Positions 1 through 64,000 of a DNA stretch of 64,000 bases are shown in pieces. Made by a program: the position numbers and the translations under genes. The notes beneath the pieces are model-generated. The model searched no databases, was not told the origin of the DNA, and saw nothing but the letters and a program-made list of their open reading frames with translations. The DNA is taken from the NCBI GenBank assembly GCA_964016885.1, contig OZ024742.1, positions 302,746,001 to 302,810,000 on the forward strand, given 5' to 3'. Numbering within the stretch: position 1 is the first letter of the stretch; every line of letters begins with the position of its first letter. Origin of the DNA: Eledone cirrhosa (Eukaryota).

Positions 1-53
1 CGGCCATCCATTACTATGAAAATATCTATATACTGTGCGTATGTTTGTGTGTG

Positions 54-103
<50 letters not shown>

Positions 104-329
104 CATATATATATATATATGCAAGTTTTGCACCAAGAAAAATATAAACTTCGGTGAGAAAGGAAATTAGGAATTTATTTGCTTTAACATTTGTTTCTGC
201 GCCTAATATAATTGTCTACATATGCTGACTACAATATATATTGTTCAATCATATGCAATATTTAATTATTTATCACACTTCTTCAGAAAGCTTATAATTG
301 TTTGTTGAAGTGACTATCCATCATGCGAT

Positions 330-2098
330 AGAATTCAGGAAGGAGATGTTCAGGTGAACAAGCGCATTTCAAGCTGGGGTCGGTCGTTATCCTACTACTG
401 AGGTTAATCGACAACACTAAAAGGTTAAACACACTATGAAACTTGCTTGGTAGATTGTGCATACTCTAGTGAACAACAATTTGATTCAAAGACCATGAAT
501 TGAAAAGATATTCATTGGATATAATAGCTCTCTCTGAAACACGCATAGATTGAGATGGTAAGCCCAATGAAAGTGGATTTGATTACACTTTCTTTTGGAA
601 AGGTGTAACAGAAGGTCAAAGGAAAGAATCAAGTGTTAGCTTGGCTGTTAGAAACTCTTTTATCTCATCTTTTGCATCTCAGTGATTCTCCAGAACGTAT
701 TATTTTAATCATGTCAGAATTTGAAAAACAAGGAAGATACCTCTCAGTAATAAGTGTTTACGATGTCACACGTAGAAAATACTATTGAACAATTCAACAA
801 TGAACATGGAGGATTAGTGAGAAATGTGCCAGCTGCTAAATCAGTAATTATGGGTGACTTCAACTCGGTTGATCTAATTTGTTTGGATCTAATTTCATAA
901 CAGCCAGACTTAGGTAAACATGGTGTAGAAAAATGTAACCAAAATAACGTTCCACTCCTCATGTTTTGCATCTCAACGTGTAATAACTAACATTTTCCTT
1001 TAGCAGAAAGATAAATATAAAACTAGGACGAATCAAAATCCTTAGGATTGTCGTTTCGTTGATTATATTGTAGTTAAAAGATGTGATGTAAATGATGTAT
1101 GTAGTGTGCACACAATGTGAGGAGCAGAGTGCTGGACTTATCATCGTCTAATCAGGGCCAAACTCACTCCAATAGCTAGACCCTCTGGGACTAAAGTACC
1201 AAACAAACTTAATATGGCAAATTTCAAGTCTTTCGATGCTATCCACAATTTTCGTAGTGCATTAGATAATATCACACTTGACCCGAGCAATCTTTAGGAA
1301 GATTTTAAGATAAAAGCTTTCCAGGCAGTATCTGCATCAGTAGCTATGAGATCAAAGCCATCTAATGGCTGGGTTACAGATAACAGCCCTGAAATATGTG
1401 ACTTAATGACAAGCAAAATCTTTGTCAAAAACGTCTTTCTAAATAAATCAATCCTAATTGAAATAGCATCTATAAACGACTAAAAAGTGCAAACCGCTTT
1501 GAGAAATATTAAGCAGCACTGATGGCAAGACAAAACCAAGCAAGCAAAAGAGGCAGTAGCTTGCAGTTTTCTCCTATATTAAAGAAGTGTATGGTCCACA
1601 ATCCTCTTCCATATCACATGTAAGAGCTGCAGATGGTCAGTCACTCTTGATTGATATTGTTGTCATTTAGAATCGCTGGGTAGACACTTCTCTGAGTTCT
1701 GTAACAGATACTCTAATGTCAATATAAACATTATTGAATCAATGAAAAGCTACCAAATTATAGATGAAATGACATCAGAGACAACTATAAATGACATTGC
1801 ATCTGCTGTACAGAAATTAAATAACAATTGCCTGGATGGTATTGATACCGAGGTTTTCAAGCATGGAGAGGAGAAAAGGGTAGAACATTTACACGCTGTA
1901 ATACTCCATTGTTGGAGCAAGAGGAGAGTACTATGTTCTAAATATAAAATGTTCTAAGTGCATCTGGTATTAGTTCCACGCAGGCAATAATTTTGAAAAC
2001 TCAACTGTGGTAGTCAAGTATATCGTCTGCATGGATGAGGAGCGTATCCCTAAGCAACTGTTTTATGATGAACTTTCTCAGAAAAAAGAAAACATAGT
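330..2098 (+). mobile_element. Decayed RTE (BovB-like) non-LTR retrotransposon: APE endonuclease remnant joined to the C-terminus by a large internal deletion
   Basis: Broken frames give MKLAW*IVHTL, DIIALSET, VIMGDFNS, GKHGVEKCN, CWTYHRLIRAKL, LDGIDTEVFKHG, and then MDEERIPKQLFYDEL, a typical RTE C-terminal motif. Many stops and frameshifts. Confidence 0.8.
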
Positions 2099-2238
2099 AA
2101 GCCACTTGCACACATAACATTACGTCAAGAATTCACAAACCCATGCGAGTATACTCACAAACTCATGTAAACACACGCGCACAAAAGTACATACCATTTT
2201 AGTCACACAGGTGCACACACACAGGTGCACCCACACAG

Positions 2239-2283
<45 letters not shown>

Positions 2284-2840
2284 TATATATGTGTGAATGT
2301 ACAGATTAACAATTAAACAAAGAACATCTTTCACTCTAAGCGGTGTGATCTGAAACTGAGAAATATCAATCTGTAGACGCAGAAGTAGATATATAAAAAA
2401 TATTGCCTTTAGAAAATACAAAGACATAACGGTAGCGCGGGAGGAAGTTCTCTTGAGACGACTGAAATGTATGCAAGGAGAATTACGTGAATATGTGAGA
2501 CGGGAAAAACAAATTCCTGTTAGGAAAAAAATTATATTCTTGCTATGAAAAAATCAGGAGGGTAATATACTTTTTCGAATAGCCGAATAAATTCCAGTTA
2601 TCATATATGGAAAATGATATTAATAGTAGCAAAGTGATTAAACATAAAAATAATAAAAAACATTAATAGCAATAAAATTAGAATTGGTGCTCTGAAATAG
2701 CGATATATATATGAATGTATATATCGTGTATTTTGCAATACACTGCATGCTTAATTAAAAGCATTTCGAAGACCTTACGCTATTATTTTAGAGTAGTGAC
2801 AGTCTCACTTACTTTAATTTTCAGCAAAAAGGGGAGATAA

Positions 2841-2885
2841 AGCTGACAGAGCTCTGTTTCGCACTTTTTGGTGCTTATCAAAACT
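2841..2885 (-). ncRNA. Type I hammerhead ribozyme, U3:A8 core variant
   Basis: Minus strand reads AGTT-TTGATAA-GCAC caaaaa GTGC-GAAA-CAGAGCTCTG-TC-AGCT. Stems I, II and III pair, with a GUC site. Confidence 0.75.
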
Positions 2886-3117
2886 AAGTACTCCGCCTGT
2901 TTGCTGAAAATCATGAGTGTTTGATTCTTATAGAATTCTAGTAATAATCAGGAACTGATTATACAGAGCGGTTGCCGGTCAAGCAGAAATTGAAAATTAG
3001 GATTGGTGCTCTGAAATAGCGATATATATATATGAATGTATTTAAGAATCTATAAGAATTTATAAGAATCTATAAGAATCAAACATTCATGATTTTCAGC
3101 AAACAGGCGGAGTACTT

Positions 3118-3162
3118 AGCTTTGATAAGCACCAAAAGGTGCGAAACAGAGCTCTGTCAACT
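3118..3162 (+). ncRNA. Type I hammerhead ribozyme, U3:A8 core variant (inverted copy)
   Basis: AGCT-TTGATAA-GCACC aaaa GGTGC-GAAA-CAGAGCTCTG-TC-AACT. Stem I has one mismatch. Confidence 0.7.
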
Positions 3163-3601
3163 TTATCCCCCATGTTTGCTGAAAATTAAAGTAAGTGAGA
3201 CTGTCACTACTCTAAAACAATAGCGTAAGGTCTTTAATTAAGCATAGAGTGTATTGCAAAATACACGATATATACATTAATAGTAATATTTTAGGATTTA
3301 GGCTCATACATAAGTATGCGCTGACCGGGGTGGATGTATTCTTTAACGAAAATATAATGTATGAAAATTATACATACAGATATACATATATACGCACATA
3401 TGCAAACGCACATATACGGACATATGTACATATAAATACACATATATACGCATTTACACATACGCATACATATGCATACGCATATATATACATATATATA
3501 TATATGGTAGCCGAACTTATATATATATATATATACACAAACACAGACATATAATTACACACACACAACATATATATACATTCATACATACATATATACA
3601 T

Positions 3602-3653
<52 letters not shown>

Positions 3654-3658
<5 letters not shown>

Positions 3659-4459
3659 GAGAGAAGAAACATTTAGATATAATTAGTAATAAAATGTATC
3701 ATACCTAAAGTGCTCCTAGATTCCTCGACTACGTAGTTTCGTGGCATAAACAAAAACAATACATCATAAAGATATAGAGTCCCTGCGAGGTCTGCCGACT
3801 TATCAAGAGGATACCTCATTTTACTAGTCTCAAGAACGCGTCCACACGACGTGAGAAAGAATCCCAAAAGGCGGAGGGGGAGATAGTCACGCGATATAAC
3901 GGTCGAGAAACAGAGCTAAGCCTCTTATAACCCCGAAAAAAATACCACAGAGGCGGAGGGGGTATTTATATCGAAGCCGTAGAAGAGGTGGTGAAGGAGG
4001 CGAGAAGTATGAGTAATGGCAGCTTTCCAGCAGCCACCACACTTCAAAGATTACTCAACCAGAGGGAGTTATTAACAATATATTTAGAAACACACAGATA
4101 CATGCGGACACACACATATACATGAATGCATCCACACCCAACCGTGAGTTAAGGGTGCCAACCTCACCGATGTTGCTCAATGAATGACTGGGACAGACCA
4201 ATCCGGTTGAACCAGACTGAACCAGTATCAGAGTTAAAAATACATTATGAAGAGAGAAGAAACATTTAGATATAATTAGTAATAAAATGTATCATACCTA
4301 AAGTGCTCCTAGATTCCTCGACTACGTAGTTTCGTGGCATAAACAAAAACAATACATCTATATCTTTATGATGTATTGTTTTTGTTTATGCCACGAAACT
4401 ACGTAGTCGAGGAATCTAGGAGCACTTTAGGTATGATACATTTTATTACTAATTATATC
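3654..4459 (-). mobile_element. Non-coding PLE pLTR or retrozyme-like element: 593-bp unit, partial tandem copy and 90-bp inverted copy
   Basis: 3654-3765 repeats at 4247-4358. 4269-4358 and 4370-4459 are reverse complements. It abuts (TA)n and contains a hammerhead. Confidence 0.7.
3722..3811 (-). ncRNA. Type I hammerhead ribozyme, U3:A8 variant with long loop 2
   Basis: Minus strand reads TCCTC-TTGATAA-GTcGGCA...TGCCAC-GAAA-CTACGTAG-TC-GAGGA. Confidence 0.75.
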
Positions 4460-4729
4460 CTTTTTTCTTTCTTTTTTCTTTCCTCCTATCTATTTATATC
4501 TTTCTTTTCTACATACATTTCTCTCTCTCTCCGGTATTTCTCCAGGTTTTCTTTTTCTCTCTCCCCCTTTTTTCTCTCTCCTTCTCTCTCTCCGTTTTTT
4601 CTTTCTCTCCGTCTTTTTCTAACTAATAAAATAATTATAAACATCTCACTATCCAGACAGCTTCCAAAAATAATGGTTGCATCTAATAGGGTACGTCAAA
4701 AATATTTATAAAACTGTTTATATATTGTA

Positions 4730-4785
4730 TTTTGTCTGATGAAGGCATACCATATTTTAATTTGGCATCCCTGAAATATGTATAA
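4730..4785 (+). ncRNA. Degenerate hammerhead-like motif
   Basis: CTGATGA-AGG...CCT-GAAA-TATG-TA. Stems I and III pair poorly. Confidence 0.35.
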
Positions 4786-4920
4786 TGAAATAAATATGGT
4801 TTTATAAATATAGTTTCCATTTATTTAATATCGTATATCTACTCCAAAAACTTGTCGAGTGCTTTATATCAGTTATAAAATATTTACTTGTTGTATCCCA
4901 ACAATTTTAAATAGAACTTT

Positions 4921-4965
<45 letters not shown>

Positions 4966-5207
4966 TTGCGAAGTTTTTTATATGAAATCGTGTGTCGAAA
5001 CAAATATAGTTATACTTGGGGAGGGTCATATTTGTGTAATATTGCCAGAATTAATAACAGAACACACTCACTGTTTGGTTGGTTTTCACTTCTCGCTGTC
5101 TTTTATATCGGTAATCTAACTTACTCGGTCCTCAATGTTGCCATTGACTGACCGACGGTCAAAAATAATACAGATACAATATAGACACAAACACATATAT
5201 ATAGTTT

Positions 5208-5250
5208 ATCATAAATCTTTCGTTGCACATCTGCAACATCGTCAGTGGTG
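5208..5250 (-). ncRNA. Minimal hammerhead ribozyme, slightly decayed
   Basis: Minus strand reads ACCA-CTGACGA-t-GTTGCA gatg TGCAAC-GAAA-GATT-TA-TGAT. Stem II is a perfect 6 bp, and stem I has one mismatch. Confidence 0.55.
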
Positions 5251-5359
5251 TTATATTTTCCTCCTGTTGTGTTGTATGTCTACGCCATTTTTATTCAGTC
5301 TGTCTATATGAATAAAAAGGGCGTAGACATACAACACAACAGGAGGAAAATATAACACC

Positions 5360-5427
<68 letters not shown>

Positions 5428-5794
5428 CGTGCACGCGTGTGTGTATGTCTGTTTGTATGTTAGTGTACGCGTGTGTATGTTTTATTATTAATGTTTTTGA
5501 TATTCTTTTGAGAGAATCGTTTTTGCAAATTACTGAAAATATCGAATAATGTACACCAATTTTACCAGTATCACAAAAATACTGGTCCATCCACACACAC
5601 ACACAAACACATACACACATATACACATACACACGCGTACACTAACATACAAACATACATACACACACACACACACACTTCTCCGTATAAGACAAGAGCT
5701 GAAAAATATCTTTCAACATGTTAAAATATCCCCAACACACGTACACACACATTTCTACTGACCGAATTTATTCCCTCTACCAGGAACCACTCTG

Positions 5795-5908
<114 letters not shown>

Positions 5909-6339
5909 CCCACACACACACAAACACACACACACACACACACACACACATATTTGTCTTAATAGACACCTGAACTGTTGACTGTCAACATGACTGCAAT
6001 TCACACACACATCCCTACTGACCATTATCACAACAATGAACCTCTTTACTACACACACACACACATATTTGTCTTAAAAGACTTATTTTTCAGTGACGTC
6101 TCAATCAGGCGAAAAAGGACGCTCTTCGACAAACCTACATTTGGCGCAAAATCAATTTTTAACATTCACGTGACCTCTACCGACCAATCAAAATTGTTTT
6201 GACTACAAGAATTTTTGCAACACGAATTGGCGCGAAGTTTATAGTACTCATTCACGTGACATTCAACAACTAACCAAATCTTAATACCTCTGGAGTCACT
6301 TTTTTCACATAAAACAGGAAGAATTTCCAGAACTGATCA

Positions 6340-6545
6340 GATTAGAGTAAACATCACGAGCGCTCTATCTCAAAATTATTTTTGAAAAGCATTAGAAATG
6401 CGCAACCGGTAAAGACTTAAAACTAAAACTGAATACTAACCAATACTTATTACTAATTTATACTTTTTCCTAATTAAACTATTTTTCACTGGAAAAATTT
6501 GTCAGCATTATCTTTTCCTTTTACTAAAATATATATATGTATGTA

Positions 6546-6579
<34 letters not shown>

Positions 6580-6590
6580 CGTATATATAT

Positions 6591-6689
<99 letters not shown>

Positions 6690-7040
6690 TAAACGGAATA
6701 GAAAATGCTGACAAATTGTTCACAGTTGAAAAATGGTTTAATTAGGAATAAAAGAGTATTAGTGATTGTATGGGTTAGTATTCAGTTGTGGTTTTAAGTT
6801 TTTAAGTTTTTACCGGTTGCGCATTTGTATATGCTTTTCAAAAATAATTTTGAGATAGAGTGTCCGTGCTGTTTGCTCTGATCTTAAAAGCATTTAGAAA
6901 TGCGCAACCGGTAAAAACTTAAAAACTTAAAACCACAACTGAATACTAACCCATACAATCACTAATACTCTTTTATTCCTAATTAAACCATTTTTCAACT
7001 GTGAACAATTTGTCAGCATTTTCTATTCCGTTTACCAATA
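6340..7040. mobile_element. Three copies (+, -, +) of a roughly 190-bp pLTR-like module around a (TA)n tract
   Basis: 6340-6525 (+), 6683-6882 (-) and 6886-7040 (+, inverse of about 6683-6836). The first two carry TTGAAAA-GCAT..ATGC-GCAA-CCGG-TA, and the third has a truncated core. Confidence 0.6.
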
Positions 7041-7193
7041 TATAATAACTTGTGTGTTACACCTCTATTCTTTTAACTATATATATATATATACACACAT
7101 ATATATATATATGCATATATATTGTTTAGAACTACAAGTGAATTCATTCTTTTCCTTTTTTCCAAATATATATATATATATAATTCTCGCTGA

Positions 7194-7304
<111 letters not shown>

Positions 7305-7380
7305 TTAAGCAAAGAATCGCCGCTCTCACCCTTAACGGGATCTTCTGAAACTTATTTATTATTATTATTTATTATTATTG

Positions 7381-7695
7381 CGAGGTTAACTTTGCCTTTC
7401 ATCCTTACGGGGTTGATAAAATAAAGTATCAGTAATGCACTGAGCTAATTGCTGGCCTTGTGCCAAAAGTAGAAACAATTATTTATTATTATTGCGGTAT
7501 TATGAGGGCGGTGGATTGGGAGTATCGGTAGAGAGTCGGACGCCATGCTTTCCAGCATAGTTACGTCCCTTTACGATCTGGGTTCAAATCCCGCCGAGGT
7601 TGACTTTGCCTTTCATCCTTATGGGGTCGATAGAATAAAGTACCAGTAATGGACTGGGTAATTGCTGGCCTTGTGCTTAAAGTAGAAACAATTAT
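7381..7695 (+). mobile_element. Two tandem tRNA-derived SINEs with a Meta-like core (7381-7480 5'-truncated; 7505-7695)
   Basis: Box A/B-like head (TGGgAGtATCGG, GGTTCAAATCCC), core GCCTTTCATCCTTACGGGGTCGATAAAATAAAGTACCAGT and (TTA)n tail. Confidence 0.85.
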
Positions 7696-7705
7696 TTATT
7701 ATTAT

Positions 7706-7742
<37 letters not shown>

Positions 7743-7829
7743 GAAAAAAGGAAAAGAATGAATATATGTGTGTGTATGTATGTATATATATGAATATATA
7801 TGAATATGTATGTATATATATCAATATAT

Positions 7830-8617
7830 ATGTTTGAAGTTTGAAGTTCTGACCGATCTGCGGAAAAAGTTTGTATTTTGAATTTTAAACGTGTCTAGGT
7901 ACCAAGGCTTTTTGCCCATATGAGTCTGTGAGTATTGATTTATTATTTTTTAGATCGTACAGGCAGACTTTATGTTGTTGAATTAAGATTTTTCACTCTA
8001 GCGATCTTATTAGTCAATTGCAACTAAAACATGTAAATGTTCATCAAATATTAATTTATACTGCTCAGAAGCGATTCCTAGAGCTGAAATGATTGTAAAT
8101 GACCCCATTGAGTCTAAACTCTAAGCTATTTATCACTGCTCCCCCAGGTGAGCTGAATTTTGTAATCCCATATAAACGGCTGTTATTTCTAGCACTATGT
8201 GTGGGACGTTAGAGGACTGGAATAAGCCGTGTGCAAAACCTCGTGTATTTTCGCTACGCTAACCAGACCTTAGATATTTTTCTGAGGTAGAGTTATTTTA
8301 TTTTATCTGGGTACCTATTGATAAACACAGAAAAAGTTGATTAACTCACTGCTAATTAGTTAATTATTTTACTATTATACCATCCTTTGTGAAACATGTT
8401 TGAAGTTTGAAGTTCTGACCGATCTGCGGAAAAAGTTTGTATTTTGAATTTTAAACGTGTCTAGGTACCAAGGGTTTTTGCCCATATGAGTCTGTGAGTA
8501 TTGATTTATTATTTTTTAGATCGTACAGGCAGACTTTATGTTGTTGAATTAAGATTTTTCACTCTAGCGATCTTATTAGTCAATTGCAACTAAAACATGT
8601 AAATGTTCATCAAATAT
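7830..8617. repeat. Near-identical direct repeat of about 222 bp (7830-8051 and 8396-8617, period 566), flanked by (TA)n
   Basis: Only one substitution was seen between the copies (aaggctt vs aagggtt). The partial-tandem geometry resembles PLE pLTRs. Confidence 0.8.
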
Positions 8618-8649
8618 ATATATATATATACACACATACACTCACATAT

Positions 8650-9800
8650 ATACACACATAGAGGCATAATTCAAGTACGTTATACATGTGGAAAAGGCAG
8701 ATAGGTAAGAAGTACTTACATAACCATAGTACCGTGAGGTGGGTCGAGATGGGGTAGGGGGTAGGGTGGGATGAGGGGGGAGTAACTTATCGAGTGGGGT
8801 TAAACAATTTTTTTTTTATCCCTCTGGCTTCAACAATGGCTTAAGATGTTTGAAAGTTACAAAGCTTTTGTGCATGCAATTCGGGCAGTGTTCAGAGAGT
8901 TTGTTCAGTGTCGGGCCCTTGGCAAATAGTATTTCGTAGCTCTTTGAAATACAAAGCTCACAACACTTGTGTCCTCCCATGTATGAGCGCGCTTTCTGGA
9001 GTAATTTCCATTTGAGCGCGAATGGGGTGGAGTTCCTCTAGAGTGCCCAGGCATAGGAGGCGAGTGTTTTCTGATTGGATTTGTCCGGTCTTCTGAATGA
9101 GTGGGTATGGGCATACCAGCGGGTCTTAAAATTGTTGGAAGTCACTCCGATATAAGTCTTTTTGTTGTTGTCACCAGTGCCTGAGATGACTTATATATAC
9201 GATGTCATTCATCAGGCATTTGTTTTCAAGTGGGCAGGCTTCCTTATTTTGGCAGTTGCACAAAGCTCCCGTCCGGGGATGGGTTTCGGAGGTAGTAGGC
9301 TTATTTAAATTTGTAGTGTTGAGATTGGCTATATTCCTAGCTAGGTGAAGTGTAGTGGAGTAGGAGAGTCTTATTGTATTCTTATTAAAGATAGTGTAGT
9401 ACCTATGTTGTGTGGGGAAGTGTATATTCAGCAATTTGAAGACAGTTCTAGCTATAGGTGTAGAAACCTCTCTATCGAAGGGGGGTTTGTACCTACTAAT
9501 CTGCCTATGCCTATTTCTCCTAGGTAATCTTGGGGTGGTTTCTAAGTAATCTTTTCTTTAAAGCCACTGCGGGCGAGGGCGTCGTTGTAGTAAGGGGCAG
9601 AGGCGCTAAAGATATCTTCATTGACTGAGAGACCAGAAATTATGAGTGAGACGCTTTTAATTAAGTCATCTGTGATGTTTTTGGGGTGGTTCGAACTAAC
9701 ATTTATGTATCTGAGGGACTTGTTAGGTTTGTGGTAAGGGTCATAGAGGGAAGTGTCTAAGTCGAGAGTGATATCTAAAAAGTTGGCCCTAGTCATATTA
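8650..9800 (-). mobile_element. Penelope-like element fragment: RT thumb, Cys-rich linker and GIY-YIG remnant
   Basis: NFLDITLDL...PYHKPN...YINVSSNHP...APYYNDALARSGF (ORF 9542-9859), CNCQNKEACPLENKCL..IVY (ORF 9171-9434) and a terminal NKLSE..CMHK. Frameshifted. Confidence 0.85.
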
Positions 9801-9911
9801 AAGAATTCCCTTTTCTTTAAACCCATCAACCAATGACCTCCACCCATCCCAATCACCACCCTCTCCTACCATCAGAAAAGATATAAATACCACCATGTTA
9901 CTTGGAGAGAT

Positions 9912-9962
9912 GGCTTCCTGATGATTTCTCCCGAATGAAACAGTTCTAGTCCTGTAGAAGAC
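9912..9962 (+). ncRNA. Type I hammerhead ribozyme in a pLTR-like segment inverted relative to the PLE body
   Basis: CTTC-CTGATGA-tTTC tccc GAAt-GAAA-CAG ttctagtc CTG-TA-GAAG, with a GUA site. Confidence 0.7.
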
Positions 9963-10333
9963 TTTTCTATATTAAATATTTATATCCTGCTTTGTATTGA
10001 GTACCTTACTTACTGTGGTTACCCCCGATTGAACCAGGGATAAACTTATATATATATATATAATATGCGCGAGTGCGTGTGTGTGCATACATACATATAT
10101 ATATATATGTCTGTTTGCAGACAGGTACAAAAATTAATTAGATGCTCATGGAAGTTACTAATTTATATTAAATGATTATGTAATTATAATATAGAAGTAT
10201 AGCGAAGTATGTATATATATATATATATAAATATACACGGGTGTGTATGATTGTATATAGAAGATTATATAACCAAAAGGAATTCCAACTTTGTCTGATT
10301 ATTATGGTAGAATATTAAATGTTAAATATTAAT

Positions 10334-10372
10334 TGAACAAGTACTTTCATGCTTTCGCAATCTTCAGGTTCA
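10334..10372 (-). ncRNA. Minimal hammerhead ribozyme with palindromic loop 3
   Basis: Minus strand reads TGAAC-CTGAAGA-tTGC gaaa GCAt-GAAA-GTAC-TT-GTTCA. It lies in a module (10275-10527) with inverted segments. Confidence 0.7.
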
Positions 10373-10528
10373 TATTCAGTGGTGACAGTCAAGTTTGCAA
10401 TTAATTTTCACAGTTGAATTAACATTTAACATTTAATATTTTACCATACTATTTCACTATAATATCATTATAATTTTAAAGGATTGTAAATAAAGCGAGT
10501 AAATCAGAGAAAGTTGGAATTCCTTTTA

Positions 10529-10574
<46 letters not shown>

Positions 10575-10619
10575 ATGAAATACTGTTAGCTTCTCGTTAA
10601 AACAATTTCTATACCTTTC

Positions 10620-10687
<68 letters not shown>

Positions 10688-10843
10688 CTGCTCCCTCACA
10701 AGTTGAGCTTATTAAGTTGTGTGTGTTGGACTGTTATTTCTATTCAATACACGCTTACCACGTTTGACTAGCGGAGCACGAGGTGACAAATTCATCTTTC
10801 TGTGTGAACGTTGGCAAATAGTGTTTGTGGCATTTAATCAGAT

Positions 10844-10923
10844 TCTCTCGCTGATGAAGCCCAGGATTATCTGTTACAAACACACTCAGGGCGAAACAGA
10901 TTAGGGATAATCTGTCCGAGAGA
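10844..10923 (+). ncRNA. Canonical full-length type I hammerhead ribozyme
   Basis: TCTCTCG-CTGATGA-aGCCC...GGGC-GAAA-CAGATTA ggga TAATCTG-TC-CGAGAGA. Stem I is 7 bp, stem III is 8 bp, and cleavage is predicted after 10916. Confidence 0.9.
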
Positions 10924-11060
10924 TATAATGGTTATTGAGGCGGTTTGTATAATAATATATCATTCTGTCTGCTTCTTGGTTAAATATTTCAAACAAATGT
11001 GGTTTTTCAACCCTTGTAATTTTAGACACACGGTTTACTGTGTTTCTTACTATATATTAC

Positions 11061-11094
<34 letters not shown>

Positions 11095-11679
11095 TTATAC
11101 ATACATACACACATATATGTATGCATATATATATGTGTATTTGTGTGTGTGAGTGTGTGTATGGGTGTGTGTGAGTGTGTGTGTCTGTACTTATATATAT
11201 TGTATATATATGCTAAAATTGTATATATATACGCACAAATATATTTGTGTGTGCATACATATGTATCGTATCGTATGCATATGTGTAAGTACGTATGTAT
11301 GCCACCGTATTTATTATACGCAATTATTGTATATGTGTCTTTGTATATTTATATGTGTGGGTATATAGTTTAGCTGCAGGCGTATGTCCGTTATACTCCA
11401 GGAGACAGGCGAAAGCAGGTAGCGAAAGATGTAGTGATTGGGTAACGTCTCTTTAATTATTGCTGGAATAACACAAAATTGTAAGAATTTTAAAAATAAA
11501 AAATCTAGATGGAAAAAACAAACAAAAGCGCGCCTGAATAATGCCGGGGTGCATAAAATGCATGTTTAATACGCTTCTTTACGTGCAGAAATTTTTTCAC
11601 CGAATACATATTTATAAAGGCTTGTATGTATGTATGTTCTTCTGGTTTTATAATTTCACAAAGTTTTACCAATAGAGAG

Positions 11680-11935
11680 AGAGATTCGGTTTCTAACATA
11701 GACACAAGACTCTCTCATTGGAATTTACACAACATCAACTAGGTAGATATGTATGTATGCATGTGTAGATATGGATGTTATTGTATGTGTGGATGTTGAT
11801 GTTTTGAGTTGTATGTGTGCATGTGTATATGCTTTGCATCTGTACATGTGTATATGCAGTTATTAGATGCAACATTTTTGGAATTTTTTACATATTTTTA
11901 CTGTTCCATTAATGGTTTGTACTTGTAATTTCCTA
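11680..11935 (-). mobile_element. 3' end fragment of an R4-like RLE non-LTR element
   Basis: RKLQVQTINGTVKICKKF* matches the C-terminus of the 62255 ORF (LQMAAIADTFKICKTF). The 3'UTR is similar to 56295-56520. Confidence 0.7.
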
Positions 11936-12155
11936 ATGTATGTATGTATGTATGTATGTATGTATGTATGTATGTATGTATGTATGTATGTGTCTGTGTG
12001 TATGTATGTATGTGTGTGTATGTATGTGTGTGTGTATGTATGTGTGTGTGCATGAATTTGTGTGTATGTATGTGTATTTGTATGTATATATATATATATA
12101 TATATAAATGTATACGTGCTTCTATATAAATATATATAAATAGGTATATATATAA

Positions 12156-12225
<70 letters not shown>

Positions 12226-12407
12226 GTGTGTGTATGTGTGCATGTGCACCTGTATGTGTGTGTGTGTGTGTGTGCGCATGTGCGCCTGTGTATGTGTGTG
12301 CTGTAAACCTCCCACCCTGTTATTCATTGGAAATTCAAGATTTCGGCTTAGCTTGGGCTAGGCTTTCTTAGCATAGTTATGTTACTTTTTATTTCATTTT
12401 ATTTCAT

Positions 12408-12487
<80 letters not shown>

Positions 12488-12679
12488 CACTATCTATCCA
12501 TCTAATTTCGTTTTTATGTGTGTGTATGGTATTGGGTGATCACAAAATTATATAAACTAACTGTTGTTTTGTAAAAGCTGTTTCGCCAACTTGGCACTAT
12601 TGCGGTTTGGAGTATTATTTTATTTATTACCCTTTTATTATCATTATGTGCCTAAATTAGAAACCATTATTATTATTTT

Positions 12680-13048
12680 GGCAGTGGGTTGGCAGTATCG
12701 GTAGAGGGTCGGACGCCATACTTTCTAGCATAGAGTTACGTCCCTTTACGTTTTGAGTTCAAATCCCGCCAAGGTTAACTTTGCCTTTTCATCCTTACGG
12801 GGTCGATAAAATAAAGTACCAGTAATGTACTGGGATAATTGCTGGCTTTGTGTCAAAAGTAGAAACAATTATTATTATTTTGGCAGTATCGGTAGAGGGT
12901 CGGACGCCATGCTTTCCAGCATAGTTACGTCCCTTTATGGTCTGAGTTCAAAACCCGTCGAGGTCAACTTTTCCTTTCATCCTTATGGGGTCGATAAAAT
13001 AAAATACCAGTAATGTACTAGGTAATCGCTGGCCTTGTGCAAAAGTAG
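12680..13048 (+). mobile_element. Two tandem tRNA-derived Meta-like SINEs
   Basis: Same consensus as the 7505 copy. The units are about 12680-12878 and 12881-13048. Confidence 0.85.
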
Positions 13049-16015
13049 AAATAATAATAATAATAATAATAAAGATTTCATTTATTAGCCACAAGGGCCG
13101 ACATGTAGGGGACAATACAAAGACAGGGACAGTGCGGGTTTACAATAAGGTCGAGTAAAAGTGCACAATGGCAAGACTAATTTAACAATGAAAATATAAA
13201 AATATAAAATAAACTATGCATAAATATAACAAAATAAATTCCCCGATAGGGGTGGACGAGCCTGGGGTGACTCGGGTACCCCACCAATCCTGAATCACCC
13301 TGCGCTTCTAGGGCACCCAGGGAGAGCACCCCTCTCCTCAAGTTAGCTAGCCTATAGGCGCATGGTCAGAGTAGGCCCATTCACACGAGCCATTCTCGCC
13401 ACATTCACCCACCTTTTAGCAAATGTACTGAGGGGCAGCACTTCTCTCTCCACCATCACCTTCCTTTACAGGTGAAACTTGAAGAAGCTGATGAGGGATT
13501 GGCCCAAGAGAAAAGTGTCTGTCTTCAGTTCTTTTAACCTGGTCCACCATATAACCTCTTTCGCAACTATCACCAGACAGAGGAAAATGTCCTGCTCTTC
13601 CTGACCTAAGGAAGGCGGTGGATCGATCTTCACTATGGACTCGGCCGATAGCCGGATTCGTTCCACACGCGACAGTAACTGTTCGACATAACTCCACAAG
13701 TCAGTAATGCACGGACATTGGACAAATCCGTGCAGAACGGTTTCGTCGTTCTGTGCGCATCTTGGGCAGGTCCGTCTGACAGCACTTCCGTGCCTGTAGA
13801 GTTTATCCCGAACCGGCAGTGCCCCCCGGTAGCACTGCCAGGCGAGGGATTTCTGGAAATTGTCCATCCTCCCCGGCTCAAAAGTCCTCCGGTACAGACT
13901 GGTCAGTTCGACTTCATCGAGGTCCAAAGCTTCTCCAAGTGCTTCATCGCACTTGCCCACCACTAATCCTCTATAGAACTCGAGAGTGGAAGTTCCACTG
14001 ATCGCATTGCCCGCTTGGTAGAGAGCAGTGAGTGCCTGGCAACATTCCAGGTGCCAGTCAAAGAAATGAGCTGCGGAAAGGCCCGTCAGATAAACGGCGA
14101 CCACACCTGTTCACCGTTGAGGCAGAATTTCTGGAGATGTCGCAGCCTCAACGCATGTCTGCGCATCATTAGCCACGGCAAACCCAGCCCTCCGCGTAGA
14201 GGGTGCTGGCAGCAGATGGACCGCCTCACCAACAGAACTTGTCCTTTCCACAAGAATTTGAAGAGGAGCCGTTCCAACTTGACGAGGCGCGGACGGGGGC
14301 AAGGCACGACGGTCAGGCGGTAGTAGATGACGGACGCGATGTACGCATTCGCCACCTCCGCGCGACCTTTCAGTGATAGCTTCCTCCCAGCCCATTTTTG
14401 GGTGAGATTGGCTACTCTGCTCGTTACCTCGCTCCAATTCTTTTCCACGTGGAGGTCTGGTCCGAACCAAACCCGGAGCAACGTTACCGGTCCGTCCGTC
14501 CAGCGCCCCACGACGCTGTTGGACGGCATGGGTTTGCCTCTCCAGATTCCGAGCTGCAAGCTCACCGACTTTTTCGGTTTAAGTTTGGCTCCTGTCAACC
14601 TTTTATATTACTTAAATAAGGTGCCGACCACCTCGATTTCTGAGATGTTCTAAACCATCACGGTGATGTCGAGCCGCATAAGCCGACACCGCCTTTCCAC
14701 GTCCCGGTTCGAGCGGGATGCCCTGCAACAGCTCCAGCTTCCGCAGTAAAGGCTCGAGAGTCAATACGTACCGAAGGGAAGAGAGAGGGCACCTTTGACG
14801 GACCGATCGGGAGAGCCGAAATGGTTCCGAGAGGCGGCCATTAACCTTGACTACCGAGCGTCTGCCGCTGTGCATTGCAGCGATCCAGCTTCTGAAGACA
14901 GGGCCGAAGCCAGCTGCTTTGAGGACAAACTCCAGATACCGATGGTCGACCCTATCGAATGCTTTCGATTGATCTAAATTGATCAGTGTCCCACCGAAGC
15001 CAGGTTTACACCCTACCCTCTCTATGATGTATCGCATGAGGTGGAGTTTGTCGTGTATGGACCTGGCTGGGATTGCGTAAGTTTGCGCCTCCCCAACTAA
15101 ATCCTCGACGACAAGCGCCAATCTCTTTGCTAACACCTTGGCCAAAATCTTAAACTCTGTGTTGAGCAGAGTTATGGGCCTGAAGTTGTCTAATGTATCC
15201 CTCTTGTTTTGGTCTTTCCTTATCAGTGTCACCACTCCCCTGCTCACAGAACTGGGAATACTCCCATTCTGCTGCCAGTTGCAGTAAAGTGCTTCGAGGA
15301 GTTCGGAGAACAAGTCTGGCATATTTACGTAAAGCTCGTAGGGAAGGCCATCCAAACCGGGTGACTTGCGCCTTATGCAGCCGACAAGGGCATCCTGAAT
15401 TTCGGCTGAAGTAATCGGCCTTTCGCAGCGCTCAGCGTCGACCGCCGAGATGCGCAGCAAGCTGTCAAAGTAGGGACTGAAATCCGCTACTCTCTCTGAC
15501 TCGCCAGTCTCCCCGAACAACCGAGCAAAGTGCTGGCGAAAGGCCTCACACATCCGCTTGGAATCGCTTATCTCGTGTCCGTCTCGGTCCGCCAAAGACA
15601 GAATTGTGGTTTTATTTCCACGCTGCGCCTCCGCCACGCGGGCCCATCGAACAGCTTTAGTTCCCTCGTTTCTCAGCGCACGCGCCTTGGCTCTGACAAT
15701 GCAACCTTCGTGTTTGGCGTTGAAGAAATGGTCTAATGCCATTCTCGCCGCTAGCACGTCAGTTGCAATGCCACTACAAATAGCTTCGTCTAACTTATCT
15801 ACCAGCTCCCCCTCCTTTCTATTCTTCTCTAACGTTAGTTCTTTGCTGAACTCTATCGAAGTTACTCTAATTTCTCTTTTGAGAGCACCCCACCATCTGT
15901 TGTTGATGATCCCCCCTGTCAACTTTTGCTTAACTAAATTGTTGACTCGGTCCCTGTAAGCTTTACGTGCCGGAAATGACATTCTCAGCTTCCAATAACC
16001 CAGTTCTAACCTACG

Positions 16016-16017
<2 letters not shown>
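13049..16017 (-). mobile_element. 5'-truncated, decayed Tx1-clade (L1 group) element from a subfamily diverged from the plus-strand copies
   Basis: ORF pieces 14612-16017 (GYWKL, KSPGLDG, FRPITLLN, LDQSKAFDRVDH), 14086-14598 and 13466-14104 (CPRC...H...C). It ends in AATAAA and (ATT)n on its own strand. Confidence 0.92.
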
Positions 16018-16062
<45 letters not shown>

Positions 16063-16063
<1 letters not shown>

Positions 16064-16179
16064 ATCCTGTTTTTTTTGTTTTTTTTTACACGCAGAAATG
16101 CCCATTTGTACCGTCCTGTATTGTCCTGTACTGTCCTTAATGTCTACTTTGTGTAAACCCTTGTGGTTAATAAAGAAAG

Positions 16180-16225
<46 letters not shown>
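16063..16225 (+). mobile_element. Very short 3'-end stub of the Tx1 element with (ATT)n on both sides
   Basis: Matches the 3'UTR ends at 22100-22214 and 28062-28176. Confidence 0.9.
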
Positions 16226-16439
16226 GGCGACCTACGTAGTAAATCGTATCATCGTGAGCTCTGCAAAGGTTTGTTATTTTCAGTTGTTTAAAATTGCCAT
16301 TTATGGAACATTTTTATTGTTAACTGTATATAAGTGCACATACATTGTTATCTGAAAAGGACACCCAAAAAGATTGGGGCCTTGAGCCCAAAATTTAAAC
16401 TTTTATAATTATCAAACAAAGATTTTTCTTTGAAAAATC

Positions 16440-18555
16440 ATGGATGACTCAGATTCACACCTCCCTCACAAACTAACACCTCACATCGACACCACCATTG
16501 TAAATATTACTACGTTTGCCAACAATAAAAATATAAGCAGTAGCAATAGTTTAAATTTGTCTCAGGCAGACATTCATTTCCCGCCATTACCAATGACTGC
16601 AGGTGTTAAAGCCGCCACCCCACCACCAGCACCACAGCGACAACAGAAACAAAAGAACAAAATAAATTAACTCGAAATATCGAAATGAATTCAACCAAAA
16701 TGAACTCTTCCACACCGAACACCACTGACGCCACCACCACCACAACAGAAACTAAAATTAACAATAACAAAAATAACGATAACAACAACAGCAACAATGA
16801 AATGAAGAAAACCACCCTGAGTTTTGCCAGAGTAGCAAAAAAGTGCGAAGCATTCCAGTTAACTCAGGCGGAATTAGAAGAAGCCAAAAAAATGGTAAAG
16901 ACAGATGGGTACAGGGTCAGCATCACTCCCCTCCTCTACACTTTATAAAATGGAGGATAGGCGCCTATGCACCGTGTCTTATCGGACAATTAACATACAA
17001 TCGCGCCGAGTAGAACGGGCATCCGAGTCCCAAATCCAAAAAGCTTTGGGACATGTGTGGGCAAAAATAACCCACATCAGACGTGGGCAGAAATATGGAA
17101 CCGTGGACGTGTTCTTTGAAACACCACAGGAGGCCAGAGAACACTCCATGGCACCATTAAGAAGTGACGACTTCACACTCGTCCCAAGCTATTGTGGCCA
17201 GAGACTCGTGAAGATCAGGGTGACCCACGTTCCACCGGCCATCGAAATTCCCTGGCTAATAGCTGCCGTCCTCGCCGGCATCGAAGCCAACACCAAGATA
17301 ATCGAAATAGCGAAAGAAAAGCAGGAGAACTGGTCCGGATCTGGGATAGAGCTCCTGATCCAAGCGGACCAAAAATGCATTGAGGAGATCCCAGAGGTAA
17401 TAGACCTCACTGACGGCAGCCACCTCACCGTAATCGTCGAGGGCAGAAGGCCTATGTGTGTCGTTTGTGGTGAAGGAACCCACCTAAGGGCTTTCTGCCC
17501 TCAGGCTAAAAGGTTGAGAACACCTCTCTTACCCACCCCAGTGACTCAACCATCAACACCAGCAGCAGCAGAAATGGCAGCAACAACTGTAGCAGCAACA
17601 ACAGAAGCAACTGTAACAGCAACAACCCCAGCAACAGTAGCAAAACCAACACCACCACCACCCAACGCGCCAGAACTAGCACCAGCGCCTACACCATCCA
17701 CCACGCCACAACCAAAACCAAAGCCTGTGGAGGATTTTCCACTCCCCGACCTATCGCAACTGGAGACAGATTTTGACGACGAGGAGTGGGAAACGGTATC
17801 AGAAAAAAAGAGAAAAAGAAACCAAAAAAGAAAGAAATCCTCTTCCTTCCCCCTCCAAAAACAAAATACAGAGGGAAACAAATAAACTATCAAACAAAAA
17901 AGTTAGGACAGCTATGCCACCATCCACACCAGCATCACCAACCCCATCACCTCAAACACCAACACCTTCACCATCATTAACCCCAACACCACCATCACCA
18001 ACACCACAAAAGTCACCAAAAAGCGAAACAGAAACAAACACACAACAAACGCAAACAAAACAAAACAACCAAAGCGATACACACTACACAGCATTAAATT
18101 TGGTGGATTGGCAGTATCGGTAGAGGGTCGGACGCCATGCTTTCCAGCATAGTTACGTCCATTTACGATCTGAGTTCAAATCCCGCCGAGGTTGACTTTG
18201 CCTTTCATCCTTACGGGGTCGATAAAATAAAGTACCAGTAATGCACTGGGAAATTGTGCCTAAAGTAGAAACAATTAAATTTGAACAACAACCAATTATT
18301 ACACTATATCCAACACAACACCAGCATCACATAAAAAGACTACATACAACCCAAAAGTACACACCACCTCCACACATAAAAATCACTCGCATCACACAGA
18401 AAACGTACACGACACTAAAACAAAAATTCTCCAAAGACATCGGAGACTTCCGACAAGCACTCTCCAGGAGGATTTATAAGGACATCCTTCCGGAGGAGGC
18501 CACAAGCAGTGAAAAGGATGGAGAAACCATCCTTCCTCTCCGAGAAGTAAGGTAA
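16440..18555 (+). pseudogene. ORF1 of Tx1 copy 1 (frameshifts and a SINE insertion)
   Basis: Pieces are 16440-16670, 16685-16948, 16905-17885, 17773-18123 and 18241-18555. Zinc knuckle CVVCGEGTHLRAFC. Confidence 0.9.
18103..18273 (+). mobile_element. Meta-like SINE inserted in Tx1 ORF1 with a 10-bp TSD
   Basis: ATTAAATTTG occurs at 18093-18102 and 18274-18283. The empty site is in copy 2 near 24178-24187. Confidence 0.92.
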
Positions 18556-18589
18556 GTGGTCTTTCCCATCTTTTCCACTCCTTTTCAAC

Positions 18590-21500
18590 ATGACCTCACT
18601 CAGAATAGGCAGCATAAATGCGCGTGGCTTGGGGTCGTCATAGAAGCAGGGCCACCTGCTCAACGACCTCAGGTCACTAAACATAGATGTAGTGGCCATC
18701 AGCGAGACCAGAATCTCCGAAGCACAGGCCTTCGCACCGATCGGGGGGAGGAGTTGCTGTGCTTTTTCGGAGAGGTTTGGATCTCGCCATACGGGCCATC
18801 TTTCTGGACCTAGAGGGTAAGTTGGTGGTGCTGGACGTGACCAGCGGAGTAGGGCAAGCTTTCAGGCTAGTGGCCGTCTATGCCCCGACAGGAGCAGGGC
18901 GGCCTGATTTCTTCCGGCGTCTGGAGACGTTTCTTGGAACGTCCCGCTCTTTAGTGTTAGTGGGCGACTGGAACGGGATCTTAGATGCACGCTGGGACTG
19001 TGTGGGATTAGCGGATAGGGGTGGAGGGTGCAAGAGCCTCACCAACCTGCTCAGGCGTTTTGAACTGTCTGACAGGTACCGATTAGATTTCCCGAATGTG
19101 CCAATGTGGACTTGAACAAATCGCATAGGGTCATCCAGATCATATCTAGATAGAGTATTTTGTAGGGAAATAGATAGGTCTAGCATAGGCTGTCCACAAT
19201 TCAAGATAGTCAGCAACACGGACCACAAATTCGTGATCTGTGTGCTTGACTTAGATAGGCTTCATAGACGAGGACCCTGCTACTGGAAGCTAAACGCGTC
19301 CTTACCAGCGCGCAAAGCCTACAGAGACCGTATTAGCGAACTAGTTAAGCGGGCGTTGACGGGGGCCATCGTCAACAACAAGTGGTGGTTTGCTCTGAAA
19401 AGAGCGATTAGAATAGAATCCATTAGGTTTAGTAAGGCTTTAGCAATAGAGAAAAATAGAGCAGGGGGAGAACTAGTTAGAAAATTAGACGAGGCGCTTA
19501 GCAAAGGCATCGCGACCGACGTGCTTGAGGCGAAATTGGCCCCTGACCAATTCTTCAATGCAAAGCACGAAGGCTGCGTTGTCAGAGCTAGCGTGCGTGC
19601 TCTCAGACACGAGGGGACGAAAGCCATTCAATGGGCTCGAGTGGCGGAGGCGCGTCGTGGCAACAAAGCCACGATCTGGTCTTTGGTGGACCACGACGGG
19701 CGCATGCTACTCGATCCCGGGCAAATGTGTGAAGCTTTTCACCGACACTTCGCACAGCTGTTCGGCGATAGCGGTGGCCCGGGTCGAGGGATGGCCTTTA
19801 GTGTCTACCTCGACCGACTGCCGCGGCTCTCAGCCACTGAGGCGGAGTGCTGCGAAAAGCCGATAACAGCCGCTGAAGTACGGGAGGCAATGACTGGCTG
19901 CACAAGGGGTAAATCGACTGGTTTGGATGGCCTGCTCTATGAACTTTACGTACAGATGCCAGACCTGTTCGGAGGCCTCTTGGCGGCCGTCTACTGCAAC
20001 TGGCAACAGAACGGGAGAATTCCCAGCTCTGTGAGCCGAGGAGCTGTGGCGCTGCTGAGAAAGGATCCGAACAAGGGGGATAACATAGATAATTTCAGGC
20101 CCATAACTCTGCTAAACACAGAGTTTAAGATTTTGGCCAAGGTGCTAGCAAAGAGGTTGGTGCTTGTCGTTGGTGGTCTGGTGGGAGAGGCGCAGACATG
20201 CGCCATTCCCGACAGATCCACCCACGACAACCTCCACCTCATGCGATACATCGTAGAGAGGGTAGCTAGGGAACCTGGCACGGGTGGGTCCTTGATCAAT
20301 TTAGATCAGTCGAAAGCTTTCGATAGGGTCGACCATCGTTACCTAGCGGCAGTCCTGAGGGTGGCTGGCTTTGGGCCCGTCTTCAGAGGCTGGATCGCTG
20401 CCATGCACAGCGAGATTTGCTCTGTGGTGAGAGTGAACGGTCACCTTTCGGAACCGTTCAACATCATGCGCTCGGTCTGCCAAGGATGTCCCCTCTCGTC
20501 CCTCTTGTACGTATTGACTCTCGAGCCATTACTGCACAAACTGGAGACGTTGAGGGGCGTCCCGCACGAACTAGGATGCGGAAGATCCGTGTCAGCATAT
20601 TCGGACGAAATCACCGTAGTGGTGTCGAACGCCAAACACATCGAGGCGATCGGCACTACACTAAGAGAATACGAAACGGTGACAGGAGCAATGATCAACC
20701 AGGAAAAGTCAGTGGGCCTGTAGTTCGGCACCTGGAGAGGCAGGTCCATGCCGTCCAACTGCGTCGTCGGACGCTGGACGGACGGACCGGTTACATTGCT
20801 AGGGGTCTGGTTCGGTCCGGACCTTCAGACGGACAAAACTGGGACGAGGTGACGAGCAGGGTGGTTTCTCTCACCCAGAAATGGGCGGAGAGGAAGCTAT
20901 CCCTGAAAGGTCGAGCGGAGGTGGCTAACGCGTACATCGCGTCCGTCATCTGCTACCGCCTGACCGTCGTACCTTGTCCTAAGCCCCGCCTGACTGCGCT
21001 GGAGCGTTTGCTCTTTCGCTTTTTGTGGAAGGGATGCGCTCCGATGCTCAGGCGGTCCATCTGCTGTCAACACCCGCTACGTGGAGGGCTGGGCATGCCG
21101 TGGCTGATGATGCGCAGACACGCGCTCAGGCTACGACATCTCCACCTCTTTCTCGACGGTGATCAGGTGTGGTCGCCGTTTGCTAGACACGTATTTCCCC
21201 AGCTCGTTTCCTTGACGGAGCTGCAGTCCTGGATCAAGCGAAGACCGAGAGGGAGCGCCTGGAGACTGGAATGTCTTCAGGCGCTCACAGCCCTCGACCA
21301 ATCGGGCAATGTGATCGGTGGAAACTCCACCTCGGCGTTCTATAGAGGATTAGTGGAGGGGAAGAGCGACGACGTACTTGGGGAAACTCTAGGCGTCGAC
21401 GAAAATCAACTAGCCAATCTCTTCGGAAGAACTTTCGGGCCGGGACCTATGGACAACTTCCAGAAATCTCCGGCCTGGCAGTGCTAGCGAGGAGCCTTGC

Positions 21501-21963
21501 CAGTTCGGGATAAACTCTACAGGCATGGAGGTGCCGTCAGCCGGGCATTCCGAGATGCGCGCAGGGCGACGAAACCGTCCTGCACGCACTCGTCCAGTGT
21601 CCGAAAATTGCTGACTTGTGGGTTTATGTCGAACACCTGCTGTCGCATGTAGGACGGATCCGGCTATCATCTGAGTCCATCGTGAGGATTGCCCCGCCCT
21701 CCTCCTTTAGCCGGGAAGGGCAGGCAGTTATTATCTGTCTGGTGGCCATGGCGAAAGCGATAGTATGGTGGACACGTTTGAAAGGGCTGAAGACGAGCAC
21801 ATACCTCTTCGGTGATGCCCTGATTGACTTTTTCTAATTTCATTTGAAAAGGAAAATCAGAGTAGAGAGGGAAGTGCTCTCTTCCTAGCCTTTTGTTGAA
21901 AGATGGGTGAGAGAAGCAAGAATGGCCCGAGTGAATGGGCCTACTCTGAGTACGTATATGTAA
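18590..21963 (+). pseudogene. ORF2 (APE-RT-CCHC) of Tx1 copy 1, disrupted
   Basis: Stops near 18641, 19113 and 20721, a deletion near 18743, YADD changed to YSDE, and frameshifts relative to copy 2. Confidence 0.93.
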
Positions 21964-22446
21964 ATTAAAGGTGGAAAACTTGGAGAGGGCACTTGCCTTG
22001 GTGGTCAGGGTCACTGTGGCCTTTTACTGGGCTTTCTCCACAAATGTCCCTCCGAAGTCTACCCCCTATTGGGAATTTTTCATTGTTATTTTTTTTGTTA
22101 CATCCTCTGTTTTTGTTTTTTACACGCAGAAATGCCCATTTGTACCGTCCTGTATTGTCCTGCACTGTCCTTAATGTCTACTTTATGTAAACCCTTGTGT
22201 TTAATAAAGACATCATTATTATTATTATTATTATTATTGGCGACCTACGTAGTAAATCGTATCATCGTGAGCTCCGCAAAGGTTTGTTATTTCCGTTTGT
22301 TAAAAATTGCCATTTATGGAAAATTTTATTGTTAACTGTTTATAAGCACACATACATTGTTTTCCGAAAAGGACACCCAAAAAGATTGGGGCCTTGTGCC
22401 CAAAATTTTAACTTTTATTATTATCCAAAAATTTCTTTGAAAAAAA

Positions 22447-24460
22447 ATGGCTAATTCCCCTCTGCACGAAGCAGCTGAAAGCCTTCCTCACAAAATAACA
22501 CCTCACACCGACACCACCATTGTAAATGTTACTACGTTTGCCAACACAAAAAAAATATAAGCAGTAGCAATATTTTAAATTTGTCTCAGGCAGACATTCA
22601 TTTCCCGCCATTACCAATGACTGCAGGTGTTAAACCCTCCACCACCACCACCACCGCGACAACCACCACCACCACCACCACCGCGACAACCACCACCACC
22701 ACCACCACCGCGACAACAGAAACAAAAGAAGAAAAAAATAAATTAACTCGTGACGTCGAAATGAAATCAAGCAAAATAGACTCTTCCCCACCAAAGACGA
22801 CTGACGTCACCACCACCACAACTGAAAATAAAATTAATATTAACGATAGCAACAACAACAACAATGACATTATAAAACCGACCCTCAGTTTCGCCATCGT
22901 AGCAAAACAATTCGAAGCGTTCACGGTAACTCAAGAAGATTTAGAAAATGCCAAACAAATGGTAAAGAAAGATGGGTACAGGGTCAGCCTCACCCCCCCC
23001 CACCTAATAAAATGGAGCATCGGCGCCTGTGCACCGTGTCGTATAGAACAATAAATGTAAAATCGCGCCGAGTGGAACGGGCATCCGAGTCCCAAATCCA
23101 AAAAGCTTTGGGACATGTGTGGGCAAGAAAAACCCACATCAGACGTGGGCAAAAGTATGGAACCGTGGATGTGTTCTTTGAAACACCAGAGGAGGCTAGA
23201 GAACACTCCATGGCCCCATTAAAAAGTGACGACCTCACACTCGTCCCAAGCTATTGTGGCCAGAGACTCGTAAAGATCAGGGTGACCCACGTTCCACCGG
23301 CCATCGAAATTCCCTGGCTAATAGCGGCTGTCCTCGCCGGCATCGAAGCCAACACGAAAATAATAGCAGTAGCAAAAGAAAAGCAGGAAAACTGGTCCGG
23401 ATCTGGGATGGAGCTCCTGATCCAAGCGGACCAAAAAAGCATTGAGGAGATCCCAGAGGTAATAGACCTCACTGACGGCAGCCACCTCACGGTAATTGTC
23501 GAGGGCAGAAGACCTAGGTGTGTCGTTTGTGGTGAAGGAACCCACCTAAGGGCTTTCTGCCCTCAGGCTAAAAGATTGAGGCCACCTCTCCTACCCACCC
23601 CAGTGACACAACCATCAACACCACCAGTAGCAGAAATGGCAGCAACAACTGTAGCAGCAACAACAGAAGCAACTATAACAGCAACAACCCCAGCAACAGT
23701 AGCAAAACCAACACCACTACCACCACCAGCAAAACCAACACCACCACCACCCAACGCTTCAGAACTAGCACCAGCGCCTACACCATCCACCACACCACAA
23801 CCAAAAGTAACGGCTGTGGAGGATTTTCCACTCCCCGGCCTATCACAAGTGGAGACAGATTGTGACGACGAGGAGTGGGAAACGATATCCGGAAAAAAAA
23901 AAAGAAACCAAAAAAGAAAAAATTCTCTTCCTTCCCCCTCCAAAAACAAAATACAGAGGGAAACAAATAAACTAAGAAACAAAAAAGTTAGGACAGATAT
24001 GCCACCATCCACACCAGCATCACCAACCCCATCAACCCAAACACCAACACCATCACCATCATTATCCCCAGCACCACCATCACCTACACCACAAAAGTCA
24101 CCAAAATGCGAAACAGAAACAAACCCACAACAAACGCAAACAAAACAAAACAACCAAAACGATACACACTACACAGCATTAAATTTGAACAACAAGCAAT
24201 TATTACACTACATCCAACACAACACCAGCATCACAGAAAAAGACTACACAACAACCCCAAAATTCACACCACCTCCACACATACAAATCACTCGCATCAC
24301 ACAGAAAACGTACATGACACTAAAACAAAAATTCCCCAAAGACATCGGAGACTTCCGACAAGCACTCTCCAGGAGGATTTATAAGGACATCCTTCCTGAG
24401 GAGGCCACAAGCAGTGAAAAGGATGGAAAAGCCGTCCTTCCACTACGAGAAGTAAGGTAA
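22447..24460 (+). CDS. Tx1 ORF1 nucleic-acid-binding protein (RRM-like region, CX2CX4HX4C knuckle, Pro/Thr-rich tail). Two homopolymer frameshifts lie in the 5' part, and 23012-24460 is open (482 aa).
   Basis: Knuckle CVVCGEGTHLRAFC. ATG at 22447. The frame changes at the A-run near 22550 and the C-run near 22997. Confidence 0.85.
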
Positions 24461-24494
24461 GTGGTCTTTCCCATCTTTTCCACTCCTTTTCAAC

Positions 24495-27400
24495 ATGACC
24501 TCACTCAGAATAGGCAGCATAAATGCGCGTGGCTTGGGGTCGTCATGGAAGCAGGGTCACCTGCTCAACGACCTCAGGTCACTAAACATAGATGTAGTGG
24601 CCATCAGCGAGACCAGAATCTCCGAAGCACGGGCCTTTGCACCGATCTTCGGCGGCTACGATGTGTACGCATCTCCCAGCCGTCCTGGATCGGGTGGAGG
24701 AGTTGCTGTGCTTTTTCGGAGAGGTTTGGATCTCGCCATACGGGCCATCTTCCTGGACCCAGAGGGTAAGCTGGTGGTGCTGGACGTGACCAGCGGAGAC
24801 GGGCAAGCTTTCAGGCTAGTGGCCGTCTATGCCCCGACAGGAGCAGGGCGGCCTGATTTCTTCCGGCGTCTGGAGACCTTTCTTGGAACGTCCCGCTCTT
24901 TAGTGTTAGTGGCCGACTGGAACGGGATCTTAGATGCACGCTGGGACTGTGTGGGATTAGCGGATAGGGGTGGAGGGTGCAAGAGCCTCACCAACCTGCT
25001 CAGGCGTTTTGAACTGTCTGACAGGTACCGATTGGATTTCCCGAATGTGCCAATGTGGACTTGGACAAACCGCATAGGGTCATCCAGATCATATCTAGAT
25101 AGAGTATTTTGTAGGGAAATAGATAGGTCTAGCATAGGCTGTCCACAATTCAAGATAGTCAGCTACACGGACCACAAATTCGTGATCTGTGTGCTTGACT
25201 TAGATAGGCTTCATAGACGAGGACCCGGCTACTGGAAGCTAAACGCGTCCTTACCAGCGCGCAAGGCCTACAGAGACCGGATTAGCGAACTAGTTAAGCG
25301 GGCGTTGACGGGGGCCATCGTCAACAACAAGTGGTGGTTTGCTCTGAAAAGAGCAATTAGAATAGAATCGATTAGGTTTAGTAAGGCTTTAGCAATAGAG
25401 AAAAATAGAGCAGAGGGAGAACTAGTTAGAAAATTAGACGAGGCGCTTAGCAAAGGCATTGCGACCGACGTGCTTGCGGCGAAATTGGCCCTTGACCAAT
25501 TCTTCAATGCAAAGCACGAAGGCTGCGTTGTCAGAGCTAGCGTGCGTGCTCTCAGACACGAGGGGACGAAATCCGTTCAATGGGCCCGAGTGGCGGAGGC
25601 GCGTCGTGGCAACAAAGCCACGATCCGGTCTTTGGTGGACCACGACGGGCGCATGCTACTCGATCCCGGGCAAATGTGTGAAGCTTTTCAGCGACACTTC
25701 GCTCAGCTGTTCGGGGGCAGCGGGGGGCCGGGTAGAGGGATGGACTTTAGTGTCTACCTCGACGGACTGCCGCGGCTCTCGGCCACTGAGGCGAAGTGTT
25801 GCGAAAAGCCGATAACAGCCGCTGAAGTACGGGAGGCAATGACTGGCTGCACAAGGGGTAAATCGCCTGGTTTGGATGGTCTGCCCTATGAACTTTACGT
25901 ACAGATGCCAGACTTGTTCGGAGGCTTCTTGGCGGACGTCTACTGCAACTGGCAACAGAACGGGAGAATTCCCAGTTCTGTGAGCCGAGGAGCGGTGGCA
26001 CTGCTGAGAAAGGATCCGAACAAGGGGGATAACATAGACAATTTCCGGCCCATAACTCTGCTAAACACAGAGTTTAAGATTTTGGCCAAGGTGCTAGCAA
26101 AGAGGTTGGCGCTTGTCGTTGGTGGTCTGGTGGGAGAGGCGCAGACATGCGCCATTCCCGACAGATCCATCCACGACAACCTCCACCTCATGCGATACAT
26201 CGTAGAGAGGGTAGCTAGGGAACCTGGCACGGGTGGATCCTTGATCAATTTAGATCAGTCGAAAGCTTTCGATAGGGTCGACCATCGTTACCTAGCGGCA
26301 GTCCTGAGGGCAGCTGGCTTTGGGCCCGTCTTCAGAGGCTGGATCGCTGCCATGCACAGCGACATCTGCTCTGTGGTGAGAGTGAACGGTCACCTGTCGG
26401 AACCGTTCAACATCATGCGCTCGGTCCGCCAAGGATGTCCCCTCTCGTCCCTCTTGTACGTATTGACTCTCGAGCCATTACTGCACAAACTGGAGACGTT
26501 GAGGGGAGTCCCGCGCGAACTAGGATGCGGAAGATCCGTGTCAGCATATGCGGACGATGTCACCGTAGTGGTGTCGAACGCCAAACACATCGAGGCGATC
26601 GGCACTACACTAAGAGAATACGAAGCGGTGACAGGAGCAATGATCAACCAGGAAAAGTCAGTGGGCCTGCAGCTCGGCACCTGGAGAGGCAGGTCCATGC
26701 CGTCCAACAGCGTCGTCGGGCGCTGGACGGACGGACCGGTTAAATTGCTAGGGGTCTGGTTCGGTCCGGACCTCCAGACGGACAAAAACTGGGACGAGGT
26801 GACGAGCAGAGTGGCTTCTCTCACCCAGAAATGGGCGGAGAGGAAGCTATCCCTGAAAGGTCGAGCGGAGGTGGCTAACGCGTACATCGCGTCTGTCATC
26901 TGCTACCGCCTAACCGTCGTACCTTGTCCTAAGCCTCGCCTGACTGCGCTGGAGCGTTTGCTCTTTCGCTTTTTGTGGAAGGGACGTGCTCCGATGGTCA
27001 GGCGGTCCATCTGTTGTCAACACCCGCTACGTGGAGGGCTGGGCATGCCGTGGCTGATGATGCGCAGGTACGCGCTCAGGCTACGACATCTCCACCTCTT
27101 CCTCGACGGTGATCAGGTGTGGTCGCCGTTTGCTAGACGCGTTTTTCCCCAGCTCGTTTCCTTGACGGAGCTGCAGTCCTGGGTCAAGCGAAGACCGAGA
27201 GGGAGCGCCTGGAGACTGGAATGTCTTCAGGCGCTCACAGCCCTCGACCAATCGGGCAATGTGATCGGTGGAAACTCCACCTCGGCGTTCTATAGAGGAT
27301 TAGTGGAGGGGAAGAGCGACGACGTACTTGGGGAAACTCTAGGCGTCGACGAAAATCAACTAGCCAATCTCTTCGGAAGAACTTTCGGGCCAGGGCCTAT

Positions 27401-27914
27401 GGACAACTTCCAGAAATCTCTGGCCTGGCAGTGCTACCGAGGAGCCTTGCCAGTTCGGGATAAACTCTACAGGCATGGAGGTGCCGTCAGCCGGGCATGT
27501 CCGAGATGCGCGCAGGGCGACGAAACCGTCCTGCACGCACTCGTCCAGTGTCCGAAAATTGCTGACTTGTGGGTTTATGTCGAACACCTGCTGTCGCGTT
27601 TAGGACGGATCCAGCTATCATCTGAGTCTATCGTGAGGATTGCCCCGCCCTCCTCCTTTAGCCGGGAAGGGCAGGCAGTTTTTATCTGTCTGGTGGCCAT
27701 GGCGAAAGAGATAGTATGGTGGACACGTTTGAAAGGGCTGAAGACGAGCACTTACCTCTTCGGTGATGCTCTGATTGACTTTTTCAAATTTCATTTGAAA
27801 AGGAAAATCAGAGTAGAGAAGGAAGTGCTCTCTTCCCAGCATTTTGTTGAAAGATGGGTGAGAGAAGCAAGAATGGCCCGAGTGAATGGGCCGACTCTGA
27901 GTATATATCTGTAA
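24495..27914 (+). CDS. Tx1/L1-type ORF2 polyprotein: APE endonuclease, reverse transcriptase and C-terminal CCHC zinc-binding region
   Basis: 1139 aa with SINARG, ISETR, ADWN, YLDRVF, TDH; KSPGLDG, FRPITLLN, LDQSKAFD, QGCPLS, YADD; CPRC...ETVLHALVQC. Confidence 0.97.
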   Translation: MTSLRIGSINARGLGSSWKQGHLLNDLRSLNIDVVAISETRISEARAFAPIFGGYDVYASPSRPGSGGGVAVLFRRGLDLAIRAIFLDPEGKLVVLDVTSGDGQAFRLVAVYAPTGAGRPDFFRRLETFLGTSRSLVLVADWNGILDARWDCVGLADRGGGCKSLTNLLRRFELSDRYRLDFPNVPMWTWTNRIGSSRSYLDRVFCREIDRSSIGCPQFKIVSYTDHKFVICVLDLDRLHRRGPGYWKLNASLPARKAYRDRISELVKRALTGAIVNNKWWFALKRAIRIESIRFSKALAIEKNRAEGELVRKLDEALSKGIATDVLAAKLALDQFFNAKHEGCVVRASVRALRHEGTKSVQWARVAEARRGNKATIRSLVDHDGRMLLDPGQMCEAFQRHFAQLFGGSGGPGRGMDFSVYLDGLPRLSATEAKCCEKPITAAEVREAMTGCTRGKSPGLDGLPYELYVQMPDLFGGFLADVYCNWQQNGRIPSSVSRGAVALLRKDPNKGDNIDNFRPITLLNTEFKILAKVLAKRLALVVGGLVGEAQTCAIPDRSIHDNLHLMRYIVERVAREPGTGGSLINLDQSKAFDRVDHRYLAAVLRAAGFGPVFRGWIAAMHSDICSVVRVNGHLSEPFNIMRSVRQGCPLSSLLYVLTLEPLLHKLETLRGVPRELGCGRSVSAYADDVTVVVSNAKHIEAIGTTLREYEAVTGAMINQEKSVGLQLGTWRGRSMPSNSVVGRWTDGPVKLLGVWFGPDLQTDKNWDEVTSRVASLTQKWAERKLSLKGRAEVANAYIASVICYRLTVVPCPKPRLTALERLLFRFLWKGRAPMVRRSICCQHPLRGGLGMPWLMMRRYALRLRHLHLFLDGDQVWSPFARRVFPQLVSLTELQSWVKRRPRGSAWRLECLQALTALDQSGNVIGGNSTSAFYRGLVEGKSDDVLGETLGVDENQLANLFGRTFGPGPMDNFQKSLAWQCYRGALPVRDKLYRHGGAVSRACPRCAQGDETVLHALVQCPKIADLWVYVEHLLSRLGRIQLSSESIVRIAPPSSFSREGQAVFICLVAMAKEIVWWTRLKGLKTSTYLFGDALIDFFKFHLKRKIRVEKEVLSSQHFVERWVREARMARVNGPTLSIYL

Positions 27915-28174
27915 ACTAAAGGTGGAAAACTGGGAGAGGGCACTTGCCTTGGTGGTCAGGGTCATTGTGGCTTTTCACTGGGCTTTCTCCACAAATGTCC
28001 CTCCGAAGTCTCCCCCCTATTGGGGAATTTTTCATTGTTATTTTCATTGTTATTTTTGTTACATCCTCTGTTTTTGTTTTTTTACACGCAGAAATGCCCA
28101 TTTGTACCGTCCTGCATTGTCCTGCACTGTCCTTAATGTCTACTTTATGTAAACCCTTGTGGTTAATAAAGAAA

Positions 28175-28225
<51 letters not shown>

Positions 28226-28454
28226 CTGTAAAACTCGTTCTGCCGACGACATATTTAACGTAAAGTATGTTCATGCCATAAGAGAAAAGCAAGTATCTGC
28301 GGCACAATTATCCCTCTTAAAGCCATAGTCATCCTACCTACAAACAAAGCCCCATTAGCAACTGAAGGAAAACAGGCAAAAATGAAGAAGTGAAAGAAAG
28401 AACGAATGAAGGATAGGAATTCTCTTAAAATGGTAAAAATTATATATATATATC

Positions 28455-28706
28455 ACCTTGACCGACTAGTCTGTCGGGCGTTAATTCGGCGTGGCACGTC
28501 GTGCTGTTTTAGCCATAAGATAACGCCATCCCACTGGCTGGGCGGGCAGGCCGGCACCTCTTCATCTCATTTCTACACCTGAGCAAACTGGATCAACGTG
28601 AAATAAAGTGTCTTGTTCAAGGAAACAACACATCACCCGATCCGAGAATTGAACTCACAACCTTTCGATTGCAAGCCCAATGCTCTAACCAATAAGCCAT
28701 GCGCCT
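28455..28706 (-). mobile_element. tRNA-derived SINE, second family (CORE-like)
   Basis: Minus strand has GGCGCATGGCTTATTGGTTAGAGC...GAGTTCAATTCTC, then CCTTGAACAAGACACTTTATTTCAC. Relatives are at 46340-46528 and 50630-50765. Confidence 0.8.
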
Positions 28707-28742
28707 TCACACACACACACACACACACACGCACACACACAT

Positions 28743-28785
<43 letters not shown>

Positions 28786-28869
28786 AAACTTCGACTGGAA
28801 CAAAAACGAATAGGCAGTACAAACAAAAGTTTGTTAGGTAGCGAGAGAGATATATTACATATATATGGC

Positions 28870-28899
<30 letters not shown>

Positions 28900-28910
<11 letters not shown>

Positions 28911-29700
28911 TAAAAGAGAAAACACAGGTAAGCATTAAGAGAAGGATTTTATCCAGGTATTTACGACCGTTTCATTGTTAAGTGCAACCTTATATTGCTA
29001 TACAAATAGCAGCCACTCAATTATAATTGTTGATCACAGTCCAAATTTTCAAAATAGTGAGTAAGTTACTCTTGAAATAATTCTTAATATATAGAGAAAA
29101 ACATTTATTTGGAATTGTATTTACTAGTATAGAGAGAGAGGAATCAGAAGGTGAGGGGACAAACGGAATAGTATAGAGAGAGAGAGGAAGGGGGAAGAGT
29201 TAGGAAGTAGAGTGACAAACTGAGATGGAGGGAGGGGTAGAGGTGGAAGGATTCCTTGGTCAGTTTTGATAGCAGACTTCATGTCGTGGAATGTAGTGAG
29301 TTAAAGAGAATTAAATTGATCATAGTGGGAGGGATGGATAGAAAGGGAGAGAGGGGGGGGGGAATACAAAGCGATAAATATATATATATATATATAAAAA
29401 ATAAAGATAAAGATAATAATGACAAAAATAAAAGCAAAGAAGGGGGTAAGAAAGAAGAAAAGAAATGATAGCCAAGAAGGGGAGGGAAGGAAGAAAACGA
29501 AGAAATAGAAGAGGAATGAGAGAGAAGAGGGGGATATATGTATTGGTTTTGTGGGTAATTAAAGGGTTTAGATACAACAAGAGGGTATAAAGTCTAAGTA
29601 TATGCAGTTTGTCAGTTGGTAGTAAGAGGTTAAGGGTTCGATTTGTAGTGCGAAAACTTCTCTTTGAGTCTATGGTTACAATAAATTGATCACTAGATGG
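28900..29700 (-). mobile_element. Probable decayed PLE 3' end or pLTR
   Basis: KLHILRLYTLLLYLNPLI resembles a GIY-YIG C-terminus. A hammerhead 3' half (GAAACGGTC) lies near 28965, and the region is flanked by (TA)n. Confidence 0.4.
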
Positions 29701-29705
29701 AAAAC

Positions 29706-29754
<49 letters not shown>

Positions 29755-29756
<2 letters not shown>

Positions 29757-30020
29757 AAACGGAAATAACAAAGCAAATGACACAGCACAACGAAGAAATA
29801 GGAAAAGCGTCTCGACGTTTCAGACAGTAGTCCTTCACTGGAAGATAGAATGAAAAATGTAGGGTGAAATTTGTTTCTTTAACCGTCATCGCAGGTGCTA
29901 AACCCTCTTGGATTTTAAGACGAACATAAGCTAAAATCTTATTTGCATACAGAGCAAACGCTGGCGAGCTCTAATTACTGTGATGTAGTGATGCTCTGAT
30001 ATAGCGTGAGTAAGATGTGA
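29755..30020 (-). mobile_element. PLE GIY-YIG 3' remnant and pLTR with a degenerate hammerhead-like motif (29810-29845)
   Basis: Minus strand gives LTHAISEHH...KIQEGLA. The motif TCTT-CCAGTGA-aGGAC tact GTCT-GAAAC-GTC-GAGA has a non-canonical core. Confidence 0.5.
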
Positions 30021-30117
30021 CTAGGGATGGACACTGGGGTGTAGATGGAAAGAAAGAAATAGAATTAAACGCATCTTTCCCGCCTGATACCAATCGCGAA
30101 CGATTGGTATCAGGCAT

Positions 30118-30305
30118 CTTCTTCTTCTTCTTCTTCTTCTTCTTCTTCTTCTTCTTCTTCTTCTTCTTCTTCTTCTTCTTCTTCTTCTTCTTCTTCTTCT
30201 TCTTCTTCTTCTTCTTCTTCTTCTTCTTCTTCTTCTTCTTCTTCTTCTTCTTCTTCTTCTTCTTCTTCTTCTTCTTCTTCTTCTTCTTCTTCTTCTTCTT
30301 CTTCA
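30118..30305. repeat. Pure (CTT)n trinucleotide tract of about 190 bp
   Basis: Read directly from the sequence. Confidence 0.98.
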
Positions 30306-30700
30306 GGTACGTGGATGATATTCTGATGTTCACTTTATGGCGCGAAGCAGCGATCAAAATTTACGTCTTCGAAAACGTAGACACCCACGTCAACTTTGAA
30401 ACTGAGCATCCGGATACCACTCGATTTCTCTCCCTACTCGACTGCTTAGTTGAGAATCACAGGGAAGGGATTTATATACACCAAATTCTACAGGAAAGGT
30501 ACCTACAATGAGATCTTTGTACAACACGATTCTGTTCTTCCCTACTGAGCCAAAACAGTTTAGGTACGGAATGAGATCTCCCAGATATGCAACATATGCT
30601 GCTAAGAGGGCAACAAACTCACCAACAATCAAGCATTCGAAAGAGTACTTACCGCGAACGGCTACGCAACTACTTTCATATGTTGTTTACATATAATGAG
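30303..30700 (+). mobile_element. Penelope-like RT fragment
   Basis: FRYVDDILMF...FENVDTHVNFETEH...LSLLD matches PLE RT motifs 5-7, then decays. Confidence 0.8.
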
Positions 30701-31271
30701 CAATTTTGGCTTTCTATGACGGACGGAAAAAGGTGCCAGAGACATATAACGCTTTAACTCTTTATTTCTTTCCTTCTCACCCCTCTTCATCACTACTGCC
30801 ACAACTGCTACTACTTCCGCTCTCATCTCACCTGCTGATGCTGCTTTCATCAGGGTACGAGACTGCCTCTTTTTCTGAATGCCGCGGCCCAGAGGAGAGC
30901 AGACACGTTTCTACTGCTCTCTTGTTTTATTTTCTCTAACGATACGCGTCACACCAACAGGAAAGCTGATGAGGTTCCGATGCTATGGTCCTTTCTTTTA
31001 TGTCTTCCAGCTTTACTTTCTCTACTCATTCCGATTCTTACGTCCCCATTTGAACAAAAATACTATATCACTCCTCTTATTCTCTCTCCCCCTTTCTCAT
31101 TACTCGACATATTTTACACGTTCTATCCGTTTTGCACTCTCTCTTGCTCCCTCCTAATATATTTCTCTCTCTCTCTCTCCTTCTTCTTCTCTGACCACTC
31201 GTCCGTTCATTAACAAGTTTTCTTTAACCCGATTCTTTGCTGTGACCAGCGTAGCAGTTGGCTGTTTTACA

Positions 31272-32183
31272 TCTATATATATAAAATTGAGGTTATCTGT
31301 CTGTCTGTCTACTAAAACGGCCGGCACACATCTCCTCCTAAACCGTACGTTCAAATTTCGGTGAAATTGCTACACTTATAGATGAAGGTCCGGCGGAGAC
31401 ATCGGTCAAAAAGATTTTCAAATCGACCCACGCCAAGTGCAAAAATCGAATTTGTAATGTATTGATTTTTCAGTTCAAATGTATAAATAGAGATGAGAGA
31501 CGAGTTATTTCCCCTTTATGGCGTCATTTGCTTATCTATTTATGTTACGTATAAACGACGCGTGCAAAAATACAAAAATATACAAACAACTTTCGAGCCA
31601 ACCAAATTTTAACCTGCAAAATTCATGAGTTCAAAATTTCAACAAGCTTCCATTTTGCTTCATTTCCATTAAAAAGTCTTTTAAAACAATATTTTTACTT
31701 GAAAACAAGCCTATTTCAATACACCGTAAAACAAGGAAATATTTTGTAAAAGAAGCATTCATCTCGAATAAAGCCGGATGAGATTTTCATTTAGATGCAA
31801 TGATTTTAAACGACAGACAGATAACGCATTTTTTTGTTTGTTTTTATGTCCATCCAATTTCTTTGTTTCAAAATAACTGACAGTTTGGTTACGCTGATGT
31901 TTTTCTCTGAGACAAGTGTTGTAGTGTTTACATTTTCGATTTGTTAATAGATTACCAGTGCAGTCTTTATCCCCAGCATCCTCTTTTGTTTTAACATTCG
32001 AGTTATGGTTATGTTTTCTTAACTTCATAAGGCATACTGTTGGTTGAGGGAATATTAATCAAAAGTACCACATGAAAGTCTACACTGTAGACTCTACAGT
32101 TTTTAAGCCAAGAAAGGAACTTAACATTGTAACTTTAACACAGCTACTGAGCAGCCCCGAGCAACGCTGGGCTTTACTGGTAG
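31272..32183 (+). mobile_element. Non-autonomous Helitron
   Basis: 5' A|TCTATATATATAAAA..TCTGTCTGTCTG. A 3' subterminal hairpin CCCGAGCAACGCTGGG is followed by GTAG|T (a CTAG variant). No TSD. Confidence 0.7.
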
Positions 32184-32286
32184 TATAATATATATATTTT
32201 ATATACACACCTATTATGCTTAAACGCTGGCTTAGTGCTACTGCCGATTGATTATATATATGGATATATATATATATATATATATA

Positions 32287-32369
32287 TTATACTAAGGTAT
32301 ATCCTAATGTTTGTTGAGTGAGACGGAAGCCGGTCGGTGTATTGCTTAAAGCTTTCTCTGTTAATGTAT

Positions 32370-32375
<6 letters not shown>
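32287..32375. repeat. Dispersed module of about 90 bp next to (TA)n, with a second copy at 60805-60893
   Basis: Near-identical sequence tatactaaggtatatcc...gacggaagccggtcgg...aatgtattaaa. Confidence 0.85.
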
Positions 32376-32453
<78 letters not shown>

Positions 32454-32497
32454 AGACGTAAAATAAGAACATTATAAAATTAACTTACTAAAATATC

Positions 32498-32580
32498 ACT
32501 TCCAACTAATTAGTTTCTGGAATGGAGTAAATATATTTTCCGAAGAATAATATATAGAAGCATTCCGTCGTCAGGAAAGT
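32498..32580 (-). ncRNA. Type I hammerhead ribozyme
   Basis: Minus strand reads ACTTTC-CTGACGA-cGGAATG...CATTCCa-GAAA-CTAATTAG-TT-GGAAGT, with a GUU site. The module is flanked by (TA)n. Confidence 0.75.
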
Positions 32581-32600
32581 CTATTCTCATGTAAGTTTCC

Positions 32601-32666
<66 letters not shown>

Positions 32667-32831
32667 TGTATATATATAAATATAAACACATATAAATATT
32701 TATATACATGCATAAATATACATATATACACAAACACGCATGTGTATATACTAATATTTGTATATATATATATATATCAGATATGTTTTCAAATAAAACA
32801 GTTGTAGTCCTGCAGAAATCATATCTATACG

Positions 32832-32917
<86 letters not shown>

Positions 32918-33229
32918 TGTGTGTGTGTGTCTGTGTTTATATCCTCACACAAATCAAAATCAATATATGATGTAGAAAATGAATAAGTAAGCATACGCTT
33001 GACTATGTGTGGGCAGCGTTGCTGTTTTGTTTTCTTATTTGTTGTTGCAAATATACGGTTGGACGGCCAGACATTGTGTATGGTATCTAGAAGAAGCTGG
33101 AAGCAAAACAAGGATGTAGCTATGTAATGGATGCATTGAAGCCGGCAGAGATTAAATGCTATAAGCAATTCCACAACGACTAGCTCGACCTATTGGAAGT
33201 TTTCCTGGAAGCTATAACAATATGTGGAA

Positions 33230-34260
33230 GAAAGTGTGGAAAAGAAAGGAAAGAAGAATGAAATAAAGAAATAAAGAGAGGAAGAATGAAAGGAAGAAAG
33301 AAAGAAGGAAATAAAAATGAAAAATGCAAAAGTAATTATTTACGAAGAAATACTACGGAATATATTTTTATGGTGGTCGAAAGAAAAGGGGAGACATTGG
33401 GGAAGGGCTGAATGAAGGAAAGTAGGAAGAATGGATGAATATGGATAGAACAAACGGCAAAGAAAGAAAGAATGAAAATGTGAGAAAGAAAGAATGTGAG
33501 AAGGAAAAGCGAGCGAGGAAAAGAAACCAATAACTAAATAGCGAAAGTGTTAAAAGTGAATGAAGAAAACCATTGAAGATAGAGAGATATGAAGGTGGAG
33601 AGTAGGAAAACAAAGGAATGAATAAGGAAATGAATGAAATGAAGCAATGTTTGTGTTTCAATGTTAATTCTTCTATATTTTGTCTTCTTTCAACCTTTCC
33701 ATAAATATATGAAATGAAGGAAAGTGAGGTAAAATAGTGAAAAACCTATATAGGATGAACGGTCAAAAGACAAAAGGAAGGAAAATATTATTTAAAGGAT
33801 GGAGAAAATTTAAGAATGAAAGAAGAAAGGAAAGCAAGCAAGAAAGAAAGAAAGAAGCAAAGAAAACAACCAGACAAAAAACAAAAAAAAAAAACATACA
33901 AACAGACAAAGTAAAAAAGAAAGAAACACAGAAAGAATGAATGAACGAATGAGGTAAATAAAGATGAAAAAGACAAACAAACAGAATAAAAGAGAAAGAA
34001 AGCAGGAATAAAACGAAGAAAGAAGGAAAAAAGAAAGAAAGAAGCAAAAGGTAGAAAGAAGAAAATAAAGAGGTTGAAAGAAAGACCGAAAAAAGGTATA
34101 ATAAAAAATAAAGAGAGAAAGAAGAGAGAAAGATAAGCGGAAGAAAAAGAAACATATGAAACAGGAAAACGAGTTAGGACAGGATAGCAAGGAAGGACGG
34201 CAAAACACGATTGGAGGAAAAATTATAATAAACGAAATGATAAATGAAATACTGGTAGAA
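33230..34260. repeat. Purine-rich (GAAA-like) low-complexity region
   Basis: Read directly from the sequence. Confidence 0.85.
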
Positions 34261-34397
34261 ATGGCGTAACATAGTTTAGAGAATAGATTTAATATATATG
34301 TAAATATATAAAACAAATTAAGATGATAGAAATAAGTTTTTACATAGTTTAATTCTTACAATTCTTTCACACATATATATATATTTAATATAGAAAT

Positions 34398-34448
34398 GGC
34401 TTTTACAGGACTAGAACTGTTTCTTTCAGGAGAAATTATCAGGAAGCC
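34398..34448 (-). ncRNA. Hammerhead of the 9912 family with a G8-to-A change (probably impaired), abutting an inverted stub at 34449-34474
   Basis: Minus strand reads GGCTTC-CTGATAA-TTTC tcct GAAA-GAAA-CAG ttctagtc CTG-TA-AAAGCC. Confidence 0.6.
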
Positions 34449-34472
34449 CTGAGGATTTCTCCCGAATGTAAC

Positions 34473-34538
<66 letters not shown>

Positions 34539-34589
34539 ATTAAGTCAAATATGTAAAATTTGGCTTCGTTTATTATAAATTATAGATAT

Positions 34590-34644
34590 ACTGCTATATA
34601 TATTTCGGTGACAGCCATCATTGGCTGTGACCTCTTCAGGCAGT
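34590..34644 (-). ncRNA. Minimal type I hammerhead ribozyme
   Basis: Minus strand reads ACTGC-CTGAAGA-GGTcACAGCCA atga TGGCTGTcACC-GAAA-TATATA-TA-GCAGT, with a palindromic loop 3. Confidence 0.8.
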
Positions 34645-34712
34645 CCGAATTGGTGTGGAAAGACAGGTACACATGTTGTTGAAGTGTGTTTTACTCCGTC
34701 AATACAACGATA

Positions 34713-34758
<46 letters not shown>

Positions 34759-35430
34759 TCACAAGAATCAAAGCTATGTTCAAAGCATTTATTCACTTAC
34801 AATTGTTTCATCCAAACCTAGGCTTGGTGTCTTCGGAGCATTTTTCAATGTTTGTACACATAATTGACCTCCTTTCCAACGCAAGAGACATACAGATACA
34901 TATATATATTGATGTACAGTGGAGTGACATATATTATACTATACTATTTAAATACAGCAATTCAAATTCAAAATCAAAATCAAAATCAAAATTAAAATCA
35001 AAATCAAAATTAAAATACATTCGGCAGATAATACAGATAATGCAAGAGGATAGTTTGATAGTCAGATCTAGTAGGTAGTGTATGCGTTAGTTACACATGG
35101 AGCATGAAAGTGTGTCTCATTTTTATATATAACTGCTCTGTAGAACAACTGATGCTATTACATTGAGCTATTTATCTTACTGGTAATAAGGTAGTAATAA
35201 ATTACTGACCTTCACTGTTTAGGGTTTAAAATATACATAATTGAATGAAAAGAAGTATAGGTTGGGTGACGGTGTAATGGTAACACATTGGTCCGGCAAA
35301 CCAAGGATGTGTGTTCGTGTCCCATGTACGTCAATACTCATCCTTTTTTCCATTCAGGGTTTTTTTTTAAAATCACAACTAACAGACTAATTCTATTTGG
35401 TCAAATACGGCGTAAGCACATGTTACTACC

Positions 35431-35479
<49 letters not shown>

Positions 35480-35622
35480 TGAGGTACATGTGTGTGTATG
35501 TATTGTATGTCTGTATAAGTTTACAGAATGCCTGTGTGTATCATGTCCTCATCAGATAGAGTAAGACGTATTGTTTTATTTTTTTGATATGTTGCTGATT
35601 TCCCGTGTTTACATCACTAATC

Positions 35623-35742
<120 letters not shown>

Positions 35743-35747
35743 CTCTC

Positions 35748-35823
<76 letters not shown>

Positions 35824-36014
35824 CCTCTCTCTCTCACACACACACATATATATATATATATATAACACAAGTAAGAAGTAACTATAAGGTACATAGGTAT
35901 CTGTAGATTAATACAGATATACAATACGTGCTCCAGGACTTTGAAAAGATATCTGCCCAAAGAGATCAAATCACCCTGTGCTTGTTGAATCGTCTAATAA
36001 AATGAATCTTCCCT

Positions 36015-36680
36015 GGTGCTATCCCTGAGTCCCATTGTGAATTTAGAGCTGGGCGGCGGGGTATTATGGACATGATTTTCTCAGCTCGTCAGCTTATGGA
36101 GAAGTGTGTTGAGTAGCAAGTGCCACTACAGCAAGTATTTGTGGACCTTACTAGAGCCTTCAATATTGTTAATCGTAATGCATTATGGGTCATATTGGGA
36201 AAACTTGGATACCCTCGTGAATATATTAGAGTATTGAAAAAAAACTCTATCAAAATATGAAAGCAAAAATGAACTTCAATCTGACACTGTCAGAACCCGT
36301 TTCAGTGGAAAACGGTGTCAAACAAGGTGACATACCTGTATCCACTCAGTTCACTATCTTCGTTGTGCTGCTGACATATGTCTTTCAAGATCTCGAAATC
36401 AGTGTATACTTGTGAATTAGAACCTCTGACGAAACCTTCAATCTGAGACGTTTTTACACCTAGTCCAAAGTATGTATTCCTCTATGCTGATGATGTAGAT
36501 TTTGTGGTACACACTGTAGAGGACATGCAGTTGATATTGGACAATGCATGTACTGTTAGGGGCTAAATATTAGTATAAAAAGACAAAGATCATATACACT
36601 TCAATAGTTGGGAATGTGTATGTGGAACCAGACATGTTTGTGAGAGGAAAAACATAAAAAGTGGTGGACAGCCTTGTAAT
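36015..36680 (+). mobile_element. Decayed RTE reverse transcriptase fragment
   Basis: PESHCEFRAGR, DMIFSARQLMEKC, FVDLTRAFNIVNR, GVKQGD and LYADD. Confidence 0.85.
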
Positions 36681-36874
36681 CGACATGATCAGGGCCGCAA
36701 TATTCGTTTTCAGTGTTAAACCAGGTATTTATCGATGACGTTTAAAGAGATGGCAATATTGTGGAAGGAAGCAATGATGATGATGATATATATATATCAT
36801 CGATAAATACCTGGTTTAACACTGAAAACGAATATTGCGGCCCTGATCATGTCGATTACAAGGCTGTCCACCAC
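36661..36874. repeat. Perfect 78-bp inverted repeat (36661-36738 and 36797-36874)
   Basis: The arms are exact reverse complements and extend imperfectly for about 20 bp more. Confidence 0.9.
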
Positions 36875-36893
36875 CTAATATCTTTTTCCTCTC

Positions 36894-36953
<60 letters not shown>

Positions 36954-37596
36954 AGGAAGTTATAGTTCACTTGAAGCATTGTGTAATAATAGACTAGAAG
37001 TCAACACCCAATTTATAACTTGATAGAGCACCTAGACCCATACTTACACCCCCCTCTTACACACACGCACACTCACACGCACACACACACACATACATAC
37101 ACACGCTTACACCTCCACTTATTCTCTCTCAAACACACACATACACACACAAAGACCAGTTTTAACACGATAGAGCATCTATCCCCCACATTTACGTATA
37201 GACATATCTTCTCATACACACACACACACTTACACCTTCAAGTATTCTCCCACACACTTAAACATACATGTACAAAACCCCTTTTAAAGGGAGACTACTC
37301 TTTATCCACCTAACCTTCACTCTTTGACATTAGAGATAGAACAGATTCTCCATACCATTTCCTGTCAGCATGACTTGGCAAGCTATTTAGAATGCTGGTT
37401 TAACCACTTTACTTCTCTCCGAAGAAGAGATATTATCTAAAAAATTAAGGATATTTAAATAAATTTAAGGTATTGTGTAACAAATAAATGATGTAAATTC
37501 GAATTTATTGACTTCTGCTTCATTGTTCGAGTATCTAGTACGCTGGTGCGTTATGGTACACCTTCTTTGTTACACACACACACACACACACACATG

Positions 37597-37685
<89 letters not shown>

Positions 37686-38594
37686 GTGTATATTTATACA
37701 TGTGTATTTGTATGTTAATTTGAGTAAAACAGGGAGCAATTGCACGTGTATAAACTTAATCTAAACTTCAGATAAATGGGACCCTATTATGTTACATTCT
37801 GTAAAATGATTTTGGAATCTAATTTATTTAGAAAACATAATGACAGAGAGGAATTCATCAACTAATAAACCCACAGGCGTGCTCACACTCAGTGGTCTAT
37901 TTTTCATAATTATTTTTTAAAATATTGAAATATAAAATGTAAATTCGTTCCTGAAATATTTTTCGCTCTAGTTCTTGCAGGATAGTGCATATTAGCTCTG
38001 CTTCAACAGAAAACTGCTACGGAAAATATAAACTTAATAAAGTTGTTTTAAAATCTATATATCTGGTGCAAGCTAACCCATCTGTTTTATCATCCTGTCA
38101 AGAGGTAGGATTGTGCAAATGGTTCTCTTAGGGGCCGGCCACTGAGAGGCATGAAAGGGTAGAAGGAAGTTATTCCCAAGCCAGAGACCTGGCCCAAATA
38201 ATTTTAAGAAAATGAACACCACAAAAGATGCCCTGCTACTTTATTTATCGATCCCGGACAGATAAGATGCAAGGCTGACTCTGCCAATCATCCACCTACT
38301 CCGAACCTTTGCCATGAGACATGATGTATTAAGTTTTATTTACATATGTTGAGTGAAATCAGTGACCAATATTTACTGTGTGAAATGGTTTAAGGTTTAT
38401 TGTATGTATTGTGTGAAAAGGTTATTGTATATAAAGAATTATTGAGATATGTAACACGTCGTGTTGCGTCAAATTATTGACTAATAGTCATCTATAAAAT
38501 ATGGTATGGTCCCGTTTACTTCTGATAAAGTCGTGGGTGCGCCGTATTTACATACGGCATTTCTTGGTCCTTTTAAGCCTGGCGAATATTTCTT

Positions 38595-38730
38595 CCAGAG
38601 AGAGAGGAAGAATCGACTGGTACTTTTTTTATCGACCTCAAAGTTGGGATTTGCACTTAGGGAGCAGAAAGTCGGAATGAATACCATAAATCATTCTATC
38701 CGACGTTCTAGCGACTGCCAATTCGTCGCC
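38595..38730 (-). mobile_element. Degenerate Meta-like SINE
   Basis: gactggtacttttttTATCGACC...ccgacgttctagcgactgccaattcgtcgcc. Confidence 0.6.
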
Positions 38731-40424
38731 TATCATCTATAAAATGTAGATCGATAAGATAAGAATATGACTGAAAGAAGCCTAGCCGCATTCAAATGAC
38801 TAAAACTAGTGAACGAATGAAACATACTCTGTGTTAGTATGTGGATGGGTGGTGTGTATAAGGTGAATATTTATTGTTAAATCCAGGATAGCAAAAAATT
38901 GCTTCGGCGGTCCTTCATTTATTTTTTGTCTAATAGTGTGTGTTTTAAAAACCATTGTTGTTGTTTAATTCTAAGTTCGCTTTGACCGAGCAGATCTATT
39001 ATAATATATCTGCTTTGATAATTATCAAAAGGCAGTTCAGATATGACACGGCTTTTTATATCAGCAATAATATATTGCAGAATACAGTATCCAGTATATC
39101 CGTAAGATGTCATTACTTCATTTATCGGATATTTAGCTGTCATTTCTAATAAGCAGAGTAACCACGTATTGCTATTATTGGAAAATAATTTCAAAATGCT
39201 TTTTAATCGAACCGAATGTTAAACTATTTAAAAATATATATTATCCTATGCTATCTATTTACTGAGGTGGAAATGCAAATATATGGATAGCTTATTGTTG
39301 ATGCTTCATGTTGTTTTGCCTCTTGTTATTATTCAGCAGTACTAAATGAGCAAGCGTACGATTAAAGAATTTCTAGTCGTGACCAATTAATTATTATTTT
39401 TTTTCAAGCAATCTAATGTGTTCTGCTTTTAGTGATTTTTCTGATAGGCCGAATGGCTACCATAAGGTCCTGTAGCAATAGAACATTTTAGCCGTATTAT
39501 TTTTTCAATAGTACTGTGGTTGTTTAGTCACAATTCAGCTGTGATTTAGCAGACTTATTATGAATGTCTTTCCAGCCGTGACTTCCCCTTTTAAGCATAT
39601 CAGTTCCTACATTATCCAATATGTCCTTCTTTATGTAAGGAATAATTGGATAACGTAAGACCGTTATATAAGCCTAGAGGCCCCTTCTTTATTTTTTCTC
39701 GTCGTTGGTTCATCTTTAGCCATTGTCCTATGTGTTTCTTCATTATTTAAGACTGCAGGGCATGATTTCAAGGACATTTGGCTGCTATTGCTCACGGATC
39801 AAACGATCACGTAGAAGCTCCATCATTGGTTGGTTTTGAAATACTGTTGTCCTTATTCCTTCTGTTTCTGTATTTCGCTAATATTGTTGTTATTGTTATT
39901 GTTTTTTGTTCCAGCAATAATTACTATGTCAAACATGCAAACGAGAATGACGTCTACAGACTGTTAGTAATTTGCTCTCTTCCCTATCTATAATAATTTC
40001 TCACTATTTCTCACAGAATGGCCTTAATTACTATCTTTTTCTCGAAACCTGCTACTCCTAATTTATATTCCCTGGGTTTCAATTCAGCTTTTCCATTTTC
40101 TCCCTAATAATATTCCTTGAATTGCTAATTTGGTATGACAGAGTAAAGGAGAAAAAAAAAGAAGAAAAATAGAAAAAATAACAGAAAAAAACCCTATCCC
40201 AGCATACAACTCACACCCCACTACAGTTTTAGAAATATGGGCAGACATTTTAGTTTTTTGTTTTTGCTGGAAGGCAACTCTACTGTCCGTACTTTCCTTA
40301 TTATCAATCCCGAAATGCAATTCTTCTATTGCTAGCTATCAGAAACTTACGACATTCGCCACCAACCTCCTCCTCCCTTTGCGTTACAGTCAAGTATTTT
40401 TGTTGTTCTTTTTAGTTTTATCTT

Positions 40425-41130
40425 CGTCATCATCATCGTCATCAACACCACCGCTACCACCACTACCACCACTAACATCATCGTCACCATCTGCATTGCC
40501 ATCATCACCACCAGCACCGTCACCGTTATCACCATCATCATCACCAGCACCATCACCGTCACCACCATCATCATCATCACCAACACCAACACTACCACTA
40601 CAATCATCGTCACCACCACCATCATCACCAACACCAACACCAACACTACCACTACAATCATCGTCACCACCACCATCATCACAACCACTACCATCGTTAT
40701 AATCACCACCACCACCACCACCACCACCGAGACATGATCAACACCACCACAAACACTACCTCCATCGTCGCCACCATCATCATCACCAACACCACCGCTA
40801 CCACTACCATCATCATCTCTATCATCACCTGCAGCAGCATCACCACCACCATCGTCATCCTCACTCCCACCACCACCATCATCACTCTCTCGACCATCAC
40901 CACCCCATCATCATCATCATTCCCACTACCACCACCACCATCATCATCACTGCCATCATCATCGTCATGGTCATCATCACCATCATCACCATCATCATTA
41001 CTATCATCACCTTCACCACCTTCATTACCATCGTCTCTGTCATCGCCCTCATCATCATCATCACCATCACCATCACCATCATCGCCATCACCATCACCAC
41101 CATCATCATCATCATCATCATCATCATCAT
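40425..41130. repeat. Degenerate (CAT/CAC)n trinucleotide array
   Basis: Read directly from the sequence. Confidence 0.95.
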
Positions 41131-41362
41131 AATCCTTCACAGGGACGCGATCTGCTTAAACAAACACAACTTGTAAAGAGCTGGTTAACGTATCAGAATG
41201 TAGCGAGCCAAAGCGGCCCGTCTAAGGAAGGAGCTCCGCGAGGTGGGGTGGTTGTTGCAGTGGGTATCACTGGCCATTGTCCACGGGGCGCAGCCTCAAT
41301 ACCACAGCACCCTAGGCCCAGAGCCCATCATCATCCTCTCCCCCCTTAATTATTAAATTAAT

Positions 41363-41433
41363 AGTTTCTACTTTTATGCACAAGGTCAGCAATTACCCAG
41401 TGCATTACAGTACTTTATTTTATCGACCCCGTA
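41363..41433 (-). mobile_element. 3' fragment of a Meta-like SINE
   Basis: gtttctacttt...caattacccagtgcatta...tttattttatcgaccccgta. Confidence 0.75.
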
Positions 41434-41730
41434 ATGGTGGTGGTGGTGGTGGGTGCTGGTAGTAATAACGATGAAGGTAGTAGTAGTGATGATGATGATG
41501 ATGATAGTGGTGATACACGTGATGGTTATGTCACTATTAGGAAGTTTTATTGATGTTTCGTAATTATTAAATTAATAGTAATTGCACATCTTTAATAAAT
41601 TGAACCAAAGAATGATGTCTGGTTTACCTCATTAAGTATGTTTAGCAAGCAGCTTACTACATGTTCTTTATGTAAAATGCAACTCTGGGAAACTTTCCTC
41701 CGTCATCATCTTTATCGTAAGATTATTATT

Positions 41731-42332
41731 GGTTTCTGGTTTAGGTACAAGGCCAACTATTTTGCAGGAGGGGAAAGTCAATTAAATTGATCCCAGTGCG
41801 TTACCCGTACTTTATTTTATCGACGCCATAAAGATGAAAGGCACAGCTAACCTCGGCGGGTTTGAACTCAGAAGGCAAAAGGCCGTAACTCTATGCCACC
41901 ACCCTATGATATTTGATCTAGACACAAGGCCAGCAATTTTGGAGGAGGGGAAAGTCGATTAAATCAACCCCAGTGCGAGACTGTTACTTTATTTTATCGA
42001 CCCCGTAAGGATGAAAGGCAAAGCTAAACTCAGCGGAATTTGAACTCAGAATGCAAGGGGACGTAACTCTATGTCGCGAAGCATGTAGTCCGTCCATCGT
42101 CTGATACTGAAAATCCAACAATAATGGTTTCTGATTTAGGCACAAGGCCAGCAATTTTGGGGGAGAGGAAAGTCGATTAAATCTACCCCAGTGCATTACT
42201 GGTGCTTTATTTTATCCACCGCGTAAGGATGAAAGGCAAAGCTAACCTCAGCGGAGTTTGAACTCAGAGTGTAAAGGGCCATAACTCTATGCCACAAAGC
42301 GTATTGTCCGACGCTCTACCGATACTACCAAT
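41731..42332 (-). mobile_element. Three tandem Meta-like SINEs
   Basis: Units at about 41731-41905, 41915-42110 and 42124-42332, each with ttttatcgaccccgtaaggatgaaaggc...tttgaactcaga. Confidence 0.85.
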
Positions 42333-43059
42333 CGTTTCGTTTTAGTCACACGTGCTTTGCACATGCATACACAGTATTAGAAACGTAATACAATATAAAA
42401 ATATGAATATCATTATAACAATAAATAATGTTATACTTTATATTTCTATAATTAATTCAACTGGCAATCGATGTTTATCATTGATTGACCAACAGTTAAA
42501 AATATCGATATAGATATATCCTCTCAGAGTTCTTTTGTCACACACCTGTGATATCATCAGCGATACTATGTCTCCCCTCGTTGTATTGGTGTAAAATAAA
42601 GAAAATTACCAACAAATGCCAGCTTATGTATGCCGTGAATGCGGGTAAATTTCTCACAGCTGTGCAGGACAATGGAATGTCTTTTGTCTGTGGGAAATCT
42701 CGCATCCACTATCCTGTATCACCTAGAGTCACTTCATACTCCTTCCAGGCATTTCCTTATATGGCGGATCATAACTACAATTCCCTGGTTGGTCACTGTT
42801 ATTTTCGCAGTTTATTCATACAAATATGGGAGTATGACTACAGCGGCCATCATTTTGTTATCTCTTAGAATGAGACGTTTGGCTTCTCTCAACCTTGCTC
42901 GTTTCTCCTCAAGAAGTATCTCCCCAAACGTCTCTTGTACCTCTTTCAAAAGGGCCGGCATTGTATTGTTATTGTTGTATATTTGGTCATTTTGCTGCCG
43001 CTGCACCAGTTAGTGCGGTCAGAATGGACATGAGAATGAATGATAGAGTTAAAACTTAC

Positions 43060-43335
43060 AGTGATATTACGGGTACAATAGTGTTGTTTTTCTCCTCATT
43101 ACAAATTCCATAGTATCCCTGACCGAGGTCGTTGACTTGATCATTAATTGTGGTAATGACGACGATGGTAGGGAAGGTACTATTGTTGTTGCTCATGCTA
43201 CTACCATTGTTAAGAGTGAGGATGGAGGCGTTGATTGTTTTGCTGCTACTGTTTAGGTCTTTATTCTTTAAACTTTCTACTAGAGGATGTAAAATATTTC
43301 TAGTGACAATAAACAGCTGATTCTCCTTCACATCT
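43060..43335 (-). CDS. Candidate 276-bp host exon encoding an Asn/Ser/Thr-rich peptide (unconfirmed)
   Basis: Open frame, upstream CTAAT...tgtacAG acceptor, downstream GTAAGT donor, phase 2-2 and non-repetitive sequence. No recognisable domain. Confidence 0.25.
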
Positions 43336-43679
43336 CTGTACAGTATTTGTCATTAGCTTCTCTTCGTCACACAAATTCATTTTGAAAACTGATAATTTAA
43401 TAGAAAGGTAATTTGCAAGTAAACATACATTAAAATGGGAGCTCTCTCACATGTGAGGGCCTACAAATCCAAAACAACCCCATCTTAATCATCATAGTCA
43501 CTTCTGAAAATATGCACAACAATAATTAAATACATAATATCTCTAAAAGGGCAACCTAACAAAAATTGTTTTCAAGCTTATGGAATTACAGAAACACGTG
43601 ACGTTCTGTTAAGTCGTGATAATAATATTAAAGATGGAATCTAACTATGAAAGCACCATAGTTGATTATATCCACATCA

Positions 43680-43815
43680 GTACTTAACTGGCTTATATTT
43701 CCACGACCCCGGAAGCATAAAAAATGTTAAATTCTGGAGGCATTTGAACGTAGAACGTAAAGGGACATAACTAGAAACCATATGGAAATTTATCCGTCAG
43801 TCTACTCTTTATGCC
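43680..43815 (-). mobile_element. Highly degenerate Meta-like SINE
   Basis: cgaccccggaagcataaaa...tttgaacgtagaacgtaaagggacataact. Confidence 0.5.
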
Positions 43816-44469
43816 TCTCCATCCGAAATGAAAAAAAACCCCCAAAAAACCAATATGCTTCTAAATACCACAACAATAGTTTGAAGAATAAAAAATAATA
43901 TATAACCAGTTACGATAATGGCGACCGTATTAGTAGGAAGTATGAGAATATATAATTATATAGCGAAATAAATAACAATAATTATTGAGATTATTACAGT
44001 GCCAATTCAAACCACAGGGATGAAAAATATATATACAACATTAAAAAAAAAGAGTAAAAAATTGTGAAAAATATATAAACAAGAATATATAAAAAAAATT
44101 GTCCCCCAACCGAAAAAAAAAAAAAATGAATTAGTCAAAATTGAGAGAAAACCCGCAGAACGTAAATGAAAATATATATTATATGACAGTAAATATATAA
44201 AATGTGAAATATAATAAAGAAATAATTTATATCACAATAGATAACATTTAAAAAAATCTGGGAAGAACAAAATAAATGTAACAAAATAATAATAATGATA
44301 ATGATAATTATATAAATGAAAAAGGATAGACTGCGAAAACAAAAAGAAAATAGAATGAAATGTTAAAACATAACAAAAAGCAATGAATCATATAAGAAAT
44401 GTGTGAAACCACAAATTAACTGAAAACATTTGAAAATATTCACAACTCAAGCAAGATAAATTTGCTATT

Positions 44470-44830
44470 ACTGCTGTAGTTGTTGGTGTTGTGATTGTTG
44501 TTGTTGGTTGTTGTTGTGGTTGTTGTTGTTGTTGTGGTTGTTGTTATCGATGTTGTTGTTGTTGTGGTTGTTGGTGTTGATGTTGTTGTGGTTGTTGTTG
44601 TTGTTGTTGTTGTGGTTGTGGTTGTTGTGGTTGTTGTGGTTGTTGTTATTGATGTTGTTGTTTTTATTGCTGTTGTTGGTGGTGGTGTTGTTGTTGATGT
44701 TGTGGTTGTTGTTGATGTTGTGGTTGTTGTTACTATGGTTATTCTTTGTTATCCTGCTGCTGTTGCTGTCATTCTGGTTGTTGTTGTTGTTGTGTAATGA
44801 TGCTGTGTTATGCTACTGTTGTTGTTGTAG
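44470..44830. repeat. Degenerate (GTT)n array
   Basis: Read directly from the sequence. Confidence 0.92.
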
Positions 44831-44879
44831 TACGGTCTTGTAGTATGCTGCTGCTGCTTTATACTGCTACTGCCGCTAC

Positions 44880-45305
44880 TGTTGTTGTGAGGTGTTTTGG
44901 GGGTGTAATGTTGTTGTTGTTATATATAATATAAGAAACCAATATTGTTGTTGTTGTGAGGTGTTTTGGTTTGTAATGCTGTTGTTGTTGTGAGGTGCTT
45001 TGGGTTGTAATACTGCTGTTGTGAGGTGTTTTGGGTTGTAATATTGTTGTTGTTGTTGCGAGGTGTTTTGGGTTGTAATACTGCTGTTGTTGTTGTGAGG
45101 TGTTTTGGGTTGTAATACTGCTGTTGTTGTTGTGAGGTGTTTTGGGTTGTAATACTGCTGTTGTTGTTGTGAGGTGTTTTGGGTTGTAATATTGTTGTTG
45201 TTGTTGTGAGGTGTTTTGGTTTGTAATACTGTTGTTGTTGTGAGGTGTTTTGGTTTGTAATACTGCTGTCGTTGTTGTGAGGTGTTTTTGATTAGTGATA
45301 CTGCT
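44880..45305. repeat. Minisatellite with a unit of about 37 bp, roughly 10 copies
   Basis: Unit gttgttgttgtgaggtgttttgggttgtaatactgct. Confidence 0.92.
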
Positions 45306-45483
45306 GTTGGTGTTATTGATGTTGGGTGATGTCATTACTTTATACCAGTGTTTCTCAAATTTTTCACACCCCACCAACGAAATATACAAGGACATTTAGT
45401 ATTGCACCCACCTCTAAAAATCATCACTCACTAAGACATTTAGGACACCCACCCGCTAACCTGTACCCTTCTGTAATAGGAAT

Positions 45484-45615
45484 AATTGTTTCTACTTTAG
45501 GCACAAAGCCAGCAATTACCCAGTGCATTACTGGTACTTTATTTTATCGACCCCGTAAGGATGAAAGGCAGAGTCAACCTCGGCGAGATTTGAACTCAGA
45601 TCGTAAAGGGACGTA
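45484..45615 (-). mobile_element. 5'-truncated Meta-like SINE
   Basis: Reverse complement of the 18103 copy core and tail. Confidence 0.85.
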
Positions 45616-45929
45616 ATAGGAATAATGACGGCAAATAAACGTATAATAAAATTAAACAGGTTTATCAATTTAAATATAAAGGTGCATCGTTTGCTAATAT
45701 GATTAAAATAAGAATAATCGATATAGAAAACATTATTTATTAATTGATAGATGTCATTTTCCTCAAATGAATGCATTGCTCTGTTAATATGCAGAACCTT
45801 GATATATACTGTTACATCTTCTGAGAGTTCTTACAGCAAACTATGTATGTGTTACACTGTGTATATACTACATTTAGTCATCTACAGAGAGATATTACTT
45901 CACACTATGTATATATTGCTATTATATAT

Positions 45930-46160
45930 CTCTCATCTCATTTGTCTCGTAGTCTGGTGGACCGTTGGAGTGCAACATATGACCTAGCAACCAGCTCCTT
46001 CCATTCCTCTCGCCTCTCTTGCCCTCCTCATGGTTGCACCCAGCCTCATACTTGTCCATTCCGGGATGTTGTCCTCCAATCCCTTTCTCTATCTACCTCT
46101 CTTCTTCCCTTCTTGTACTGTTCCCTGCAGGACAGCCTTGGCAAGCCCTGAAGATCTTCA
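45930..46160 (-). mobile_element. RTE-group 3' end fragment
   Basis: Minus strand gives RSSGLAKAVLQGTV...EDNIPEWT...REEWKELVARS, followed by a (TGAGA)n tail. Confidence 0.75.
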
Positions 46161-46339
46161 GGGCTATTGTATATATACTATGTATATTTCGCAATCTGTA
46201 TATACTGCGTTTTGTCATCAGTTGAGCGATATTACTCTAAACTACATATGTAATACACTGTGGGTATACTGCATCCGATCATATACTTCACTTTTTCATC
46301 ATTTCAGAGATCTTATTGCAAACTATGTATGTATTAAAG

Positions 46340-46528
46340 GGTAAAGAACCACTTCGGTCACGAATGACCGTGGCATTTGAACCTAGAAAGTTCCCCTCTG
46401 AGGCAAAAGTCCTGGCAGCGACGTGAAATAAAGTGTCTTGCTTCGGAACACAACGAATCACATGGTCCGAGAAGCGAACTCACAACCTCCCGATTTCAAG
46501 CCCAATGCTCTAACCACTAAGCAATGCA
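46340..46528 (-). mobile_element. CORE-like tRNA SINE
   Basis: cgtgaaataaagtgtcttg...gaactcacaacc...tgctctaaccactaagc. Confidence 0.75.
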
Positions 46529-47139
46529 CATATGCGTTACATTGTGATTATACTGCACTCTGTCATTTTTGAGATGTTACTGCAAGCTATATATGTATTA
46601 CACTGTGTTTATACTTTATGAGGGCAGTTAATGTTGAGTCTGCTGATATATCTTAAACGAAACTATGCATGTACAGCACTGCCAATTCTCTGTACCATGA
46701 CAATTATAGTGACATTGGTTGAGGGGTCTTACAACAAACTAAAGTTCATTAAGAAATTCTTGAGGAGCATAATGACACATGAGAGATTGAATAAACTAAC
46801 TTGAAGTTGTGGATAGGATTAGGAAATTGTCTTCTGTGAAATAAAAATAATACTATTAATTGTTTCTAGTTTTGTACAAGGCCAGAATAATAATATTACT
46901 AATAATAAAGTAATATGCTTCGAAAAGGCACTTGGTGCATGTTTCATTTAGTAATGAGAGTTTTCAATTCCAAATTCTAGAACACACTAAAGTAGTGTTT
47001 CAAAATTCTCTTCGCCTAGCAATTGGAAGTTTATTCCGCTCCCAATTCTACCCAGAAGAAATAAAGGCAGTGGTTGTAATTGAATTTAAAACGAATGTAA
47101 ACACAACTTTCTTATTTTAGTTATTTATTAATGTGAACA

Positions 47140-47338
47140 ACCGGCAGGAGACCCAGAGGTAGACCCGGAGCAAGATGGTTGGATACTATCTATGAGTTTG
47201 GCTTGTCTCGCCTGGAGATCCAGCCGGATCAGTTGGAAGCGGTTGCTTCTGACAGGACCCGTTGGAAGTAAGGTTTGAGGACTCTGCCTCCACGACCCTC
47301 TCTTGAATAAGTGGGCGGAGAAGTAGAACAACAACAAT
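47140..47338 (+). mobile_element. RTE/Expander-like 3' end fragment
   Basis: RRPRGRPGARWLDTI...EAVASDRTRW...LPPRP, followed by a (CAA)n tail. Confidence 0.75.
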
Positions 47339-47645
47339 TATTGATATAATTATAATAAGGATGATCAAATAGCTCACTTCGCCTAATAATGTGATCTCTG
47401 CGATTGATGACCGACAGCATAGTTTGCGAAATTTTGTTCAAAATTTCATAGAAGAATTCGTAAATCTCCACATTGAACCATCTCGGTCCTGTTTTGTTCT
47501 TGGTCAAAAATTGATGCATCAGAACCATTTTTTCACCAAACAGGAGGATGGAAAAGCAAAGAAAAGCAAAGGTTTAGCTATGTTTTCCAAAATCTGAACA
47601 GAATGAATTTTTATGTGGACAGATCTTTAATATAACTAAAGATTG

Positions 47646-47855
47646 AGGGCGGCGGATTGGCAGTAACCGTAGAGCGTCGGACAATATGCTTTGTGGCATA
47701 TAGTTACACCCCTTTAAGTTCTGAGTTCAAATCCCGCCGAAGTTAGCTTCTTTGCCTTTCATCATTACGGGGTCGATAAAATAAAGCACCAGTCACTCAC
47801 TGGTGTCGATTTAATCGACGTTCCCTCCCCCAAAATTGTTGGTCTTGTACCGAAA
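47646..47855 (+). mobile_element. Full-length Meta-like SINE
   Basis: GAGGGCGGCGGATTGGCAG head, GAGTTCAAATCCC box B and the core. Confidence 0.85.
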
Positions 47856-48814
47856 TCAGAAACTAATATAACTAAAGATTATTACTGAACAAATATTCGA
47901 AGTAAAATAAAACTTTTTGTCTGCGTGATAGAGGGGGAAAGCCGTGTTCGAAAATTGATGTGGAAACTTAAAAAAAACATTGAGTTTACTTTTATAAAAT
48001 CGAGTAATTATATAAGTTGTATTAATTGTGTAAATCTCCATCTTTTAGCACGTGCAGATGAGTTAATGCAAATTGGGTATTGTTTACTTCTTTCGACGAA
48101 AAATTGGGTTTAAAACAGCCAAATTCTATGTTTTTAAATTCTCTTTATATTATGTTGTTTTTTTCTTGTCAAAATTTTTGACTTTTCCATTTCTAACAAA
48201 ACAAGCAATCAATTGAGATTGAGATTCTTCAATTTTTAATTACGTTTTAAAAATAAGGTGTCGAAGAAGAAAAATATAAAGAATCAACAAAAAAAAAAAA
48301 AAAGAGCGCCTTGTTACGCTTAGAGTTAAAAACTACTCGAGCAAATTTTGATTAGTGAATTTGAACATGGAGTGAAATAGGTTTAAAATCAAGACATTTT
48401 CTTCGAAAGTCCGACGGCTGTGCTAAATATCTTCTAAAATTGTGATAACATTTTTTCTTCCCTAGCTGTTATCGTCTGCGGAGGAGTAAAAAACTTGTAT
48501 GTCTTTGAGAGAGTGAATCGAGGGACACTTGAAATGGATACCACTCAGCTAGAAGCCTGGATATAGTTGTCATAAATTCAGGTTTTCTAATACTTGATTC
48601 TACAATAGGAACTTTACATAAATTCATCAATTCGCATCATATTGGACTTTGCTGATTGGTGACAGAAAGGGTCGTCCATTTTCTGAGGACCAAATCTATC
48701 AGATTTTTAGCTACTTGGATTTGATTACCATTTCTGACATTGCCAATGACTACGTTGGTTCTCCTTCATTGTACTGTATGTTTTTTGTTGTATAACTATA
48801 TGGTAAACCTGCTG

Positions 48815-50060
48815 TTGCTGTTGGTGGTGCTGATGGTGATGGTGGTGCTGATGTTGGTGGTGGTGATGATGTCGGTGGTGGAGATTATGTTGTTGGCGGT
48901 GATGATGTTGGTGGTGGTGATGGTGGTAGTGATGATGATGTTGGTGGTGGTGATGATGGTGGTAGTGGTGGTGATGTTGGTGGTGGTGATGATGTTAGTG
49001 GTGGTGGTGATGTTGGTGGTGGCGATGTTGGTGGTGGTGATGTTGGTGGTGGCGGTGATGATGGCGGTGGTGGTGGTGATGTTGGTGGTGGTGGTGGTGG
49101 TGATCTTGGTGGTGGTGGTGATGGTGGTGGCGGTGATGATGGCGGTGGTGGTGGTGATGTTGGTGGTGGTGGTGATGTTGGTGGTGATGTTGGTGGTGGT
49201 GATGTTGGTGGTGGTGGTGATGATGGTGGTGTTGGTGGTGATGTTGGTGGTGGTGGTGATGTTGGTGGAGGTGGTGATGTTGGTGGTGGTGATGACGTTG
49301 GTGGTGGTGATGATGGCGGTGGTGGTGGTGGTGATGATGGTGGTGATGGTGATGATGGCGGTGGTGGTGGTGATGATGTTGGTGGTGGTGATGTTGGTGG
49401 TGGTGGTGTTGGTGGTGGTGGTGATGGTGGTGGTGATGTTGGTGGTGATGATGTTGGTGGTGGTGATGTTGGTGGTGGTGATGTTGGTGGTGGTGATGTT
49501 GGTGATGGTGGTGATGATGATGGTCATGATGTTGGTGGTGTTGATGATGGCGGTGGTGGTGGTGATGTTGGTGGTTGTGATGATGGCGGTGGTGGCGATG
49601 TTGGTGGTGGTGGTGGTGGTGATGTTGGTGGTGATGATGTTGGTGGTGGTGATGTTGGTGGTGATGATGTTGGTGGTGGTGGTGATGATGATGGTCATGA
49701 TGTTGGTGGTGGTGGTGATGTTGGTGGTGTTGATGATGGCGGTGGTGGTGGTGATGTTGGTGGTTGTGATGATGGCGGTGGTGGTGGTGATGATATTGGT
49801 GGTGGTGATGTTGGTGGTGGTGGTGATGTTGGTGGTGGCGATGTTGGTGGTGGTGGTGATGATGATGTTGGTGGTGGTGATGTTGGTGGCGGTGATGTTG
49901 GTGGTGGTGATGATGTTGGTGGTGGTGATGATGGTGGTGGTGATGATGTTGGTGGTGGTGATGATGTTGGTGGTGGTGATGTTGGTGGTGGTGATGATGA
50001 TGGTGGTGATGATGTTGGTGGTTGTGATGATGGTGGTGATATTAATGGTGGTGATGTTGT
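48815..50060. repeat. Degenerate (GGT/GAT/GTT)n array of about 1.25 kb
   Basis: Read directly from the sequence. It explains the 450-aa V/M/L ORF. Confidence 0.95.
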
Positions 50061-50151
50061 TGTTAATGTCAGTTCAATCAACAGACCTATGATCAAAGCC
50101 ATTCGAGATATTACTAGCCCCTTTTTAAGGGTTATGTATAGCCTTTATTAT

Positions 50152-50330
50152 TGGCAGTATCGGTAGAGGGTTGGACGCCATGCTTTCTAGCATAGTTACG
50201 TTCCTTTACAGTCTGAGTTCAAATCCTGCCGAGGTTAACTTTGTCTTTCATCCTTACGGGGTCGATAAAATAAAGTACCAGTAATGTACTAGGGTAATTG
50301 CTGGCCTTGTTACAAAAGTAGAAACAATTA
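50152..50330 (+). mobile_element. Meta-like SINE
   Basis: Matches the 12881 copy. Confidence 0.85.
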
Positions 50331-50339
50331 TCTAATATA

Positions 50340-50539
50340 CAGGATGTTTAAAAAAAATTAATATCATTTGAGATGTAAATATCCAGAAATTAGAAAGTCT
50401 AGAACAAGATGGGACAGGCTTAATGTTGAGCAAGTTATTGCTCAACATTTGTCAATATTATATCACTAATTCACGATATATATTTTGATATGACAACCCT
50501 GGCAACAGGCCATGATATCAATGTTTTTGAAACACCCTG
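50340..50539. mobile_element. Tc1/mariner-type MITE (200 bp)
   Basis: TA|CAGGATGTTTAAAAAA...TTTTTGAAACACCCTG|TA: imperfect TIRs with a TA TSD. Confidence 0.7.
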
Positions 50540-50629
50540 TATATATAAGAAGATATAGTGTGATCTGAGGGAGAGTTTAGCTATTATTTCTCGTAGAATG
50601 GATCATTTACTCTCGATATTATAGTAGTG

Positions 50630-50765
50630 GATGCGCGTGGCCGAGTGGTTAGAGAATTGGATTCGTAATAGTGTGGTCGTGAGTTCGATTCCCGGATCGG
50701 GCGATGCGTTATGCCCTTGAGCAAGACACTTTATTTCACGTTGTTCCTTCTACCTGGAGTTGCGA
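50630..50765 (+). mobile_element. CORE-like tRNA SINE, 5' part
   Basis: TGGCCGAGTGGTTAG box A, GAGTTCGATTCCC box B and CCTTGAGCAAGACACTTTATTTCAC. Confidence 0.8.
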
Positions 50766-50875
50766 CCGATAGATAGTATTAGCAATTGGAAAGACCAACG
50801 GAAACATTGTCTTCTCGGTCCGATTTGACGAAAGTCTGTCGATTATAGTAGCTAATATCATAGTTAATATTGACT

Positions 50876-51080
50876 GTGGTGGATTGACAGAATTGATAGA
50901 GCATCAGATATAATACCATTATAGTATTTATTCTGCCTCGTTATATATTCTGAATTCAAATACCATCGCACAACTTTACATTTCATTCTCCCAGGGTCGA
51001 TAAAATAAAATCAGTCAATTGCTAGGGGGTTGATTTAATCATCTTTGCCTATATTCGCTGTCATTGTGCATACATTAAAA
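50876..51080 (+). mobile_element. Degenerate Meta-like SINE
   Basis: ggtggattgacagaattgatagagc...tttcattctcccagggtcgataaaataaa. Confidence 0.6.
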
Positions 51081-51489
51081 GTCAATATCGTTGTTGCTAT
51101 TCTTCTGATTGTTGTTGTTGCTGCTGCTGCTGTTGTTGCTATTGTCGTAATATTTATCGTTGTCGTTAATGTCGGTTATAACTGATGTTGTTGCCGTCAT
51201 TCAGTTGATTTAATTGTTCTGTATATCTTACTATCATTATAGTTCTGTTTCTGTCGTTGAATCTGCTGTTGAGGTACTAATTATATATTGTCACTCTATG
51301 TTGGAAAAGAAGGTTGGAAAAAGCAGAAAGATTGCAAATTACAAAAGAATCGAAGAAAACATAGACTGAACAAATAAGTCGCCGTATTAATTTATTTCAG
51401 TATATTATTTACTTTGTGGCAAATGCTTTTTCTATGGATACTCTCGTGAAACTGATTAACAATAGAGTAGGAGTTGGAAATAATTAATA

Positions 51490-51637
51490 TGGCTGAGAGG
51501 TTAAGGAGTTCCCTTCGTGACAAGTTAGTACTGGGTTCACTCCCGTTCTGTTAAACCTTGAGCATGTGTCTTCTCTTAGTCTCGGGTTGATCAGTGCTTT
51601 GCGAGTGAAATTTAGAGGACGAAAATAGAAGACAGAC
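51490..51637 (+). mobile_element. Third tRNA-derived SINE family, degenerate, with relatives at 57470-57585 (-) and 60453-60580 (-)
   Basis: TGGCTGAGAGGTTAAG...GGGTTCACTCCC...ccttgagcatgtgtcttct...gagtgaaattt. Confidence 0.6.
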
Positions 51638-51675
<38 letters not shown>

Positions 51676-51770
51676 CCCCACACACATACGTATGTATGTA
51701 TGTATGTATGTATGTATGTATGTATGTATGTATGTATGTATTATGTATGTATGTATATATGTATGTATGT

Positions 51771-52376
51771 CAGGTCACCACTTGGTGCTACTGGTAACAT
51801 GTATCCCAGTACAACCTGTCTCATGGTCGGGTCGTTGGCGACTAAACTGGCAACCCTTCCAAGGTTTCTTGGTGAAGAGGGTGACTTTGGAAATCCTGCA
51901 GGACTAAAAACAAAACATGTCAAAGGACAAAGGAGCTCTTAAGAGTCAATGGCCATCCAAAATCACCGGGAGATATGACCCCTTAGCCTTTGTCAAGGCA
52001 GAATTTTGGGAGAACGAAAACTCTGTTATAACACCTGCAACACTGATGGTATCCAATGATGTTGACTTGTTCTTCTTTTTGGTAAATATCATCTTGGTTA
52101 AGAGAGTGGGACTGGCTTTGTGCAGTGCCTTTGCTCTCTATAAAAGCTTCATGGCACAGGCATTGCTTTATATCTGGAGATCTCTCTGCACTTGTCGTCA
52201 CATGGTACCATGGGCCCAGCACTATGTGTCAATAATTGTCACAAGTGTAGTGTTTGTACCAGAGTTTTCAAGTCGCTGGCTGGACTAAAAAGTCACACTC
52301 GTTCAGCGCATCGGTAGGGGTTCTCCTACATGGATATAAAGTAGTGGCCGTACTCGAAAACGAGTTGGCAGCCACC

Positions 52377-52378
<2 letters not shown>
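51771..52378 (+). mobile_element. Internally deleted RTE-like derivative (putative 5'UTR plus C2H2-finger 3' end)
   Basis: [19 protein letters not shown] near 52235-52300. It is flanked by a duplicated composite microsatellite (TA)n-cacccccacacacatacg-(TATG)n. Confidence 0.55.
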
Positions 52379-52413
<35 letters not shown>

Positions 52414-52463
52414 CACCCCCACACACATACGTATGTATGTATGTATGTATTATGTGTGTATGC

Positions 52464-52522
<59 letters not shown>

Positions 52523-52837
52523 TGTATATATAGTGTATTTTACAATACACTGTATGCTTAATTAAAAGCATTTTGAAGACCATACGCTATTGTTTTAAAG
52601 TAGCGACATTGTCGCTTACTTATTAAGCAGCACCCACAAAATAATAATGCAAAACACCATCATGTGAACGGGTAAAAAGAACCAGTGGGACAAGATTATG
52701 CAAGCACCGGCCGGAGTTACTCCCCCTGCTCTGTGGCAATAACAACATATGTACTTAGACAAAGAATGAACTCTGATGTGAATTTAACCTTAAAATCCCC
52801 CCTGGGTCGCGTAATGATAATTTTTTTTTGTTTTCTA

Positions 52838-52880
52838 TGCCCTTGAGAAGCCCGTTCTGGGCGAAACGTAAGTAGGTGCA
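52838..52880 (+). ncRNA. Minimal hammerhead, U3:A8 variant
   Basis: TGCCC-TTGAGAA-GCCC gttct GGGC-GAAA-C gtaa G-TA-GGtGCA. Confidence 0.65.
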
Positions 52881-52947
52881 TTGTTATATAAACATGTTTT
52901 AACGGTATATACTCCTTTGTATTCATTTCTTTTATATATATATATAT

Positions 52948-53142
52948 AACAAAGGAATTGTGGTAAGGAACCAGATGGACCATAAAGCACCAGACTACTC
53001 AATACTTAGGGTAGTAGAGCGGGAAATAGGAAAAAATATGACCCCGACGGCAGAGCTCAAGCCGTTTCGCCGGCTATTACTTGTCCAGAAATAGCCGTCG
53101 GAACGGCTTGAGCTCTGACGTCGGGGTCATACTTTTTCTTAT
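52948..53142. mobile_element. pLTR-like module ending in a fold-back palindrome (53026-53142)
   Basis: The arms are reverse complements. Same family as 53510-53702 and 59780-59895. Confidence 0.75.
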
Positions 53143-53312
53143 ATATATATATATATATTGGTTGATTTTAGACATGTTCTATGTGTGTCGGTATTTTAAC
53201 GATAGTTATAGCTCTGATTTATCTGAATTATTGAGCCCTCTGCCGCTCATTTCGAATTTTGAATTTTGTTTATCGTGAACTCGTGCGCCGATTTTTCGAT
53301 ACTCGATTATTC

Positions 53313-53397
<85 letters not shown>

Positions 53398-53509
53398 GTC
53401 TTATGGTAGCTAAGATGCGTCCATAGGCGGTATGCCGGTGAGCACTCTATGCTCCTACGGAGCAGGAGTTCCGATGCATAACTTATTCTTCGTTTTCCAT
53501 TATATATAT

Positions 53510-53701
53510 ATAGGAACGAGTAGGACCCCGAGGGCTGAGCTCAAGCCGTTTCGACGGCTAATTCTGGACCAGAATTAGCCGTCGAAACGGCTTGAATCAG
53601 CCGTCGGGGTCCTACTCGTTCCTATTACCCACTCTACTACCCTAAGTATTGAGTACTTTGGTGCGTTATGGTCCACCTCGTTCCTTACCACATTTCTTCC
53701 G

Positions 53702-53702
<1 letters not shown>
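53510..53702. mobile_element. pLTR-like module starting with a fold-back palindrome (53510-53625) that contains the 3' half of a hammerhead
   Basis: GAAA-CGGCT tgaatc AGCCG-TC-GGGG. The palindrome centre is tctgg-a-ccaga. Confidence 0.75.
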
Positions 53703-53765
<63 letters not shown>

Positions 53766-53858
53766 TTATACATATACGTATAATTATAAATACGTTATTG
53801 TAAATACGCACACTATTCAGTTTTCTGATACACTTAGAAGTGAGGAGTTTACTAATTC

Positions 53859-53943
53859 TTCAACCACTGATGAGCAATAAAAACTGGTAATTCTCTTCAC
53901 AATTGGATTGCGAAACAGCATCGCCAAATGCTGTCTGGGTGAA
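53859..53943 (+). ncRNA. Canonical full-length type I hammerhead ribozyme
   Basis: TTCAACCA-CTGATGA-GCAAT...ATTGC-GAAA-CAGCAT cgccaa ATGCTG-TC-TGGGTGAA. Cleavage is predicted after 53935. Confidence 0.88.
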
Positions 53944-54112
53944 TGGTAGTTACCACAATTTCCGTTTGTATTATTTTCTTGATTTATTCTTAAATTGAGT
54001 CTGGCAAACCTTATTGTCCATAGTTAGTATCTTTTTCACCTTAGCGAATCTGTTGCCTTACGATTTGAACACATATATGTATATATCTGTGTTTATCCCT
54101 CTTTTATATTCA

Positions 54113-54162
<50 letters not shown>

Positions 54163-54198
54163 CGAGAGAGGGAGAGAGAGGGAGAGAGAGGGAAAGAC

Positions 54199-54230
<32 letters not shown>

Positions 54231-54246
54231 TGATAGATAGATAGAT

Positions 54247-54707
54247 ATGTTTCTTTATTAGCCACAGGGGCACAAAAGAAGGGGACAAATATAAAGGGGG
54301 AAGTTTACATACAATAAAAACGTGTAAAATGTTATCACAAATGGAATTTAAAAAGTTAGTCGATTTTCCCCAATAGAGGGAGACAGTTTATATGGGTAAC
54401 ACATACCCTCGAAAAAATGTGCAACCCTCGTCTCCAGGAGTACGAAGAGTTTGTACTCCTTTCCTCTCCTCCTCCTTTTCCTCAACCTACAGGCTGATAT
54501 AGAGAGAAGGCCCATTCACTCGGGCCATTCTCGCCACTTTCACCCACCTTTCATAAAACTTGCTGGGGTACAGCCTCTCTCTCCATCCTGATTCTTCTTC
54601 CAAAGTGGTATTTGAAAAAAAGAATCAGTTGTTGGCCGGAGAGAAAGGTGTCTGACCTCAGGCTTTTCAACCTTGTCCACCATACAATCTCTTTCGCCAT
54701 AGCTATC

Positions 54708-54710
<3 letters not shown>
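54247..54710 (-). mobile_element. 5'-truncated 3' end of a Tx1 relative inserted in (TATC)n
   Basis: AMAKEIVWWTRLK...FFKYH...RMERE matches the ORF2 C-terminus. It ends tgtggctAATAAAGAAAC, with (GATA)n on both flanks. Confidence 0.88.
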
Positions 54711-54767
<57 letters not shown>

Positions 54768-55517
54768 TTCTCCAGTGTAGCCACACAGTTGGATCTGACC
54801 TGTAACCACATTGTTACGTAGCAAATTTCTGTACGACACGAGCGTAGTTGCGTTGTGTAGAATTTCTCTTTTTAAAGAATCACAGGAAACGAACAATGGA
54901 AATTATTGACACCAATTACATATGAATATTAGACACATAGTGGAAAGAATACAATTGTACTATTGTTACGTAACACTTAATGGCACAAAGTTCTCACAGA
55001 CATGCAAATACTCACAAAGGCACATAGACTCACGCGTCATACACACATGCATCTACTGAAATACAAATTCATATATCTAGAAAACATACACACGTACACA
55101 TGTATTATCGTAAACCTGCGCACAGAAATATAATTATGTACGAACACATTTACACACACACACACACGCGCGCGCACTCACACACACACACACATACACA
55201 CACACATATATATATATATGCATACAAATGTACATTTCATATATATATAAACATTCACATATATACACATACGCACAAGCGCACAGGTATATATTCAAAC
55301 ACGAATGATATATAAGTGTATATATATATATATGCATATATATTATATAAATATGTCCAAGTGTGCATATATATATATATATATATGCACATGTACATGT
55401 ATACACTTGGACATATTTCCTCATGCACACATGTATACATGCAAACATATATACATGTGCATATTGATATATGTAAGCACACACACACACACATACACCC
55501 CCACACACACTCACCCC

Positions 55518-55561
<44 letters not shown>

Positions 55562-56024
55562 TATACAGGGACATATTGTTGACGAGGCCGTAACTGTTGG
55601 AAGTATAAGGCAAAATATATTTTTATGGAATTGTTTCTAAACGTCATGCATTTCGCAATCCGGTGATATCTATTGTTCACAGTGAGAAAACAATAATTGT
55701 CAATAAGTATTATAAAGGTAATCACAATAGCAAAATAGTTTTAAAATGTAAGAGAGGAAAATTATACAGGAAATTATGCAGTAAAAATGTATAGACGTAT
55801 CTTGTGACAGAAAGATAAATATATAAAGTAGAATTGTAGGAAACTACAACCATAAATATCAGCATAAAATATCATTTGAGAACCGCGTCATACATATATG
55901 TAATTCTATATATATAGACAGACACACATACATTTATATATATTCATATACAATTTTTAGATTCGATAAGATGTGTATAAAACTCTAGCTACCTAAGAAT
56001 TTCCTTTCCTATCATTACATATAC

Positions 56025-56143
<119 letters not shown>

Positions 56144-56184
56144 CCTCTGGTTTTATTATTTAATAAATTTAGACCAACAGAGAG

Positions 56185-56294
<110 letters not shown>

Positions 56295-57250
56295 GATAGT
56301 TTCTAACATAGAAACCAGGCACTTACATTAGAATTTAGACAACATCAACTAGGTAAATATGTATATGTGCAGGTGGGGATAGTTTTGCATGCGTGGATCT
56401 GTATGCATTGAGTTATGTGTAGACCAGTATGCAGTTATTACATGCAGTTATTACATGCTAAATTGAAATATTTTCCATATTTTCAGTTCCATTAATGGAC
56501 TGTTGTTGCAACTTCCTCTATAGCCGTTCTCTGTCTGGTTCTGTGAAGCCCAGTTTCTCAGGATTTGTACTGAGGTAGTTAGAAACATATCCTAGAGCCC
56601 CAATTATCACAGGCACAAATCTGCGCATTCCTCATTAGTTCGTAAATGGTCACCGTTTCGCTAATCTTTACCATTATATTGATATCTGCTGGTTAGCTGA
56701 GTTCCACTGCTGTGCACGCCTTCTTTTCTCTATCACATATCGCTATATCTGGTTTGTTATGTTTGTATTTTGAAGGGGTTTTGACTGGAATATTCCACCA
56801 GTACTCTTTCATATTATGAATGCATATATCCGGTACATCGCTGTAATTTTTATATGTTTATTTTCAGGGCTATCCGTTCTACGGATGGTATTGTATAGTG
56901 TTTTGGCCACTGTATCATATCTTATAGATAGATAGTATCGCGATGACATCTTTGAACAGCTGCTTATGATGTCGGTCACATCTTCGATAATTATTCCACA
57001 GTCTGCATCTAGGTGTTTTGTTTGTACCCCAATCTCTTTTGTGCATTACGTATTTTGTTAGTTCTTGTTCCTGGTTTGCGAAAACATATCCTTCAATGCG
57101 AAAGCCAATATTCCAGTTGTTAGTCCCAGATAGACTGCTTTGCTTACCTATATTACTTTCACTTTGAAGCTTTCTGGCAATATAGCCATGCATGAAGTTT
57201 TGCTGGTAAACATGCAGCTTTTCATTGCCCTAGGTGCATATTTCGCTTTG
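56295..57250 (-). mobile_element. Decayed R4-like RLE non-LTR element, 3' portion
   Basis: EGYVFANQEQEL, CRL, EYWWNIPVKT..KHNKPDI, FVPVIIGALGY and KLQQQSINGT, homologous to the 62255 ORF. Confidence 0.85.
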
Positions 57251-58026
57251 GACTAACCCAATTCCTAGAACATAAACATTCATAAACTGATTTGCAATCG
57301 TCTGTTTCGACTCTGCCTGTTCCAGTTGTTCGATCATCAAAAGAACCTACTCGGAAAATATACATGCACGTTGCTGAGAGTGCCATAGAGACATGTATCC
57401 TTAACGAAATTCTCAGAGATTCAGTGTGTGACAAGACTGGTCCTTTGAATTACAGCCACAGTCCATCAGATAAGTTTCTCAAAAGTTTCCCTCTACTCAA
57501 TTTCACTCACGAGGTTTAGGTTGCTTCGAGGCTATAGTAATCGGCCCAAGTTGTCACGTAGTGAGATTGAACCCGAAAACTAATGATAAACATTTGAAAC
57601 TTATTAAAGTTTCAAGGATGATAAACACAACCACAAGGATATTGTCCGAACACGGAATAGCCGAACTCCCACTGTCATCACCTCCATCTCTCTCATCCTC
57701 CCTATCTCTCTGTATAGTGAGCAAAAGGGTTTCCACATGCTGGCCTCCTCACAGTCCCGGCGGACAGAATGATTGTGAAGCGAACTCTTTGGCGACTTAA
57801 CTATTCTGTGCCCAACATAACCAGGTCACAAGGCTGAAGGGAAATTCATGTTTTGATATCCTCATAGCAGCAGAAATCTAGTCATGTAATCTAAGCCTGT
57901 TGTTTATTCTCAAGTCACCTTCGATTGAGGAGAACTAGGATCAAAGACGTCACAGCCCGTGACCATCACGTATCATTTTCTAGGGATAATGTTCTCAGGC
58001 ATATCCTCTTTCATCATGCATACATC

Positions 58027-58143
<117 letters not shown>

Positions 58144-58400
58144 ATATAAATATATATATGTATGTGTGTGCGCGCGAGTAAGAGTGTGCATACGCGTGTA
58201 TGTGTGTTTGCGGTTGTGTTTATGCTTACACACCACGCATGTAACTATGTATATACACGTATTTAGCAGAATTAATTTTCTTCTAGCTGTAAATTGCAGA
58301 CACGTGCTCAGACCTAAATTTGTTTAAACATACATGGTAAACATAATTTGATACACTATATATATATATATATATATTTACATATATATATATACATACA

Positions 58401-58450
<50 letters not shown>

Positions 58451-58460
58451 CACATATATA

Positions 58461-58506
<46 letters not shown>

Positions 58507-59701
58507 CAAAAACACACAGACACATATATGTATACGTCTATACAGACAAACATACAGTGAATAACAATCTGCAAGATACATATACACACAGATGACACAA
58601 CGACACAAAACGACCACAATTACACACACATGCAACATTAAATAGATAAGACGATAATTCGCAAATAAATGAATGAACCAACGCAAGATTTCCAAGAATG
58701 TCTCATTAAATGTAATGTGATCTAGTATCGATCTTAATTGCTAAATCGATTCTCTAGCATTCCATTCGATTCTCCAGAGTGCTATAAGTTGTTGAAAAGA
58801 TTCAATTTGAATAATGGCGCATGACCCGATCTAGTTTGATTGGGGCTCCTTTTAACGTTTACAGTTCAGACAAATTTGCTAATCTTTGTTCGTTGGCGAA
58901 GCAGTTCAGTGTATGTCAAGATGTTTTCAGCCGTTATGTTTACGATCAAGGTTTGATGAGATGACCATTCTCGTAGAGCAATATCTTAATTTCTTTCTAA
59001 CACAGTGCCTTTCGACCTATGCCGCAAATAACAGCCGTAGCGAGGAGTTATTCAAACAAGAGAATTGTAACACCTACCTAAATTATATACCATTACAAAT
59101 AATTGATTCTGCGCGCTTTTGTTTCCCGTTACTAAGTTATCAGAAAGTTTCCAACGGATATTAAGGCCGTCAGTATATTTCACTATAGCTACTTTCAAAG
59201 TTAGAGTAGGGGGGAAAGCTAAGCCTCTTATACAGTCTTTATTGTGGATGTGAATCATACCCTACCACAAATTACATGCACATAATAGTTGATTCGAAAT
59301 GTTTAAATGAAATATTGCTACTGCCAATTTCTGTTCTGCTATAAATGAAGTGACTAAGATTTGTAATATAGACTGAAGCTGAAGTAGATCAGAGCAATAA
59401 TAAAAGTTTCAGTTGTAACTGGTTATTAGAAATCAGATTAAATAAATTTCCAATGAAATATAGTTATAGAAAGGTATGTGTGACAATAATTCATAAACAC
59501 AATATTACTGGGACATTTTAATACTCTACAGAGGTATAAATGGTGACAACTTGTATAATGAACGTTTACGTTGCAGCTTATTAAATATATTAATTATTCA
59601 TTTAGTGAAATGAAAAAGGTATAAAATTACAAACAGGTGCGGTAATCTCTCCCCCCTCTCTCTTTCTCTTTCTTCCCTCCCTCTCCCCCTCTCACACACA
59701 T

Positions 59702-59763
<62 letters not shown>

Positions 59764-59779
59764 TTATATATATACATAC

Positions 59780-59895
59780 AACGAAGGAAGTGTGGTAAGG
59801 AACCAGGTGGACCATAACGTTCAGATCTAAGGTTCAGATCTAGCTGTCGAAACGGCCGGAATACAGCCGTCGGGGACCTGACTCTTTTCCTATAT
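59780..59895. mobile_element. Third, rearranged copy of the 53-kb pLTR family
   Basis: tgtggtaaggaaccaggtggaccata is joined to an inverted tagctgtcGAAACGGC...GCCGTCGGGG. Confidence 0.65.
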
Positions 59896-59910
59896 ACGTG
59901 TGTGTGAGTG

Positions 59911-59948
<38 letters not shown>

Positions 59949-60047
59949 TGTGTATGTCTATGTGTGTGTATGGGGGAGGGGGAGGGGCAAATGTCTTCTA
60001 CTGGAGTATCGTGTTGACCAATACCTTGTGTGTGTGTATATATATAC

Positions 60048-60091
<44 letters not shown>

Positions 60092-60210
60092 GGGGTAACA
60101 CATTATTGTTATAGGTAGTCCACTTAAGTCTAGTCCAGTTATGGTACTCCCAGTAGTGGATGATATAAACGCTTGGCTAAGTTTGACTCAACAAGGCGTT
60201 TCCATAGTGA

Positions 60211-60318
60211 TGCTGCGATGAATTGATTGGTTACAACTATCTATTGGTGATCGAATGACGTGAAAACAAGCGAGTAGCGATCTCTAGACTTACCAGTTCA
60301 GAGAAACAATTGTCAGCA
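60211..60318 (+). ncRNA. Degenerate hammerhead-like motif
   Basis: TGCT-GCGATGA...GAAA-CAATTG-TC-AGCA. Core positions 3 and 4 are non-canonical. Confidence 0.4.
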
Positions 60319-60368
60319 ATGAGATTAAAAACCTTTTTTGTATAGCAAACCGTGTCACTTCTTTCCTG

Positions 60369-60445
<77 letters not shown>

Positions 60446-60888
60446 CATACACACGGCGGGCTTTTCCAGTTTCCATCTACCAAATTCCACGACGAGTCAT
60501 TTGTGAAGCCAAAGTTCCGAGCGGCCTGATTGAACTGAGATCTCTCGGGTGGCGAAGTGGGCCCTTTATCACTTACGTCAATCAAATGTTTACGATCCAA
60601 TAGCTTTAATTTATAAATGATTATGACTCGTTATTGATTTACAATTACAAACCTTTCGATGGGTTTTAGCACACTTTCGCTCTTCGTATTCTCACTCACA
60701 AGACGAAAAACAAATATATATATATTTAATTATGTCTCATATAAAATAATACAACTGGCTATCCACAAAATACGTATAGTTAGCAGCCCAAACGTATAAT
60801 TGGGATTATACTAAGGTATATCCTAATGTTTGTTGAGTGAGACGGAAGCCGGTCGGAGTATTGCTTAAAGCTTTCTCTGTTAATGTAT

Positions 60889-60926
<38 letters not shown>

Positions 60927-60931
60927 TGTGA

Positions 60932-60968
<37 letters not shown>

Positions 60969-60985
60969 TGTGAGTGTCTATATGC

Positions 60986-61040
<55 letters not shown>

Positions 61041-61223
61041 TCCTGTTTATAGGTAAATACACACACACACTCACCCACCCACACACACACATATATATAT
61101 ATCAGCACAATCGCCGATGGACGTGCGTTTTCTCCCTTCTTTTTCCTCCTTTTTCCCCCTCATTTCCCCGCTCTTTCCTCTTATCAATCGTTACTTTCCA
61201 TGTCTCTTTTATTTCTAATTCTA

Positions 61224-61260
61224 TCCTCTGATGAAAGACAGGTGTCCGCAACGTCAAGTC
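61224..61260 (+). ncRNA. Degenerate minimal hammerhead-like motif
   Basis: CTGATGA-aaGAC aggt GTCc-GCAA-CG-TC. It has GCAA instead of GAAA and a weak stem I. Confidence 0.4.
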
Positions 61261-62254
61261 TCTCTTCTTGCTATTTCAAGCATTACACTAATATATTTCT
61301 TCCGTGTACTGTACTGTTTGTTTTGTTACTTCTGTTTACCTTTTACACGCAGACACACACGCACACACACATATATATACGTTTACACACACACACACAC
61401 ATATATGTTTTTTTATGTTTCACCAATAAGAAATCATCGGATGCAAGTATGTGTTCAAAGGAGATATATTTTCCTTTAAGATGTATACTTTAAATATCAT
61501 TGTCGATGTTGAAAGTTCCGGTGTAGGTTAGAATTTTCCCGTTTTAACATCAATGACTCGCATCTCAACTAGCGTTCAGTCAAATAGTCCAAATGTTAGC
61601 ATCAGTAAAAGTAAACCAAAAACATTGTGGGTCACTGATTTAGTGTTCGCAGTGTTCCAAAAACTACATTTTTCTCATCCAAAGACTACATATTTCATGA
61701 TTGCTAAGTATCTGCTGAAACAGTCATGCAATTGAAAGAGATGTTGTTAGACTAACTTATAGTTTTCCCTCGCTTTACAATCTTATTCTAGCCAAACTCC
61801 ATGTTTCGAAATGTCATTACCAGCTCAAGGTTTTTCTTCATACCATTTATATTCTGGGAATACACTTTCAGATTGCCCAGAAAGAAGCTATGTATTAGGT
61901 TAACGTTTCTGGCTTCCCTCATGTGAATCAAATGCATTTCCTTCATATTTCCTCAGCATAAAGTAAAAGAGGTTTATCGACAGTATAAATAGCACCACAA
62001 AGTTACTGTTTCCTTGAAGCTTGAAGTATATCATTAATAAAATATACTATATCATGTAATGCAACAAAATTCTTCTTATGTCACCGTATCTTCGACATGG
62101 TTGTTTTGTTAATTAGGAGTTGCTCATCACATCTCCCAACACCTTTCTGTATGTATGTATGTATGTATGTATGTTTTCTCTTTCTCTTAATTTCGAGTAT
62201 ATTTTTTTGACCGGCCACCTTCCTGGTGGCAAGGTTGTAAAAGAAAAGAAATTG

Positions 62255-64000
62255 TCATCCCTTGAATCGCAAGAATGTTTTGCATATTTTGAAGGTGTCA
62301 GCTATCGCAGCCATTTGTAGACTATGAATTAGGGAGCTGCGCTTTTTGTCCGCAAATCCAAGTTCGGTCATACTTTGGTCCAAGCGGGTTGGTATATAAC
62401 CCGTAGCACCAATAATGATGGGTATGAAGCTAAAGGTGTATCTTGGATACTGGATTTGTAAGCTCCTCATCAATGGTCCGTAGATGTCCTCCTTCTCCTG
62501 TATTTTTCTGACAACGTTTACATCAAGTGGGCAGCTGATCTCCACAACAGAATACGTTTTCAATGTGTGGTCCCAAACTACAATATCAGGCCGGTTGTGC
62601 TTTAATTTGGTGGCAGTTTTTATTTTCAGGTTCCACCAGTATTCCTTAGTGCCATCTGTCTCAATATATTCTTCCTCGTTTGTTGTTAATTTTGTTTTCC
62701 GAAGTGCGTTCCAGATAGTTCTAGCTATCCCATCGTGTCTCATGGGGAGGTAGTAGCGAGATGACATTCTTTCGCAGCTGGCAACAATGTGGCTTACATC
62801 CTCGATCTTTGTTTTACATAGCCTACATTTATTGTCAGCTGCTGGCCCTCCTCTTTTGTGCAGCAGATATTTGGTAGGGAGTTCTTGTTCCTGTATTGCA
62901 TAGAGATATCCCTCAAGGTGTGATGTCATAAACTTGTCGGAACTCCATGCCAGGCTTTTTGAGTGGTTTATCCCCTCTATGGTCTGTGTTTTACGCCTCA
63001 AGTATCCATGCACAACTTTCTCTGTAAATTGGTCAATTTTTTTTTCTTGTTTGAACATTGAATAGGATCTTCCGATTTCTCTGGGTGAGAGATTTATATC
63101 AGGCTTTATTCCATATCTCTCCTCCAGATCAGTCGCTATTCTAATGATATTTCTTTTTTCATGCTCATAAACCTGAGCAAGATGGTCGCCAACCTTTTTC
63201 CTCTGTTGAAGGTGTTGCTTCAGTGTTACTATCCGGGTCTCATATGTTGTTAATATTGATTTTAGACCCCGGCCACCTTCCTTGCGTGAGAAGTATAGCC
63301 TATCCACATCACCATTGATGTTAAAGTTCCCAGTAACACTGAGAAGTTTACGAGTTCTAACATCCATCTCACTTAGTTCTTGCAATGACCAGTTCAGTAG
63401 GCCAAATGTTGGCGTTATAATTGGCACAGCATAGGTATTGTGGGCAATGTATTTGTTGTATGCTGACAGTTCTGATGACCATATTTTTTTTACTCTTCTG
63501 AGGTATTCAGTTCTGGTTCTCTCCTTATTTATGGGTCCATCATATCTGACATTCTCATCCTGTCCAAGATATCTGTAGTTGTCACCTGACTGCAGAGGTT
63601 GTATTGTCAGGCCGTTCATATCTAGATTTCTAGAGGAGGGCACAGCTCTTCCACGTTTTACTGCCAAATATGCACACTTGGACTCACCAAATTTCATTTT
63701 GATCTCGGTTGAAAATTGTGTAATGAGGTCCAATTGTTTCTTGATGTCATTGATATTTGGCCCATACAACTTCAGGTCATCAACAAAGAAAAGATGGGAG
63801 ATACTTCTGGGCCCACTTCTTTGTCCACCTTGTTTCCTGAGTAGGTAAGATAGTGGATTCAGTGAGAGAACGAAGAGTAGTACTGACAAGCTATCACCCT
63901 GAAAGATGCCCTTCTGGTAATGTATCCTATCAGTCTTAACCTGCTCCTTCTCACCTCTAAGGATCAAATTGGTGTACCAGTTCTTGGTCAGGCGTTCAAC
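62255..64000 (-). CDS. R4-like non-LTR retrotransposon ORF, partial (RT C-half, CCHC finger, restriction-like endonuclease), continuing beyond the window
   Basis: GIFQGDSLS, HLFFVDDLKL, YRYLG, GGRGL, CRLC...EDVSHIVASC, RHD and HNRPDIVVWD..VEISCP. Open to the window end. The 3'UTR runs to about 62170, followed by (CATA)n. Confidence 0.93.
   Translation of the reverse strand, partial: VERLTKNWYTNLILRGEKEQVKTDRIHYQKGIFQGDSLSVLLFVLSLNPLSYLLRKQGGQRSGPRSISHLFFVDDLKLYGPNINDIKKQLDLITQFSTEIKMKFGESKCAYLAVKRGRAVPSSRNLDMNGLTIQPLQSGDNYRYLGQDENVRYDGPINKERTRTEYLRRVKKIWSSELSAYNKYIAHNTYAVPIITPTFGLLNWSLQELSEMDVRTRKLLSVTGNFNINGDVDRLYFSRKEGGRGLKSILTTYETRIVTLKQHLQQRKKVGDHLAQVYEHEKRNIIRIATDLEERYGIKPDINLSPREIGRSYSMFKQEKKIDQFTEKVVHGYLRRKTQTIEGINHSKSLAWSSDKFMTSHLEGYLYAIQEQELPTKYLLHKRGGPAADNKCRLCKTKIEDVSHIVASCERMSSRYYLPMRHDGIARTIWNALRKTKLTTNEEEYIETDGTKEYWWNLKIKTATKLKHNRPDIVVWDHTLKTYSVVEISCPLDVNVVRKIQEKEDIYGPLMRSLQIQYPRYTFSFIPIIIGATGYIPTRLDQSMTELGFADKKRSSLIHSLQMAAIADTFKICKTFLRFKG

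Follow-up and report, generated by a model that had tools for sequence, protein, structure and literature searches.

A type I hammerhead with a stable stem III and a predicted helix between 5′ flank and loop II in a repeat from Eledone cirrhosa

Hammerheads are common in animal repeats, mostly with a short stem III. The described systems closest to the locus analysed here are the hammerheads of PLEs, those of retrozymes, and hammerheads with a pseudoknot; what is said of them below holds for the portions of the cited sources that were compared. Metazoan PLE hammerheads have a conserved extra base after position 9 and before position 10.1 (PMC4209133), whereas those of fungal and protist PLEs are described with a large helix III and no recognisable tertiary contacts (PMC4209133, PMC11167929). 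Reverse transcription of the anole PLE starts at an AC-rich stem-loop (PMC11167929), and solo monomers are common among retrozymes (bioRxiv 10.64898/2026.07.22.740005). A pseudoknot joining stems I and II is present in about 40% of hammerheads; loss of the 5-bp one abolishes the activity of the human C10orf118 hammerhead (PMC3088659).

The hammerhead described here lies in a 64-kb stretch of AT-rich animal DNA that is dense in microsatellites, which was analysed as a whole and is referred to here as the window. Its main feature is that the 5′ flank is complementary to loop II, which the original prediction of a ribozyme at this place did not include.

The hammerhead motif

Flanked on both sides by (TA)n is a module of 365 bases (10686–11050), within which a hammerhead occupies residues 10844–10923 of the plus strand. 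Stem I (10844–10850 with 10917–10923) has 7 bp, Watson–Crick throughout, as seen in the sequence and in the predicted fold. It leads into the core segment CUGAUGA (C3 to A9, residues 10851–10857, with G5 at 10853), followed by an additional base at 10858, between A9 and G10.1, and by stem II (10859–10862 with 10889–10892), which consists of four G–C pairs and carries a loop II of 26 nt. The core segment GAAA (10893–10896) is followed by stem III (10896–10903 with 10908–10915), 8 bp long with a loop at 10904–10907, and by the GUC site ending at 10916, with the cut predicted after C10916. The additional base is A in this copy; the copies described below have A or T, with T making up 48 of the 100 reads of run X8 at this place.

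The motif has the CUGANGA and GAAA segments, the NUH site, the three-way junction and the open stem I of a type I core. When the 64 kb was block-shuffled 200 times, a descriptor requiring at least 7 bp in stem I, 4 bp in stem II and 6 bp in stem III matched neither strand of any shuffle. The hammerhead is real and of type I. As originally predicted, the sequence contains the 7-bp stem I, the 4-bp GC stem II, the 8-bp stem III, the GUC site and the TA flanks; the description of the motif as fully canonical, with a perfect core, does not survive the extra nucleotide A10858 after A9, the 26-nt loop II and the lack of an Rfam match. Rfam hammerhead models reach the gathering score nowhere in the window and have no match at E ≤ 10 in 10600–11600, probably because loop II is long. 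Separately, the Rfam matches by E-value near 11050–11300 are microsatellite matches to miRNA models and were set aside.

Architecture of the repeat

Rather than a unique genomic ribozyme, the module is a copy of a multi-copy repeat family, as judged from the many pieces and reads of graded similarity to it. Copies were mapped to 10676–11062 from four of ten runs (X1, X3, X5 and X8), piece by piece and not as alignments of whole copies. From X1 come 372 contig pieces, and from X8 come 556 reads, with similarities from below 90% to above 99%, and the summed depths of these two runs do not give a copy number. The element is also present in X3, a run of a second organism label.

Located 3′ of the (TA)n is the 5′ head of the element (10686–10722), which has about the same depth as the next 70 nt in X1 and X8, is absent in X5 and has no direct repeat by self-BLAST. 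Starting at the end of the head is a hairpin of 12 bp (10719–10754, from the predicted fold), in which T10722C and A10751G constitute a compensatory pair (U–A to C–G). These two changes have equal depth, as one spanning contig, both in X1 (322.1) and in X3 (4.35), and for this reason probably occur together in one copy; in X8, T10722C is found in 42 of 96 reads and A10751G in 58 of 97. A second long hairpin is predicted at 10766–10816, and of the six changes listed for its stems, five result in standard or wobble pairing and the sixth breaks one pair. One X3 contig skips 69 bases (10705–10773) and represents a deleted variant.

The likely repeat or circle unit spans about 296 nt (10723–11018), leaving outside it the head, which is not a copy of the 3′ end of the unit. 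Its boundaries come from X5 contig 16 (depth 246), which aligns with 10757–11018 and then continues with nine letters that are unique in the window and lie at 10723 (chance about 0.003). This end-to-start junction, observed in a single contig of a single run, points to a head-to-tail or circular unit. It is the only such junction, no tandem array being seen in the material examined, and self-BLAST of the module indicates that the copy in the window is solo. The circular fold of the unit has a predicted energy of −79.7 kcal/mol with 62% of the bases paired (z-score of −3.3 relative to 100 shuffles). An open frame at 10838–11152 is not kept among the copies, because the listed indels are not multiples of three. 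Unlike in X1, one variant makes up 246 of the 252 depth in X5; this pattern would be expected of an RNA library as well as of a homogeneous array, and, the kind of run being unrecorded, no conclusion on expression is drawn from it.

On the 3′ side of the unit is a tail of about 33 nt (11019–11051) containing an AC-rich hairpin (11024–11047, from the predicted fold). The tail is common to other sequences, with 81 X8 reads having different letters before 11018, 17 X8 molecules ending at 11018, and the depth approximately doubling from 11014. It resembles the PLE tail, as far as this is described in the portions compared (PMC11167929, PMC8557442), and the AC-rich stem-loop, the 30–40 bp length of a 3′ tail and the AT-rich target that characterize PLE-mobilised elements are all present. 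No second copy of the tail is contained in the 64-kb window, and no autonomous partner element was found. A Helitron was also considered, on the basis of end motifs, which the ends of the module do not fit.

The PLE-type tail and the (TA)n target would equally be expected if the module were no retrozyme but the solo terminal repeat and tail of an autonomous PLE, left behind by 5′ truncation. PLEs and retrozymes have related terminal repeats, according to the portion of bioRxiv 10.64898/2026.07.22.740005 compared, and there is a PLE fragment at a distance of about 0.9 kb from the module. Beyond the tail (11057–11059), moreover, two sets of X8 reads (42 and 44) and one X5 contig run into one shared non-TA sequence, perhaps that of a longer parent element. 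We nevertheless regard this origin as unlikely: X8 coverage is level up to the 5′ boundary, unlike the outcome of random truncation, one contig joins the end of the unit to its start, and the metazoan PLE hammerheads described in the compared text of PMC4209133 have a minimal form or a short stem III.

Neighbouring elements

The PLE-like fragment (8864–9799, minus strand) is broken and contains the end of the RT, a Cys linker and the endonuclease region, as detected by tblastn with P0001 and P0002 (best E-value of 7e-24); P0002 has a weak RVT_1 match below the curated cut-off. We take the fragment to belong to a PLE from its domain order, and it need not be part of the repeat element. A protein search with the fragment returned no relatives near its length and two longer ones.

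Between 13466 and 27914 are several LINE copies, tandem or nested. LINE frames in the window have RVT_1 and endonuclease domain matches at 24456–27911, and the frame at 24456–27914 is open, encoding 1152 residues with endonuclease, RT and zf-RVT domains. A degenerate tRNA-like match (35268–35333, plus strand, 33 bits) is possibly the head of a SINE. At 5243–5363 is an inverted repeat of 55 nt, 98% complementary with an 11-nt spacer, one end of which is located at a degenerate hammerhead core (5245, minus strand); the arrangement is similar to the inverted truncation seen in PLE insertions.

Predicted pairing of the 5′ flank with loop II

Ending 4 nt 5′ of stem I is a predicted helix, referred to here as helix P, that results from a 19-nt complementarity between the flank (10821–10839) and loop II (10865–10883). 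It is formed by an outer part of 12 bp (10821–10832), a 2 × 2 loop and an inner part of 5 bp (10835–10839). With a duplex energy of −21.7 kcal/mol, it is equalled by none of 5000 flank shuffles. Helix P is a pairing of at least 4 bp between loop II and the strand that extends stem I, which is one of two features that mark pseudoknotted hammerheads of the Perreault type (PMC3088659), the other being that such a pairing exists together with stems I and II and makes cleavage faster.

Folding of the flank-free RNA gives the hammerhead as the predicted minimum free energy structure (probability 0.5–0.56). In a pseudoknot-free model of RNAs ending at 10935, the probability of the hammerhead is 2e-5 with a start at 10821 compared with 0.56 with a start at 10833, and helix P dominates each nested fold containing 10821, including that of the circular unit. 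During chain growth its pair probability is 1.00 once residue 10884 is reached, that is, before stem II can close. The original prediction was that the ribozyme would cleave as a monomer, to be seen in a transcript of 10820–10950. This construct is dominated by an alternative fold in the pseudoknot-free model (hammerhead probability 7.6e-6), an outcome that the prediction itself had named as grounds for its refutation, and could cleave only if stems I and II form alongside helix P in a pseudoknot. Monomer cleavage in general is nonetheless made plausible by the flank-free fold, and the 8-bp stem III would dispense with the dimer folding described for PLE hammerheads with a short stem III (PMC4209133, PMC6765202; portions compared).

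The summed parts of the hammerhead and the outer part of helix P amount to −39.7 kcal/mol before any pseudoknot penalty, compared with −34.5 kcal/mol for the nested fold. The pseudoknot is favoured only with a penalty below about 5 kcal/mol, or about 9 kcal/mol if an extension of stem I is included, and the energies leave the choice undecided. By a rough bookkeeping of chain lengths, the helix spans 31–53 Å and the linker reaches 58–104 Å; the outer part of helix P is easily accommodated, and the full 19-nt helix is tight in this copy (53 Å versus 58 Å). The extension of stem I is formed by an optional second partner of residues 10835–10840 at 10929–10934, seen in the predicted fold. As a conserved tertiary element it was ruled out, because G10930A breaks it in 60 of 113 X8 reads.

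Figures for variation among the copies rest on the 40 of 103 substitutions, 12 of 28 indels and 18 of 108 loose ends that are listed. Among the 40 substitutions, none falls on any of the 49 places in the core or stems, whereas 7 of the 31 free places are hit (Fisher p=0.0008). Loop III is variable at each of its four places and stem III at none. Along the flank strand of helix P, variation is listed at 1 of 17 paired places versus 8 of 14 neighbouring places, which were picked afterwards (p=0.004, same list). Insertions into loop II, among those listed, are at 10862, 10863 and 10884, all outside the helix P strand, and the outer eight letters of the flank are kept in the listed loose ends of divergent copies in X1 and X5. 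Helix P is altered by G10829C (52 of 65 X8 reads), which turns a wobble into a mismatch with the loss of one pair, and by the absence of one base at 10824 in X5 contig 16, for which no change of partner is shown. Among the listed changes in contig pieces and single reads, none is a two-sided compensatory change inside helix P.

A second hammerhead in the window

Scanning the window revealed a further hammerhead with a stable stem III, which the original prediction did not mention; having the same build, it rivals the first as the best candidate in the window, albeit with one mismatch in stem I. This motif, module 2 (53840–53943, plus strand), is of type I, with its core at 53867, a 5-bp stem II, a 28-nt loop II, a 7-bp stem III and a GUC site with the cut predicted after 53935; the mismatch is A–G. 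Its 5′ flank (53840–53854) pairs with loop II (53885–53900) through 8 + 6 bp, and this helix likewise ends 4 nt before stem I. Of two sets of shuffles, 11 of 5000 in one and 3 of 3000 in the other match its energy of −17.1 kcal/mol. Module 2 lies within a TA-flanked stretch of roughly 330–360 bp (about 53780–54120) that has a hairpin near its 3′ end. Homology of the two modules was ruled out, as 216 of 300 shuffles score equally. About 150 bp upstream of module 2, and 3′ of a TA run, is a near-perfect palindrome of 116 bp (53510–53625), with arms of 29 and 27 nt and a fold of about −100 kcal/mol.

Relaxing the scan to a stem III of at least 4 bp gave three matches in the window: the first module, the motif at 53867 and a match at 34442 on the minus strand, which was set aside because it is weak, has a 4-nt loop II and is antisense to an apparent PLE coding sequence. 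Two minimal hammerheads, at 4736 (plus strand) and 34639 (minus strand), have no 5′ helix (2405 and 2920 of 3000 shuffles are as good). The former has a 2-bp stem III and a loop II that can pair over 9 bp with the 3′ flank, weakly (102 of 3000 shuffles as good); the latter is of the minimal PLE type, with a palindromic stem III region, and lies near TA repeats.

Both motifs with a stable stem III were missed by the Rfam models, and families of this kind may be undercounted for that reason. A pattern scan of viral contigs gave no loci. Three loci from the scan of metagenome contigs were rejected, having no similarity to the module beyond core letters; hammerhead-like cores at L001:501-544(-) and L002:93-149(-) are unrelated to the family of the first module.

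Possible roles of helix P

We favour, with a probability of about 0.5, a reading in which the module is a non-autonomous, PLE-mobilised retrozyme-like repeat, the hammerhead likely cleaves as a monomer, and helix P is a long pseudoknot that holds stems I and II. On the basis of the folding models, helix P would form first during transcription, and stems II, III and then I would close onto its 25-nt loop while at least 8–12 bp of its outer part are retained. Cleavage after C10916 is predicted to convert tandem transcripts into monomers of about 300 nt, which could be ligated to circles. A PLE reverse transcriptase would then start within the tail hairpin or beside it, and the copies would be inserted into (TA)n.

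The dominance of helix P in the nested folds can also be taken at face value, with the helix folding first and keeping the ribozyme off, such that circles and uncut RNA survive for reverse transcription and cleavage follows only upon refolding, aided for example by a PLE protein. Helix P would in that case replace the dimer requirement of hammerheads with a short stem III. Blocking of this kind is the main rival reading, although less probable than the one we favour. It would account for the nested folds containing 10821, for the circular unit and for module 2, in which the nested probability of the hammerhead is 4e-6; for the presence of a flank helix in the two hammerheads of the window with a stable stem III and its absence in the two minimal ones; and for the two competing partners of residues 10835–10840, found likewise for the matching segment of module 2. 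An attenuating alternative structure has reportedly been found in a luteovirus satellite hammerhead, which we count on the same side. The anole PLE, in the portion of PMC11167929 compared, inserts mainly uncut RNA and has a ribozyme that requires protein.

A blocker made ahead of the ribozyme, however, would leave no window for co-transcriptional cleavage, and yet the core is conserved; helix P, which precedes the rest of the ribozyme, is therefore likely to be compatible with cleavage. In addition, stems I and II are replaced only by short pairings in the nested alternative, the extension of stem I, as the supposed second state, is broken in the X8 reads noted above, and the offset of 4 nt from stem I, fixed in two families, would suit a docking geometry. 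The conserved core and the equal offset, together with the finding that shorter pseudoknots of this type are needed for fast cleavage (PMC3088659, portion compared), are our reasons for preferring a helix that supports stems I and II.

Part of helix P consists of low-complexity GU/AC letters, and plus-strand windows that pair equally well with loop II number 3 of 12794 for the first module and 28 of 12794 for module 2, flank windows included. Such figures would be compatible with an accidental complementarity, arising by local inverted duplication; a related view is that the copy is a single ribozyme domesticated by the host. Both are very improbable, considering that position and layout are the same in two unrelated families, that helix P is spared by variation, and that the element is a repeat. 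The cross-family argument for helix P has n=2 families.

We tentatively suggest that several unrelated small families mobilised by PLEs in this genome have swapped dimer control for a ribozyme that acts as a monomer and is gated by a long two-part helix between flank and loop II. If true, this would be a natural on/off switch between RNA that is cut and circularised and RNA that is left whole for retrotransposition. With two unrelated families that have a stable stem III, a loop II of 26–28 nt and a flank helix at equal offset, whether the helix supports or blocks the ribozyme is testable with short transcripts.

Comparison with known systems

What distinguishes these animal repeats from the descriptions compared is that a stem III of 8 bp, a loop II of 26–28 nt and a two-part flank helix of 14–17 bp occur together. 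An earlier account of this layout, or of retrozymes in cephalopods, is absent from the literature covered, which lacked most subscription papers, figures and most supplements; similar motifs could be present in those supplements of PMC3088659, PMC7229834 and bioRxiv 10.64898/2026.07.22.740005 that lay outside it.

With the non-LTR retrozymes of metazoans, as described in the compared portion of PMC7229834, the module shares the type I hammerhead and a low-GC, non-coding, self-paired unit of 150–450 bp, and it is multi-copy and highly self-paired itself. In unit size and tail, and in the tandem or circular form suggested by the one junction, it fits the accounts of PMC7229834 and PMC11167929, to the extent compared. 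Helix III of metazoan retrozymes is short, 1–2 bp where stated in that text, whereas that of the module has 8 bp; their loops 1 and 2 make the classical contact or none, whereas the module has a 26-nt loop II and a flank helix of 12 + 5 bp (PMC7229834). Also unlike the retrozymes of this source, the module begins with a 5′ head that the joined unit does not include, and for the tandem and circular forms of retrozymes the one end-to-start junction is the only candidate here.

PLE hammerheads, in the portions of PMC4209133 and PMC11167929 compared, have in common with the module the type I arrangement, the extra base between 9 and 10.1, the G10.1–C11.1 pair, the AT-rich target and, downstream of the cut, a tail of 30–40 bp with an AC-rich stem-loop. 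The metazoan ones differ in having a minimal or short helix III and acting as dimers or with protein, in contrast to the 8-bp stem III of the module. Assignment to the minimal or dimeric metazoan type, with helix III absent or a palindrome of 1–2 bp, was rejected on these grounds, stem III being 8 bp long and unvaried among the listed variants.

The Pistol-like PK hammerhead (PMC11300833, portion compared) shares the hammerhead core, a pseudoknot and an extra helix beside helix I. Its pseudoknot takes the place of helix II, however, whereas the module has a full helix II, and its extra helix surrounds a strand of stem I, the core and a strand of stem II; the complete stem II rules out a Pistol-like topology. 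Pseudoknotted hammerheads of all three types, as described in the compared portion of PMC3088659, share a Watson–Crick helix linking the arms of stems I and II. In those hammerheads the helix has 4–6 bp, whereas here it has 14–17 bp, is built of two parts and occurs in mobile repeats.
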